DNA of 64,000 bases from Oculina patagonica. Lineage: Eukaryota. How positions within the stretch are numbered: the first letter of the stretch is position 1; each line of letters starts with the position of its first letter. Where the stretch lies: NCBI RefSeq assembly GCF_052425735.1, contig NC_135764.1:19282001-19346000 (forward strand). The letters run 5' to 3'. Below the pieces are notes generated by a model. It was not told where the DNA came from, searched no databases, and saw nothing but the letters and a program-made list of their open reading frames with translations. A program made the translations under genes and the position numbers. Below are positions 1-64,000 of the stretch, one piece after another.

Positions 1-2041
1 GGGCGGCTGGACTCAAGCACAGCACGTACTCTCTCTTCAGTGGGACCAATCCCGTACTTCGATACCAGTAGTCCCATGAAAACCACCTTGTCCATTCGGA
101 ACTGGCATTTCTCTGCATTGAGGGTGAGGTTCTTCTCCTCCAATCTCTGCATCAATCTATGGAGATTCCCGTCATGCTTCTCATCGTTCTTGCCATGTAC
201 TATCAAGTCATCCGCAATATTCTGAACTCCGCCAACATCTGATATCACTTGCGTAACTATCTGCTGGTACTTTTCGGGTGCAGAGTTTACCCCGAAGCTC
301 AATCTCTTCTACCTGAATAGTCCATCATGTGTGGCAAATGTGGTTATGTCTCGAGAGCCCTCATCTAACTCTATCTGGTGAAATCTAAGACGGAGGTGCA
401 ATTTCGAAAACACTGTACTGCCGTTGAGATTCTCCAACACTTCATCCACAGTTGGTATAGGGATCCTTTCGCGAATAATAGCTTCATTTGCCTTTCTCAT
501 GTCCACACACAACCTGATATCCCCTGATGCCTTTGGCGTAATCACCACCGGACTAACCCACGACGTCGGCCCATCTACCCGCTCCACAATATCCTTGGCA
601 ATGAGGTCTTCTACCTTCGCAGTTACCTTCTCTCGCAGTGCAAATGGAACACGCCTTGGCTTCTGAGCTATCGGTGTCACATCTGGGTCAACATTTAATT
701 TCAACTGGTAGTCCTTAAGTTTACCGACACCAACAAACACCTTTGGGTACTTAGCCTGAAGGGCTAGGGCTAGGTCCTCTCTGACAACATTGCACTGCAC
801 AGATCCACCACTCGCACCCAAACCGATTCGTAGCAGACCCAGGGCCTTTGAAGTTTCATGACCCAGCAGACATCTTTCAGTCTTGGTCACCACTAAGTGT
901 GAATTTATCTTCTTGTCACCCGCTGAGATCTCAACTTGAACCTGACCGATTACTTCTAGCTCCTTTCCACCATATGCATACAGCTGCTTGCGGCAATCTT
1001 CCATTTTCGCAGTAAGGCCTTGTGCATTAAGTTCGTCATATTCTTTCATTCCTATGAGGTTGCTTACTGAGCCAGAGTCAATAAGCACTCTTGTTGTAAT
1101 GCCACTAACACTTACTTCTACTACTGGTTCTTTAGAACTGGTTACATTGCATGTTTCCTCTCTACTCTCAGTCACTGCGAATGCAAAAGCACAGTCCTCC
1201 TCACTATCAGATACCTCTTGATCACCCACAAAGTTAGTATTGTGATTTGGACGTTGCTGGTTTGTTTTACTTTTGCTTCCATAACTATCACTATTTCCCT
1301 GACAACACAAAGCAAAATGACCATACCTTCCACATTTTGCACATTTCTTTCCCTTCGCTGGGCAGTTCCAGTCCCTTGCCAGATGCCACTCTCTTCCACA
1401 ATTGTAGCACTTTTTGTTTTTCTCATCCCTTTTTCCTTGTCTCGTCTTGACTGCATTGACACTGTCTTCCTCTACTTGCGGTGTCGGTGGGCTCACCGTC
1501 ATGTTTGTTGCCTGTCGCCCCGCCGCTTCCCATGCACGAGCTTTATCTAGCGCCTCTTCTAGTGTAATATTCCTTTGTTCCAACAGCTTTCTCTTCAGTT
1601 CAAAATCCGTTAACTTCTCGATCAGCTGATCCCTCAAATTGTCGTTCAAACTCGTTCCAAAATTGCAGTGTCGGACCTGTTTTCTTACCGAACCATAAAC
1701 TGGTCAGCAGTCTCTCCATCTTATGGTGTAAGTTGGCGAAAAACATGGCGTTCGTAGGGAATGTTCTCCTCGACTCGAAAGTAAGAGTCCAGCTTGCGAA
1801 TGGCAATTTTGTAAGCATTGTCACCCTCCTCTGGGACAGGGCCAGGGTCTTGTAGATCTTCAAATATGTCCTGTACTTCCATCTCGGCGAAATGCAAGAG
1901 TTGAGATGTCTTCTTACGGACATTCTCGATGCCCTTTCCCTCGGCATAATATTCAAACGCACGCTTCCATTTACGCCACCTCTCCGCGACTTGCGAAGCC
2001 GGTCCGGTTAAATCCAACGGCGGTAAGTGCTTCTCAGTCAT
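1..2041 (-). pseudogene. Disrupted gag-pol polyprotein of the Gypsy element
   Basis: ATG at 2041. In-frame TAA at 1721-1723, frameshift near 1690 and TAG at 309-311 (DGLFR*KRLSFG). RT motif A reads FSKLHL instead of FSKLDL. The RT frame continues from 308 to the window edge. Confidence 0.9.
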
Positions 2042-2048
2042 ATTTGGA

Positions 2049-2063
2049 CCATCCTCGTCGCCA
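2049..2063 (-). promoter_or_regulatory. Primer-binding site complementary to the 3' end of tRNA-Ser(GCU)
   Basis: Minus strand TGGCGACGAGGATGG lies 1 nt inside the LTR. The plus strand CCATCCTCGTCGCCA matches the 3' end of metazoan tRNA-Ser(GCU) plus CCA (from recall). Confidence 0.85.
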
Positions 2064-2064
2064 A

Positions 2065-2226
2065 TGTAGTATTCTTAAAGGCCACAAAGGCCAGCAACTC
2101 GATCTCACAAAGTAGCACTGTCACATACGCACTAAGCATACCAAACACAATCCTTCGCTTGACACGTGACCACGGTTTCCCGCGCTATGAGAGTCCCGGA
2201 TGTCTATACAAATGTACAACACTACA
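2065..2226 (-). repeat. 5' LTR (162 bp)
   Basis: Bounded by TGTAGT...ACTACA inverted termini and abuts the PBS. The partner LTR is outside the window. Confidence 0.8.
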
Positions 2227-3247
2227 CATATCTTCACACGTGAAAATAACATGTTATTTTAATTTCACATGTAAAGATATCGATTTCGAAACATTTTTGA
2301 CAAGTTTGCCCTGTTTCAATGCTGAATGAGCCAAAGTAAATCGATATTTAGTCGAAACATCTTCGGATCTTTCTCGGCAATCTTCGCATATCTTCGGAAG
2401 ATTTCGGAAAATGTTCGGACAGGTTTGCTTCATGTGGTCTCCTATCCTGGGTCGTTTTCCCGCACTTAAGACACTTGAGATCACATTTGGGCATTAGAGT
2501 TAAGTCTCTGCTTTCCAGGTTACAGTTTTCTGTCCTTGCAGACTTTACGCTTTCGATATTTGAAACTGGTAGTCCAGGCATTTTATCGCCTAAAATAGGT
2601 CAACCTGTTACTATTTGTAACATAAGCGTTTTTAACGCCTTTTGGTCCGGAAACATGTCCTCTAAAACATATCAAAAGTCTCTTAAAATCTCAGCACGGG
2701 AAGCTGACTAAAAATAAGTTTTATTAGAACCCTATAGATTTCAGTTTTAATATTACAAGTAAATTAAATAAAGTAATTTATAAATTAGGTAAGTCCAATT
2801 ACATGCAGATTTCATCAAATAATTGCTTACATAAGATTCTTAAATCTGTAAAAAATAGACAAAGCCTACAGAAAGCGTCTACGTTGTTATAATTTGCTTA
2901 TCCTTTTGAGGTATTTAGCAAAGAAATTTGTCTTCTGCTAGCAAAGTTAAAAGTTAAAAAAGTTTTCAAGCTAAAAGAAACATTATTGGATGCTATGTGT
3001 TAAAGTAATGCAGTTAAAAAAAAATCATTGTGACCTGAGTAGTGTTATCGCATCGTGTGTTATCTTTTTCTCATAACTTAGAAATGTCTGAATAAAAACC
3101 TCAGTTCTAAAAGACAAATTTATCTGAACAATAAATAAGCTTTGAACAAAAAACAATTTGTCTGAAATTCATTATCAATGAAGACAAAAGTTCGGAAAGA
3201 ATAGAACCCAACTTTAACAAAAATTCAAGAAACCCAATTTAAGTCAC

Positions 3248-3688
3248 ATTGGCCGTTTTTATGCTAGAGACGTTTATGCTGTCTTAGACGTTAAAGCTGT
3301 CTCGAGACGACATTAGCGTTTAGTATAAAAACGGTAAATAAGACAGACGCCTTTTACGTCTGATGGCTTTAACGTCTTTTCGTAAGAGCGTCTGAACGAC
3401 GCTCTTATCGGACAGCTTTAACGTCTCAGACGTTAAAGCCGTCTAGTATAAAAACGGGACGTCGTTAACTAGTATTAAAACAGTAAATAAGACAGACGCC
3501 TTTAACGTCTGATGGCTTTACGTCTTCGTGTCCAGTGTCCAACGAGTGTCGAACCCAGTCTTTTTTTATTTTTTTTTCTGAAAAGCTGTCTACTAAATGC
3601 GTCCCGTTTTTATACCAGACGCCTTTAGCGTTTTAGTCGTTAAAGTCGTCTAGACGACATTATCTTCTCTAGCATAAAAACAGCCAAT
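3248..3688. mobile_element. MITE with ~23-bp TIRs and internal sub-repeats
   Basis: ATTGGCCGTTTTTATGCTAGAGA ... TCTCTAGCATAAAAACAGCCAAT; internal repeated AGACGTTAAAG and TAGTATAAAAACGG motifs in both orientations. Confidence 0.75.
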
Positions 3689-4103
3689 ATTTACGCAATC
3701 ATCAACCTAGACGTTACCGAGTACCACATAGCTGTAGATAGAATCAGAGATTGAGAGTATGTTTTGGGCAAAAAGCTCTCTTTATACGTCTATCATCGTC
3801 TTGTTGTCTGTTACACGTTCTATTTTGCCTATGAATGAAACAGAAAAGAGTGTTATCTTTGATGCTATCTTTGATGGCGAGGGCGAGGTCGCATCACTAA
3901 GAGAAAAGGGAAGCGCCGGAATAATCGGGCGAGCACAGAGCGAAATGATTCCATCACTACGGTTCCTGGGCAGCAGGTTCATCAAAACTGCCGGCGAGTG
4001 TATTGTCTGCCAAGTAACATCAAGCGAGCCAACTAATCATGGAACAAACGAGTCTCTACTTTGCAGCTTCTATTATCAGTGCCACATTTACATTTCATTG
4101 ACA

Positions 4104-4290
4104 TAATGTGACTTGCGCGATGCAGTCGTTGTGTCACCCACAAATGACCACTGCTCACCATAAGAGTTCTCAGTAGCTCAGTTCTTAGAGCGTCCGACTA
4201 GTGTACGGAAGGTCGTGGGTTCGAGTCCATCTGTGAACTCAGAATTTTTTTTCTGAGTTCTTTCTCTCCACACATCAATCCATTATTATT
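4104..4290 (+). mobile_element. tRNA-derived interspersed repeat (SINE-like; pseudo-tRNA at 4164-4240)
   Basis: GAGTTCTCAGTAGCTCAGTT (A box) ... GGTTCGAGTCC (B box) ... GAACTC, then a T run. Similar to the units at 62519-62844. The cloverleaf is imperfect. Confidence 0.7.
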
Positions 4291-6640
4291 TACTCATTTA
4301 CATTTCTTAATTAATAATAATTATAATATTGTTTTTTTCATTTAGCTCATATAAATGTGTACATTTTTTTTTCGTGTTCTTAATAACAAGGAAAGAAGAT
4401 ATTACAGATCTTTGTAGTTAAGTTCGTATTAAGCTGGGGAACTAGATGAGCCGGTAGGTCAATTTATGGTATTCGTACAGCAAATTGTAAGCTCCGTCAA
4501 GTATCCGTATCAAAATCTTGTCAACCGTGGTCCTAGTCCCCTGAGAAATGAAAAAAGAGAATTTTGTTTGTTTGTTTGTTTTTTCTCTCTTTCCATTTTC
4601 TCTTTTTGCCTTCTATTTCTCGTCTTAATTTAGTTTTAAATGACCTTATTTTCGAGTTCCGCCAAGGCCTGTCGGGCTGTGAAAAATTATTTTCGAGAGC
4701 GGGTCCCCCTCTTCATCCTTGGAGTCTGAATGATCGGGTCCCACTTACCTGGGAAGAAAGACATTGTAAAAGATAGAAGTAAGCTATTAAAAGTAAGGTA
4801 ATAATATTATATGTCGTATATTGTAATGTCGTAATGTAATTATCTTGTCTTTTTTTTCTAATAATAAAAAAACGTTAACAAAAGTTACCGTATCCAGTTT
4901 GCCATGTGCGTGGTACAGCCCAAAAACTGAACTTAAAACTAGAAAATCACTTCTTACATTTAAAAACATTTATGGATGCGTGCTTAGTAAAAATAACAAT
5001 TAGTGAGGATTGACCAGGATTGCGGATCATCGAATTCCCTGAGCAATGTTTTTGGCTAGAATCGATATTTTCAAGGATTCATGATCCAGAAATTAGCTGG
5101 AGAATGCAATGATCCACACTTATTGCTTGCTTGTTTTATGATTCTTCATTACCTTTTCATTTTTTATAGACAGTCGCCTTCCTTACTCGCACGCAGCATT
5201 TTTCTTCACCAATTTTCCTCAAAAAACGCATCCGCGGCCCCTTGAAAGAAAATGCTCAGATTGACTTCAACTGCAATCCGGCAACGGCCTGGGAACGAGG
5301 AATTGCGTTACCTCCTTTCTCGGAAAAACCAGAAGTATAAACTTAATGAGTAGATTTGCACCAATAAACAGTGATATCTTCAGAGTTCTCTGCTAAGGAA
5401 ATAACGAAGAGGAAGTTAGTGGCTTTAGCTGGCTTTGAAAAGGTAAAAACATTTGGCCTACTAGTGGGAAGAAGTGGGATTGGGATTTCACCAGAAGGCG
5501 GAATAGCTCACTGAAGAACCACACTAATTTTAGGCTTGGTTGGCGTTGCATGATTTGTTTGTTACACGAATATTCCCAATATTCAAACTCCAAACTCAAT
5601 CCGCTATTCGGCGTTAAGTACATTTATTTCTTTACGGAGATTGAGCACATGATTGTGCGGTTGCATTACACTGTATTTATTCTGCAATATCGCGCGAGCT
5701 AGTTGTGTAGCTGCTGTACCTAGTACTGAAGAAATGGACCTTCGATATTTGGAATACAGCTGATTTGCGAAAATTTATGAATACCGTACTAACTTCTGTA
5801 AAATTCACTGAATTTGAAGAGCCCTAATTTCGCTATTTTGCAAGTTATGGCTATCAAATCTGACCATTTTACCAATTTCTATGCAGCAGTGTTGGTAGAT
5901 TTTCGCTACTTGTCCACAAACATGGAAGGTTCTCGTCGGAACGCGTCTAGACATGTAATCATGATCGATTCTCGTCGCTTCGATTCTTGAATCCGTGACA
6001 AACAGACAAAGCCAACAAAAACTCCTAAACAGCAACCAAGACGAAGCTCCTAAACTTCACCAACATTTTTCAAATAACTTAAAAGGATACCTTTCGATAA
6101 CACAATTATTTTGATTTAAAACGATGTCACTTGCATGTGAGCTGTACGGTTGTCTGAGTAAGCGGAAGTCATAATAATCATTTTTACATTCCTTCCGTAA
6201 ACCGAGACAGCATTGTTTTGGCTTTTCGTTGCCGACGGTGTTCATACTAACGCGCGCAGAAACTACCTAGAGACCGGTGAGCGGGAGGGACAATGAACTT
6301 TATGCAGGGAATAAAGGGGGGCACAAAAGGGCACATAAATATAAGCAGGCATATAAGGGAGGTTGGGAGTGGGTAAGGGGGGGAGAGGGTCAACAAAAAT
6401 GTGCTTCATAAAAGGGGAGAGACAGGAGTATTTGAAGATAGTCTCCCTCCCAAGTTGCACCAGACCTCCCCACTTCTAAATAATGACCAGTCCCTAATAT
6501 GTAAATGAACTGTAATTTTGGAAATCGCTGCCTGTTTTAAATAATGTTTTCAATAACGAAAAATCGAAATATTCCTGACCAAAGATCTGTTAATGCCTAC
6601 CAGAGAGCTAAGCTTGATCTAATAGATCAAGACTTTCGCG

Positions 6641-6727
6641 AGGCTCGATTTCCAGCCGATTTGTGAGCCCGCGTTCCTGGGAGGAGGATGACGCACCGGA
6701 CTCCCAGAACGGCTGGAAATCGAGCCT
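6641..6727. repeat. Short hairpin/MITE with a perfect 18-bp inverted repeat
   Basis: AGGCTCGATTTCCAGCCG (6641-6658) and CGGCTGGAAATCGAGCCT (6710-6727). Confidence 0.75.
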
Positions 6728-7880
6728 AGACTTTTGCTGGCATTCCTCAATAACCGTGCCGGGGACGGCTTGGTTTACGGTTTTTCCCCGTAAAGGCTTT
6801 CCCCGGGATGACCCCGCCCTCACTAACTGCCCCTGGGTCTCCAAAGATGATAAATATTAGAAGAATAATTTATTCTTCTAATAAGTTTCCCTAAGTTGGA
6901 ATTTAAAGTGCTGATTTCAAGCTCATCTGCCCTTAACATACCTTTTAAGACATGAAAAGACTTAAAGTTGGTATATTGTCACCTGGTTCCTTTAAACATA
7001 TGCCCTCATGCAAAACAAGGTTAAGTGCGGCCAGATCTGTACGCGGATTTTTCTATAAGAATCAGAAACACATCTACGTCTGTTCGCTACAAAAAATTAC
7101 CAACATCAAGATTAAATAGGATTAGTCCGTCTGCGTAAATAGGATTAGTCCGTATCGCAATGGCAACGTACAATACTCGCAAATGACAGCAAATGAAGTA
7201 ATTAGGCATATGACATAAAAAAAATTAACTCCATTTAAAGTAGTCATGCACTTAGCTACATGCAGAGTCTACGGTGCCTCTAATTAAGAGGCACCAGCTA
7301 ATTCGCAGGCATTTCACTACAAATGGCAATTATAAATGAATGAATTGAATTGGTAACGAATGCTTGTAGCTATCAACGTAGGAAGAAAATTAAACTGCCA
7401 TGTTTCGTCTGCTTAACCCTTTTGGGGATAAAAATGTAAATAAGTTTTCTCTCCCCTACCTTTGTTTGTATTGTGGATATACATTGCGCCTCGGAAATAT
7501 TTGATAAGCCCCTCCTTTGCCCTCTCTGCTCCTCCGATGGTCCCCCAAATGATACGCCTCTAAGCCTGGGATGCTCGAGGAAGCACATCTGTTATTCCAC
7601 CGGACTAAATCTGGCACCGAGAAAACAGTTGTCCAAATTAACCGCTAGTCAGTGTTGTATTAAAAATCAAATTTGCAACTGTTGTCAAACCTATATGCGA
7701 ACATTCCTAAACAAGTCTAAATATATATTTGTTTTGAACTCACTTCGAAATAACACAGTTGAACAAATACGTTGTCCATGCGTCAAAGAATTTCTTTAAT
7801 TGCTTAGAACTATTGACTTGCTCTTTATTGGAACTTTTCATTGTGTCACTGACTTGACTCTGAATGTACTATGTCCTTAG

Positions 7881-9467
7881 ATGAGACCTTCACATAGTTG
7901 GCTGTTAGGAAGCAAAAGCCATACTGATGACAAAAGTTACCGTGTCTTACCAACTCCACCACCAACTCCAAGACGTGACATCTATTCAGCATCCTCTAGA
8001 AGGTATGGTTTTACTTCGCCTTCTACTGGTGACACTTACAAATCAACCAGTAGTTCTACAACGTCATCTAAAAGATACGATTATGCTATCAGCGCTAGTG
8101 ACGCGTCACGCAAAACCATTACAAGAGGTACCTGGCGTTCAGTACCATCAAGAAGCCATCTAGATGTTAGTAATGTTGACTGGGTATCTAAGGATGAAAA
8201 CAAAGTTAGATACATTGCAACTTACAGTGATGATTGGGGGAATAAAGTTGTCATTTCTGAACCTCTAAACCCGTGGCGAGAACTAGGTCTCCAATCATCC
8301 GACGTGTCTTATGGGGCTATCAAGGCGGCTTTCAGAATGAAAACAACCCAGGCCAGTCGCCAAAATCGTGCAATGGTATCTGTAGCCTGCCATATTCTTA
8401 CGTCGTCAGCTGATAGGTACATGCGAAAACACGGCACAGACGAGTATCTCGTCAGAAAACATGACCACTTCATCCTCGCAGCATGTGGTCATACGCAACA
8501 GCTCAACCGTGAGATTGCTAAGAAAGGAAATCTGATAGAAGATAGAGATGAACACGGACGGACTCTGCTGTACACTGCAAGCAAGTCGGGTTTCTATGAC
8601 ACGTGCAAGTTGCTCCTGCAGAAAGGCGCGGATGTTGATGAAGCACAAAAAAATGGAAGCACGCCCCTTCATGCTGCAGCATATTTTGGTCATGCACAGG
8701 TCGTTGATGTTCTATTACAACATGGAGCAAGACCTAATATCAGAAACAACTGGGGAAATACTGCCCTGGACGAGGGCGCCAACATTGAAATACGAAGACT
8801 AATCCAAACCGCCTCGGCCGACCAGATTTTGTCTCTTGCTGCAGAGCTCAGAGAAAAGCAACTTGTGTCGAGTGTGCGAGTTATTGAATATACGGGTGAG
8901 GTCATTGCAAGGGAACTTATTCGTGACCCTCGGGTTCTTGACACAAAAACGAGAAGAGAGTGGAATACTATTCACCGAACATGGGAACTAGTATGGCATG
9001 GCACTCGTTATGCCTATTTGCCATCGATAATAGAGAAGGGCCTTCTCCCCGCTGGTTCAAGTGGCATCAATCCTGAAGCAGGCCACTTCCGGCTTGGTGA
9101 AGAGCATTTTGGCATACCTAACTGGGCAGCAGCAATCTTTGTCTCTCCAAGCATTCTTTACGCATCACACAAAGCTTATTCGGATCGAGTCTTTTCCGAA
9201 TCCCAGCAATGGTGCGTCCTTGTCAAGGCTTACTGTAAACCCGGCACTATAAAATCATATGACCCTACCGTTCTCAAGTATGAGCCGATGGAGGACGAAC
9301 CTGCTGCACCAGAGTACCGTGTGCCTGTCAGTGAAGCTGACAAAAATGTCATTTTGCGTGTTGAGTCAAGGCGCAAAGTTGTCGTCCGATCTCTGATGTT
9401 TGTCCGTGTCAGCTTTCTTGAGAATCAAGGCATTAACTTTGAGCAAGCAATTAAACTCTTGCGCTAA
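7881..9467 (+). CDS. J-like domain / ankyrin-repeat / ADP-ribosyltransferase-like protein, copy 1 (528 aa, intronless CDS)
   Basis: Uninterrupted ORF. J-like segment LNPWRELGL..VSYGAIKAAFR..AMVSVACHILTS at ~8265-8410. Ankyrin repeats DEHGRTLLYTAS, NGSTPLHAAAYFGH and NWGNTALDE at ~8480-8810. ART motifs WHGT (8994-9005), AIFVSPSILYA and PEYRV (9309-9323). Splice acceptor TCCTTAG directly precedes the ATG. Confidence 0.85.
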   Translation: MRPSHSWLLGSKSHTDDKSYRVLPTPPPTPRRDIYSASSRRYGFTSPSTGDTYKSTSSSTTSSKRYDYAISASDASRKTITRGTWRSVPSRSHLDVSNVDWVSKDENKVRYIATYSDDWGNKVVISEPLNPWRELGLQSSDVSYGAIKAAFRMKTTQASRQNRAMVSVACHILTSSADRYMRKHGTDEYLVRKHDHFILAACGHTQQLNREIAKKGNLIEDRDEHGRTLLYTASKSGFYDTCKLLLQKGADVDEAQKNGSTPLHAAAYFGHAQVVDVLLQHGARPNIRNNWGNTALDEGANIEIRRLIQTASADQILSLAAELREKQLVSSVRVIEYTGEVIARELIRDPRVLDTKTRREWNTIHRTWELVWHGTRYAYLPSIIEKGLLPAGSSGINPEAGHFRLGEEHFGIPNWAAAIFVSPSILYASHKAYSDRVFSESQQWCVLVKAYCKPGTIKSYDPTVLKYEPMEDEPAAPEYRVPVSEADKNVILRVESRRKVVVRSLMFVRVSFLENQGINFEQAIKLLR

Positions 9468-12400
9468 AAAAGAAACCAAGAAGCTCTCATCGACTATGAT
9501 ATTAATATCAGATATCAGCATCAATATTCATATCGTTCACTATGAGCAAAGAGGGCTAATTCAACTACACTTAAAAGAAAATACTTACCCAAACGTATAA
9601 GGTAAAGTACTAAATGGTACCAAGCTATCTTGCAAAATAACAAATGTATTACAACCTACGAAATATGAAAACATTCCTAGAGATATTTGGGTCCATTTTT
9701 GCAATCCAAACTAACTATAGCTAGTTTTAAAAGCTCTCAAGAAAATGATTATCGGTAAAAAGACTCTAAAATTACACGACAGCAGCCGTACATCTTGTAT
9801 AAATTATGCAACACCTATAGTGTTGCATAAATAATCAATTCATTTTTATCCACTTTATTCTAAATTGTATATATTTTAGTTCTTATCTTTTTCTCTTAAT
9901 TTGTGCACATACGACGACTGTTGGACGTTTTTATTTTAGATTTTTGAGATGTTATTTTTCCTGTTTTTAGTGTCCTCGGTTAGTGCCAAGTTTCACTACA
10001 ATGATTTGACACTTAAAAATAGGTTATTTTCTTATATGCGACATTGTCTGCTAGAAAGTTCCATATTTGCTCACTTATTGCAGTTTAGATCTATCATACA
10101 GATAACATATAAACGTTTCAACGAACCAAAATATTATTTAGCTTTTGAGTAACGCCAAAGAGTTTATGTACAATAAAAGTGAATTAAAACATAGACGATT
10201 GTGGACATGTCTTTATCATTTGAACTTTTGGGCAATTTAAGTCAGGCGTCATAAGTAGGGTACGGAAAGCGTATACAGTCAGACCTGTCCTCTTTAATAA
10301 TGAAAATTATAACCAACCCTCAGCTTTTCAGACAGTTTCTAATTTGCGGCACTGTTGCGGGGTTTATTCAAATATAATTAGCTTGGAAGAACAAAGGAAA
10401 GAGAGCCATGTGAAATAAAGGCATGCGCAGTTTCTTAAATAACAAGCAGAGTTAGTGTCGCACTCGCCAACCTTTCAAACCTTATTTTTGTACTAGTCTT
10501 TGTATATGCTTTGATGAATGATTTTTCTTCCGTCATTAACGAAATCGTTCATAAACACGACTAATCGTTTCGAGTTTTTATTGCTGTTATGATAATCAAT
10601 TTGATGATCATCATTTCGAGGCGGGGGGAGGGGGGGGGGAAGAAACTTGCTTTGTTAAACGACTCAAAAATGCGGCATAGCAGTGCCGGTCAAACGAGTG
10701 TGCGCAGTAGCTATCGAATGGTTGATAAAGGCGTAGTGAAAAGCTTGACAAAGTTCATTGTTTAGTTCGCATGTTTCGGTCTTGACCGTGCACAAAACAC
10801 AATAGCTATTTGCATTTTGTTTGCTCCTTTAAAACTTGCCGAACACCAAAACAACAAATAAACAGTGATAACGGTGACCAGTCTGGCAAAAGTAGGGCTT
10901 GCGAATTATACTAATTAAAAATAACTCCAATGATTCTGAAATGATTTACCCTTTTTTGGTTGTTAAATGTCAACCTTGACAAATTTTCCCTTGTTATTCC
11001 ACGCCGCCAAAACAGTGACGTGAAACATCAGGTGAGAAATCTGGTTAAAAAAATGCAGAAAAACATCTCAGCGGCGTGAAACATAAATCGCAAAAACCAC
11101 CACTGTTCGCATTTTACACGCATGCAGTCATTGATATTTAAATCTTTCTGTGAAAATCAAAAGTTTGGGTGACGTCTTTCTTAGCAACGGCTTGATTGAC
11201 ACAGACTTGCACCGTTTCCAGGCACCGTTATGCCGTCAAAGAAAGTGCCGACTTTCTTTCCCTTGTTCCGAGGTCACTAAACACTGCAGCTCGTCTATTC
11301 ATAATGGTATAGTAACTCTTCCTTTTCTGGTGCTTTAAAAAAAATTCTTTCAAATATTACATCGAAAATAGCGTTTCTAGTAGTGTGTATTTTGTTTTAG
11401 ATATAAAAACATCAAACTATCTGTCTGTCTGTCTGTCTGTCCGTCTATTTATCTTTCTTTGCTAATAAAAAATGTAGCAAAAAGTAACTACTTCTTTTAA
11501 GAAATATCCAGTAAAGCATGCTGGAAATTGTGTTTTCAATAATTAATTTTTAATACTTAACTCTTTCTTCCCACCCCCACCCACATAACCAGGCGTTGCG
11601 TCTGAACCCTTTGTTTAAAAAGTGTTAAAAAAACCTGCATCCTTGCGCCGCTGAGATTGCATGCAATATTGTAAATACGACTCTAACAAAGACACTTTTG
11701 AGTAATAAATTGGTTCGCTTTTATTTTAAAGGAATTTACCCCGTAATAAAGGTAGCAAGAAAATGAATAGTTCACAACAAAACTTCAGAAATATCCTAAG
11801 TGATCAAAGACATGACGAAAGTTCGAAAATTCAAACGTCGAGCTTGTTCATACTAGCTCATAACTAATTTTAAGTTGTACTCAGCCCCACAAGCTTAGTG
11901 GCATTAAACTTTTTACCGTGGATAGATAAATTATACCAATGTTTCAGAAACAAACCAAGCAAAATCAAATTCCGGTTTTCGGGTATTGACGTCATCAAAA
12001 AGTGACGTCGTCAAACGTTTATCCCCGCCTTAATCGAACTTAAAAGCATTGCAGTCGTCAGATACAGATCTTAATATCGTTTTGTCTTCCTGATGATTAT
12101 CTTTTCGTTTTTTTTTTCAGGTTTTTGCCTTTGCTAAAACGTATTGACATTGTGGTAACGAGCGTTCTTTTGATTGTGTTGACATTGTGGTAACGTGCGT
12201 TCTGCTGATGGTTTCGTTTCTGAGGAAACAAAACAAATTTAACAGCTAATGACGTCTCTGGAAAGCATTTGCGGTCACTTGAAATAGTCGATATAGGTTT
12301 ATTGCCCTTTCACGACCGGCCGCCATCCCGCAAAGGCCCTGGGGACAAGGCAGGAGAAAACTGCCGCTTCCGTCATCTTTCGCCGAAAGCCGGAAGTCAC

Positions 12401-12989
12401 TCTGAGAACATTTATTTATCTCTACTCCGATTCAGAGTTTGCTGTTGATGTTTGAGAACGACGAAACTTACTTGAAAATGTGAGTATTTCTGGTTTACTA
12501 TTGAACAGAACTATTATGATTCGACTGAACAATAGGCGATTTCGATAATTGATTTATGATTTGTTTCTGCGTGCTTGGGTTTATAAAATGATCAGTCAGT
12601 TGCCATTCAGCCGTGCTAAGAGATAAATATACGAGTTTATGTCTTGAACGGCTGATTAAGAGTGAGAGCGGCAAATATATATGGACTATGGAAGACTAGA
12701 CGAGGCACATTCGTTGCAACAACGCATATTCAAGCAGTTAATACAGAAAGTAATTTCGTTCAGCGTCAAGTCCAGTCGGCGATTAGAAAATGTATAAAGT
12801 CGACTAGGGGACAGTCGACGTACGTAAGGACACTGAAATACGAATTGACAAAATTTTCCAAAATTATGGTCCACTTCTAGGACAGAAACGAACGAGTAAA
12901 ACTACAGTCTTGTTCAGGCATGTTATCGCGCCTGTCTCCGGCTTCTGTTGGCCCGTGTGGGTTTTTTGACGTAACATGCCTGTTCAAAC

Positions 12990-14130
12990 GGTAGTATCGA
13001 AAACGAAGACCTCGAAAACGAAGACCTAAGACCTAAGACCCAGTCGAAAACTAAGACCCAGTCGAAAACTAAGACCCAGTCGAAAACGGGAGAGTTGAAA
13101 ACACTGACCCCCGATCCGCGGACTACCCACTGACCCCCCACTCCGCGGATCACCTACGGACTACTCCGCGGACTACCCTTACGGAGTACCCCTACGGAGT
13201 ACCCTATAAAATGAAACGAATTTATGTTTACGAGGGAAAGAGACAAGAGAAACTTACCTGTACCACTTGCACGATCGTTCGAAACAGCCGCCATCTTGTT
13301 TACCTCGATCCAGTCCATCTTGTTACAAACTCAAACGGGACTTCATCGGCTAGTACTAAAACCAGGAACGCCGGAATACTAAAACCTGGAACAGATAAAA
13401 TATATCGTGTTACCCTTACAAATATAAAGAGCTAACCGTAAACAGGCTAACCGAAGTTCATAGTAGGCTAACCGATGAATAGTAGGCTAACCGGAGTGAA
13501 TAGCAGGCTAACCACAGTGCATAGTAGGCTTACTATTCACTCCGGTTAGCATACTATTCACCTCGGTTAGCCTACTATAAACTTCGGTTAGCCTACTATT
13601 AATCCGTTAACCTACTATGAACTTCGGTTAGCCTGTTTACGGTTAGCTCTTTATATTTGTAAGTTTTACACGATATATTTTATCTGTTCCGGGTTTTAGT
13701 ATTCCGGCGTTCCGGCGTTCCCGATTTTAGTACTAGCCTAGTCCCGTTAGGACTGGATCGAGGTAAACAAGATGGAGGCTGTTTCGATCGATCGTGCAAG
13801 TGGCACAGGTAGGTTTCTCTTGTCTCTTGCCCCCGTAAACATAAATTCGTTTCATTTTAAAGGGTACTCCGTAGGGGTACTCCGTAAGGGTAGTCCGCGG
13901 AGTAGTCCGTAGGTGATCCGCGGAGTGGGGGGTCAGTGGGTAGTCCGCGGATCGGTGGTCAGTGTTTTCAACTCTCCCGTTTTCGACTGGGTCTTAGTTT
14001 TCGACTGGGTCTTAGTTTTCGACTGGGTCTTAGTTTTCGACTGGGTCTTAGTTTTCGACTGGGTCTTAGTTTTCGACTGGGTCTTAGGTCTTAGGTCTTC
14101 GTTTTCGAGGTCTTCGTTTTCGATACTACC
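12990..14130. mobile_element. Non-autonomous foldback (Mutator-like) DNA transposon; almost fully palindromic, 10-bp TSD
   Basis: Termini GGTAGTATCGAAAACGAAGACC...GGTCTTCGTTTTCGATACTACC. Direct repeat CTGTTCAAAC at 12980-12989 and 14131-14140. Arms of ~540 and ~600 bp meet near 13531. An 18-bp tandem unit occurs 3 times on the left and 6 times on the right. Confidence 0.9.
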
Positions 14131-16207
14131 CTGTTCAAACAGCAAGGATTTTAGTTTGCTTTAAAAAATGTTTGTGGAAGACGAGGCTTTTGTATATCGT
14201 TAGGCAGTATGTTCTACACAGTTGGTGCCGCCTCCGAAAACGAACGGCTCACGTAGCTTTTAAGATTAAATCTAGGCTTGTGAAGAAGATTTTGACTGGG
14301 CTATCTAGTGTCGTAGCTGGGTTGTAGGGCTTGAGCAGATCAACAAATATTACATCATTCTTGTTTTTTTTTGGCTAAAATAGGCAGATTCAAGTTCAGT
14401 TTAAACAAAAAGTTTCCTTGCTTTTTTGCCGATGCATTTTAGCACAAAATCAACTGATGTAGAGAAAAGCGACTTAACGCTGGCAGATTATTTAACACAT
14501 CCAGGCAAGCTTTATATTGAATTCATTTGCTGCATGATTGTTTTCCTTTGTTCTTGCGCCTAAATTATTCAAGTTATCTTGGACCGATCTAAATTAATAC
14601 AATCAAAGAAAAATAATATTTATCGGCCACTGTAAATTTAGGTCTAGACAAGCACAGTTTCTGACTTCAGGTTGATTGTTATTGGACAATAACCTTATAT
14701 CTTAGTTTTATTTGGGAGGCTCCGAAAAGTTTCCTACTTTCATTGACATAATTAAGATTGAAAACTAGTGCAACGAATCATACAGACAAATTTAAATAAC
14801 TATACAATGCTATTACAAGAAAAACATTTAAGGGTGATCATGACATCATAGATGTCACCATGGCAACGGTACAACTCTGTGAAAAGACCCCCCCCCCAAA
14901 AAAAAAAAAAAAAAAAAAATTGGAAATTATCTCGGAACCTAATTCGGTAACTTTTTTTTCTCCCGTTTTAGAAAGCAACGATAACTGATTATCTTTTATC
15001 TTTGACAAAAGACTGATTTGGCACAAGATAATTTTCTCTTAAAACTTTTGTAATAGAAGAGAAACACCGACTTGTTCTTGTATAGAAAAATTCAGGATAG
15101 GTCACCGAGCAAACTTTCGAGAAAAGGGTGATTGTTTTTTTTTAACGTTTTATTTCGGCTTAAGCAGCAGAATCAATGGACAACAGTCGGCATTAGATTT
15201 ATTTTTGTTCATAATATTAGTTGCTTGCGCGGGAAACTTTGCCACCTGCTTTAACCTGTTCTTTTAGTCGCCTCTTCGTTCTTTCTACTTATGCATTTGC
15301 CCACCAATTTTGGACAGCTCAAAATGGCGGCGGCCTGAGATGTATAGTGTTGCAAAATCCTTTGACCAGTGCCCTAGAATTCGCAAAATAAATAAATATA
15401 AGGGTGCTTTCTCGCTCATATTCTTTGTATAGGTAATCGCATAATTCCGAGTGCAATTTGGGATAAATCAGCACGAGTAAATTTTTAAAGAATAACCAAA
15501 TGCAGGCGAGTGAAATTTGATTCTGATTTATCCCAAATTGCACGAGAAAATCACATGATTACTTGTTATTAATACGCATAAAAAATTGTTATTAAAAGTG
15601 GATGACAAACAAGACGTGCTCGGTCACCTACCTTTCCGATTCGTTGTTAAAACATGCATTATCAGGTGCTTTTATCCATAGGCATACGGGCACCTTCGGA
15701 CCTGGGGGCGGAGACCTTGTTGCATGCCCGAAAAAAAAAAAAAATGGCATGGGTTGAAAGCCGAATAAACAGGCAAACGAAATGGACAACAAAACGTGCG
15801 TTAAAATATTTATTATTATTATTATTATAATTGTACAAACCTTGCCTGTTTGCTTAAACGAAACGAAAGTTCTTTAATTAATCTCGTGGCGTTACCAGAA
15901 GATGTCAATGCACTGAATCCTTTTTCTTCGGAAATATTTTATTTACTCACTTATTTTCAATATTTTCTCTGTCTTGTTGCCCGAATTGTTAGCGTTTTGC
16001 CCAAAACATTTAAGCACTGGGTGGGGGCTGCATCCCCCCCCCCCCACTCCGCCTCGTAGCCTATGCTTTTATCCTCATTCAGCTGTATTGGTATGGGCTG
16101 AAATGTGCAACTTCAGTTCATGTTTGTAATGAATTCCTTCTTTAGTCTTCTTTACGGGCTGGCGCGTAAAAAAATCCGTGATTTGGCGCGCGTTCCGACT
16201 TCCCTGT

Positions 16208-16341
16208 CAGTCAATTTAATTTCAACTTTCTGCACTCAATTGCAATTTTTTACACTCAATTTTAACTTTCTCCACTGTTTGGGATTAATTGACATGCTCT
16301 CAGTTAATGAGCTTGCAGAAATTTTTGCAGGTTTATTATTA
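16208..16341 (+). repeat. Interspersed repeat; second copy inverted at ~27367-27490
   Basis: TTTCAACTTTCTGCACTCAATT...GGGATTAATTGAC(A/G)TGCTCTCAG..AATGAGC.TGCAGAAATTTTTG is shared by both loci. Confidence 0.7.
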
Positions 16342-17146
16342 TGCATTGAATTATGCCCCGCCAACGTTAATTCCTGGCGCCACCTCTGTTAGATCAATGC
16401 TATTCGCGATCGTGGATTAAAAAACAACTTGAAACAACAACTTTATGTAGGATAGTAAAGAAATGTAGGTTTGCATTAGGACGTTCTAGTAAAAACGAGA
16501 CGTTTTAATTTTACTAGTCTGTTAGTTTTAAGGCCCGTGTTTGCCAAACACACTAAAAAATATATTCTTTTCACCGCATGCTTTTATAGTGAAATGGCTT
16601 AAACAAAAACGAATTTGTGCTATACTCGTTGAATAAACGAAGTCTGTAGTATTCCAAAAAAATTCTTCACTAATGCCCCCCCCCCCCCCCCCCAAACCAC
16701 CATATGAAAGTTTACCGTCCACTGAATTGAGTAATAGTATGCTTTCTGCAGCACGATCTCCAACAAAGTTACTTTCTGTTTACAAGGTAAACGATTTGTT
16801 TTGTTCTTGCCAAAGGCTTGTATTACGTACAGTAACCATTTTCACGTCGCTTATTAGGTAAAGAGCAAATCACAGCTTGCCGTTTATGAAGCAAGATTTG
16901 GCAAGGCCCAAGTGAAAATTTCGGGACTTACTGGCTTGTTAGTCGCCAAAGTAAGCAAAACATTTCACGTTAACCAGATTTGGATTTCTTGGTGTAGATA
17001 CATCCAGTATATAATTGCGTAAAAAAATGTGATTGTATTGCGCATAAATAGAAAGAACATCACTGCCTTTCAGAAATGATGTACTACATCGTTAGTAAAA
17101 GATGTTTAATTATATAATAACATATATGCAATATATTTTTCCTCAG

Positions 17147-19106
17147 ATGGGAGGTTTGTTCTCAAAGAATAAAAGCCAAAATGGTGACTATTCATCAAAG
17201 GCAGGATTCACCACAAAAACTGAAGTGTGTTCGTCATCTTCTACGTATAGTTATGGCGGCGCGTCACACAGAAGCTATCCAACTAGTAGCTGGAGCTCGA
17301 TGCCATCGCGGTCATCAACGGAGAGTTATTCCTTCAGTGGAAGTAGTTTCGACAACGCAGCATCAAAGGAAAAGTACGGGGTTGTTACTGATTTGAAGTC
17401 AACGTCATCAAGAGGCTTTGATGCGGCAACTGTCAAGTTCAAGTCACATGAAGCTTATGTTGCTCCTACTGTATCTAATAGGTGCAAGTCGACATCGGTC
17501 AATGTTTCTAGTAATGGAGGCTATCCAACTGGTAGCTGGGCCTCAGCATCATCCAGGAGCTCTGTGTCTACAACTAATGTTGAAAGCGTATCAACTAAAA
17601 CTTATCCTACTGGTGGTGACAAAGCTAAACGTTACGTGGCTGACCGTGTCCCTAACTCAGCATCTTACAAAAGATATGATAATCTTGACGTTAAATCAGC
17701 ATCAGTCAAAAGCTATGCTACTGCTGCTAGAGTCGAATCTGCCACTTACAGAGACAAGCCAGTGCCATCCAAACGGCATGCAAATAACAAACGTAGATCG
17801 GCATCAACCACTCGTAATCGTTATCCAGATGATGAAAGCACTAGTAGACGGGTCGCAACTTACGGTGCTAGAGGAGGAGGAAGAGTTATCATTTCTGTAC
17901 CTCTAAACCCATGGCAAGTGCTGGGTCTCCATTCGTCTGGAGTATCTCAGCGGAGCTGTTAAGGAAGCTTTCAAGAAGAAGATAACCCAACCAGTGCGCC
18001 AGAATCGCGCAATGGTATCTATAGCCTATCATATGCTCACGTCATCAGCTGGAAGGTACACCCGAATTCAAGGCAAGGACGAATTTATTGTCAGAAGGCG
18101 TGACCACTTCATGCTTGCAGCGTGTGGCCACACAAAAGAGCTTACCCTTAGGATAGACAAGAAAGGAAATCTTGTTCATGACAGAGACGAGCATGGTCGG
18201 ACACTGTTGTACATCGCAAGCAAGTCAGGTTTCTATGACACTTGCAAGCTACTCCTACAAAAAGGCGCTTCTGTCAATGAAGCGCAAAGAGATGGAAGTA
18301 CTCCTCTTCATGGTGCAGCATATTTCGGTCATGATTTAGTCGTTGGACTACTACTTCAACATGGAGCGAGAAGTGACATCAAAAACAAGTGGGGAAATAC
18401 TGTCCTGGACGAAAGTACCACACCCAAGATGCGGAATCTAATTCAAACTGCATTGGCTGACGATATTTCATCCCTCGCTACATCGCTCAGGGACAAGCAA
18501 CTTGTATTGAGCGTGCGGCTTATTGAGTATCAGGGAGAAGTCATAGCGAAGGAACTTACTCGTGATCCTCGCACCCTTGATGTACACACACGAGCAGAGT
18601 GGAATGGTATGCAAACCTCCTGGGAAACAGCATGGCATGGCACTCGTTATAAATATTTGCAATCAATAATAGAGAAGGGTCTTCTCCCCGCTGGTTCAAG
18701 TGGTATCACGCCGGCAGCAGGCCACTACAGTCTCGGTGAAGTGCATTTTGGCATTGCCAACTGGGCAGCGGCAATTTTCGTCTCTCCAAGCATTCTTTAC
18801 GCGGCACATGTATGCTATTCGGATCGAATCTTCTCTGAATCCCAACAGTGGTGCGTCCTGGTCAAAGTCTACTGTAAACCTGGCACCTATAAGTCATATG
18901 ACCCAACCGTTTTCCAGTACAAGCCGATGGATGGTGAACCTGTCATGCCAGAGTACCGTGTGCCTGTCACCGAAACGGACAAGAATGTCATTATGCGCGT
19001 CGAGTCTACCCGCAGCGTTGTCGTTCGATCCCTGATTTTCGTGCGACTCAGCTTTCTCGAAAATCAAGACATTAACTTTGAGAAAGCAATGACACTCTTG
19101 CGCTAA
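17147..19106 (+). CDS. J-like / ankyrin / ADP-ribosyltransferase-like protein, copy 2 (~650 aa if repaired); +1 frameshift at 17948-17951 (recent pseudogene or assembly error)
   Basis: ORFs 17102-17962 and 17994-19106 join if 1 nt is removed (TCT CAGC GGA GCT GTT AAG versus TCT TAT GGG GCT ATC AAG in copy 1). The C-terminal 370 aa are gap-free colinear with copy 1, roughly 70-75% identical by eye. Acceptor TTTTTCCTCAG precedes ATG 17147 (MGGLFSK). Confidence 0.8.
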
Positions 19107-19639
19107 CCATGAACTTTCACACCTGCTAGATACCTGAAATCGACAGCGTTCGTCATTCCTCCACACAGTTTGCTTGAAGATTTGCTTCAAATTTCGCTGT
19201 TGATACTCATGAGGTTAGCGTGCTTTTGAACGTAATGAGGGATAATGTCCGCTCTTGATTAGATATTTCAAAAGCTATGTTGACTGAACATAGAACATAG
19301 GCACCTGTTGAGACGTCTTTCAATGAACAATGTTTGTTTTAAGTTTAGAGTGCAAAAATGGTAGAGGAATCGTTTGCCACTCCAAAGAACTATTCTGTTA
19401 ACTTTCCTTTTTGTGCACCGGACACAAATTACGTATACTGAACGCATTTGTCTCAAACCCACCGGATTTTTGCGACAGCTTGTTTTTTTTTTTTTTTTTA
19501 TCAGGTCACATCCACGCCACTGCTTTAATTTATGGGCACCATTGGCTACCAATTTAGTATTCTGATCGAATTTAAAATTTTGCTGCATGGCAAAGCACCT
19601 AACTTTATCTGTAAACTTATTATCGTAAACATCGACTAG

Positions 19640-19825
19640 ATATAAACTAGGATCTGATCATAGCCTTTTTCGGGATATCCCACGTAGTAAAATGCTATCC
19701 ACCCTTGGAGACAGCATTCATGGCAGCCGTGCCTAAACTGTACAGCAGTCTCCCATCGAAATAAGTCATCTTGAATTATTATGTTTTTAAATGCAATGTT
19801 AAGAGCTATCTTTTCAGCCTCCTTT
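19640..19825 (+). mobile_element. Decayed 3' end of an L2/CR1-type LINE
   Basis: Translates with breaks to TLGD..FMAAVPKLYSSLP..I...FKCNVKSYLF, resembling the L2 ORF2 C-terminus (GDRAFS.AAPKLWNSLP...FK..LKTYLF). Confidence 0.55.
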
Positions 19826-21665
19826 AAACTTGTATATTAAAGTTTATTTCTTATATTCATCTACCATAATTTGTAAATTTCGTGACATTATCGGATCATC
19901 ACTTGTACTTTTCATCTATGTAAAGTGCATTTGGTTATTATTTATAACATTTGCCAGACATTTGATTAGCATTACTTGTTGTTTATGTGGCGTTTATTTA
20001 AGCTATACTGTTTTTCGTGTAACTTAAAATGTTACTGAAGTTACATAACAGTTCCAAATATATAAGGAATAAAGTTAAAAGACTAAAGAAAAGAAAATTA
20101 AAGAAAAAAAGAAAGAAAGAAAATTAAAAAAAATACTTAGATTTTACTTAGGCCCTTGGCTCTTCGCAGAGCATAGGCCATCAAACAAAGCCTCTCAGAA
20201 ACACTGATCAAAACATGGAGTGATTGCACATTTTTGGACGTAAGTCCCCTCTCCAGCTTTAGGCTCCGTCCTCAGTTATGTTTGGTTTTCATTTGTAACT
20301 TCACCCGCCCGGATATAAGCCCCTCGCCAGTTTTTACGTTCTCTTTGATTAAAGCTCCCCCACTCACCAGAAATAAGCCTCTTTGGTTAAAAGCTTTCTC
20401 AAAATTCTGCGACGTTGTAGAGGACTCAGGCAGCAATTTACGATATCAAGGCGGATGTAGTTTATTAACGCACGTTCAGTTTAAGGTACATGAGTACTAC
20501 ACATTATTACAGGTTCTCACTTCACATGGCAAATAAATACATATACAAAACATAAAATAATTTAAATTCCTGGTAAATATTTACAGTGCGTCAAAATTCG
20601 GCTTTCGTTTTAAATCTTACAAGATTAAACAGTACAGCACCATATACGAACGATTTAACTTTAGAAAAACTACATCTTCGCCTGACTTCAGGAATTCTTG
20701 GAGTGATGCAACTGTCATGCAATGCCTACCAAACAGTCTGATAGCAGGGGCAATAAGAATTTTAAACCCAATTACCGCGTAATTTACAATCAGTTATAAG
20801 TTGAACGTTAAGTAGTATTTTGTTTTTATTGCTGCCTAAGATCTTACTTCGTATTTTTTCAGAATTTTACCCCGCCCTTTCCTGCAAAATAAATGTTTTT
20901 TGTGTGAACATGTGTAAACTATCAGTTGACGATAAGCTGATATTTTTGGAGTGAATCTTCTCACCTGTACATCACACTGTTAATTTTTTGTGGGTGTCTC
21001 TACCTTTTTTCTGACTTTCTACCTGATGATTTATGGTTTGAAATAGGCCTTTCGCCGCTTTCCCATGAGCCCCCGAAAAATTATTTGACTCCGAGAAAAA
21101 GGTGAGTTTTGGAAAAAGTACAAAAAAGAGTTGAGAGAATTTTGTTGCTGACCAGGGTATACTGAGCGCGTTGCTGGGGTGTTCGTGTCACTCACGGCTG
21201 AGTGAAATTGTTTCCAGGTGTAAAATAACAGCAAACAGTTGAAGACATATAAGCACAAATGAAACAAACACGAACGGGATCGTAAAGTGGTTTTCCTCTA
21301 TGGAAAATCTTTTTGACCATTTCAGCTATAACGTGTGGCCTCCTCTGAGTCCTCTCCCAATTAGTTTTGAATAAATTGTGCAAGGATCTGTAAGAATTTG
21401 TCTCTTGATGATCAGCGGTTGAATACATACAAGTTAGTGGTGCCATGCACATGTCACATTTGTGAAAATAACTGCAAATTTTGATTGTGTACTTTCATGA
21501 CTTTCTTGACAACTGCAGTACATCAATATTTAGACCGGTTGCTCCAACACGATCGTTTGATATTCAAGAAAGAAGTGCGACTCCTTATGGAAATTGACTG
21601 AAAATCAAAACGATCAATTTGGAGCAAGTCTCGGATCAGTATTTTTAGCTAAGGTGTAGGTATAT

Positions 21666-24600
21666 TCAAATGACTCTGTCCAGAAAACTAGCAAACGTGT
21701 CCAGTTCATCCCCGGACGCGCTGGAGAAAGGACTGCTAAGTTTGTGAACTTCCACCGCTCCGCTTTCGTACACCAAGACCTGTAGACATGGAAACAAAAA
21801 AATTACCCCGGGAAGGCTAAAGAAGGGTAATGGCAATAATTCAATGCGTTAACCTATTTAGGCTTTGACTTAAATACCCCTCATATGATTCACATAGAGA
21901 ATGAAGGCACTGGCATGCCTGCAAACTCGCTTTCTCGAAGCGAACTGCATGACCACTACAAACAAAATTTACATTATATTACTGCACAACATAGGTACAT
22001 GTATAGATAAAACATTGCGACTTTAAAGGGACAAGGATACAGCAATTTTGGTAATTTGTTATATAAAAACTGTCTAAGGCTGGTTTTCACTCGGCACTTG
22101 CCCAAGCGTAAGCACAGCCGAAAGAAAAAGAACACACTCACTCATTTTTCTTTTGCTGTCCGAACTAGACATAAGCACGAGACAACAAAATTGTTTGTTC
22201 TTGTGTTTATCCTTATGCTTATTACTAGCAAGTACGAATAATAAGAAGAATGAGTGTGTGTCCTTCTTTTGTGCTTATGCTTATATGCTTGTGCTTGTGC
22301 TCAGTAAAAACCAGCCTTTACGATATAATGAATTTAACAGCGTAGAAAAACAGAGAAATTCCAGAAAGTCAAAACGTAAAATCAAAACTGGACAACATTG
22401 AAGAGGATTACAGTGAGTTAAACATCGTTTCTGTCGGCAGTGGACTTAAAAGTTTATATCTGTAACATTTACTAGTTCCCATTTGTTCATATAGTGTTTC
22501 GGTTCTATTTGTCTCAAATCTTGATTGCAACGTGCCGTATGCAGTACTGTAACCCTTGGTAATAGTTATCTTCGGAGACCCAGAGACAGTTTGTCCGGGC
22601 GGGACAAAGGGAAAAATTGTTCTGCTTTGACAAATTGGCCCTAGGTATCGAAGGATGGTGATAATGGATCAACTTGAAAAATAACACAAAGTTTCACTTC
22701 GTTAATAAACGTCGGGCCCCAATTAAACGCCGGCTTTAAATAAACGCCGGGTCCACCAGACCAAGTTTGAAATAAACGCCGGGGACGTTTAATTGAAAAA
22801 AATACGGTTCAAACAACAACAAACAACGTGATCCTAAAACCATACCAGCTCGGGGTTTCTTCCAGGAATTCCAATTCCTGAAGCTGTGTAATCATTAGAA
22901 AGTTTAAAACACACCACTCTGCAAGAAAACAGCGAAAAAAAACCAGTGATTTACCGCCTTGTAGTAAATAACGAATACTGAGATAATCGATCAACGCAAT
23001 ATAAAAACAACTTTCTCGATTTACATTAACTGTAAAAATAAGAGCGCCCCTTACATTAAGTTTTCATGATTTTAGTTCTACAATCTACAAGAATAATACA
23101 TTTCTTCCTAATCTTAACCTTTATGTACGAAATTGGCCGCATTTCCGTTTCTTGTTTTACGATTGAATTAACATGAAGATGATTTTCACCGGTGTTTCAA
23201 AACAGAGAGTTGTATTTAGACTGGATGAATTATCCAGATTTATCGGTCCGTCCAAAGGATAAAACATTTGAGGACGTTCCAGGAAGCAGGTAAAAATTGT
23301 TTACCATCTAGGGGTAACATTCACTTCGTACTGTGACAGATTGCCGAGACAGAAATTATTTCCTACATTTGTTTCCTCGAGGAAATGACATGTGTCGAAG
23401 ATTGATCGCAAGGATTGTTTGATAAGTACTTCGAGTCTGACTGGGTTGTTTGACACCTTCATTTAACTTCGTATTTGGTAGAAGTATGCGTGTTTTTATT
23501 GGCGTTTATTGCTGGACATATTTGGCGAAAGGTAAACAAGTATCGAGTACTCACCGTCCATGTTTAAACTTCTCAACAGCAACTGGACCTTGATCGCTCT
23601 TGAGCAGATCCCTGCGATGAGAATTTCGGCGGTTAGAAAATACAATAATCTGGCATTAAGGCAATTTCTTCTTATAGTTGATTTTTTTTTTCATTTCTTA
23701 CTTAGTCCTCAGGGGACGAAAAAAACAAAAAAGCACTTTGGCGAGAAAGTCACTGAGTAACTTCTCCGGAGTAAAACCCAATTTAAGAATTATATACAAT
23801 GTAGTATAAACCTTACCAGACATGTAGATTAGAATTTGAGTCCAACACATAAAACACACTGGGTTTGCTTCGAGACCACTGCAGTGATAATATCGCACTG
23901 CCGCCCGTGGATGACGACCAGCTGAGCAGCGGTATTTCTAGCAAAACGAAAGTGGGAAAATGGTTACTCAATTAGAGAACGTGCTAAATTTTTCACAAAA
24001 ATTCTTATGTTTAATACTTAAATTCATATCGGTTTGTAAATCACTTACCATTCTTTAAGTTGAACAGCCACAAGTTACCGTCGTCACTTCCTGCCTGATA
24101 AAGAAAAAAAATGCTACATCAAAATTTGTTTTACATAAGCGATAAAAGTCTGATTTCGTTGAACTGATTTTTATGTCAATCGATGCCACCAGATAGTGGA
24201 TTGAAACTGTAGTAGGAAAAACAAGAAGCTGTTCTTTTCAGCCAACTGGGTCCAGTTTAAGTCGATTGTATAAGAACGTTTAGCAAATCCTAAGTTAGCC
24301 AACACATAAAAATAGATAGTAAGAGACTGACGTATGGTTGACAACAACAACAACAACAACAACAACAACACCTTTATTTGCACCCTTTACATTCAATTAA
24401 ATTAACAATACAATAAATAAAATAAATAAAATAAAGTGCATGCCCCCCAAAAAAAACACAAAACAAAAAAAAAAAAAAGTATGGCGGATTGAAAAAAAAA
24501 ACTTAAAATGAGTGGGTTTTTTTTTTTTTTTTTTTTTTTTTAATGGGGAACAAAAGAAAGTAAAAATAAAAAAAATTGCCTCGGCATAGACGAGACGGAG

Positions 24601-27600
24601 AGCGCTGAACGAGGGTGGGGGCTTAGGCTAGAGGGGAAAATCATTATTGCTTTGGAGCTCGTCCTTAGCCTGCTCGAAGTGCGAAAACGTTTCCGTGAGC
24701 GGATTTTGGACTGCCTTTCACAGGTAGAACTAACTTTCACAGATAGAAGTAAAGACAAAATGACGACAAAACACAATTCGATAGATTGTACAAATTTTAC
24801 AGGTTACTTACCAGCATACAGGGTAACTGCCATGGAGACAGGTCAACAGCTGCAATGTTCACTAAGCTCTCTGAAACAAAGAAAAACATAGCCCACAGTT
24901 AATACGAAGGAAGACTCCGCAAAACGTAATGAATGAAAATAACGGAGAACAAGAAATGAGAGGTTCAGTTAAAGGATCAAGTAAGGGATGGCGCATTCTC
25001 AAAATTCAGCCTAATTTTTCAATTTTGACCATGCTTGTTCCGTTTGGTTTTTTATAACCTCTTTGGTTCTTTTCTGTCTTGCTTGTAACCTACTATTTAC
25101 AGTGTAAAGGTTTCTTTGTGAATATGTGCGTCATTAAAAATGACTATAGATAACGACACAGCCCACATAATACAGCCAATCTTCTCTTTACCAATAGCAG
25201 GTCTGTGCGCCTTTGGAGGAGCTCGACTACCGTGCCTTTCACAATGAAGAACATAACCCTGAAAACAAAAGCAAGACAAAAAATTAAATAAGTTTTAAGA
25301 ATTAAGATGGTTTCCGCACAACTTACCAAAAATTTACCAAAAACTTTGGTGGAATTTTTTTTGTACAGAAAAAAAAAACCANNNNNNNNNNNNNNNNNNN
25401 NNNNNNNNNNNNNNNNNNNNNNNNNNNNNNNNNNNNNNNNNNNNNNNNNNNNNNNNNNNNNNNNNNNNNNNNNNNNNNNNNNNNNNNNNNNNNNNNNNNN
25501 NNNNNNNNNNNNNNNNNNNNNNNNNNNNNNNNNNNNNNNNNNNNNNNNNNNNNNNNNNNNTAACTGTTTTTATTAGACCATCAAACATCAGAATTTGCTG
25601 CCTTTTTTGGCAGGCAAGGTCTTGGTCACGGCATAACACAAAACTGTGGTCGAGTGAGTGTGTTTGTAAAAGGAACAGACCAACCCACATCATTGAAATT
25701 ATCCTAGCACAACGTGCTTCTTCCCTGCAATGTCCAAATCCTGTGCACGTCTAGTGGCTACTCGTGTTTAGTTAACTGTTAAGGTCGGGACACACTAGGC
25801 GACACGTCGCTGCACAGCGCGGCGACATGTGCTGCGACAGTCGCCCGGCGCGACAAAAGTCGCGCGAAACGCGATGCGCAGAACAGACTGGTGAATTGTG
25901 GACACACACAGGACAAAATGTTGTCGCAGCGTGTGTACACGTCGCCACAAGTCGCGCGACAAAATATGAATTAACCAATGAGAGCGCGCATTTTCGCCGT
26001 ATGAATATGGAAAACTGGGTCGCATCCCACCCAATTCGCTGTTGTGCACCAAATAAACACCTGTCGCAGCGACTGTGTAGAGCACACGGAGCGACGCGCA
26101 GCGACCTGCGGGACTGTCGCATAGTGTGTCCCGACCTTTAGTAACTTAGTAAAAGAACCCACACACTTATCGTAAAGAGTAGGGCACGAAGTTCCCCGTG
26201 TTGTGGTCTGGTCTTTGCCCATTGTGCCGTTGTACTGTTGAAATGCTCGAAGATATTAGCTATGTTAAAAGCTACTCTACAATCCGAGGGTAAATAAAGT
26301 ATTCACTTCACTTCACTTCACTAAACAACTGGTCAATGTAAGGTTTATTGGTACGCATATCGTCGGGAGATCAACCGACATGCAGGTAGTATACAATATA
26401 TATTCCTAAGACCTTACCAATTTCGAGAAAACTGTCATGTTCCTGTTACTTACCCCATCTGTACCCACATAAATATGATTAGGATCGTGTGGCAGGAACC
26501 TCATTACTAGCGCCTGTAAACTCATCTTGCTTCGGAAGTCCCTAAAAATAAAAAAACATCCTCATTGCTATGTTCTGGGCACGCAAAATTAAAATTTATT
26601 TATCAATTTTATGTTACCTTTTACCTTAAACGGTAACTTGGCTTGTCAGATGGAAGTCTTAAGCAACTAACGTTTTGAGTGTTAGCCCTTTTGTACTGCA
26701 TGACGAACAGCTGACGATCGCAACGTCGCTTGCAAAATAATTTTTGTCAGTTTGCTGGCGCACTACAACGGCTTTTGACGACAAACAACACTTGACATTT
26801 TTCTCAACATTCCAAACAAAGGAAACCTTACTTTTGCAGCTAATCTTATTATTCACCACATAACTTCCAAACTATCATGCAAACCAATACCATAGTATTG
26901 AAACTACAAACAACTGAAGGCTTTATACTTAGATCAACCTTTATTGTACCCTTCTTGCCTTTCACAATTCAAGATATTTATTTTATCAGGAGTAAAATTG
27001 AAGTACTGGCTGTCTGGGATAACCATTAGGGCTAGCGGAGCCAGGCAGTCAGTTGATATAAGCATAAAACCACAGCAAGCATAATACCACGACAGACCTA
27101 AAAGGTGATTGAAGAGATATCGAGGAGCTTTTGATTAGCTTAATTTTTCCTCCAGGAGACAATCCTAAAATAAAAAATAAAAAATGACTAAGAAATACTT
27201 CCAAGAAACATCCGCACGTGGGCAACGGGGCAGGAAAGCCTGTGTACCAGGCTAAGTCCCATCTCTTCTTTCTCGGAGAAGTTGTACAATGACGTAACAT
27301 TAACACTTCTGACATTATTCTGACGTAAAAATATGCGAAATACACACAAATGCTTGTTCTACGTTTTAATAATATACACACAAAAATTTCTGCATGCTCA
27401 TTGGCTGAGAGCACGTCAATTAATCCCAAAAGTGAGAAAGTTGAATTGAGTGAAAAATTGAAATTGAGTGCAGAAAGTTGAAATAAATGTGAAGGATGTC
27501 GGAAAGCACGCCAAAAAAGATGGCGGCCGAGTCGGAGTTTGCATGAGAGAGAGACGAGCAAAACATAACGACAGTTTGACCGAACGATACTACTGAAAGC

Positions 27601-30600
27601 TACCAGTGTTCGCGACGCGTAAAGAAGAAAGATACAAGCGAGAATGACACAGCCCAACCAAAATGAAAGGAAGGATGACGAGAGTTTCCTAGCGTTGAGA
27701 GCCCGGCCGGGGGTGTTTTTTCATCACTTATTTTTTTAGTGGTCAGGTCAGATTCGCCTCGGGCGTGATGGGCTTGATTTCCGTGCTGATTTCCCAATTC
27801 ATCGAAATCATATGATTACCTATACAAATTGTTCAATGTGAATTAAATGCGTCTACAAAAGATTTCCATAATCCTTTATGTTGTTTTACGGCTATTGCTG
27901 TTTGGTGTTTGTTTTCTTTGTTCATGTTGTTGTTGTTTGTTCTTCGTAAAAAAAAAAACAATGCGGTCAGAGCAAAGCAATCATAACGATAAAGAAGAGA
28001 GAACGTTTTGAAAAAGCCAGGACATGGCATGATCCATAAAAGTTCCACCGACCTAGATCCGACTCTGAGCCTGCGTCGTTCGCTCTATCAAGCTCCACAA
28101 CAACCTGCGGAGAGACAAAGAGTTGGTACATCAGTAAAGTGAAACAATTATCACAAGACCTGCCAGAAATGAGGACAGTAGGCAAAAAAACAACACATTA
28201 CCCAGAGGTGAATTACAGCATTTTCCTCTAAAGAAGCTAGTTGGAATGATAAGCCTAACACATCATCTACAAAGAGTGAAACGTAAAAAAAGTTAGTTAA
28301 ACATTGACATATAATTAAATATAGGCAAAAACATAAATACGAGCAGAAATTTCCCTTTTATATTATGTACGAACTATCGCCCTTACTTTGACGCCAATAT
28401 TTTTGCTAAGTCAGAACTTGGTCTGATCTGAATTCAGCCAACAGAAAACAAGGCAACAGGAATATTAGGCTTACCTGACATTATATTTGATCCACCAGAA
28501 GCCCTCGCGCTAAATATCAACAGGTAAGCAATTAGTTCTACATTATGACAGCAATAACGTTTCTTGTGCAGTAATTAAGTTATTTATAACATCTACTTAA
28601 CATTACGAAACTTAAAGTCGGTTTAGAAATATCTGTTTATAAAGACCCGAGGTGACTCACAACACAAAGTTATTTGCATGTATCAAATCAATCCCACCCT
28701 CTCCTCTTGGTTCAAGAGGATTATAAAGGAAACGGGAATATATTAAAGGGGAATTTGAATTTTAATTGTTTTAATTACATTTGATATTTGCTTTGGTTAA
28801 TAGTTTTATATTTGGTATTTAAATTTATGTTATATAAATAAGCTGAAAAGCCCATTGCTACCAGCTGGTTTGTTTTTGTTTGTAGTTGATAGATCACATA
28901 AGATTAGGTTGGGGCGGTAGGGATTTCCATTAGAATCCCATAACGATTACATGGCATAATCTCAATATTAACGAAGTGTTGAAGATTTCAATGAATACTT
29001 TGCCGTGTCGTTAAAAATTTAAGATAGACTCACTGTCAAACAATTTTTTTTACATAATATATTGCACCTGCTATGGTAGATATGACGTGATGGACGAGAT
29101 CTTTACATTTAACATTTTGCATTTAAATTGTTTTGAAATTTTATTTTGTTGGTGTTGTTTTTACCTTCTAATTAATCTCTACAATTGTAAATTACACGGT
29201 TATGCTGCAGTTAAACGAACGGTTTACATTTATTCTTTACCTCGTTGCTCCTGAAATCTCTTGCAACATAAGTCTGCGGTATGAAGATTATTCATGATAA
29301 AAAACGTGTCCATTATCACAAATTGGCATGCATTTATTTCATATTTTCGTCACACGTCAATTTATTTGTATTATAAAGGCAATTTACACATTAAGTAATA
29401 TATCAAACACGAGACAGCGTTTTCATCACATTACCAAATACCGAGAAGAGAGGAAAGACGACGCGAGCGGAGTATTTTGACGAACTTCGAGGTGTTTGAA
29501 ATGTGATGAAACACTCGTCGAGTGGTTGAATATCTCTCAATCGAAACTAAAACTACAACGAAACGGAAAAATAAAATCGTCAAAATCTATGCTAATTAAG
29601 ATCAGATTAACTCCGTCACGGTTCTGATTATTAATGAGTTTGAGAATCTCTCAAGAACATTACCTTTTGAGGCTTTCATTATAAGACTGACTTATTTTAT
29701 TTACGGGACAAACGCAAATAGACACTGAAATATGCTCAGTTGTATCAAAATGTGTTAGTTGTGTTCTTTTCACTTGGAATAGAATCGATGCAGAGTAAAA
29801 ATTAAAGTATACCTTTCATGGCATTATTTAAAGGGAGTAGACCTATTATCATAAACTACAACTTTAATACGAGCAATATATATTGCATGTTGGAGGTTCC
29901 ATAAAGTACGGTTCACTGTAATAGCCATTACAAGACAGTACACGAAAAGCACCATGCAGAGAAATATGGCCCGGGTTGTTCAAAGGATAGAAAACGCTAT
30001 CCACCTGATAAATCACTACCCAGTGGTTAGCGTAGTATGTTTTTAACACTTTTTTACTGGATAGCGACTTATCAGGTGAATAGCTTTATCCACCCTATGA
30101 ACAACCGGAACCTGATGTAACAACTCTTAAAATGCATAAGAGATTTCCAGTCACAGAGAGCTGATGAACGGTGCATTTTTATTAATAACGAAACTTTACT
30201 GTTTATCAGCTGGTTATCGTATTTTAAAGAGAGGTTTAACGATTGAATGCATTTTTAGCAACGGTTTGTTGGTTTTAATACAATCCTGATATAATTCATC
30301 GTACAATCGATTGTTATTGTCAACTCAAGGTTCAATTTGCAATACAACATGGTTTTTCTTCATGTAAACAACACTGACCTGTCTCCTGGCATGACGACTG
30401 GTAGTATAGATACAACTGGGCTAAGATGACTCTCGTCTTTTTTCAACACACCAGCTGAGGAGATTTGAAAACAGTTGGGGTGAATACCAGTCGTTTACAA
30501 GCTAAAGTGACTGTTTCTTCGTGCAAAAAAATTTACACTCAAATAACAATACAGCACAACTAACATTTTTCCATTACATCTCACTTTTAAGTCAAAAAAT

Positions 30601-33600
30601 TGTCGGGCAGCAAGATTCCAAAAGTAGAGGAAATGATTAATTTTTCCTGTTCCTGTAACACGAATGCTGTGCAACGTTTTAGGAACAACCAAGGAATTAA
30701 TAGTTTAGATAACACGATAAAATTTTCTGTGCATTCGCGGACATTGCACATTGCTTACAGGAGCTGAAAAAAAAATACAATTTACAGTAGCCTAAGTCGG
30801 TCAACAAGTCGGTCTTGCACGTACTCTTAAAGGACGCATATTCACAACACACCTGTGCTAAACGTGGGTGGCCTTAAAATTATTTCACTGTCTCCAACGG
30901 AGATTCTGGAAAAGCTGTGCATCGAAGAAGACTCTCGTAAGTCCCACGCTACCAGCGATCCATCCTCCTGAAGGTTCAATAAAAATGTCAGTACTCAGAT
31001 CACTCAACTCCAACCCCACCGCCACGTTTCCTTTACACTTATATCCACTGTAAGAAGATTACATGTGCCAGTGCGTGGTGCTAACTGCTCAAAGGTCACT
31101 GGGGGATTCTTTCATAATCTTACGGTACATCAAATCAATTTAGCAGTACACATGATGGTACACCATGGTCCATTTGCGAGTAGCGTAACACTTCCCCTGT
31201 GTGAGTATTCCGTGACTTGTTTCCTTTTCTGTTTTTATTTTTCGTTTAGGCCAAGTAATACAGGACACGAAACAATGTTGCACTGCAAGTTGAAAAGCAT
31301 TGTTGTGCGTACTGACAGCCGTGTTGCCAGTTTGTGCAACAAGTCGTACAAAGGTTTAGTCATGCCGTCTACTTCGTGCAACATGTTGCCGCAACCGTGG
31401 CAACGCCAGCGATAATACAATGCATGCTACGCAACAACGCTTTCAACTTGCAACGCAAAGTTGTTGTACGACAAGTTGTAGAAAGCTTGGTTTCAAGCAG
31501 CAGAAGGCCAGCTGAAAAAATATTTAATTAGTGTTAACTTTTTCTTGTTCTGGTTTTACAACAAATTTGTACATGTAGATGGACAAACGTACATGGTCGT
31601 TCCCTTCACCTATTTTCCAAATAATAACTTTACCTCGTAGACATTATGTTTCTTCATTCTTGTACATCAAAGTCTCATTTAATAATTTACTGACGTTTTG
31701 TGGCAGCCCGTTACTACCGCTTGAAAACTGTGGTCAATCTAATTCCAATTTTTTACACAAATAAATTCAAGAGAAACCTACCAAACCAGCAAATGCTAAA
31801 GTTGCCTTAGAAGGACTCAAACAACAACACTTCGGTGCAGACTCGCAGATTAAAACTCTGTAGGGGAAAGAAACAACCTGAAATTAGCACAACAAATTTT
31901 CCTTAGTATAAACGGAGAGAATATGATTTCACTACAGGAAATTTCTCAAACTATTTTTTTACTGCTACTCTGAAGTGAAAGTAAATCTTGACCATCTAAA
32001 GGCTGGATTTTACTAGCGACAGAGACGGAGTCGGAGTGGTAATCAAGAGCAGAGTGTTACGATCTAGTGAAAATCAAACCGACGTAGTGGTCACTTATGA
32101 TCTTGTAAAAATAAAATTGTTGAACTTGCAATCAAAAAAAAATCACTCGGAGGACCTGAGAACTAGCATTGTGATTGGCTTGTTCGTCCGCTTCTGCTAG
32201 CTTACAGTAGGAAACAAGTTAGTATTACTGTAAACATCTCAGCAAGTGAAGACTTACTTTTGAGGCCCAGAGGGTTCATTGGTGTTCCAGAAACAGACAA
32301 GTCCCTTTTCCTGGATGTTATTATGAGCCTAAAATACATTGAGAGAAATGTGCCACACTGCCGTAATAAGTAATTTCACCTTTTACAAACAACAAACACC
32401 AAGGAAGCAATGGCTTCAACATTTTGTAAATTTTTAAACTTGTTCCAATCTCCCTGTTGTTCATTTGTTAAAGTTTGTTAGCTTGTTAATCTCTCTGCCC
32501 TTTGTTGGTTTGTCCATGTATTACTAAGTGCAGTGTGGGGCCACTTTCCTGTTTTGTTTGTGTCTGGTTGCTAGTTAACCGCCTAGTGTGTTGTTTTAAA
32601 TCCATCTTTCTTAACATCTGGGGTCACTGTATCTGAGCAGATAATAGTTCAGTTATTTCGTCAGACCAGTCGGCCGGTCTAGTAATAAAATGTTCCTTTT
32701 TAATTAGACTAACTTGAACAGCAGTTTGCTGGCTTTTCGCTTGTTTCTTTTCATGAAATCCTTCTGTTTAGTATAGTTGTCTACTTCTCTTTTTTGCATT
32801 ATATCTAACTGTTCGTTTGGCCTAATTTACTCCCAAAGTAAACCCTTCAGCCTTTGGGCTTACTTAATTAGAGAAACATGACTAAGAGACTGACCTTTGA
32901 AGTAGCCTTGCCCTGCTCCTTTACTGGACCATAAGCAACAAGTAAGAAATGTGTTTGGACTGGAGATATGTGAACGCATTTTACTGGACGCCCTGAATTA
33001 GGAAAACAAACTTCATTTTAGGAGTGTCATAACTTTTTTCTATTAACATTACTCAAAGTATTATTTTACAGCAAGATGAAATGCTAGTGTACCAATCAAA
33101 ACTGCTAAAATGCTAAGTACGTAAGTGACCCGACGAAGCGCAAAAAGGGTTGTTGCACTTTACATACATGTACTGTTAAAAAGGAAGAACCTTTGAAATT
33201 CATATTCAAGTAGCTTTCTAGCTTTCCCTGTGAGTCCTAGGTGTTCGCCAGTTGTTTGTGTAGTTAATAAACTATACACCTGATTGTATAAAGGTAGTCA
33301 AGGAACGATACGTCACAGGGGTTTCCTGGGAAATGTGTGAGCTAAATACTTCATACAGAAAAGCGTTTAACGAGATCAGTAATGAGACGTGAGAAAAGTA
33401 GCCTGAATGATAATAATGGGCATGATTCAATCTTCTGACAATTCCATAATGTCGCGTCGTATTAAATATGTATAACATATTAATTAGTAGAAAGTTCTGT
33501 TATAAAGTTTAGAAATATTACTTGTCAGTATTATTTATCTTTCCTTTCAGATTATACACTCGAAAAAATAAAGCTGATGTAACCCCGTCACGTTGCACAA

Positions 33601-36600
33601 CTTTTCATTTAAGGTTAACCTCTAAGATCATAGTAATGGTGAATTACAGAACAAGTTAAAACAGGCACCCATGCACAAGTAATAAGCACATTAGTACATG
33701 CAAATCTCATAGCATGCAAGTTGACAAAAAAAAAAAGAATCTCAGCACAATGCAGCACTTTTAAAGATTCCTGGATCACATACCTTCAAGGTAAGGGTGT
33801 TTAGTTGAAAGTTGAATAAATCCATCACTACAAGTCATATCTTTCCTGTCTTTAAACTGAGTGTTTGCCTGTTCACTGATACTCTCTTCCAGTAGGATTA
33901 AACATGTCTGTAAGATAGAAGAAATACACCCTTTGCTTACTTAAGTTGTCCTGATCAACAGAGCAGCAAGAACAGAGTAGGAACAGAGCGGTTTTCATTG
34001 GCGTGTTGAAAAACCAAAACCAAATCAATAACAATGGGTATCACGTGAATTGGTTGAGTAGGTGGTGCAAGTTTTTTAAACCAATCACAAAGCGATCTAC
34101 AATGGGCGCCAAAAGTGTTGAGACAGTCGGCACTTTTTGAGTACCTTGGACAAATTTTACCCCTCCCCCTTTCAATATTACCCCCTCTCCCGAAACAATG
34201 TTGGATTTGCTATCTGCAAGACTTGCCCCGTTTGTGTACAACATTGAAAAGGGGGGAGGGGGAGTGGTTGAAAAGCGGTAGCAGATTAAAGATAAAAATG
34301 GGAATTTTAAATTAGTATTAATTTCATCCAACTGTCTCAAGGACTTTTGACGCCCATTGTAGCTCACTTCGGACACTCAATCTGAACCACTCCAATGGGC
34401 ATCTGTAACATACTTTTGAATCCAAAAATCTGCCTCTTTTATTTCACAATGATCACATACTATAAAGGAAGGAATAAAGTTGAACTAACCTGTGAAGCTC
34501 GCTGAAGAAATTTTGACAATCTTAAGCTATCAATATTTGCCTTTTCTGTTAAACTGGATAAATCCTCCTGCAAATCATCTTCATCGTCTGGAATTTAAAG
34601 TAACGTTAAATGAGGAACACAACAAGACCGACAGTGGCCAGTTCCAGAAAACATTACAAGCAAAACAGAATGTTAAAAACAAGCAAGGACTCTGGTCAAT
34701 TGTCCATCCATAGAAGTATGTACTAACCACAAATTTTTTTATTAAGGTTCAAGAGCTTACCTCCAAACCCAGCAGCATCACTTGCAGGATTTTGTGTCCA
34801 TTTTGTTCTTGTCTCAATTTCCTCTGTTTGTATCTCTTTTTCAAGATTATCTTCATTGCACTGGACATATGCCTACAAAACACACCAAAACGGTTTATAA
34901 AGCACCCCACTTCCAGACTGTCACTTTTTTGTCATCAAATGGCTTTTATATTGTGTTGACTTTTTCCTAGATTAAATAGCCACATTTTCTGAAGTACAAC
35001 ATGACAGCTGTGCAAGTTTAAAAAAGGCTGATCTTAAGTGTTACCTGTTTAGTATCAGATCGTCCAAAGTTTTTTATGTACAGCTCATACTCGTTGAGTG
35101 GTGGCAAATCAAAAATATCAAAAACGGCAACATCCAGGTCAATCAAGTGCATCAACTCCTAAAAATACAAAACAGTCACATTTTAAAAAGAGAAAGCATA
35201 TATATATATATATATATTAGCTTAATATGTTCTCGCAAGTATGCTTTTGACAATGCTTCACTTAAGAATGTCAGCTTTTTTTGTATGGTTCTGTTTTTAG
35301 CGATAAGTGTGGTTACAACACCATAGGCAATTTTCATTAATTTTTGTGCAACTTGCGTCAAAATTGTGGAACAATTTACACAGAGGAAATATTTTTTCAA
35401 AAAAATTGCTGACCTGTCCTCTTCTTCTTGTCCGTGAAGCAACTTTATCAGTGATCTGTTTCTGCTTGGCAGCAACAAAGTTTATTCTTCCTCGGCTGGC
35501 AGTGGTAGGTCGTAGTTTTTCTATCCAAAATAAAACAAGTAATTAGTGTTGCAATTCGATGAACTTTTAGAACTAAAGAGCAACGCCATGTGTGGCAGTG
35601 ATGGGATGGACAGAGGCAGTCGGCTAAGAGAGCAGTGTCTTTCCTCACAAACACAACTCAAGAACCTGAGCGAGGGTCAACCCAGATAGATCTCTTGACC
35701 TGGAGTTTGATGCTCTAAGTTGAGTGGCCATAACAAAAATAGACATTCTCAGCTGTGGGTAGCAGCCTCAGATACATGTTGACCATTATTGTGAGTAAAG
35801 TCTTTTCTAACAAAAAATTGAAGCAGGTAGTGCTGTTATGGATGGCACCATCGAAATTATCTTTTCTATTTCCTCATATACTGCAGAGTAAAATTTTAAT
35901 GTACATTTGTAGTATCAAGAATAATAGATACCTGAAATTAACATCTGCACCAGGTTGCCAAAGAGGAGATGATGTTTTAGCAGATAGCATTTTGATGAGT
36001 TAGGTCATGCACTGGATAACTTTTGGACGTTAGAACCTCTAATATTGACAAATGAAATTTAGGTGTTGCTTACCTTTACTTGATGGTTCTGAGAGGTCCT
36101 AAAGAAAAAAATGCAACATGCACACTAAATTAAGATCAGTCGTAAAGTATCGCCCGTTTTGGCTTAGTATAAGAAATACTCGCCTTCTGAACATTGGTAT
36201 ATCGACAAAACCCTATTAAATAGATTTAGCCAAGCCTAAAAGCGGAGCTCCCTGGTTATTTACTTCACCTTTTTGTAAATCCAAATTTACTGACCGTTAA
36301 CAGAAAAATATAGCACTTGAGCCCGCGATTTAATGCAAAACATTACTTGGTCAGCGGTTAACTTCAAAAAACATTAGACCTCGATGAGTCGTATATCTGA
36401 GCCCGCGATATGGTCATGTGCTACTGGTCAGCGGATACCTTGTTTTGACAGCTGTCAATTGACCATAACATGGATATCCAATATCAAAGAAGTAAGCTCT
36501 CGTTAACCTTACCAACCTTCATGTATTTCTGGATTATGGCCGCCATTACGTTGGGGCGACGTCGTCGCTAGGTGAACCATGCCGCAAGTCATGATGACCA

Positions 36601-39600
36601 GGAAAAACCAAAAGCATGGTTCTGTTAATTTTCTATGGGTATGGGGCTCTGCTCTGCAGCCCGAAGGACCGCTGGGAGCTCCGCTACCAATTAATACACA
36701 TCTAATTAGTGTACACACTGACATGTACATCTACAAAAAATGCTAAAATGGCAGCCAGGAATGGACATAAGTATGATAAATCTAAAATTTGTCTGACATA
36801 AAATTTAAACTGAAAGACATGTAAAAACTTTGGCTACATCAGCTTCTTAAAAAGCCAACTGAACGATCAGCTTTTAAATGGTTACATGTACATGTATGAA
36901 TAGTGAATTCCGAGTTTCTATGGCAACAGTGGAGCAATGAATGTCACAAACCTCGCTATCTTCTCTTCCTTCTCTGGATGACGCCCTTGCATCCTGGTTC
37001 TCTGCATGGATTGCTTGTAGAAGCTACATATACAACAAGTTAAAATAGTTAGTTTAAACCCTTAAAAAGGGTATTTTTGTTTTTAAAAAGAAGCTTCCAC
37101 TCAAAGTCTGTAATTTTGCATCAGAAAGGGCACATTCCATACAGCTGTATTAACAAATTTGGAAAGCTAATAGTAATAAAATGCAATACTACAGTGTATG
37201 TATTACCAATTGAAAATAATTCAGTAAAGTAAGGCACAACTTACCTCCTGCATTCCAGAATGATCCTACGAAAGTTTGAAAAAAACATCACAGTATCAAA
37301 ACCAAGATTACTTTGGGTTTCACTGAATCACTTTTATTACTAAAAGTTGTTACAAGATTTGCATTTTTTATAAACAAGTAAGTTCTAAGCACTATAATTA
37401 TAAGTAAGTAAGTTAAAAGCCATTTACTTACCAGTATGTAAACTTAGCAACTGAAGTAAGCAAGTAAATAAATGGATTATTACTCAGATACCTGGACATC
37501 AAGGCTTGCCTCTTCCTCGTCTCCCTCTTCATCTGCATCATCTTCAAAATCTTCATCATAATCCTACAAATGCATCACTGATATTTATCTTTTGTTCCCA
37601 AGAGTGATCTATCTTTTAATTCTCCTTGCAGTATTAATACACTGACAAGCAGGCAGGTGAAGAGAAATAGAGGAAATTATCAATGGGGAAATCTTCAACA
37701 AAATTCAGGTTAAAAACCTCCAGTCAGAGTCCCTAATTACATTATTTTGTACATAAGGGTGAGTGAGTACTCATTTCAGGCTGTTCATGCTGTTCATGCA
37801 TGTTTGTGATTTGTGACTCAATGCTGGACTGCTAGCAAGGTAAGAAAAGCTCAGGACCATGTTTCAAGAAAACTTGTCCCCTGAACACAAACCAAACATA
37901 CATGTACATTGTACTGTATTTGAACAAATCAAAATTATTTGAAGGCAGCAGATGACATGTATATCTACCTCAAAGTCGTCATCGTCATAGTCATAACCAT
38001 CATTCTCTTCATCGTGGATTTCCTCAGCAGCACCAGTGGATGGCATTCTTTGTAATGAGGCTTTTCGTCTTTGTTCAACATCTTCTTCAATAGTATCCTT
38101 GAGAAATGAGACACCTTAGTCAAAACTTTCATACTTTTAATAACCAGTTACAACTTACATAAAAAAGTTTGTAGCTACTGACAAAATAATGAACATTTCT
38201 TAATAGGTTAATAAAGTAGTTTAGAGTCTGTTGCCTCCCCAAGAAGTTCCCAAACAAACTCCCATACAAAATTTCTGGATGCAAAAAATCCAAACCCACC
38301 CCAACCAAGGTCACTAAAAGTTCCCTGGGAAGTGGATTACAAAAGCCAAAGCTATTAAAGCAAAATATAAAGCTAATCTGGAATTTCCAGAAGGAAAGGA
38401 GGTTCAAACCAAAAACCTGTTACAGCAGGGGTATGGATAATTTCTGGAACAAAACATTTTGAGTGAAGTAATAAATTAATTTTGTACTACAAATGACTAT
38501 GTTATACATAAATTTATAATATAAAGATTTGACTCACTGCCTCTTCCACTGTATCTGATCTAAATCTCAATGGATTTTTCTTTAATTCCTGTTGGGGGTA
38601 GAACACAGAAGAAGTAAAAAGTATGAATCTTTTTTAAATCATCTTGGATGTTAAACATGATTAAAGCCTGTTAATTAAATAACAATCCCTTTGAAGATGT
38701 TTTTTAAAAGGACATTTTAGCATATGAACCCATAAATCCCTACCAGTTATATCATTTGCAACAACAAAATAATCTGGGATGTGTGTAAGTATACAGGTGT
38801 ATGTATTTACGCCAACAATTAAGAAGACAGGAAATGGATCCAAACAATCTATTACTTTATTTGAAAGAAAATCATTCACTTGAACAAATTTCATTTGAGC
38901 ACAGTGACTATTTATTGATGGTCCCTGCCACAATAGTTATACATGCACATGTGCATGTATGTGCTACTCTATAATGGCTGTAAGAATGCATAAATGCTGA
39001 ATAATTATGATGATGTTACAAGAAGCATGTCAGACTACAAGAAAAGGCTAAGTTTGTTACATGTACTGTACCTCTTCCTTTTTTAGAGACTCCATCAATT
39101 CTTTTTCTCTTCTCTTTACCTTTTCATCTTTATCTCTATCACTGGATTCCTGTGGAAAGTAAAATGATCTAAAGATTGAAACTAAATAACAAACAACTGA
39201 CTGTACATGTGGTTTCTGACTCTGGGTAGTACTTTTTAGTTGGTTAATAATTAACTAGAGCCGGTTAAAAATCCTTCAATCACAGAGGGAATTAATAGTG
39301 TCCCAAATATCAAGTGACATGCTGTAAACAGCATGACAGGCACAAATTAACTTAAAAACTTCAATCCAACCCTTTCATAAGCCCAGAAAGTAAACTTACC
39401 TCACTTTTTCCCTTACGTCTGTCTCTATCTTCTTTTCTTTCTCTATAAAACAAAATTTACATGTACTTTGATTTATAAACTTAATCACAATCAACTGACA
39501 GAAGGAAACCAAGAGGAAATGCCTGTCTGGGACCTTCAGCTGTTTATGAACGCCAAGTTGGTGCTTGTGTACATGTCTTTCTGTTTTTTATTATTACCTT

Positions 39601-42600
39601 TATTTTTAAGCTAAGAAGCTTGTGGGGCTGCCATATTCCCTGTCAAACTGGGATTTGGAAATGTTGGAGGGTGTAAAACCTGAGAGCTTGGAGAGAAACC
39701 CTTGCAACAAGAACCAGATCCAACAACAAACTCAACCATCTTATGATGCCAGGTCCTGGATTCAAAACTGGGCCACAATGGTGGGAGGCGAGTGATTTCA
39801 CCACTGCGCCATTCCTGCTCCCTCCCATGAAAGGATGCTTGAAGGTCTGTAAAGATCTTTGCCGTAAATATTGACATGCTTATTATAATTACCTTTTATC
39901 ATCCTTTCTATCATCATGACTTCTTTCTCTTGAGCCATCCTGCAAAACAATTAAACGAGGCATAATTTAACTAACAACCTTTAGAAAAAAAAGAACGTAT
40001 CTGACACAACCTCACTTTGTTTCAATATTTAAAAATAGTGAAGCAAAACAATCAAGGCTGTTATTTTTTGGAGTGTCCACTATTTGAGTTAGCTGTACAA
40101 GTACATTTACATATTTATTAAATAACTAATAAAAGTTTCTTTACCATGACAAGATTAAATAAGAAGTATTGATTCCCTACCTGGGTGGCAAAGGGATATT
40201 AGTCAATCAAACAGTGTAGGCTATCGTCAAGATTTTTTGCCAGGTTTGTACCCAAGAAAATTAATTACTGTGGTGAAGAGAGGCCTTATTATGAAAGATG
40301 TCTAAGACTCTGCTGAATTGTAAGCTGTACAATTACCTCATTTTTGGAACGCTCCTTTCTTCTATCCGAGTCTCGATTTTCCTTGTCATGTCTATCACTT
40401 CTTCGCCTTTCATCTTTGTCAGAATCTTTATTTTCTTTATCCAATCGATCTCTGTCTTTTTCTTTCCTTCGTTCTCTCTCCTTGTCCCTCTCCCTGTCCC
40501 TTGTCTTTTCTTTTCCTCTATCCCTGTCCTCCCGTTCTCTCTCTTTCCTCCTCTCCTTGCTGGTGTCTCTATCTCTGCTTCTTTCATGTCTGTCTGCTTC
40601 TCCCCTCCTTTCCCTTTCTTTTTCTCTTCTGTGTTCCCTGTCTCTGTCCTCACTACTTTTCTCTTTTCTCCTGTCACGACTTCTGTCACGTTCACCATTT
40701 CTCTCTCTTCCTTCACGGCCTTTCTCCTGGTCTTTACTCTTCCCATCGTCTCGTTCTCTTCTTCTGTCCCTATCACGTTCTTTATCTCCACTTTCCTTTT
40801 CTTTTCGTCTTTCTTGACTTCTGTCTCTTTCTTTTGATCTTTCAGCATCTTTCGTTCTTTCACTTCCTTCTTTTTCTCTTCTTTTTGTCCTGTCTTTGTC
40901 CTTGTCGTGCTCTCGTTCTTTTTCTCTTGGTCTCTCCTTATCCCTATCTTCATCTCTTTTTCTCCTTTCCTTCTCCCGATCTCTGTCCTTTTCTCCCTCT
41001 CTGCCTTTTTCCCGATCCCTGTCTCTTGCCCCTCCCTTGTCTCTTTCTCTATCCCTGTCCCTATCTGATCTCCTGCGATCTGTTTCCCCATTGGCTACAT
41101 CATCATGACCTCTTCTCTTTCTATCGTCATCTTTGTCCTGGGAACGAAAAAAACTGTCACATGTAATAGTATAACAACACTGACAGTGATAGACAACATT
41201 ATTCACTGATGATGAAAAACAACCTTCAATATCACAATCAAAGACAAAAAGAAAAAAACACTACCTTTGACTTGAAACAAAGGTGCCTTAAAAAGGTGAT
41301 CAAATGCATCAAAGACATTTCAAAGGTAGAAGGGACTACATGTAATTAACAAACTGATTTTGACTAATGTTTACTGATTCTGATTGATTACACCTCTGAT
41401 AGGTTGCAAAGCTTTAAAACTTTAGTTCCTTTGATAAAGTACAATGTCAAAGGGCTATGAAAAGTCCTATGAAAAGTGTCTACACCTTTGAATGTTGTGT
41501 CCATCCAGTGTTAACTATCTACATGTGACCTACCAAAAGTTCCATACCCAGGGAAGTCAATATTTGCTAATTAAGCAAAATAAATACAGGTTACCTTATG
41601 TCCAGTTGTAGCAACCCAAAATATGAATTTAACCATGAAATTCATGGAGGTTTACAAAACTGATCTTTTCTTTTATAGCCTGTATGCTCCTTTAATTACA
41701 CGGTACAAAATTACTTGTAATACTACATGATGTATGTGTTGCAGTTTAAAATGAATTGAAGGGGTGTGTGGAATAAGGCCCTATTTGGATCCTGATCTAA
41801 TATAAAATTCTCCCTTTGATTTATAAGCATACACAGGGCAAATTGGAAGGGGAATCTAGCAATTTATCAGAAATAACTGGGGGCTTTATTCCAGGCACCC
41901 TTTCATTTATAGGTCAAAATGATTTCAAACTAGTTTGATTTGTATTTTTCTTTGTTCCTGATTTATAAATATTGTAATCCTAAAAAAGACAAATACAAAT
42001 CAAGCTAGTTTGAAATCATAATCTAAAATCATTTAAACCCCAAAATATGGATTATTTTGTGTGCTTTATTAATTATAGGACATGTACAGTACATGTACGT
42101 AACGTGTATATGTGGTGGTTTAAATTATTAATTTTTTTCTTGTGACATTTTTTAATCCAGTTTGATTTTTCTTTTTCTTTGTTTACATCATGATAATGAA
42201 TATAAACAACAGAAATAAACCAAACCAAAAAACAAACTTTAACCACAACATTTCCATTTTCTTTACAACCATCAGGGCTTCTGATATTATGCGATGTTGC
42301 GATTTCGCATAATTGACCTCAAATCGCAACTTTTTTGCATAATTCATCAAAAATCGCATAATTTGTACAAAATCGCACAATTTGAGAAAACATAAAGGAA
42401 ATTATCGCTTAAACTAAGTTTTAAGACAACTTCAACATTGTTTCAATGTGATTTACCTGTTAAACAACCTTGGAAAACCTCTGATGTGGTTTCCAATCGA
42501 ACAACATTACTTCGGGCAGGCAACTTTCTTTTTCAGTTTCAACTTAGCCATAACAACATTCACACAAATACCGGTAAATTTGCTTTCTATCTTTGCTTTC

Positions 42601-45159
42601 TTGTATTGTACTGAAGTTTACAAGGCAAAATGGCTGGATTCAGAATGTTTAAATCCTTCCATGAAGTCAAAAAGCAGAAAAAGATCGTAGAGTGTTCAAT
42701 CCGTTCGATACCATACGTTTACACATGCGCCTTCATTAATTCGGTCAGCGGTATCTTGTCACCCTTCATATAAAGTGTCACCAAAAGTCATCACTGTTCT
42801 ACTACGTCATGTAGTGTACACGGAAAACCATTTGACATTGGAATAAACGGTAATGGGCAGAAAATAATCTATTTCATTCTAATAAAGATATTTATCGTTC
42901 CTTCATGCTTTTATTCTTTTTTTAAATGCACAGAATGGATTTTCATTTTCTGAAACCTTGTAAAACAAGCTTAAAATCGCTCAGATAAAATCGCATAATT
43001 TGCCGCATAAAAGTACTTTCTTGCCGCATAATTTGCCCTAAAAATGCCGCATAATTTCTGCTTTTTTGCCGCACCCTATCAGAAGGCCTGAACCATGTTT
43101 ACATGACTGTTCACAAGTCAAGTGTACCTTCCGTTCTCTTTTATCCTCAGATTTACGACTTGAGTGTTCCTTGGATCTTCTGCTCTCATCTTTGGACTTT
43201 GTCTTGTCATCCTAGGCAGCAAAATTGAACAAAATGATGCAAAACAATCAGGACATGGATTCTTCTCCCTCTAGCCCTTATCTTCCATTATCTGGCTATT
43301 ACTTATTAAAGGTTGCAAGCAAACGCTTAAAGCTACATACATGTATAATTCTCAGAATCAGGGCACATATGTGAAATTATGAGTAATGTAATACATGTAG
43401 GGCTGTCATTAAGTTTTTAAGAAGCCATTACAGTACATTGAAGTTATCACCCATAGCATTTAGCATAGTATAAAGCCCTGGGTAAACAGTAACGCAAGTG
43501 GACGCAAGTACTGTAGTTGCAAGTCCAACTTGTGTACGGACTTGCGCTGGGTGGCCAAATGGACACACAAGTTTAGTCGCAAGTGCATGCAAGTTTGCAA
43601 CAAGTCATTTAAAATGCTACAAGGTGCAATTCAGTATTTGAAGTAAACTGTAAAAAATGCAATGACTTGCGAAGAATGGCCAAATGGTGAAAAACTTGCG
43701 TTAACTTAAGTGCAAATTTGATCTTAACCAAAGTGAACGCAAGTCAATGCAAGTGTGACGCAAGTCCTCACTCATGGACAAATGGAGATCCAAGTGGACG
43801 CACGTTTTTTAACTTGCGCCTACTTGCATTGTCGTTTGGTCAGGGCTTAATATAACACCAATCAAAATCTTCACCCGTAACATCAAGTGAACTCCATTAA
43901 AAATGATATTGTAGTTTCCTGACCTTCAACACTTTTTTTAGCTCTGATTCTTTCCATGTGTCTTCCTTGCTACGATCCTAAAAAATAAAAAGCCAAATGT
44001 TACAGGTAATTTATTTTGCCCTCTTAGCTATTATTTGACTATCAATATTCAGGCAAGAATATTGAATAAAATTGTATTGACTCAATTGAATTAAATTGTA
44101 TTGACTCAATTGACTGCATTGATTTCACTATGCAATCTTAATTCAGCTCAGTCAAAAATTGTGATAATTGCATAATCATTCAGGACTTAGCAAAAAATGG
44201 CACACAAAGCACGCAAAATCGATGATGTTTCCCAAGGGGATCTTTAAACATTTTCAGGAAATTTGTCAAAAAATTAATGTAAATAAAAGTAGCTGATATC
44301 TTCTGTGTTGAATGATTTTCAATAAAGGTTGCATTACCTTGTAGCGCAATACCCATTATTATTCAACAAATGCGCGTTCTGCCCAGAATTATATGGTCAA
44401 AATGTTAACGTTATCTGTCATCCGTACATAACAGATATCCTGCTTTTTCACACATGCGCGCGTCTTGTTTTTTAATATACATAGGTTGCGAAGATTCGTC
44501 CGAAGTCTTGTAAAGAACACTGCATAATCTTAGTACACATTCGTGACTTTTAACAGGTCTATGGTTTGGACATAATTTAAGACTCCTGATGCCAGATGCA
44601 ATCTGCATGCAAACAGTTACACTGTACCCATTTCAGACACTTCACTCAGGTTATAACTAACGATTTGTAGTAAGTAATTTGATAATGCAATAGTTGTACA
44701 TAAACTGTTGACAACTTCAATTTATAAGACAAGTGTGAAATTTGATATGTCTTCTTCAAACTAACACAAATTATTTAAAATAAATTAACTACATTTCAGA
44801 GAACAACCAAAATAACGGCATGAGCAGGTGAGATTACGCATTTATAAGCTTATTCCAAAAAATATATTTAAGCTTAATTAAGCTCTTTTTTGATTAAGAA
44901 TCATCGAGCTAAAAATGGCTGCGTTGTTACGTACTCAGCTTACATTTTTCCATGAAACAAGAGAGAAAAAAATATCTTAAATACTACTCATGAAGCAAAT
45001 GAATACCATTCGATCAGTTAAACGAATACGCAAAATTAAACCGTATGTTCGTTCCTGAATGCTTTTATATCTTATGGATATCATTCTACCTGAACCGTAG
45101 CAACGAAAACACATGAAACTACAAGGCATAGCAGATATCCTCACCTTCCCAGATGGCAT
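21666..45159 (-). CDS. DYNC2I1: Cytoplasmic dynein-2 intermediate chain 1 (WDR60/FAP163), 36 coding exons, ~1115 aa
   Basis: Phase-consistent GT-AG exons: 45145-45159, 43924-43977, 43128-43211, 40337-41137, 39893-39939, 39400-39442, 39072-39149, 38538-38588, 37969-38097, 37492-37563, 37245-37265, 36952-37023, 36074-36098, 35414-35520, 35045-35158, 34761-34872, 34490-34587, 33784-33907, 32895-32992, 32258-32328, 31782-31857, 30853-30967, 30379-30454, 29241-29273, 28475-28509, 28202-28254, 28053-28104, 27098-27164, 26454-26541, 25192-25258, 24812-24870, 24049-24094, 23817-23937, 23555-23611, 22846-22918, 21666-21779. Peptides match human WDR60 as recalled: [127 protein letters not shown]. Confidence 0.95.
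22077..22317. mobile_element. PIF/Harbinger-like MITE in the last DYNC2I1 intron
   Basis: TIRs AGGCTGGTTTTCACT / AGTAAAAACCAGCCT, TA-rich 3-bp flanks, and internal inverted AGCACA/GCATAA repeats. Confidence 0.65.
25382..25560. other. Assembly gap (N run) inside a DYNC2I1 intron
   Basis: Run of n. The flanking exons stay in phase, so no coding sequence appears to be lost. Confidence 0.98.
25782..26137. mobile_element. PIF/Harbinger-like MITE, TTA TSD
   Basis: TIRs AGGTCGGGACACACTA / TAGTGTGTCCCGACCT; TTA on both sides (25779-25781, 26138-26140); internal TGTCGC/GCGACA repeats. Confidence 0.85.
26143..26321 (+). mobile_element. 3' part of a SINE (Nin/Deu-domain-like) with a (TTCAC)n tail
   Basis: TAAAAGAACCCACACACTTATCGTAAAGAGTAGGG core; ends AATAAAGTA(TTCAC)4. 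Confidence 0.6.
29968..30111. mobile_element. MITE (GGCCCGGGTTGTTCAAA family); related termini at ~53613-53846
   Basis: GGCCCGGGTTGTTCAAAGGATAG..GCTATCCACCTGATAA paired with TTATCAGGTGAATAGC..TGAACAACCGG. Confidence 0.65.
34097..34362. mobile_element. MITE nested inside another repeat (~33985-34395)
   Basis: TIRs CTACAATGGGCGCCAAAAGTGTTGAGAC / GTCTCAAGGACTTTTGACGCCCATTGTAG. Confidence 0.7.
36215..36692. repeat. Interspersed non-autonomous element with subterminal inverted AGCGGAGCTCC motifs
   Basis: AGCGGAGCTCC at 36241 and GGAGCTCCGCT at ~36675; internal duplicated TGAGCCCGCGAT...TGGTCAGCGG. Confidence 0.5.
36914..36927. promoter_or_regulatory. RFX X-box-like motif in DYNC2I1 intron 12
   Basis: GTTTCTATGGCAAC matches the X-box consensus, and the host is a ciliary gene. 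Function is untested. Confidence 0.3.
39645..39823 (-). mobile_element. tRNA-derived SINE (Meta/V-SINE-like core), decayed
   Basis: Minus strand GGGAGCAGGAATGGCGCAGTGGTG (A box) ... TTTGAATCC (B-box remnant) ... GGTTGAGTTTGTTGTTGG..GGGTTTCTCTCC...AACATTTCCAAATCCC. Confidence 0.7.
42273..43090. mobile_element. Non-autonomous hAT-like DNA transposon with a 6-bp TSD
   Basis: TIRs CAGGGCTTCTGATA / TATCAGAAGGCCTG; AACCAT at 42267-42272 and 43091-43096; subterminal CGCATAAT repeats. Confidence 0.75.
43474..43847. mobile_element. PIF/Harbinger-like MITE, TAA TSD
   Basis: AGCCCTGGGTAAAC...GTTTGGTCAGGGCT with TAA on both sides; internal CGCAAGT/ACTTGCG repeats. Confidence 0.8.
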
Positions 45160-45293
45160 TCTTTGATCATCGCTGGCTTCCTTTAAGAAATATAGCAGGA
45201 ACAGCTCAAAATGATGAAAATGTCAGCTGAATTTTGCTATTCAGGCTCCATAGTTACTAAGTACACTTTCCGCCATTACTGTTTTAGAAATTT

Positions 45294-45307
45294 GTCATCC
45301 GGGAAAC
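45294..45307. promoter_or_regulatory. Candidate RFX X-box 135 bp upstream of the DYNC2I1 ATG
   Basis: GTCATCCGGGAAAC is an imperfect match to GTNRCC-N0-3-RGYAAC. RFX control of ciliary genes is established in animals. Confidence 0.35.
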
Positions 45308-45696
45308 TACGAAAGTGACTCTAGTGTCCAACCCCCTTTCATTTTCCCGCGAAATTCGATTTTGTAAAAAAACACATGAAAACGGAGCGGCAAACCAGTA
45401 AAAATTAAACATCACGTGTGATAGCTGGTGTGAAAATACTTACATTTTTTTCGGCGACACAGGTGGTCCGCGAATTGTAGCGTGAAACATGAACACAATA
45501 TTATGTAATATTATGTTCGTGAAACTTGCAACAATTTATGAGGGGCCTGAATCACAGACAGAAAAACAATAGAACTGGGACTGGGATTTTGGGAATTGGG
45601 AAAGCAATAGGCTAGGGAAATGAGATTTATACCCCCCCCCCCCCCCCTTTCTTTTAAGGTCCCTAATTTATTTACGACAAAAGTTGCACGTGATAT

Positions 45697-45868
45697 AATA
45701 GGCAATTTCCGATATATTAAAATTCTATCTTGGCTCCGAGGCTTGGGGGAATAAAACAAAAGATATCACGTCAAGGTTCAGGAATAAACAAATCATTTCT
45801 TTTGTTTTATTCCCCCAAGCCTCGGAGCAAAGTTAGAATATTAATATATCGCCGGGAATTGGCCTATT
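45697..45868. repeat. Palindromic MITE in the intergenic region between DYNC2I1 and the MAP gene
   Basis: AATAGGCAATTTCCGATATATTAA..GCTCCGAGGCTTGGGGGAATAAAACAAAAGA paired with TCTTTTGTTTTATTCCCCCAAGCCTCGGAGC..TTAATATATCG..GAATTGGCCTATT. Confidence 0.75.
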
Positions 45869-46663
45869 TTCTGCTCGTTTCAATAATCACATAAGAAATA
45901 CGCGAGAAATACTGCGTCATCAACCGCGAATGATTGGTTTCAGTATGTTAGTCGAGGCCTGTTGGTCCCACAATACTTGGCTTCACACTAGAAGCTAATT
46001 AGTTTCAAGTCAGCACTTGAATCAGTGCACTTAAAAATCTTAAGTCTATTTTTCAAAATCTGCTTCACACTTGATGACTAAGTATTTACTTGAGGTACAA
46101 GCTGTCAATCATCTTCGAGGGGAAAATCAGTCACGCATATATCACACCGATTGCACGCTGGAAATCATAGGCCGCAAAAGAGAATGTTTTTGCAATTCCT
46201 ATTTATTTTTGTATTTTGCGGCGGAAGTGCAGGTTGAAATAGTGGCTGCACGTGGCTGGTTTTGAAGAACCGCATTTCGTGGTAGAAATGAAACGATGTT
46301 AAGCCGCTGAAAAAAGGAATTAAAATAGGATTATAAGTTTATTATAAGTTTAACCATATGCATCGACTCTTTCTTTCTTTGTTAACTTACATAAAAGACT
46401 CTTGCTCCTCCGAACACCAGCCGTCCATTTTGAATTTCTCTGATCAGTTTCAGCTGCAAGTTGTTTTCAGAACGTGACACGCTGCACGCGCGCCAGTTGG
46501 CTTCCATCCACTGCAGTGGATGAGACCTACGGCGGCGTACCGCTTGAACTACGAAAGTTTCATGGTCAAGAGATTCGACCCCCACACTCAAAGTAGGTTC
46601 CAAGTGCACTTAGACTATACTTTAAGCTCTAGTGTGAAGCCAAGTATTAATAAGGCTCGTCAA

Positions 46664-49600
46664 ATGCCAAACAATTACTTTAGATTTCTTCAAAACGAAC
46701 GGCAACACGATGTTGTACAAGTCATTCCAATAGTGCTTTAGCCATTGCTATTGCTTGTGCTTGTGGCTGTTTTCATTTTCTATCAGAGCCGTCATGGGTC
46801 GAGTTAACCCCAACCTCGTTTTCAGGCTCCTTTTCTGAGTTAATCCCAGCATGCATTTGTCCTGCAACGGAATGCCGGGAACACTAAATCAGCTCTCCTC
46901 AGCCTCGTTTGGAGAGGGGGAAATTATAACGAGGTTACATCATTTGCATATATGAACAAGACACCTTGCTCGGTCGACGCCATCACAAAACTCGTTACAT
47001 CGGTTCTGGAAGAAGGGTTATCACAGCTTAACTGAGGAATCTGTTGAATATAGCTTCTACTGAACGCCCGTGAATCCATCACAAGGATGAAAACAAGAAC
47101 ATTACGATTACAATTCAAGTTTATTACCTCCGTGATTTTGTTATTCCTCGGCGCGCGGCTGCTTATTGTAAAATATTAAAAACTACAACAGTTATGTTTT
47201 ATTTATAGAACTGAATTATTTGCGAGTAAACTTGAGTTCTCGAGCGTGAAAAGTTCGTTTCGCTCTCTTCTGGAAGAAAGTTTTGAACGGCTGGAGCGTA
47301 TTTGTTAAGTCTTGGTTTTTCACAGAAAATAAATGAGCAGTCGCACGATTGTCAAAGTCTCCGGGCTGGTGGTTTTGTTTTGTGTTACCCGTTAAGACCT
47401 GTTCTTACGGCTTTGTTTCTTTTATTTTGACCTTCTTGGTAGATCAACGCCACGTACTCGCTAAACTTCGCTCTTAATTTTCTATTTCTAACTCTTAACG
47501 CGGAATGAAAACGAAAATTTGAGTTTTGACTGTTCGGACATTCTAGAACACTTCATCTGAGGCGCAGCATGTGGACGGCACTTGGGTGGGTTCCTTTTAA
47601 ATGGGTTGTAGCGTTTAGTTCTAAGTTACGTTCAATCCATAACAATTTAGTTGTTGATTGATTTAATGAAAAATCCTTTTTTTGATTTCTCGTGTCAGCT
47701 TGTACGCTTTTGGGCCAAATCGCAGAGACCTGAGAGAATACAAGAAGTTACGGCGGTAAGTTTGATGTGTGTTATAAAGAGAAAAAATGTCTTGCAGATC
47801 ATGTGATTTACGCATGAGAGAGTTTTATTTCTCGCTGATCAAAGGTCCGTTGATCATCTGGCTGAAACCAGTTCCTTTCTTCTAGCAAAAGATTGAAAAG
47901 TGTGTTTTTCTACAGAACGTGTTAAACCTTATAGGTGTTAGCTCAACAGATAAAATTTAATGTTTATCTGAAATTAACATGTCATTTACGTTGCTATAAC
48001 TAGAAGGTTTGTTCCTCTGATCTAGCTCAACTCTCACGTATGGCAGTACCAATCTGAAACTAAAAGTATAACTATAAGTTTCGTTTGCGAATAGCCAAGT
48101 TACCGGCTTATAAATTTAAAAGTGCAATTTCTCAAAGATTCCCTCCCTAACTTCTTGAAGTAGTGTTAGTTCTACGCTCTGCTAGAGCAATACAATGTTT
48201 TTGGTAATCTGAAAACAAATCAAGCTAAGATTGCTTTCACAGCTTGAGACATCGGAAGAGCTCGTGAATTCGGCAGGTGAACACGACGAGTCCATCGGTC
48301 CTAATCGGTTGAACTTCGGATTTTTATCAGCAATCTTATCAGTTTCGGCCGGTACAGGATTATTTCAGTGCTTTCAGATGGGAATTGATCCTGTTGATTC
48401 GATGCAAGTTAAGCTAGAACACTATAAAATGGTAATACTGTAATTTACAGTTTCATTTCTCCAACTGAGTGAGATTGTTAAGCGAAAAATGAATAAAGGC
48501 AAAGAGTTTTGCAATGACAAACCATTTTTAAACGCTATTTCAAATGTCGGAGACTTAAAGTTTGGAAGTAACCGGCACCTTATAAATAACACTGTATTTA
48601 AATTTTAGCTCTTTAGAAAATTACGATCAGTTTTTGGGACGTTTCATGCACCAGTTTTAGTTATTGCGATGAAATTGCAAATTGAACATCGAAACATTTT
48701 ACTCCTTTTTTAGCAAAAAACCCCTTAGGGAAAATATTATTATCTGAAGCGAAAATTACCAGAAAATTATTAAAGGAAAATTAAAGAAAATGTTCACCAA
48801 TTCACATACTCTATGACAAAAATTCGTCCGATCTTCGATATCGATCTAATTAGACAAAACAATTAAAATCTGATTATTATCTTGATAAAGAATTTATCTA
48901 ATTTTAGAATTGAGAGATACATGCCTGGATTTACAAGTTAACCGCAGGGAGACTTAGTCTGTATTCTCCAAAATTATCTTGTATTCAAAGCATTGGAGCG
49001 TTCCATCTGGCAAGTTCAAATAAACCGATATAAAACCGTATCATTAGGTATTAATATGCATGTTCACTGGTTTGCTGGTAAAGCATGATCCCGTGCAGTT
49101 TTGTGGTATTCTCACTTATTTTATACACTGGAGGGAAATAAGAGTTAATTTACATATTCCATTTATATCAGTCAGCACCTGCTAAAGTTTGCATACCGGT
49201 CGAGTGGTTCACAGCATACATAAATTTAGCGTCACTATATCTCAGTTAAACAAGCGTCCGACAGCGTCCTAGTTTTTCTGCTTGATGGTCAAGTAAATGA
49301 GAAAGGTATTGCTACAGTTTTCTTTGTATCATTCGTTTGGGTGAATGGCATTATCTGCTCGACGATAAATTACACATTTGAAACTGCAAAGGGAAAGCAC
49401 AGTAGAATACAGCATTGAATACGTATATCTCGAAAGCCATTAACTGCCAAACTTTTGCGTGAAGTTAGTTTCATCTTAGACAAAATTTCAATATAATTTC
49501 ACTTTCTATAGCTGATATATCAATTGTTGGTTAACGTTTTTTGCAAACGTTGTCAGTGAGATACAGCAAGATGTTTTCCGGCAGTATTTATCAGTAAGTC

Positions 49601-52600
49601 CATCGTCTCGGTAGCTAGTCACGTCCCAGTTACGAACTACTATCTATAATTTAACATTTCAGTAGGAGCTGGTTAACTCTTTAACATACTGCAAATGCCC
49701 TAGACTATTTTTGGAATAAGTAGTAATTATTCGCTAAAATTTGCAAAAGCGTACATACAAAAAGTATTGCGGCGATTGTTCACTTTTGAATTTATTTTAC
49801 TGTACACCGCTGAGTAAATAACGTTTGTTTTTCTTTCATTCGCAGACTTCAATACTATATTCTTTAAACGCTGTTTCAAATTATCTCGGTAGTGTGCACA
49901 ATAACCTTGTACAAGATTGCCTTCAAACTATTAAGAGAACATTGAGAAGTTTTATTTTATTATTATTATTATTACTATTGCACGCAATCAGCCATACATT
50001 CTATGGGATTAATCGTGTCTTATATAAAATGGACCGAAACGATCCTGTTACTGTAGTTGTATAGTGGTTCTTCAGGCGTAGTTTACGTTTAAAATACAAG
50101 AAAGTTTGAATTTGTATACGAGAACACACAACAGCTTATTTTTATGCAAAACCGTCGCTGCTGCAAAGGAACAAAAAATCATTTTCATTTTGGAGTACTA
50201 AAGCACAGAAGCATTGTTTTTACTGGGCAAAGTTGGCGAGGCTTTATTCGATCTTTAAGCCTTTTACTCAACCGAGCGTTTTAGGAAAAAGTTACATTGA
50301 AAAGAGGACTACATGTCCAAATCAAATAACCTTACAGAAAGCACAACCAATACTTAGCGCCTGTGTGGAGATGAGATTATCACAAGGGGAATCCTTTAGT
50401 ATCAACATTGATATTCTCACAACTAACTTAAAGAAATTTGTAACGGGTAGTAAAAATAATTAATATTTCGAGGCTGGCAGAAAGGGATTATTAACAGTGA
50501 CGTTTCTTTCTCCACAGACGCCGCAAAAAGAAAGGTGACAGAAGTGTAATCATTCCAGAAGAAGCATTCGCAGTGGATGAGGAATATCTTCCACATCTTA
50601 AAGAGATCAGAATTCAAGATGAACCCCAACCTCTTCAAGATGGCGCGTCTGTGTCATATGAATCAGAATACACAAAGTTTAAATATTCCATGGGAGGAAA
50701 CATCAAGTTATATGACGACCATATCGCTTTGACAAGCCCAAGAAAAAAGCTTATAAAAACTCCCAAGCGTTCCTACAAAATTCTGGACCAAACTATGGAG
50801 AGCTCTTTAAACGACTCCCCTGCCCGAAGCGCCTTGTCCGAAAATTTCGGTAGTATGGATATGACACCGAGGATTTCAAACGCACCCGTGAAAAAGGGAT
50901 TTGAGATAAACGAAATACTTCAGGATCGTTCCTCGAATATGACTGTTGAAAATAAAGTTAAAAACGAATTGGAATCGAATGAGCAAATCCGTGCAGCGTT
51001 AGAACGGTTAAGACTTGCTGATAGTGGAACAGTTCAACTTTCCAAAAGTAACACTGCTTCGTCCAGTATCGCTGATAGCATAGCAAAAGTTGATTCGTGG
51101 AAAACGGATTTTGATAACTGTAATAGCCCGTCGCATGTTGTTGAGGGCATTGGAGATTCAAGGGTCCAGGAAACGAATTACGTATCGACAATTTCAGACG
51201 GGGCACTTCCACAACAACGTGAAGACACATCTTCTGGAAATGGCGCTAGAGCGAGAGACTATTCTCCTATCCGTTCAACGCCTGTGAGTGTGAATCCCTC
51301 AAATTTAAAAGACGACATTAAACCAAGCATTGACACGAGAGTTAACAGTAACGATCCGGGGAGATCTGAGGAGCAACTTGTGAACGAGCCGGACGCTACG
51401 ACAAATGATAGTAACTCGAGATTTGACGTCGGGAATAAGAATTACGAATCGAAAGGAGGTGAAATACAAGATCCAGAAAGGATGAATCGGTATAATAGAA
51501 CATTACTCTACGTCAATGAGCAGAATGAGACGCTTCAAAACGGGGATTACAACGAACTAAACATAGATTTGTCGGACTTGAGCTCAGATGTGTTCACAGA
51601 TAGCGAAATACCAACATCCGGTTTTTTGTCGCAGTCACGTGACGGAAAAAGCGACTTGGATTTTTACCCAGACTCCCCCACAACCGAGCAAGCATTCTCC
51701 AAGACTCCTTGTAGCTCCAGAAAGAACAGTTTGGAATCGTACATGTCTGATGATAGCATGTCCGTAAATGACATTGACATTAAAACGGCAGGAGGACAGA
51801 AAAGTAAGTTAATACTGAAAAAATGAGGAGTGCGACTTCATACGGACTTCAGGTCTACTTCCTGTAATCTGCAAACGAATCATTGTATTTTTGTTTTGTT
51901 TTTAATACTGTTGTCCAGTTCAAGCAGAAAGCTTCTGGGTTCTTCGTATGAGTGAAAGATACGGGAGATTGGCTGTTTAAAAGTACTATTTTTGTTTGTA
52001 TTCACTAAGAACTTATTGAAGAGTTTTCATTATACTGAAGAAGTATGCTTTTGCCAGACAGTGTTGAGACATGCAATTAAAACCCTCAGCGATGCCCGAA
52101 AACCAACAATACTTAATAAAAAAACTTTTTCTACCCCAAAAACACAAGTTAAGAAAACACATAACTTAATAATAAACTTTTTCTTACCTCCAAAAACACA
52201 AGTTAAGAAAACGAACTGAAAGGGTTATTTTAAATCGTGAGACCAATTTGGTATCTACATTACTTACAGCATACTGGGTGCGCGTAATGGAAAATGTAGC
52301 TAAGAGTTTGGTTTTCAGGTGAGAAAAACTGGTAAATAATTGATTCTCTAATAAGATAGTTCAGTGTGCTGTGACTGCTGTATCTCAGCCTTGCTCGACA
52401 ATTGTTTTGGGCACGCCTTACTTGCAAAAGTAGTGAAGGAACTAGTCAAAATCATTATAAACGAACTCACAAAAAGATGTTGTCTTTGGGCTAAACATGT
52501 TTTGTACAAAAGTGCATTTCATTTTAATGTTTAAAATCAGCTTGGAAGAATGAGAAAAGCTCACTTCAACACATATTTTATCTGTTGTAATTTCCACAGA

Positions 52601-55105
52601 AATACATAAGCTCGTCCCGAATGGTGGCGTACATTCAAATTCACACATGAAACAAAATGGCAAGGCAAAACAGGTAACTTTACTCAGTGTAGTATCACTG
52701 TCAAGTGTGATTACACACAACACATTCAGCTCTTTTAGTTTTATATACAACTTACATTCCGACATCTCGTTTGCTCACTAGCTGGTGTACCTTTCTATCT
52801 AACCAGCTATCTGTAAAATTCCGGTTTAAGTCCCCCAGTTATAAGCCCATCACCGAAACAAAAAATACATCCGAAAGCCCCCTCTACCGGATGACAGTAT
52901 CACCAGAAAGCTACCTAAACAGGTCAAACTTGTTAATATGCAGCTTTAAAATGGATAAACCACGACTGTTTCATTACACAATGACCATGTTTGAGGTAGC
53001 TTAACACCAAGCCAAGCTGCTACCATTCATCTAACTTGGGCCTACTCCATAACTAATGGCATTACGTAATGTGAATGCGTTTCTCAGTAACAGATTTTCT
53101 TTCCTACCGTTTCCATTTTAACTTCTCTTCGTTTGTTTTCCTCTAGCCACAGGGAACTAAAACCAAGCTATCAGAGGTAAAAGCAAAGGTTGGATCGCTG
53201 CAAAAACTGAAAAATAAACCAGGTAGGTGTCAATTGCATTTGTCAGGTTTGAAAATTCCTTTCCTCCATTTAATATTGCTTGCTTGTTCCTTTTTTATTA
53301 GGCGGGGCGAAAAACGAAACAAAGAAGATTGACTTTAACAAGAAAGCGAAATCTAAGGTCAATTCTTTTGGCAACATCGGCCATGTACCGGGTGGAGGAA
53401 AAGTTAAGGTAAAAAAAAACATTAAAGGAGCTATGTCACCGGGTCTTTTAAGTCATTTTTCTGATCAGTTTCTTGACGTAGCTTCCTTAATATTCTCTCT
53501 TTCCTAATTTTCTTTCGTTTCTTTTACTTTTTTGCTGTTTTTGTTTATTGTTGACTGTTTTTGTTTATTGTTGACTTATTTTGACCAATTTGTAAGACGC
53601 TGCTTTGAAGCTCAGCCGGGCTGTTCAAAAGGCGATTAACACTAACCCGGAATTTAAGTTGATCGAGGGTTAAATTTTTCTGGTATAGAAGTGTTTTTAT
53701 TGCTTATGTTTTGTAGAGTTTGAGATTTGTCGACGCCAAAACTGGAAAACAGGAAATATAAACATGAAAACCTCACTGAACGTTGAAACACTGAATTCAA
53801 AATTCACGGTAATCCTGGATTAGCTTAAGTTTAATCAACGGCCCAGGTTTAAAGGCGTTTATCTTCCAGTTCTCTTATTTACTCACTTTTCAGGCTATAC
53901 CATTCTAATCGGGTATAATTACAACAGCCGTAACCATTTACCTAGAAACACATTGCCATCTCTCAAACTTATAGAATTTTGACTGCTGTTGCTAACACTT
54001 TTTACTCTTGCTAGGTTCAGGCAGATAAAGTGAGTCCTCATAGACGTGTGGAACCCAGAACAGACACCCATGGAGTCGAGGCGTACAGTTATTTACCCTC
54101 TGAATTTCAAGAGATTGCAAAACGCCTTGCTAAACAAGACAGACAGCTTCGAAACTCCAAAATCAGTGGCAGCAGTTCAAGTGGCCGAAGCCGTCCGCGG
54201 TCGCGACGATCAAGCCACGGGTCGAGCCGAGCAGGTAGCGTCAGTCCCGACCGACGATTGGCTTCAAAACCGAACTTTCGGTTAGGAAGACTGTCGGGGT
54301 CGTCTTTCAATCTCAACACTTCAACCATAAGTCTCGGACCCAATTCACCTAACAAAACTACCAGGCGTCCCTCGATAAACAGGACACCTAGCATTCGCTC
54401 CAGGCCCACAACACCAAGCCTGAGTCGGTCGCATCCTGCCACCTTTGTCACGCCATACGACTCGCGGTCACGGCCTTCCTCCAGACCGTCTTCTCGACCA
54501 AACTCGCGTCCCTCGTCGCCCGTGCGATCACGTAATGCATCACCGACAAATGGTAGGTACACACAAGGCTCATCGCCCGCTCCCAATTACCGAAAATCAT
54601 CGAAGCAAAACCGAACATCGCCGAGCTCCAATCGATCGAAGACAAGAATGTCCAATGGAATGGGAGGACGATCAACTAACTTGACTGGACTTTCAAGCGT
54701 GGAAATAGGCCTGGGTAAGTAAAATCTGAAAAAAACTATTTAAAAGAGCATTATGTTCTTTTATTTTTCTTACAAACAGAGTTAAAATTATCAACCTAAA
54801 TTATCAACAGTATGTAAACTTGAATATTTTAAAAACGTTTGTTTTTGTGATGTATATACAAGGCTAAAAAGATAAAAAAAAAAGTGGATATAAACAATTA
54901 AAAGGAACCAAACGTTTTCGACATGTATGTCATCACCAGGGTATTTAACCTATCAGGTTTTGGTCTAAAAAGCCGCTTTGTTAAGGTATCCACGCCCCTT
55001 AATGTCTGATATACGTTATGAGCAAAGTTGTGTGAACGATATTTTTTAATGATTTTATTTTCAGCGTCGGGATCTGTATTCCAAGTGATTCCAGTCCACA
55101 AATAG
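46664..55105 (+). CDS. Tau/MAP2-family repeat-containing protein (~800 aa), possibly membrane-anchored; first exon uncertain
   Basis: Phase-consistent exons 47699-47755, 50518-51803, 52600-52673, 53147-53222, 53302-53408, 54015-54714, 55065-55105. Tau repeats EVKAKVGSLQKLKNKPGGA and KAKSKVNSFGNIGHVPGGGKVKV. Acidic disordered N-terminal half and a Ser/Arg/Pro-rich tail. Putative exon 1 (46664-46797) contains an in-frame TAG and has a weak donor. Confidence 0.75.
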
Positions 55106-56796
55106 AAGAAGCTCAGTCAAGAACGCCTTACCGCTCACCAAAACAGACTTCACGGTGGAAGTCTTAAAGTCTCTCCAAAAGACCCTTGAATAGCTTTTGA
55201 GTGTGTGTTGTAGAAATTCTAAATGCGTGTTTGAATTTAACGATATCGTCTATAAATAAATGTCGGTTGTTGAAACATTTTAGAAAGCTGCTGGTCAGCT
55301 GAAGGAGTTTGAGCAAGATAAACGCGACACATCATTTGAGGCTCTGCCACACATAATCGCCTGCAATGTTCTCGCCTTTTTATTCTGGGCAAGTCACCTG
55401 CATCGGCCTAGACACAACGTGCGAGAAAACTAGACTTGCTGGAAAAAAAGACTTCCTTTTTACTCCGCATATAAATGATAAAAGGACAGGTTTAATAAGT
55501 TAAGAAAGATACCAATAATACAAGCATTCGCGCAACTGAGTATCGAGTATCGATTGGAAAACATGATTAATTCTAATCCGGCTTTCGTCGGGTTCTCAAT
55601 AAAGACTGGAATAAGAATCCAAAGAACTGCATTGTTTTATCTAACTCTCAAATGAATACAGAATCATTTACAGTACTAGAAATAGTGAAAAATGATTCTG
55701 CGTGAATGCTGAGTTTTCCTAATCGCGAGAATATAGTTAACAAAAATATTTAATTTTTCTCCTTGATTACATCAACGTGCGGGTTGGTTGTACAGAGCGT
55801 CCTGGCTTGTGAGTTGTAGATCGCCTTAGCCAATCAGATCATGCGTTTTATCAATGCTGTGTTATAACATTGCTGCAAATACTGAAAAAAGTAAATTTGA
55901 AAGGTAACATAGATTTCCTCAGTCTTGAAAAAATGTTCGAATATTAGTTAGTTCACTGTCCAAGTTTTGATATATTTTCAAGCTGTTACTGTTTTGAACT
56001 TGATAACTGCCGAGATCAAATCTTTTGTAACCTTTTCTCGCTGTTTGTAATATGCTTCAATAGGAAAGACGAATCTAACAGTCGTCCAATGTAAAAGTGT
56101 TTAGTGAACAATTGTATATCGGAAATAATAATTTTTTTAAAAAAAAAAAGGTAGAGGAATCTTTCTCTAATAAATGATGTAACCACCTGAAGAAGAGCTC
56201 TGTTGATTTTTTTACTAATTTTTGATAATGAACGTAAGAGAGATCACTATGGAGTAATGTCGTCGATATTATCAAATAAAGTATGGCTTTGAGAAGCAGA
56301 ACGTTTAACTAGTCATACATCGTGACTGTTTTGATTGTTTGATATATCTTTTCAAACGAATTCATTTTGTAATAAAATTTCATTCAGTCCTGTGGTACTC
56401 AAATGGCAAAAGGCAAGGAAGCCATGCTGGTGTGCTTAATATAATTTCTTTTGTACAGTGTACACCAATATGGCGGCTATTAGGTCAAGTGAATACCAGA
56501 AATAGATTCTGAATTATTGAGTTTGAGAAGTGAGGATAACTACCATTGTTTAGAATGAAAATTCGTTACAAAGTAAGCAAACTTGAAAATGAGGGATCAC
56601 TTCTGGGTCCAATTCCTTTGATATTTTGCAAAACTCTTGTTGCAACAGAAAACCTTTTTTGCTAAAACAATGTTATTTACTTACTGTAGCCTTAACTCAA
56701 CGATTTTAACCTTAAATAGGCCTCTTTTGATATATTTAGAACTCGGATCCGAGCTTTAAGGGAATATAACAAGAGAAATTACATCATGGTTGAAGT

Positions 56797-56963
56797 ATTC
56801 TTGGTTTGAAACCACGTGATAAGGCGGCCATGTTGGGTGACAAAACAACAAAATATGTTTTTGCGGAATTTGCATGATAAAAAAGTTTAGTTCCCAACGG
56901 AGGAGAACGCTTTGTTCCTGTCCTCCAACATGGCTGCTGTGACGTCAGCTGCAAACCAGCAAT
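56797..56963. mobile_element. MITE (GGCGGCCATGTTGG family)
   Basis: ATTCTTGGTTTG..CACGTGATAAGGCGGCCATGTTGG paired with CCAACATGGCTGCTGTGACGTCA..CAAACCAGCAAT. Confidence 0.6.
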
Positions 56964-57259
56964 AATTAAGTAATTTCTTTTGTTTTATTTCACTAAGCTT
57001 CGGAGCAAGTTTAGAACTTTGTTTTGACGAATTTGGTCTATTTAGTTTGTAAAGTCTGAGAAGGCTTAAAAACGACACACAAAAAACACTTTCAGTTCTT
57101 TTGTCTTGAGCTCAAAGCTTCAACAATTTTATTTATTTTCAGGCAACATTTTGTACATGATGTACGTAAATTATATTAAATTTAAGATTTTTCAATAAAT
57201 TAAAACTTCTCTTATATCAATTCAAACAAATATCGTTTTGTTTCCTTTTTAAGAATAAA

Positions 57260-60200
57260 TTAGTTTGGCTGTAAAAACAGATCCTGATTAAGCAGGTTTT
57301 GTCGTCGAGCGCGTTCGATGGCGGACATCAACATGCTCTGACACCTGACTTGAGAAAAGTCCATCTGGTCATATGGCTGAAAAAAGGGAAAAAAAAAACA
57401 AGAAATAGATTTAGAGTGGAGTTTTAATTATATTAGTTTGAGTCGAACCAGTAAACAAAACGAGTCACCCCGCCGAGAGGGGATTGGGTCGAGGATGAGT
57501 GCTTTCCAGCTCTCGTTTTGAAGCTGACGGATAGCTAGGTGGTCTTAGCAAATCAATGGGATGTGCAAGTATCAGGCGGGCACTTTTTGTATGTTACCTT
57601 CGCAAATTCTACTCACTGGTTCTTTGCATTGGCGATTATAAAGTTCTAGTGCAGAATTTGATTATGATTCATTTCGTCTTTTTGAGTTTACCTACCGTAA
57701 GAACCATGTGCAGCTTGTGTAGAGACAACAGCAACATGGCCACACCAATGAAATGCAGATCACCTAACCCGGAACCTGGAAACGACAAAAGAGAATAATG
57801 AGTGCTTTACAAAGAAATGACAGTGCCTCGAGTCCAGCAGTACCCCGCAGTCGAACCCTCTAGACCCTCGCAGAGGTGTGGGGTAGACGGAAAAGAGTTC
57901 AGTTCAGATATTAAACTAAGCGGCTTATTGTACATCCAAGGTTTTATGATACTGGGGTAGAGTTCCCGAGAAACGGGCAAGCAAGCGAAATTCCAACAAT
58001 AAAACGAGACTTTCAACTCGCAATAGCTCTGGTTTATATGTTCAATTAAGCCGAAAACAATTCGCCTTTAGATTCCCAACAGTTTATATTATACAGATTT
58101 GTCTCGACAGTATGAGGTTTTCACTGCTAACCGATGAAAATACAAAGAGAGGTTTTGGTTTACAATGTAATCTGAACACTGTACACGTACCAATCAAATG
58201 CCTCCAGCAGGCAAATAACTGAGAGGTGAGTGACATGCGCAGTGAAGACCAGGTGCAGTTAAGTAGCTGGCTTGTCCAGTGCGATAGAATGGACAGCGCC
58301 GTGGACACTGAAACAGAAGAGAAAGTAAATATTACGACGCGAGCAACAATACATGTCTTACAGTTAGTGAAATCCCGATTACTCGAGCCTCCAAGGAAAC
58401 CGAAAATTGGTTCGAGAAATTGGGGGGAGGGGGGGGGGGTAAAATTGCAGTGTTTGGCTGATTGAAGCAAATCCAAGGGAAAATTTTGGTTGCAGTCATC
58501 AGGAGGCTCAAGAAATCGAGGGTTTGAAAAATCGGGTTTCCTGAATATGAACTGTCGGCAAGCAGAGAAAAAGTATTTTTCATAGGAAACAAACAAGACG
58601 TTTTTAAAAAAAGATGCCGAAATACATCTGAAATAAATGAAACAAGTGTCGACTGTAAGAGTTGTATATACTTACATTTTTGGGCGCAGAGCAGGGGAGT
58701 GGCTCGTATAAAGTAACGTATACCCCACTGCACATTCAACAGAAACTTCCGCAGAGGGGTGGGCTCATTTTCCTCTATGAGCTCTGCCATAACACCAGCC
58801 AACCTAAAGGGAATATAAAAATGATTTTCCTTGAAACACTTCTACATGCAGCGTTTATATCCAACATAACCGGTTTGGTGCGTTGACTGATTTTATTGCT
58901 TGTCAAGGTAATGTAATCACACATACTCTATTACATTCTCTATTCCAATCCAATAGGAGAATAGTTACAAAATTTCACTGTTAAGGGAAAAAAAGCTCCT
59001 TTTAGACAAATATAACACTAGTCCGTTCAAAAGGTGTCATTTTTGGTTAACACCTCCTTGACTGAAGCACAAGAGTTTCTGACTGTTATTCGATAAGCAA
59101 AAGATAACGCGAGGACTCATGATTGTTTGGCAAGTCCGAGACTAAACCCCGGCCTCATTCAATTATAAAGATAGGATTCCACCTGGAAAAGGTCATTTGT
59201 TCACCAGTATTAAGACCTTAGATATCGTAGCTCATAATAAAAGGGTAACATAACGAGAAATATATTCTTGAAAGTCATTTTACTTATTTTTTCTACAAAA
59301 CCGTAACTAGGCTATGAAAGTCTATAGAGAAAGAAATTTGTTCAAGTTAGAAAGTGATTTTATTTTTCTTACCTTCCTGCAAATTCCACTCCAAGTCTAG
59401 GGTCTTTGCTGTTGTTGAAACCCTGCACCATCAAACGGGCGAACACACGACCTTGCCTGTATATCAGGAGCATACAGTCAGGACTGCACAGTTGCTTATT
59501 AATCAGAAGCATACAGTTGCTTATAAAAAAAAAAAGTTTAAAAGAAGCAAACGACCTTACGCTAAACATGTGATTGCGAATTGGAAAATTGGCTTCTAAA
59601 CTAAAAACGTTGTGATTCGTCAGTTAATTAACCGTCACCGCCCCTTTACAAAAATCAGATGGAGTTTTAAGTGTTAGCCCTTTGGATGATGGCACAACAA
59701 GAATAAGAAACGGATAATGATGCTAATATAAAGGCTATCACCAATAGCTTTGATTTCGTTTTAAATAAATGGTGAGTAAAAGACTACTATCTCTTTACAA
59801 TTATTTCACGAGCACGCGTTGGATATGTGATGGTAGACAGCGGTGAGCCATCGCGCCCGGCCTCATTGGCTGTAATCATCTTGTATCATATAAACGCGTG
59901 TGGAATTACTGCTTTATTAAAAACCAACATTATTTTGTCATAACGTTGCTCAATAAAATAATTTTAAAAAGGCTAAAAAGGGATAAAAAGTTATTAAAGT
60001 TCTTAAAAACAAAACGTTTTCGACAACAATATTTTGTTGACCATGTTTGTCGAGCATGGTATTATGGATATTCTTAATAATACTTAAAAATTAATGTCGT
60101 GGTTACCCTACTTCAGTTAATGCAAAGAAGGAAGAGACTTTTAAAGAACTAAACTGAAGTAAAGTATTAACGCTCGATGTAGCTTCACCGTATCAGAGGC

Positions 60201-63200
60201 CAGGTTTGCAGATTAAAATCTAGCGCATCCAAGACTTTCGTTTACGTCTCTTATCTGCTTAATGTTTTCTTTATTTTAAATAGAATTTTAAATTGGAGTG
60301 TAAATCTAGTCCCTGATTTAGTTCAAATTAGGTTAGAAAAGTAGAAACGATTACTTTAAAAAATCGTCATTTTTTTCCATCCGATTGAACTGAGGTATCA
60401 GTGCAGATGAAAATGAAAATATATAATGTTACTTAAATGGGACGGCTACCATGGCAAACGCATTTTGCCCACTGAAAGACCATTTTAAAGACTGACATTA
60501 AGTCATAATTACTTCCAAATCAACATATATTGCATGACTGTCAAGGAATATAAATTTTAACCTGTTAAAAGAAATCACTTTCTGGAATAAATTTTAACCA
60601 GAAAAAAGTAGTGTGTCGGGTTTTTTTATGTGTTATGTTTGCTTTTTCATAAATTTGTCAAAACTGTTGTCTTTGTTTGAGTTGAACATTGTCATATCAG
60701 TAAAAGGAATTGACATTTCGAATGAATATTCTTGCTTTTTTGAACTATGCCACGTAGTATTTACATGATTTTTTTTTTTAAAAAAATGGTTCAAAAAAAT
60801 CGAAACGCCCGTATGAAACTTAACAACCAAATGGTGTTTTATTAATCGGGCGGGGCCTGGGCCGATTATATTTTGTGTGTTTTTTTTTTTTTTTGGTTCC
60901 CGGGCCCCCGTTTTTTTGGTTTTTTGTCTTTTTTTTTTTTTTTTTTTTTTGGACCTTTTTTTTTTTTTTTTTGGTTACCTTTAGAAGAGGAGAAAAATAT
61001 ACAATGTAAATACCTCAGCTGAGTAGCTTTACAATAAATTATACATCTTATACGCTAATCGCATACACTAATGTACGAATCATCAGCATCATCTCTCCGT
61101 TTGTGACAGGCGTTGCATAAGGCCTCGTGTACAAAAGAGACTTTAAAAGAATCAATCGATAGAAACAAATTAACGTTTGATGTAGCTTCTAGTTCATCAC
61201 AACAGGGGTACATTAACAAGGCACTTTTAATGTCTTCACGTAACTTTAAAAGCTCCCAAATCTTCCCGATTAACATATGTGATGTTTTTCATAAATGGAA
61301 TGTCAAGGAATATAAAATTTCACCTGCTAAAGGAAACTACATTATGGGATATACTTTTGCTTAAAAAAAGTTTTTTTGTGTGTGTGTGGTGTTTGCTTTT
61401 TTCAATTGTTAGTTGTAATGGTCTTTGTGGTTTTTTGAGTTGAAGATTGTCAAATTCGTAAACAAACTGACATTTTAAAGGCATAATTCTTCCTTTAACT
61501 TGGAACTATGTCAGGTAATATTTACAGGAAACTTTCTAACCATTTTTTACCTCAAACTCGACAATATTAGACTTAATCAACCAAATTGTCATATATTGCC
61601 TTTAGAAGAGGAGAAAATGATACAATGTAAAAAGGCCTCGGGCTGGGCGGTTTTACAACATATCAGTAGCGTGAAGACTATGATCCCGGTTACTTAACAA
61701 ATCTTTCGAAACGTATTAACGTCTTCACGAAATAGAGGCCAGTTTTGAAGGTTAGAATCATGTCAATCCAAGAATTCCGTTCATGCCTCTTTTCTGTTAA
61801 ATATTTTTCTTTATTTTAAACAGACGCTAAATAAGGCTGTTGTGTTGGCATAATTCCCAATACCCAAACGATAATATTATCCATCGAGTCGTCGACTCAG
61901 CTCAAATAAGGTTAAATAGAAAACTACAGAGAGAAAACTTTTTGTCTCATTGGTTTACGTTTTTCCGATATTTGAGGCAGACATACAGTTGAAACAGAAT
62001 AACTCTAATATAGGCTCCTTATGCTTAATTTAATAGCACGACCGGCACGGAAATCGCAAATGTCCTCTAAAAAGCCACTTTAAAATCTGACATAAACGTC
62101 AATTTTATGCCTTCATGTAATTTAATTTAATAGCCGCCTAATCTTCTCTATTTACAGATATTGATGTTTTCAATAAATGGAATGTGAAAGAATATAAAAT
62201 TTCACCTGTTCAGGAATAATATATCATGGAGTAAACTTTTCTTTAAAAAATTGTTGTCATTGTTGTTTTTTCTATGTATAATGTTTGCTTTTTGAAAAAA
62301 GTTATCAAAATTGTTATCTTTAATAGGTTTTTGTTATTTGAGTTGAACTTAGAACGATGTCACGTAGTCTTAACAGGAAATTTTAAACTATTTTTAAACT
62401 CGAAACGACAGCGTGAAACTTTTAAGCTAAATTGTTATAAAAAAGCACAATATTACAAAACTTGACTGAGAACCATATTTTACACCATATACAATGTAGC
62501 GTAGATGCAATTTTTTCCTAATGAAGATGAATTTTTCAACAGTGACACGAGCAAAGGAGCATGGGACAAAGAAAAATTCTGAGTCCCCGACGGGAATCGA
62601 GCCCATAGCCTCAAAGATACCGGTTGGGCGCTCTAACCAACTGAGTTACGAGAAACTCGTGGTGAGCTGGGCCATATACTAGGTTGACATGTATATGACC
62701 TAGCTCACCACGAGTCTCTCGTAGCTCAGTTGGTTAAAGCTTCCAACCGGTATCTGGGAGGCCATGGGTTCGATTCCCTTTGGGGACTCATATAATTTTT
62801 CTTTGTCCCATGCTCGTATCATTGTTGAAAATTCGTCTTCATTATTTATTACCGAGCTTAAAATTCACAATCTTAATTTTTTATTAGTCCGACAATTTAT
62901 AATCCGTATCAGTTAAGGCAATCTTTATTGCTTTACATGTTATTATAGCTTATTAATGTTTTTTCTTTCTTTCTTTCTATTTTTTTTTTTGGGGGGGGGG
63001 GGGGGGAGGGTTTCTCCGCCTTGGTAATATATTCTTTGAAGTTTTCTTCGCTTTGAGTATAACTAAATTTTAATTAAGATATCATAAAATATGTTCTGAT
63101 TAACTTTTAATGCCAGATTATTAAAACAAGAAAACATTCTTTATAAGAACTTTTATAACTGTAAGTCGGGATTATTTTTTAAGAACTCAGCGATAAGAAA

Positions 63201-63488
63201 AATGAGAAGAGCAAACCATGGTAATACGCCACAATTCGTCTTCAAGCCTGTTATATTGTTTTATCAAAAACTGGTAAAATCCGAATTTATTAAAAACTAG
63301 CAATGGTATATTGCAATTCCGGAGTTTTAATTGGTTAACAGGCAATGGTATATGAGATCATACACAATGGGTCCTAAATATGGTGGGTGCACGCGTCAAC
63401 GAGAACAGCCGGGCAGCTTAAATATTGCAATTCTTTGGGCGTTTTACTAAAACAATTATTCCACTCGCACTTATTGGGCGCGTATCAC

Positions 63489-63520
<32 letters not shown>

Positions 63521-63781
63521 TTAGATATCTAATTCACGATCTACCGGCCTCATTAACAACAAGGCCCGTCAACGAGCAATCAGATGGACACACGACAGCC
63601 AGATGATTCATGTGTTCAGCACCTGTTATGCTCTAGAGGAAAGGCTTTTTACTCTCATTTCCTTTCTCCTACGCCCAGCAGTATAAATTTGTACTACTAG
63701 TAAATTCTTCGGGCACCTGTCAAAGTGCTTTTCAGTAAGGATAGCATCCCTTCCAGGGGCAGTGTAAATAAACTCTTGGTC
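57260..63781 (-). CDS. Unidentified protein-coding gene, last six exons (5' part lies outside the window)
   Basis: Phase-consistent exons 63717-63781, 59373-59456, 58676-58803, 58191-58307, 57696-57763, 57260-57376. They give DQEFIYTAPGRDAILTEKHFDRQGRVFARLMVQGF...LRKFLLNVQWGIRYFIRATP...LSHWTSQLLNCTW...GDLHFIGVAMLLLSLHKLH...LLNQDLFLQPN*. Poly(A) signal near 57130. Confidence 0.75.
62519..62844. mobile_element. Palindrome of two head-to-head tRNA-derived repeat units
   Basis: Arms 62519-~62680 and ~62692-62844 are reverse complements with mismatches. Pseudo-tRNAs at ~62580-62657 (-) and 62712-62790 (+) carry TAGCTCAGTTGG and GGTTCGATTCC boxes. Confidence 0.8.
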
Positions 63782-64000
63782 CTTTAATCGTACGGAAACC
63801 GGGGTTAAGTCGCGTACTTTGCTCCTTTATGTTTTAGAAACTAGCCTGATTTGAAAAGTTTTGGAGAACGTAATCAGCGAGGTAGTAAGTACCCGCAAAC
63901 GAATAAACTAATTTGAGTTTAATTGTTTCGTTTTTACTCCCATGAGACTCTTAATTGTCCGTTCAGCATAGATTAAAACGGAAAACATTGCTAGGACACT

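What the first reader, a model, noticed from the sequence alone, without database searches (positions are those of the whole stretch)
7881..19106. Tandem pair of J-like / ankyrin / ADP-ribosyltransferase genes: candidate undescribed effector family
Seen: two same-strand paralogues ~9 kb apart share a gap-free ~410-aa core. It consists of a DnaJ-like helical segment, 3-4 ankyrin repeats and a C-terminal domain with WHGT..SIIEKGLLP, AIFVSPSILYA.H..Y and PEYRV. Many differences between the copies are synonymous, which points to purifying selection on the core, while the N-termini have diverged strongly. Established: HG[TS], [YF]x[ST] and ExxV motifs mark the diphtheria-toxin/PARP ART fold, and the spacing resembles the NEURL4/Gig2-type clade. 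Tankyrase also joins ANK and PARP, but it has ~20+ repeats and a SAM domain, both absent here. Inference: a sensor (ANK, J-like) coupled to an NAD+-consuming enzyme, duplicated in tandem, is the layout of an innate-immune or proteotoxic-stress effector. I know of no characterised protein with this architecture.
Basis: partly seen in the sequence, partly recalled or inferred. Interest (0 to 1): 0.88.

Follow-up and report, generated by a model that had tools for sequence, protein, structure and literature searches.

The report
Coral ankyrin–NEURL4-type ADP-ribosyltransferase gene pair
Two neighbouring coral genes encode an uncharacterised protein type, a J-domain-like helix bundle plus ankyrin repeats plus a NEURL4/PARP-like ADP-ribosyltransferase domain with its catalytic residues conserved; it belongs to a large unstudied eukaryotic family, and what it does in the cell is unknown.

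Summary
The window is from a stony-coral genome. Gene 1 (7881-9467) and gene 2 (CDS 17147-19106) are same-strand paralogues with a gap-free core: 73% amino-acid identity over 384 aa, dN/dS 0.21, dS 0.78.

The assembly shows a 1-base frameshift in gene 2 at 17949. Contigs of four public runs all lack that base, so it is an assembly error. Spliced RNA contigs show that gene 2 is transcribed.

The C-terminal domain models confidently (pLDDT 81) as a PARP-type ART fold: VIA Z 9.6 to PARP10, and all 46 Foldseek PDB hits with E ≤ 0.001 are PARPs. The closest cellular match is the NEURL4 C-terminus. A family profile also hits the ART exons of an NHR-linked gene in the same genome.

His373, Phe420, Tyr427 and Glu478 are at least 90% conserved in relatives down to about 21% identity. 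The J-like segment is supported only by profile-profile comparison (91% probability) and lacks HPD throughout the family.

The family has 466 clusters at 50% identity. Named members are anthozoan, and ESM Atlas clusters point to rotifers. Some members carry a fused ADP-ribosylglycohydrolase. I found no paper on this architecture.

The immune or stress-effector reading is untested, and the pair is old, with separate orthologues in Desmophyllum. Verdict: a new architectural variant of a known ART kind, of moderate interest.

The parts
7881..9467 (+). Gene 1: single coding exon, 528 aa. The ATG directly follows a TCCTTAG splice-acceptor-like site.
   Evidence: ORF list. Exact match to database protein P0001. 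Acceptor context.
7881..8240 (+). Gene 1 N-terminal tail: Ser/Thr/Arg-rich and low-complexity. Starts MRP, so it has no Gly2.
   Evidence: Composition 21% Ser. No Pfam hit. Left out of the AF2 core model.
8256..8435 (+). Gene 1 J-like three-helix module (LNPWxxLGL...IKAAF...RQNRAM.S.A.HILTS..RY), without HPD.
   Evidence: hhalign against coral J domains: 91% probability, P 1.1e-6. PDB J domains E 0.085 and 1.1. No HPD. AF2 helices 4-7, 17-27 and 33-47 in core numbering.
8463..8813 (+). Gene 1 ankyrin repeats: a degenerate cap, two canonical repeats and a C-terminal cap.
   Evidence: Pfam Ank_2 E 7e-23 and Ank E 1e-17. AF2 model.
8814..9464 (+). Gene 1 linker helices plus NEURL4-type ART domain. 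His373 is at 8997-8999 and Glu478 at 9312-9314.
   Evidence: AF2 pLDDT 81. PARP-fold matches. NEURL4 match. Conservation.
12395..12479 (+). Gene 2 alternative 5' non-coding exon, start approximate. It ends at 12479 and is followed by a GTGAGT donor.
   Evidence: Loose ends of RNA contigs X8 and X10 before 17147 map uniquely to 12462-12479. Donor sequence.
16900..16950 (+). Gene 2 second 5' non-coding exon, start not determined. It ends at 16950 and is spliced to 17147.
   Evidence: X10 contig ends at 16950 and continues with ATGGGAGGTTTGTTCTC, which is 17147 onward.
17147..19106 (+). Gene 2 coding exon. It starts MGGLFSK (myristoylation-like). It is one ORF of about 652 aa once the extra assembly base at 17949 is disregarded.
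   Evidence: CAG|ATG acceptor at 17146/17147.
17949..17949 (+). Extra base in the assembly that splits gene 2 into two frames. It is absent from contigs of four public runs.
   Evidence: 'Left out 1' at 17949 at 100% of depth in X8, X16, X2 and X10.
17900..18101 (+). Gene 2 J-like module. It spans the assembly artefact.
   Evidence: Alignment to gene 1.
18102..18452 (+). Gene 2 ankyrin repeats.
   Evidence: Pfam. Gap-free alignment to gene 1.
18453..19103 (+). Gene 2 ART domain. The His of WHGT is at 18636-18638 and the Glu of PEYRV at 18951-18953.

Best explanation
These are two anciently duplicated, expressed coral genes for intracellular proteins. Each has a disordered Ser-rich N-terminal tail and a compact three-part core. 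In the gene-2 clade the tail begins with a conserved MGxxxS motif, which suggests N-myristoylation and membrane tethering.

The core has three parts:
- a degenerate J-domain-like helical cap without HPD;
- 3-4 ankyrin repeats;
- a NEURL4-type, PARP-like ADP-ribosyltransferase domain.

The most likely mechanism is as follows. The ART domain binds NAD+ through the conserved His373 (WHGT) and the aromatic pair Phe420/Tyr427. It uses Glu478 (PEYRV) to transfer ADP-ribose onto a substrate. The ankyrin platform would recruit that substrate, much as tankyrase uses its ankyrin clusters.

The J-like cap is more likely a structural or regulatory part of the rigid core than an Hsp70 co-chaperone.

Shown: the fold, residue conservation, purifying selection, transcription of gene 2, the age of the duplication, and fusion of the same core to an ADP-ribosylglycohydrolase in relatives.

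Inferred: catalytic activity, whether it makes mono- or poly-ADP-ribose, whether the acceptor is protein or nucleic acid, myristoylation, and the biological role.
For: - Fold. AF2 models are confident: core pLDDT 86.5 and pTM 0.88, ART domain pLDDT 81. All 46 Foldseek PDB hits with E ≤ 0.001 are PARP catalytic domains. The top 17 VIA-align entries are all PARP-type domains, including the TASOR pseudo-PARP and the plant SRO1 and RCD1 PARP domains. The best are PARP10 Z 9.6 (140 aa, rmsd 4.1), PARP16 Z 9.4 and PARP15 Z 9.3. Tpt1 follows at 6.5 and diphtheria toxin at 5.4.
- NEURL4 link. Foldseek matches the NEURL4 C-terminus at E 2.6e-7 to 4e-7. NEURL4's domain is an experimentally active ART, and its HGS and ELEW mutants are dead (PMC8932523).
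- Sequence profile against PDB. Nearly all weak hits are ART-fold enzymes aligned on the HGT motif. Tpt1 scores E 0.002 and PARP3 E 0.056.
- Same-genome link. The family profile hits three colinear exons (FHGT; IFVSPSVRYSGHNCY; QEIEW) about 4-5 kb downstream of an NHR domain on the same strand.
- Conservation. H373, G374 and F420 are invariant. T375, H402, W415, Y427, Y433, T463 and E478 are at least 90% conserved in the 78-sequence alignment, and R480 likewise in the ART-domain alignment.
- Domain association. Four family members reach Pfam PARP, best E 1.7e-6. Relatives fuse the same core to ADP_ribosyl_GH (E 3e-58) or to an R-S-E ART.
- Selection and age. dN/dS is 0.21. Each copy has its own Desmophyllum orthologue.
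- Expression. Spliced contigs show that gene 2 is transcribed.
- N-terminus. MG[GNS][LS][LF]S is conserved across gene-2-type orthologues.
Against: - No biochemical data exist for any family member.
- The Tyr position of the classical H-Y-E triad holds Phe. NEURL4 has Leu there, according to the table in PMC7955679. Activity therefore cannot be read directly from canonical PARPs.
- Pfam PARP is sub-threshold on both window proteins: 13-15 bits against a cut-off of 26.7.
- I could not inspect residue-level structural superposition, so equating F420, Y427 and E478 with PARP positions rests on motif order and secondary structure.
- The donor-loop region is poorly modelled (pLDDT below 50 at model residues 89-95).
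- Myristoylation rests only on a motif, and gene 1 lacks Gly2.
- Transcription of gene 1 was not shown by spliced reads. It is only held in contigs of runs that are guessed to be RNA.
Confidence: 0.62

Rival explanations
1. Pseudo-enzyme scaffold. The ART-like domain no longer catalyses ADP-ribosylation, as in the TASOR pseudo-PARP or PARP13. The protein would act as an ankyrin-based adaptor, perhaps one that binds NAD+ or ADP-ribose.
For: The triad Tyr is replaced by Phe. TASOR pseudo-PARP (Z 7.5) and PARP13 (Z 8.9) are among the structural matches. Pfam PARP is sub-threshold.
Against: The His and Glu that pseudo-PARPs typically lose are invariant or at least 90% conserved down to about 21% identity. 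NEURL4 is active with a non-Tyr residue at the same position. Relatives carry a fused ADP-ribosylglycohydrolase, which makes sense only if ADP-ribose is being written.
Confidence: 0.15
2. Immune or stress effector. The ankyrin and J-like parts would sense a pathogen or a proteotoxic signal and unleash the ART domain. The ART domain would then deplete NAD+ or modify host or pathogen molecules, including nucleic acids.
For: The family is large and variable: 466 clusters at 50% identity. Its N-termini diverge fast. It is fused to trypsin-like proteases, TLDc, IBR and a second ART in relatives. Copies are arranged in tandem here and on contig C10. By sequence the HGT motif scores best against Tpt1, a nucleic-acid-directed ART.
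Against: There are no expression data under challenge. The core is under purifying selection in every domain, ankyrin included, with dN/dS 0.17. The tandem pair is old with one-to-one orthologues in another coral family. There are only four full copies and one fragment in this genome, so this is not a lineage-specific burst. The J-like module lacks HPD, so an Hsp70 link is unsupported. The fold is nearer to protein-modifying PARPs than to Tpt1 or DarT.
Confidence: 0.18
3. One of the pair is a decaying pseudogene, because gene 2 is frameshifted in the assembly.
For: The assembly shows two ORFs in different frames joined only through a one-base shift near 17949.
Against: Contigs of four runs all lack the extra base at 100% of depth. 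Two of these runs have the window's organism label. Gene 2 is spliced and transcribed. dN/dS is 0.21. The catalytic motifs are intact.
Confidence: 0.03

Closest known systems
NEURL4 C-terminal ART domain (predicted by de Souza & Aravind 2012; activity shown by Cardamone et al. 2022, PMC8932523)
   Same: It has the same PARP-like ART fold and is the closest named cellular structural match (Foldseek E 2.6e-7 to 4e-7). Both have an HG[ST] His, a non-Tyr hydrophobic residue at the triad Tyr position (Leu in NEURL4, Phe here) and a conserved Glu. Neither is covered by a Pfam model. An NHR-linked ART in this same genome shares the IFVSPS..Y..H..Y motif.
   Different: NEURL4 has six neuralized-homology repeats and no ankyrin or J-like module. 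The window proteins have no NHR domain. Sequence identity is about 17-19%. These genes are not NEURL4 orthologues. They carry the same ART type in a different architecture.
Tankyrase (PARP5a/b)
   Same: Ankyrin repeats lie N-terminal to a PARP-fold ART domain. Language-model features place tankyrase-like clusters nearby, at 0.91-0.92. It is a plausible analogy for substrate recruitment by ankyrin repeats.
   Different: Tankyrase has five ankyrin repeat clusters (about 24 repeats), a SAM polymerisation domain and a canonical PF00644 H-Y-E domain. Here there are 3-4 repeats, no SAM, and PF00644 is sub-threshold. Structural Z is only 7.1-7.2.
Mono-ART PARPs (PARP10, PARP15, PARP16, PARP14)
   Same: They are the best solved-structure matches: Z 9.3-9.6 with about 130-140 aligned residues.
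   Different: Identity is about 9-12%. Those enzymes have H-Y-I, H-Y-L or H-Y-Y triads, whereas this family keeps the Glu. Their accessory domains differ (macro, WWE, RRM, transmembrane).
J-domain (DnaJ, PF00226) and J-like proteins
   Same: Helix I-II-III order and the 'xxP[YWF]xxLG[LIV]...S...[IV]KxAF[KR]' and 'A..ML[TS]....RY' signatures match. hhalign gives 91% probability.
   Different: There is no HPD and the helix II-III loop is shorter. Pfam and PDB sequence hits are not significant. A role in stimulating Hsp70 ATPase is therefore unlikely.
Fish Gig2 family (PMC3617106)
   Same: Both are PARP-like ART relatives outside Pfam's PARP threshold, and both are multi-copy.
   Different: Gig2 is described as specific to non-amniote vertebrates, as interferon-induced, and as carrying its own C-terminal domain without ankyrin repeats.

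Membership tests
ADP-ribosyltransferase superfamily, PARP/diphtheria-toxin (H-Y-E) fold | Split beta-sheet ART fold | tested here: met
   All 46 Foldseek PDB hits with E ≤ 0.001 are PARP catalytic domains. VIA-align Z 9.6, 9.4 and 9.3 to PARP10, PARP16 and PARP15. ESM Atlas TM 0.50-0.55 to PARP clusters.
ADP-ribosyltransferase superfamily, PARP/diphtheria-toxin (H-Y-E) fold | NAD+-binding His in an HG[ST] motif at the end of strand 1, followed by a helix | tested here: met
   WHGT sits at the end of strand 58-63 of the model, followed by helix 66-75. HMMER aligns it to the HGT/HGS of Tpt1 and PARPs. It is invariant in 78 of 78 relatives.
ADP-ribosyltransferase superfamily, PARP/diphtheria-toxin (H-Y-E) fold | Triad Tyr in strand 2 (Y-[FL]-[AST]) | tested here: not met
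   The position holds an invariant Phe (A-I-F-V-S). NEURL4 has Leu here (PMC7955679). A nearby Tyr427 is at least 90% conserved and may supply the stacking aromatic. This assignment rests on motif order, not on a residue-level superposition.
ADP-ribosyltransferase superfamily, PARP/diphtheria-toxin (H-Y-E) fold | Catalytic Glu at the start of strand 5 | tested here: met
   Glu478 (PEYRV) starts strand 167-170 of the model. It is at least 90% conserved in the family.
Pfam PARP (PF00644) | Score above the gathering threshold (26.7 bits) | tested here: not met
   13.2 and 14.8 bits for the two window proteins. Four of 78 relatives match at E ≤ 0.001, best 1.7e-6.
NEURL4-type ART family | ART domain more similar to the NEURL4 C-terminus than to canonical PARPs | tested here: met
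   Foldseek: NEURL4 at E 2.6e-7 to 4e-7 and TM 0.49-0.50 by query, against PDB PARPs at E about 1e-4 and TM 0.34-0.39. The two libraries differ, so this comparison is rough. The family profile hits three colinear exons next to an NHR domain in the same genome.
NEURL4 orthologue | Neuralized homology repeats (PF07177) N-terminal to the ART domain | tested here: not met
   No NHR hit in either protein. The NHR loci of this genome lie elsewhere, on C6, C4 and C11.
J-domain (DnaJ, PF00226) | HPD tripeptide in the helix II-III loop | tested here: not met
   It is absent at the homologous loop in 78 of 78 family members. One member has HPD at a non-homologous downstream site.
J-domain (DnaJ, PF00226) | Significant sequence or profile similarity to J domains | tested here: inconclusive
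   hhalign against seven J domains of this genome gives 91% probability and P 1.1e-6 over 51 columns. Pfam DnaJ matches only 2 of 38 members at E ≥ 0.04. PDB J domains score E 0.085 and 1.1 over helices I-II only.
Tankyrase | SAM domain and five ankyrin repeat clusters | tested here: not met
   Pfam finds only 3-4 ankyrin repeats and no SAM.
Ankyrin repeat proteins | Tandem 33-residue helix-turn-helix repeats | tested here: met
   Ank_2 E 7e-23 and Ank E 1e-17. AF2 helix pairs.
Gig2 family | Gig2-specific C-terminal domain and sequence similarity to Gig2 | not tested
   No Gig2 sequence was available through the tools. Only the paper's description was read.
N-myristoylated proteins | Met-Gly-x-x-x-[ST] at the true N-terminus | tested here: inconclusive
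   Gene 2 starts MGGLFSK at the first codon of its coding exon. The motif is conserved in gene-2-type orthologues. Gene 1 starts MRP. The modification itself is not testable here.

The most novel reading that the evidence does not exclude
The J-like/ankyrin/NEURL4-type ART core would be a previously unrecognised, widely distributed eukaryotic signalling enzyme class. In this reading the degenerate J-like cap gates the ART active site in response to a bound partner, and the enzyme writes ADP-ribose on membrane-proximal targets. Relatives that carry a fused ADP-ribosylglycohydrolase would form self-contained writer-eraser switches. In corals it could then be a stress or immune switch.
Probability: 0.15. 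Interest if true: 0.8.

Novelty: new variant of a known kind. Interest (0 to 1): 0.55.

Why it matters
NEURL4-type ARTs are the least studied branch of eukaryotic ADP-ribosyltransferases. Only NEURL4 itself has been assayed, and the domain has no Pfam model, so databases label these proteins 'ankyrin repeat protein' or 'TRPA1-like'.

This work shows that the same ART type sits in a conserved three-part core (J-like, ankyrin, ART). The core is found in corals, probably in rotifers, and in many unnamed eukaryotic assemblies. Its catalytic residues are kept, and some relatives carry a fused eraser domain.

That gives ADP-ribosylation researchers a compact, intronless and probably soluble model enzyme of about 400 aa. 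It gives coral biologists a correct annotation for a gene family that appears in transcriptome lists under misleading names. It also flags a one-base assembly error that would otherwise make gene 2 look like a pseudogene.

Tried and rejected
- Whole-core profile against PDB sequences: swamped by ankyrin and DARPin hits, so uninformative for the other domains.
- Coral-only ART profile against PDB: nothing significant, with Tpt1 at E 1. The broader profile was needed.
- Whole-core model against AFDB Swiss-Prot: M-phase phosphoprotein 8 scored E 1.2e-7 over 5-382, but with rmsd 17-18 Å. I take this as driven by the ankyrin repeats and did not pursue it.
- Taxonomy of the divergent relatives: the listing of cluster members, the look-up of encoding contigs and a profile search returned almost no organism names. 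Only the anthozoan names and 'Rotifera' from ESM Atlas clusters are tool-based. My impression that some AFDB accessions are from rotifers, a choanoflagellate and dinoflagellates comes from memory and is not used as evidence.
- Bacterial or archaeal relatives: the A6 alignment was too divergent for the scan. The scan with A2 found none. This method sees only close relatives.
- Literature: no paper mentions the named homologues or this architecture. Aravind et al. 2015 (PMC6126934) is not held, so a mention there cannot be excluded.
- Pseudogene reading of gene 2: rejected on read evidence.
- Complex prediction was not run, because no specific binding partner is claimed.


Full report
**What the window is.** GC content is about 38%, long ORFs are sparse, and the named protein matches are from stony corals and an octocoral (Desmophyllum, Stylophora, Oculina, Orbicella, Paramuricea). 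This marks the window as a scleractinian coral chromosome: G000 contig C7, in a 529 Mb assembly.

**The observation.** Gene 1 is one intact ORF, 7881-9467, 528 aa. It matches database protein P0001 exactly.

In the assembly, gene 2 is two ORFs (17102-17962 and 17994-19106) in frames that differ by one base. I laid contigs of four public runs on 16900-19400. Two runs carry the window's own organism label and two carry other labels. All four lack one base at 17949, at 100% of depth. The frameshift is therefore an assembly error, and gene 2 is a single ORF.

The same call showed spliced contigs. One contig ends at 16950 and continues with the sequence at 17147. Two others that start at 17147 are preceded by a sequence that maps uniquely to 12462-12479, where a GTGAGT donor follows. 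Gene 2 is therefore transcribed, has two alternative 5' non-coding exons, and has its coding sequence in one exon. That exon begins exactly at ATG 17147 (MGGLFSK), after a CAG acceptor.

The ATG of gene 1 likewise sits directly after a TCCTTAG acceptor-like site. Contigs of the same runs hold 83-100% of gene 1's sampled words. That suggests gene 1 is transcribed but does not prove it.

**Similarity between the copies.**
- tblastn aligns gene 1 aa 145-528 to gene 2 without gaps at 73% identity.
- DNA similarity (78%) is limited to the core coding region.
- dN/dS is 0.215 with dS 0.78. It is similar in the J-like (0.18), ankyrin (0.17) and ART (0.25) parts.
- The Ser-rich N-terminal tails barely align.

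**The C-terminal domain.** Pfam sees only ankyrin repeats. PARP (PF00644) is sub-threshold on the WHGT region, at 13-15 bits against 26.7.

- AlphaFold2 models. With a 45-sequence alignment, the core (aa 128-528) models at pLDDT 86.5 and pTM 0.88. With a 31-sequence alignment, the C-terminal 217 aa model at pLDDT 81 and pTM 0.82.
- Foldseek against the PDB. All 46 matches with E ≤ 0.001 are PARP catalytic domains.
- VIA-align against 48,161 representative chains. It ranks PARP10 (Z 9.6, 140 aa, rmsd 4.1), PARP16 (9.4), PARP15 (9.3), PARP13 (8.9), PARP3, PARP4 and PARP1 first. TASOR pseudo-PARP scores 7.5, Tpt1 6.5 and diphtheria toxin 5.4.
- AlphaFold DB. The best named cellular match is the C-terminus of NEURL4, residues 1370-1561, at E 2.6e-7 to 4e-7. 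That domain was predicted to be an ART in 2012. It was shown to be active in 2022, with dead HGS and ELEW mutants (PMC8932523).
- Broad family profile (67 sequences) against PDB sequences. It hits almost only ART-fold enzymes, all aligned on the HGT motif. Tpt1 scores E 0.002 and PARP3 E 0.056, followed by PARP2, PARP16, PARP15, PARP1 and DarT.
- Own genome. Searched with that profile, it yields the four full copies, one fragment and two weak exon hits on contig C4.

One of those weak hits lies 4-5 kb downstream of a neuralized-homology (PF07177) match on the same strand. Inside that 10 kb, three colinear exons match successive parts of the profile:
- FHGT
- IFVSPSVRYSGHNCY
- QEIEW

This is a sequence-level link between the family and NHR-associated, NEURL-type ART domains.

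A published table lists NEURL4's triad as H-L-E, with motifs HGS, LLS and ELE, and marks it as undetected by Pfam (PMC7955679). The window proteins have HGT, FVS and PEY. They share with NEURL4 a hydrophobic residue in place of the classical Tyr.

**Conservation.** A profile search of 1.84 billion representatives found 466 clusters at E ≤ 0.001 and 260 at E ≤ 1e-10. I aligned 78 long members, which have 21-61% identity to gene 1.
- His373, Gly374 and Phe420 are invariant.
- Thr375, His402, Trp415, Tyr427, Tyr433, Thr463 and Glu478 are at least 90% conserved in that alignment, and Arg480 likewise in the ART-domain alignment.
- 64 of the 78 carry ankyrin repeats, and four reach Pfam PARP (best E 1.7e-6).
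- Single members carry extra domains: ADP-ribosylglycohydrolase after the core (E 3e-58), an R-S-E type ART, TLDc, a trypsin-like protease or an IBR domain.

A fused eraser domain is good circumstantial evidence that the core writes ADP-ribose.

**The J-like segment.** The segment LNPWxxLGL...S...IKAAF...RQNRAM.S.A.HILTS...RY is conserved across the wider family as P[YWF]xxLG...K.AF...RQ.RA..SLAY.M.
- In the model it forms a short helix, two longer helices and a beta-hairpin before the first ankyrin-like repeat.
- Pfam DnaJ matches only 2 of 38 members, at E ≥ 0.04.
- A PDB profile search gives a J domain (2cug) at E 0.085 and DNAJB8 at E 1.1, over helices I-II only.
- hhalign against seven J domains taken from this same genome gives 91% probability and P 1.1e-6 over 51 columns, spanning helices I-III. 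The HPD loop is shortened and has no counterpart.
- No family member has HPD at that loop.

I conclude that the module probably derives from a J domain but cannot work as one. The high pTM of the whole core suggests it is an integral cap.

**Evolution and copy number.** The genome has the two copies here, plus two full copies and a fragment on contig C10. One of the C10 copies has a TAA stop inside the match.

In a maximum-likelihood tree, gene 1 groups with Desmophyllum OS493_006850 (support 100/98). Gene 2 groups with Desmophyllum OS493_006856 and a Stylophora protein (92/88). A third clade holds the Oculina and Orbicella proteins. The two Desmophyllum proteins come from the same 4.5 Mb contig. 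The tandem pair therefore predates these corals, which agrees with dS 0.78.

Gene-2-type orthologues keep an MG[GNS][LS][LF]S start, which is a myristoylation-like motif. Gene 1 and its orthologues have lost the Gly.

Outside Anthozoa, ESM Atlas clusters of the same architecture are labelled Rotifera. Most other relatives come from unnamed assemblies. A pattern scan found no bacterial or archaeal relative.

**Interpretation.** The best-supported reading is an active NEURL4-type ADP-ribosyltransferase. Its ankyrin platform would recruit substrates, and the gene-2 form would be tethered to membranes.

Three points remain inferred: catalysis itself, the acceptor, and whether the product is mono- or poly-ADP-ribose.

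The pseudo-enzyme rival is weakened by the conserved His and Glu and by the eraser fusions.

The whole core, ankyrin repeats included, is under purifying selection. The pair is old with one-to-one orthologues. The J-like module lacks the motif needed to engage Hsp70.

**Novelty.** The ART type is known, and so is the general idea of ankyrin repeats plus an ART domain, as in tankyrase. I did not find the J-like/ankyrin/NEURL4-type core described anywhere as a conserved, widespread unit. One relevant review could not be read.

I class the finding as a new architectural variant of a known kind. I rate interest as moderate. It opens a tractable model for an understudied ART branch and corrects misleading annotations, but it does not overturn current understanding.

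Another first-stage note on this genome (s1-317042) reports a NEURL4-type ART-like gene elsewhere. That is in line with the C4 exons I found, but I did not check whether it is the same locus.

Noticed in passing
window 17949: The assembly carries one extra base here. Contigs of four public runs all lack it. It turns an intact gene into an apparent pseudogene, and other single-base errors may exist in this assembly.
   Followed up: yes
window 13033-14087: Tandem 18-bp repeats at 13033-13087 and 13979-14087 are reverse complements of each other. They flank 21/40-bp repeat arrays at 13444-13530 and 13531-13634 that also mirror each other. This foldback-like structure lies inside gene 2's long first intron and may be a foldback or MITE-type element. 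The mechanical ORF at 13913-14164 (repeated VFDWVL) is just this repeat.
   Followed up: partly
window 12300-12400: A GC-rich stretch lies just upstream of gene 2's distal 5' exon, which ends at 12479. It is the likely promoter region. It lies between the two paralogues, about 3 kb downstream of gene 1's stop.
   Followed up: no
window 25382-25560: A run of 179 N (assembly gap or masked stretch).
   Followed up: no
window 1-2000 and 40001-42000: Strong negative GC skew (-0.21 and -0.26) with negative AT skew, unlike the rest of the window. Cause not examined.
   Followed up: no
G000:C10:18574234-18584240 (minus strand): A second tandem cluster of the same family: two full copies (63% and 61% identity to gene 1, one with a TAA stop inside the match) and a fragment with a TGA stop.
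   Followed up: partly
L020 = G000:C4:50843000-50852999 (minus strand): A multi-exon gene with a neuralized-homology domain (50851660-50852349, with several stops in the six-frame match, so probably introns or decay). Three downstream exons encode a NEURL4-type ART with motifs FHGT, IFVSPSVRYSGHNCY and QEIEW.
   Followed up: partly
proteins P0170 and P0357 (metagenome or unnamed assemblies): Relatives in which the J-like/ankyrin/ART core is followed by a full ADP-ribosylglycohydrolase domain. This puts a writer and an eraser in one polypeptide. P0170 was seen in 14 near-identical sequences from several sources.
   Followed up: partly
proteins P0018, P0019, P0022 and similar (coral relatives of gene 2): A subgroup starts MWNLLSK instead of MGNLLSQ or MGNLLSR. 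A Trp replaces Gly at position 2, which would abolish the putative myristoylation site in those species or alleles.
   Followed up: no
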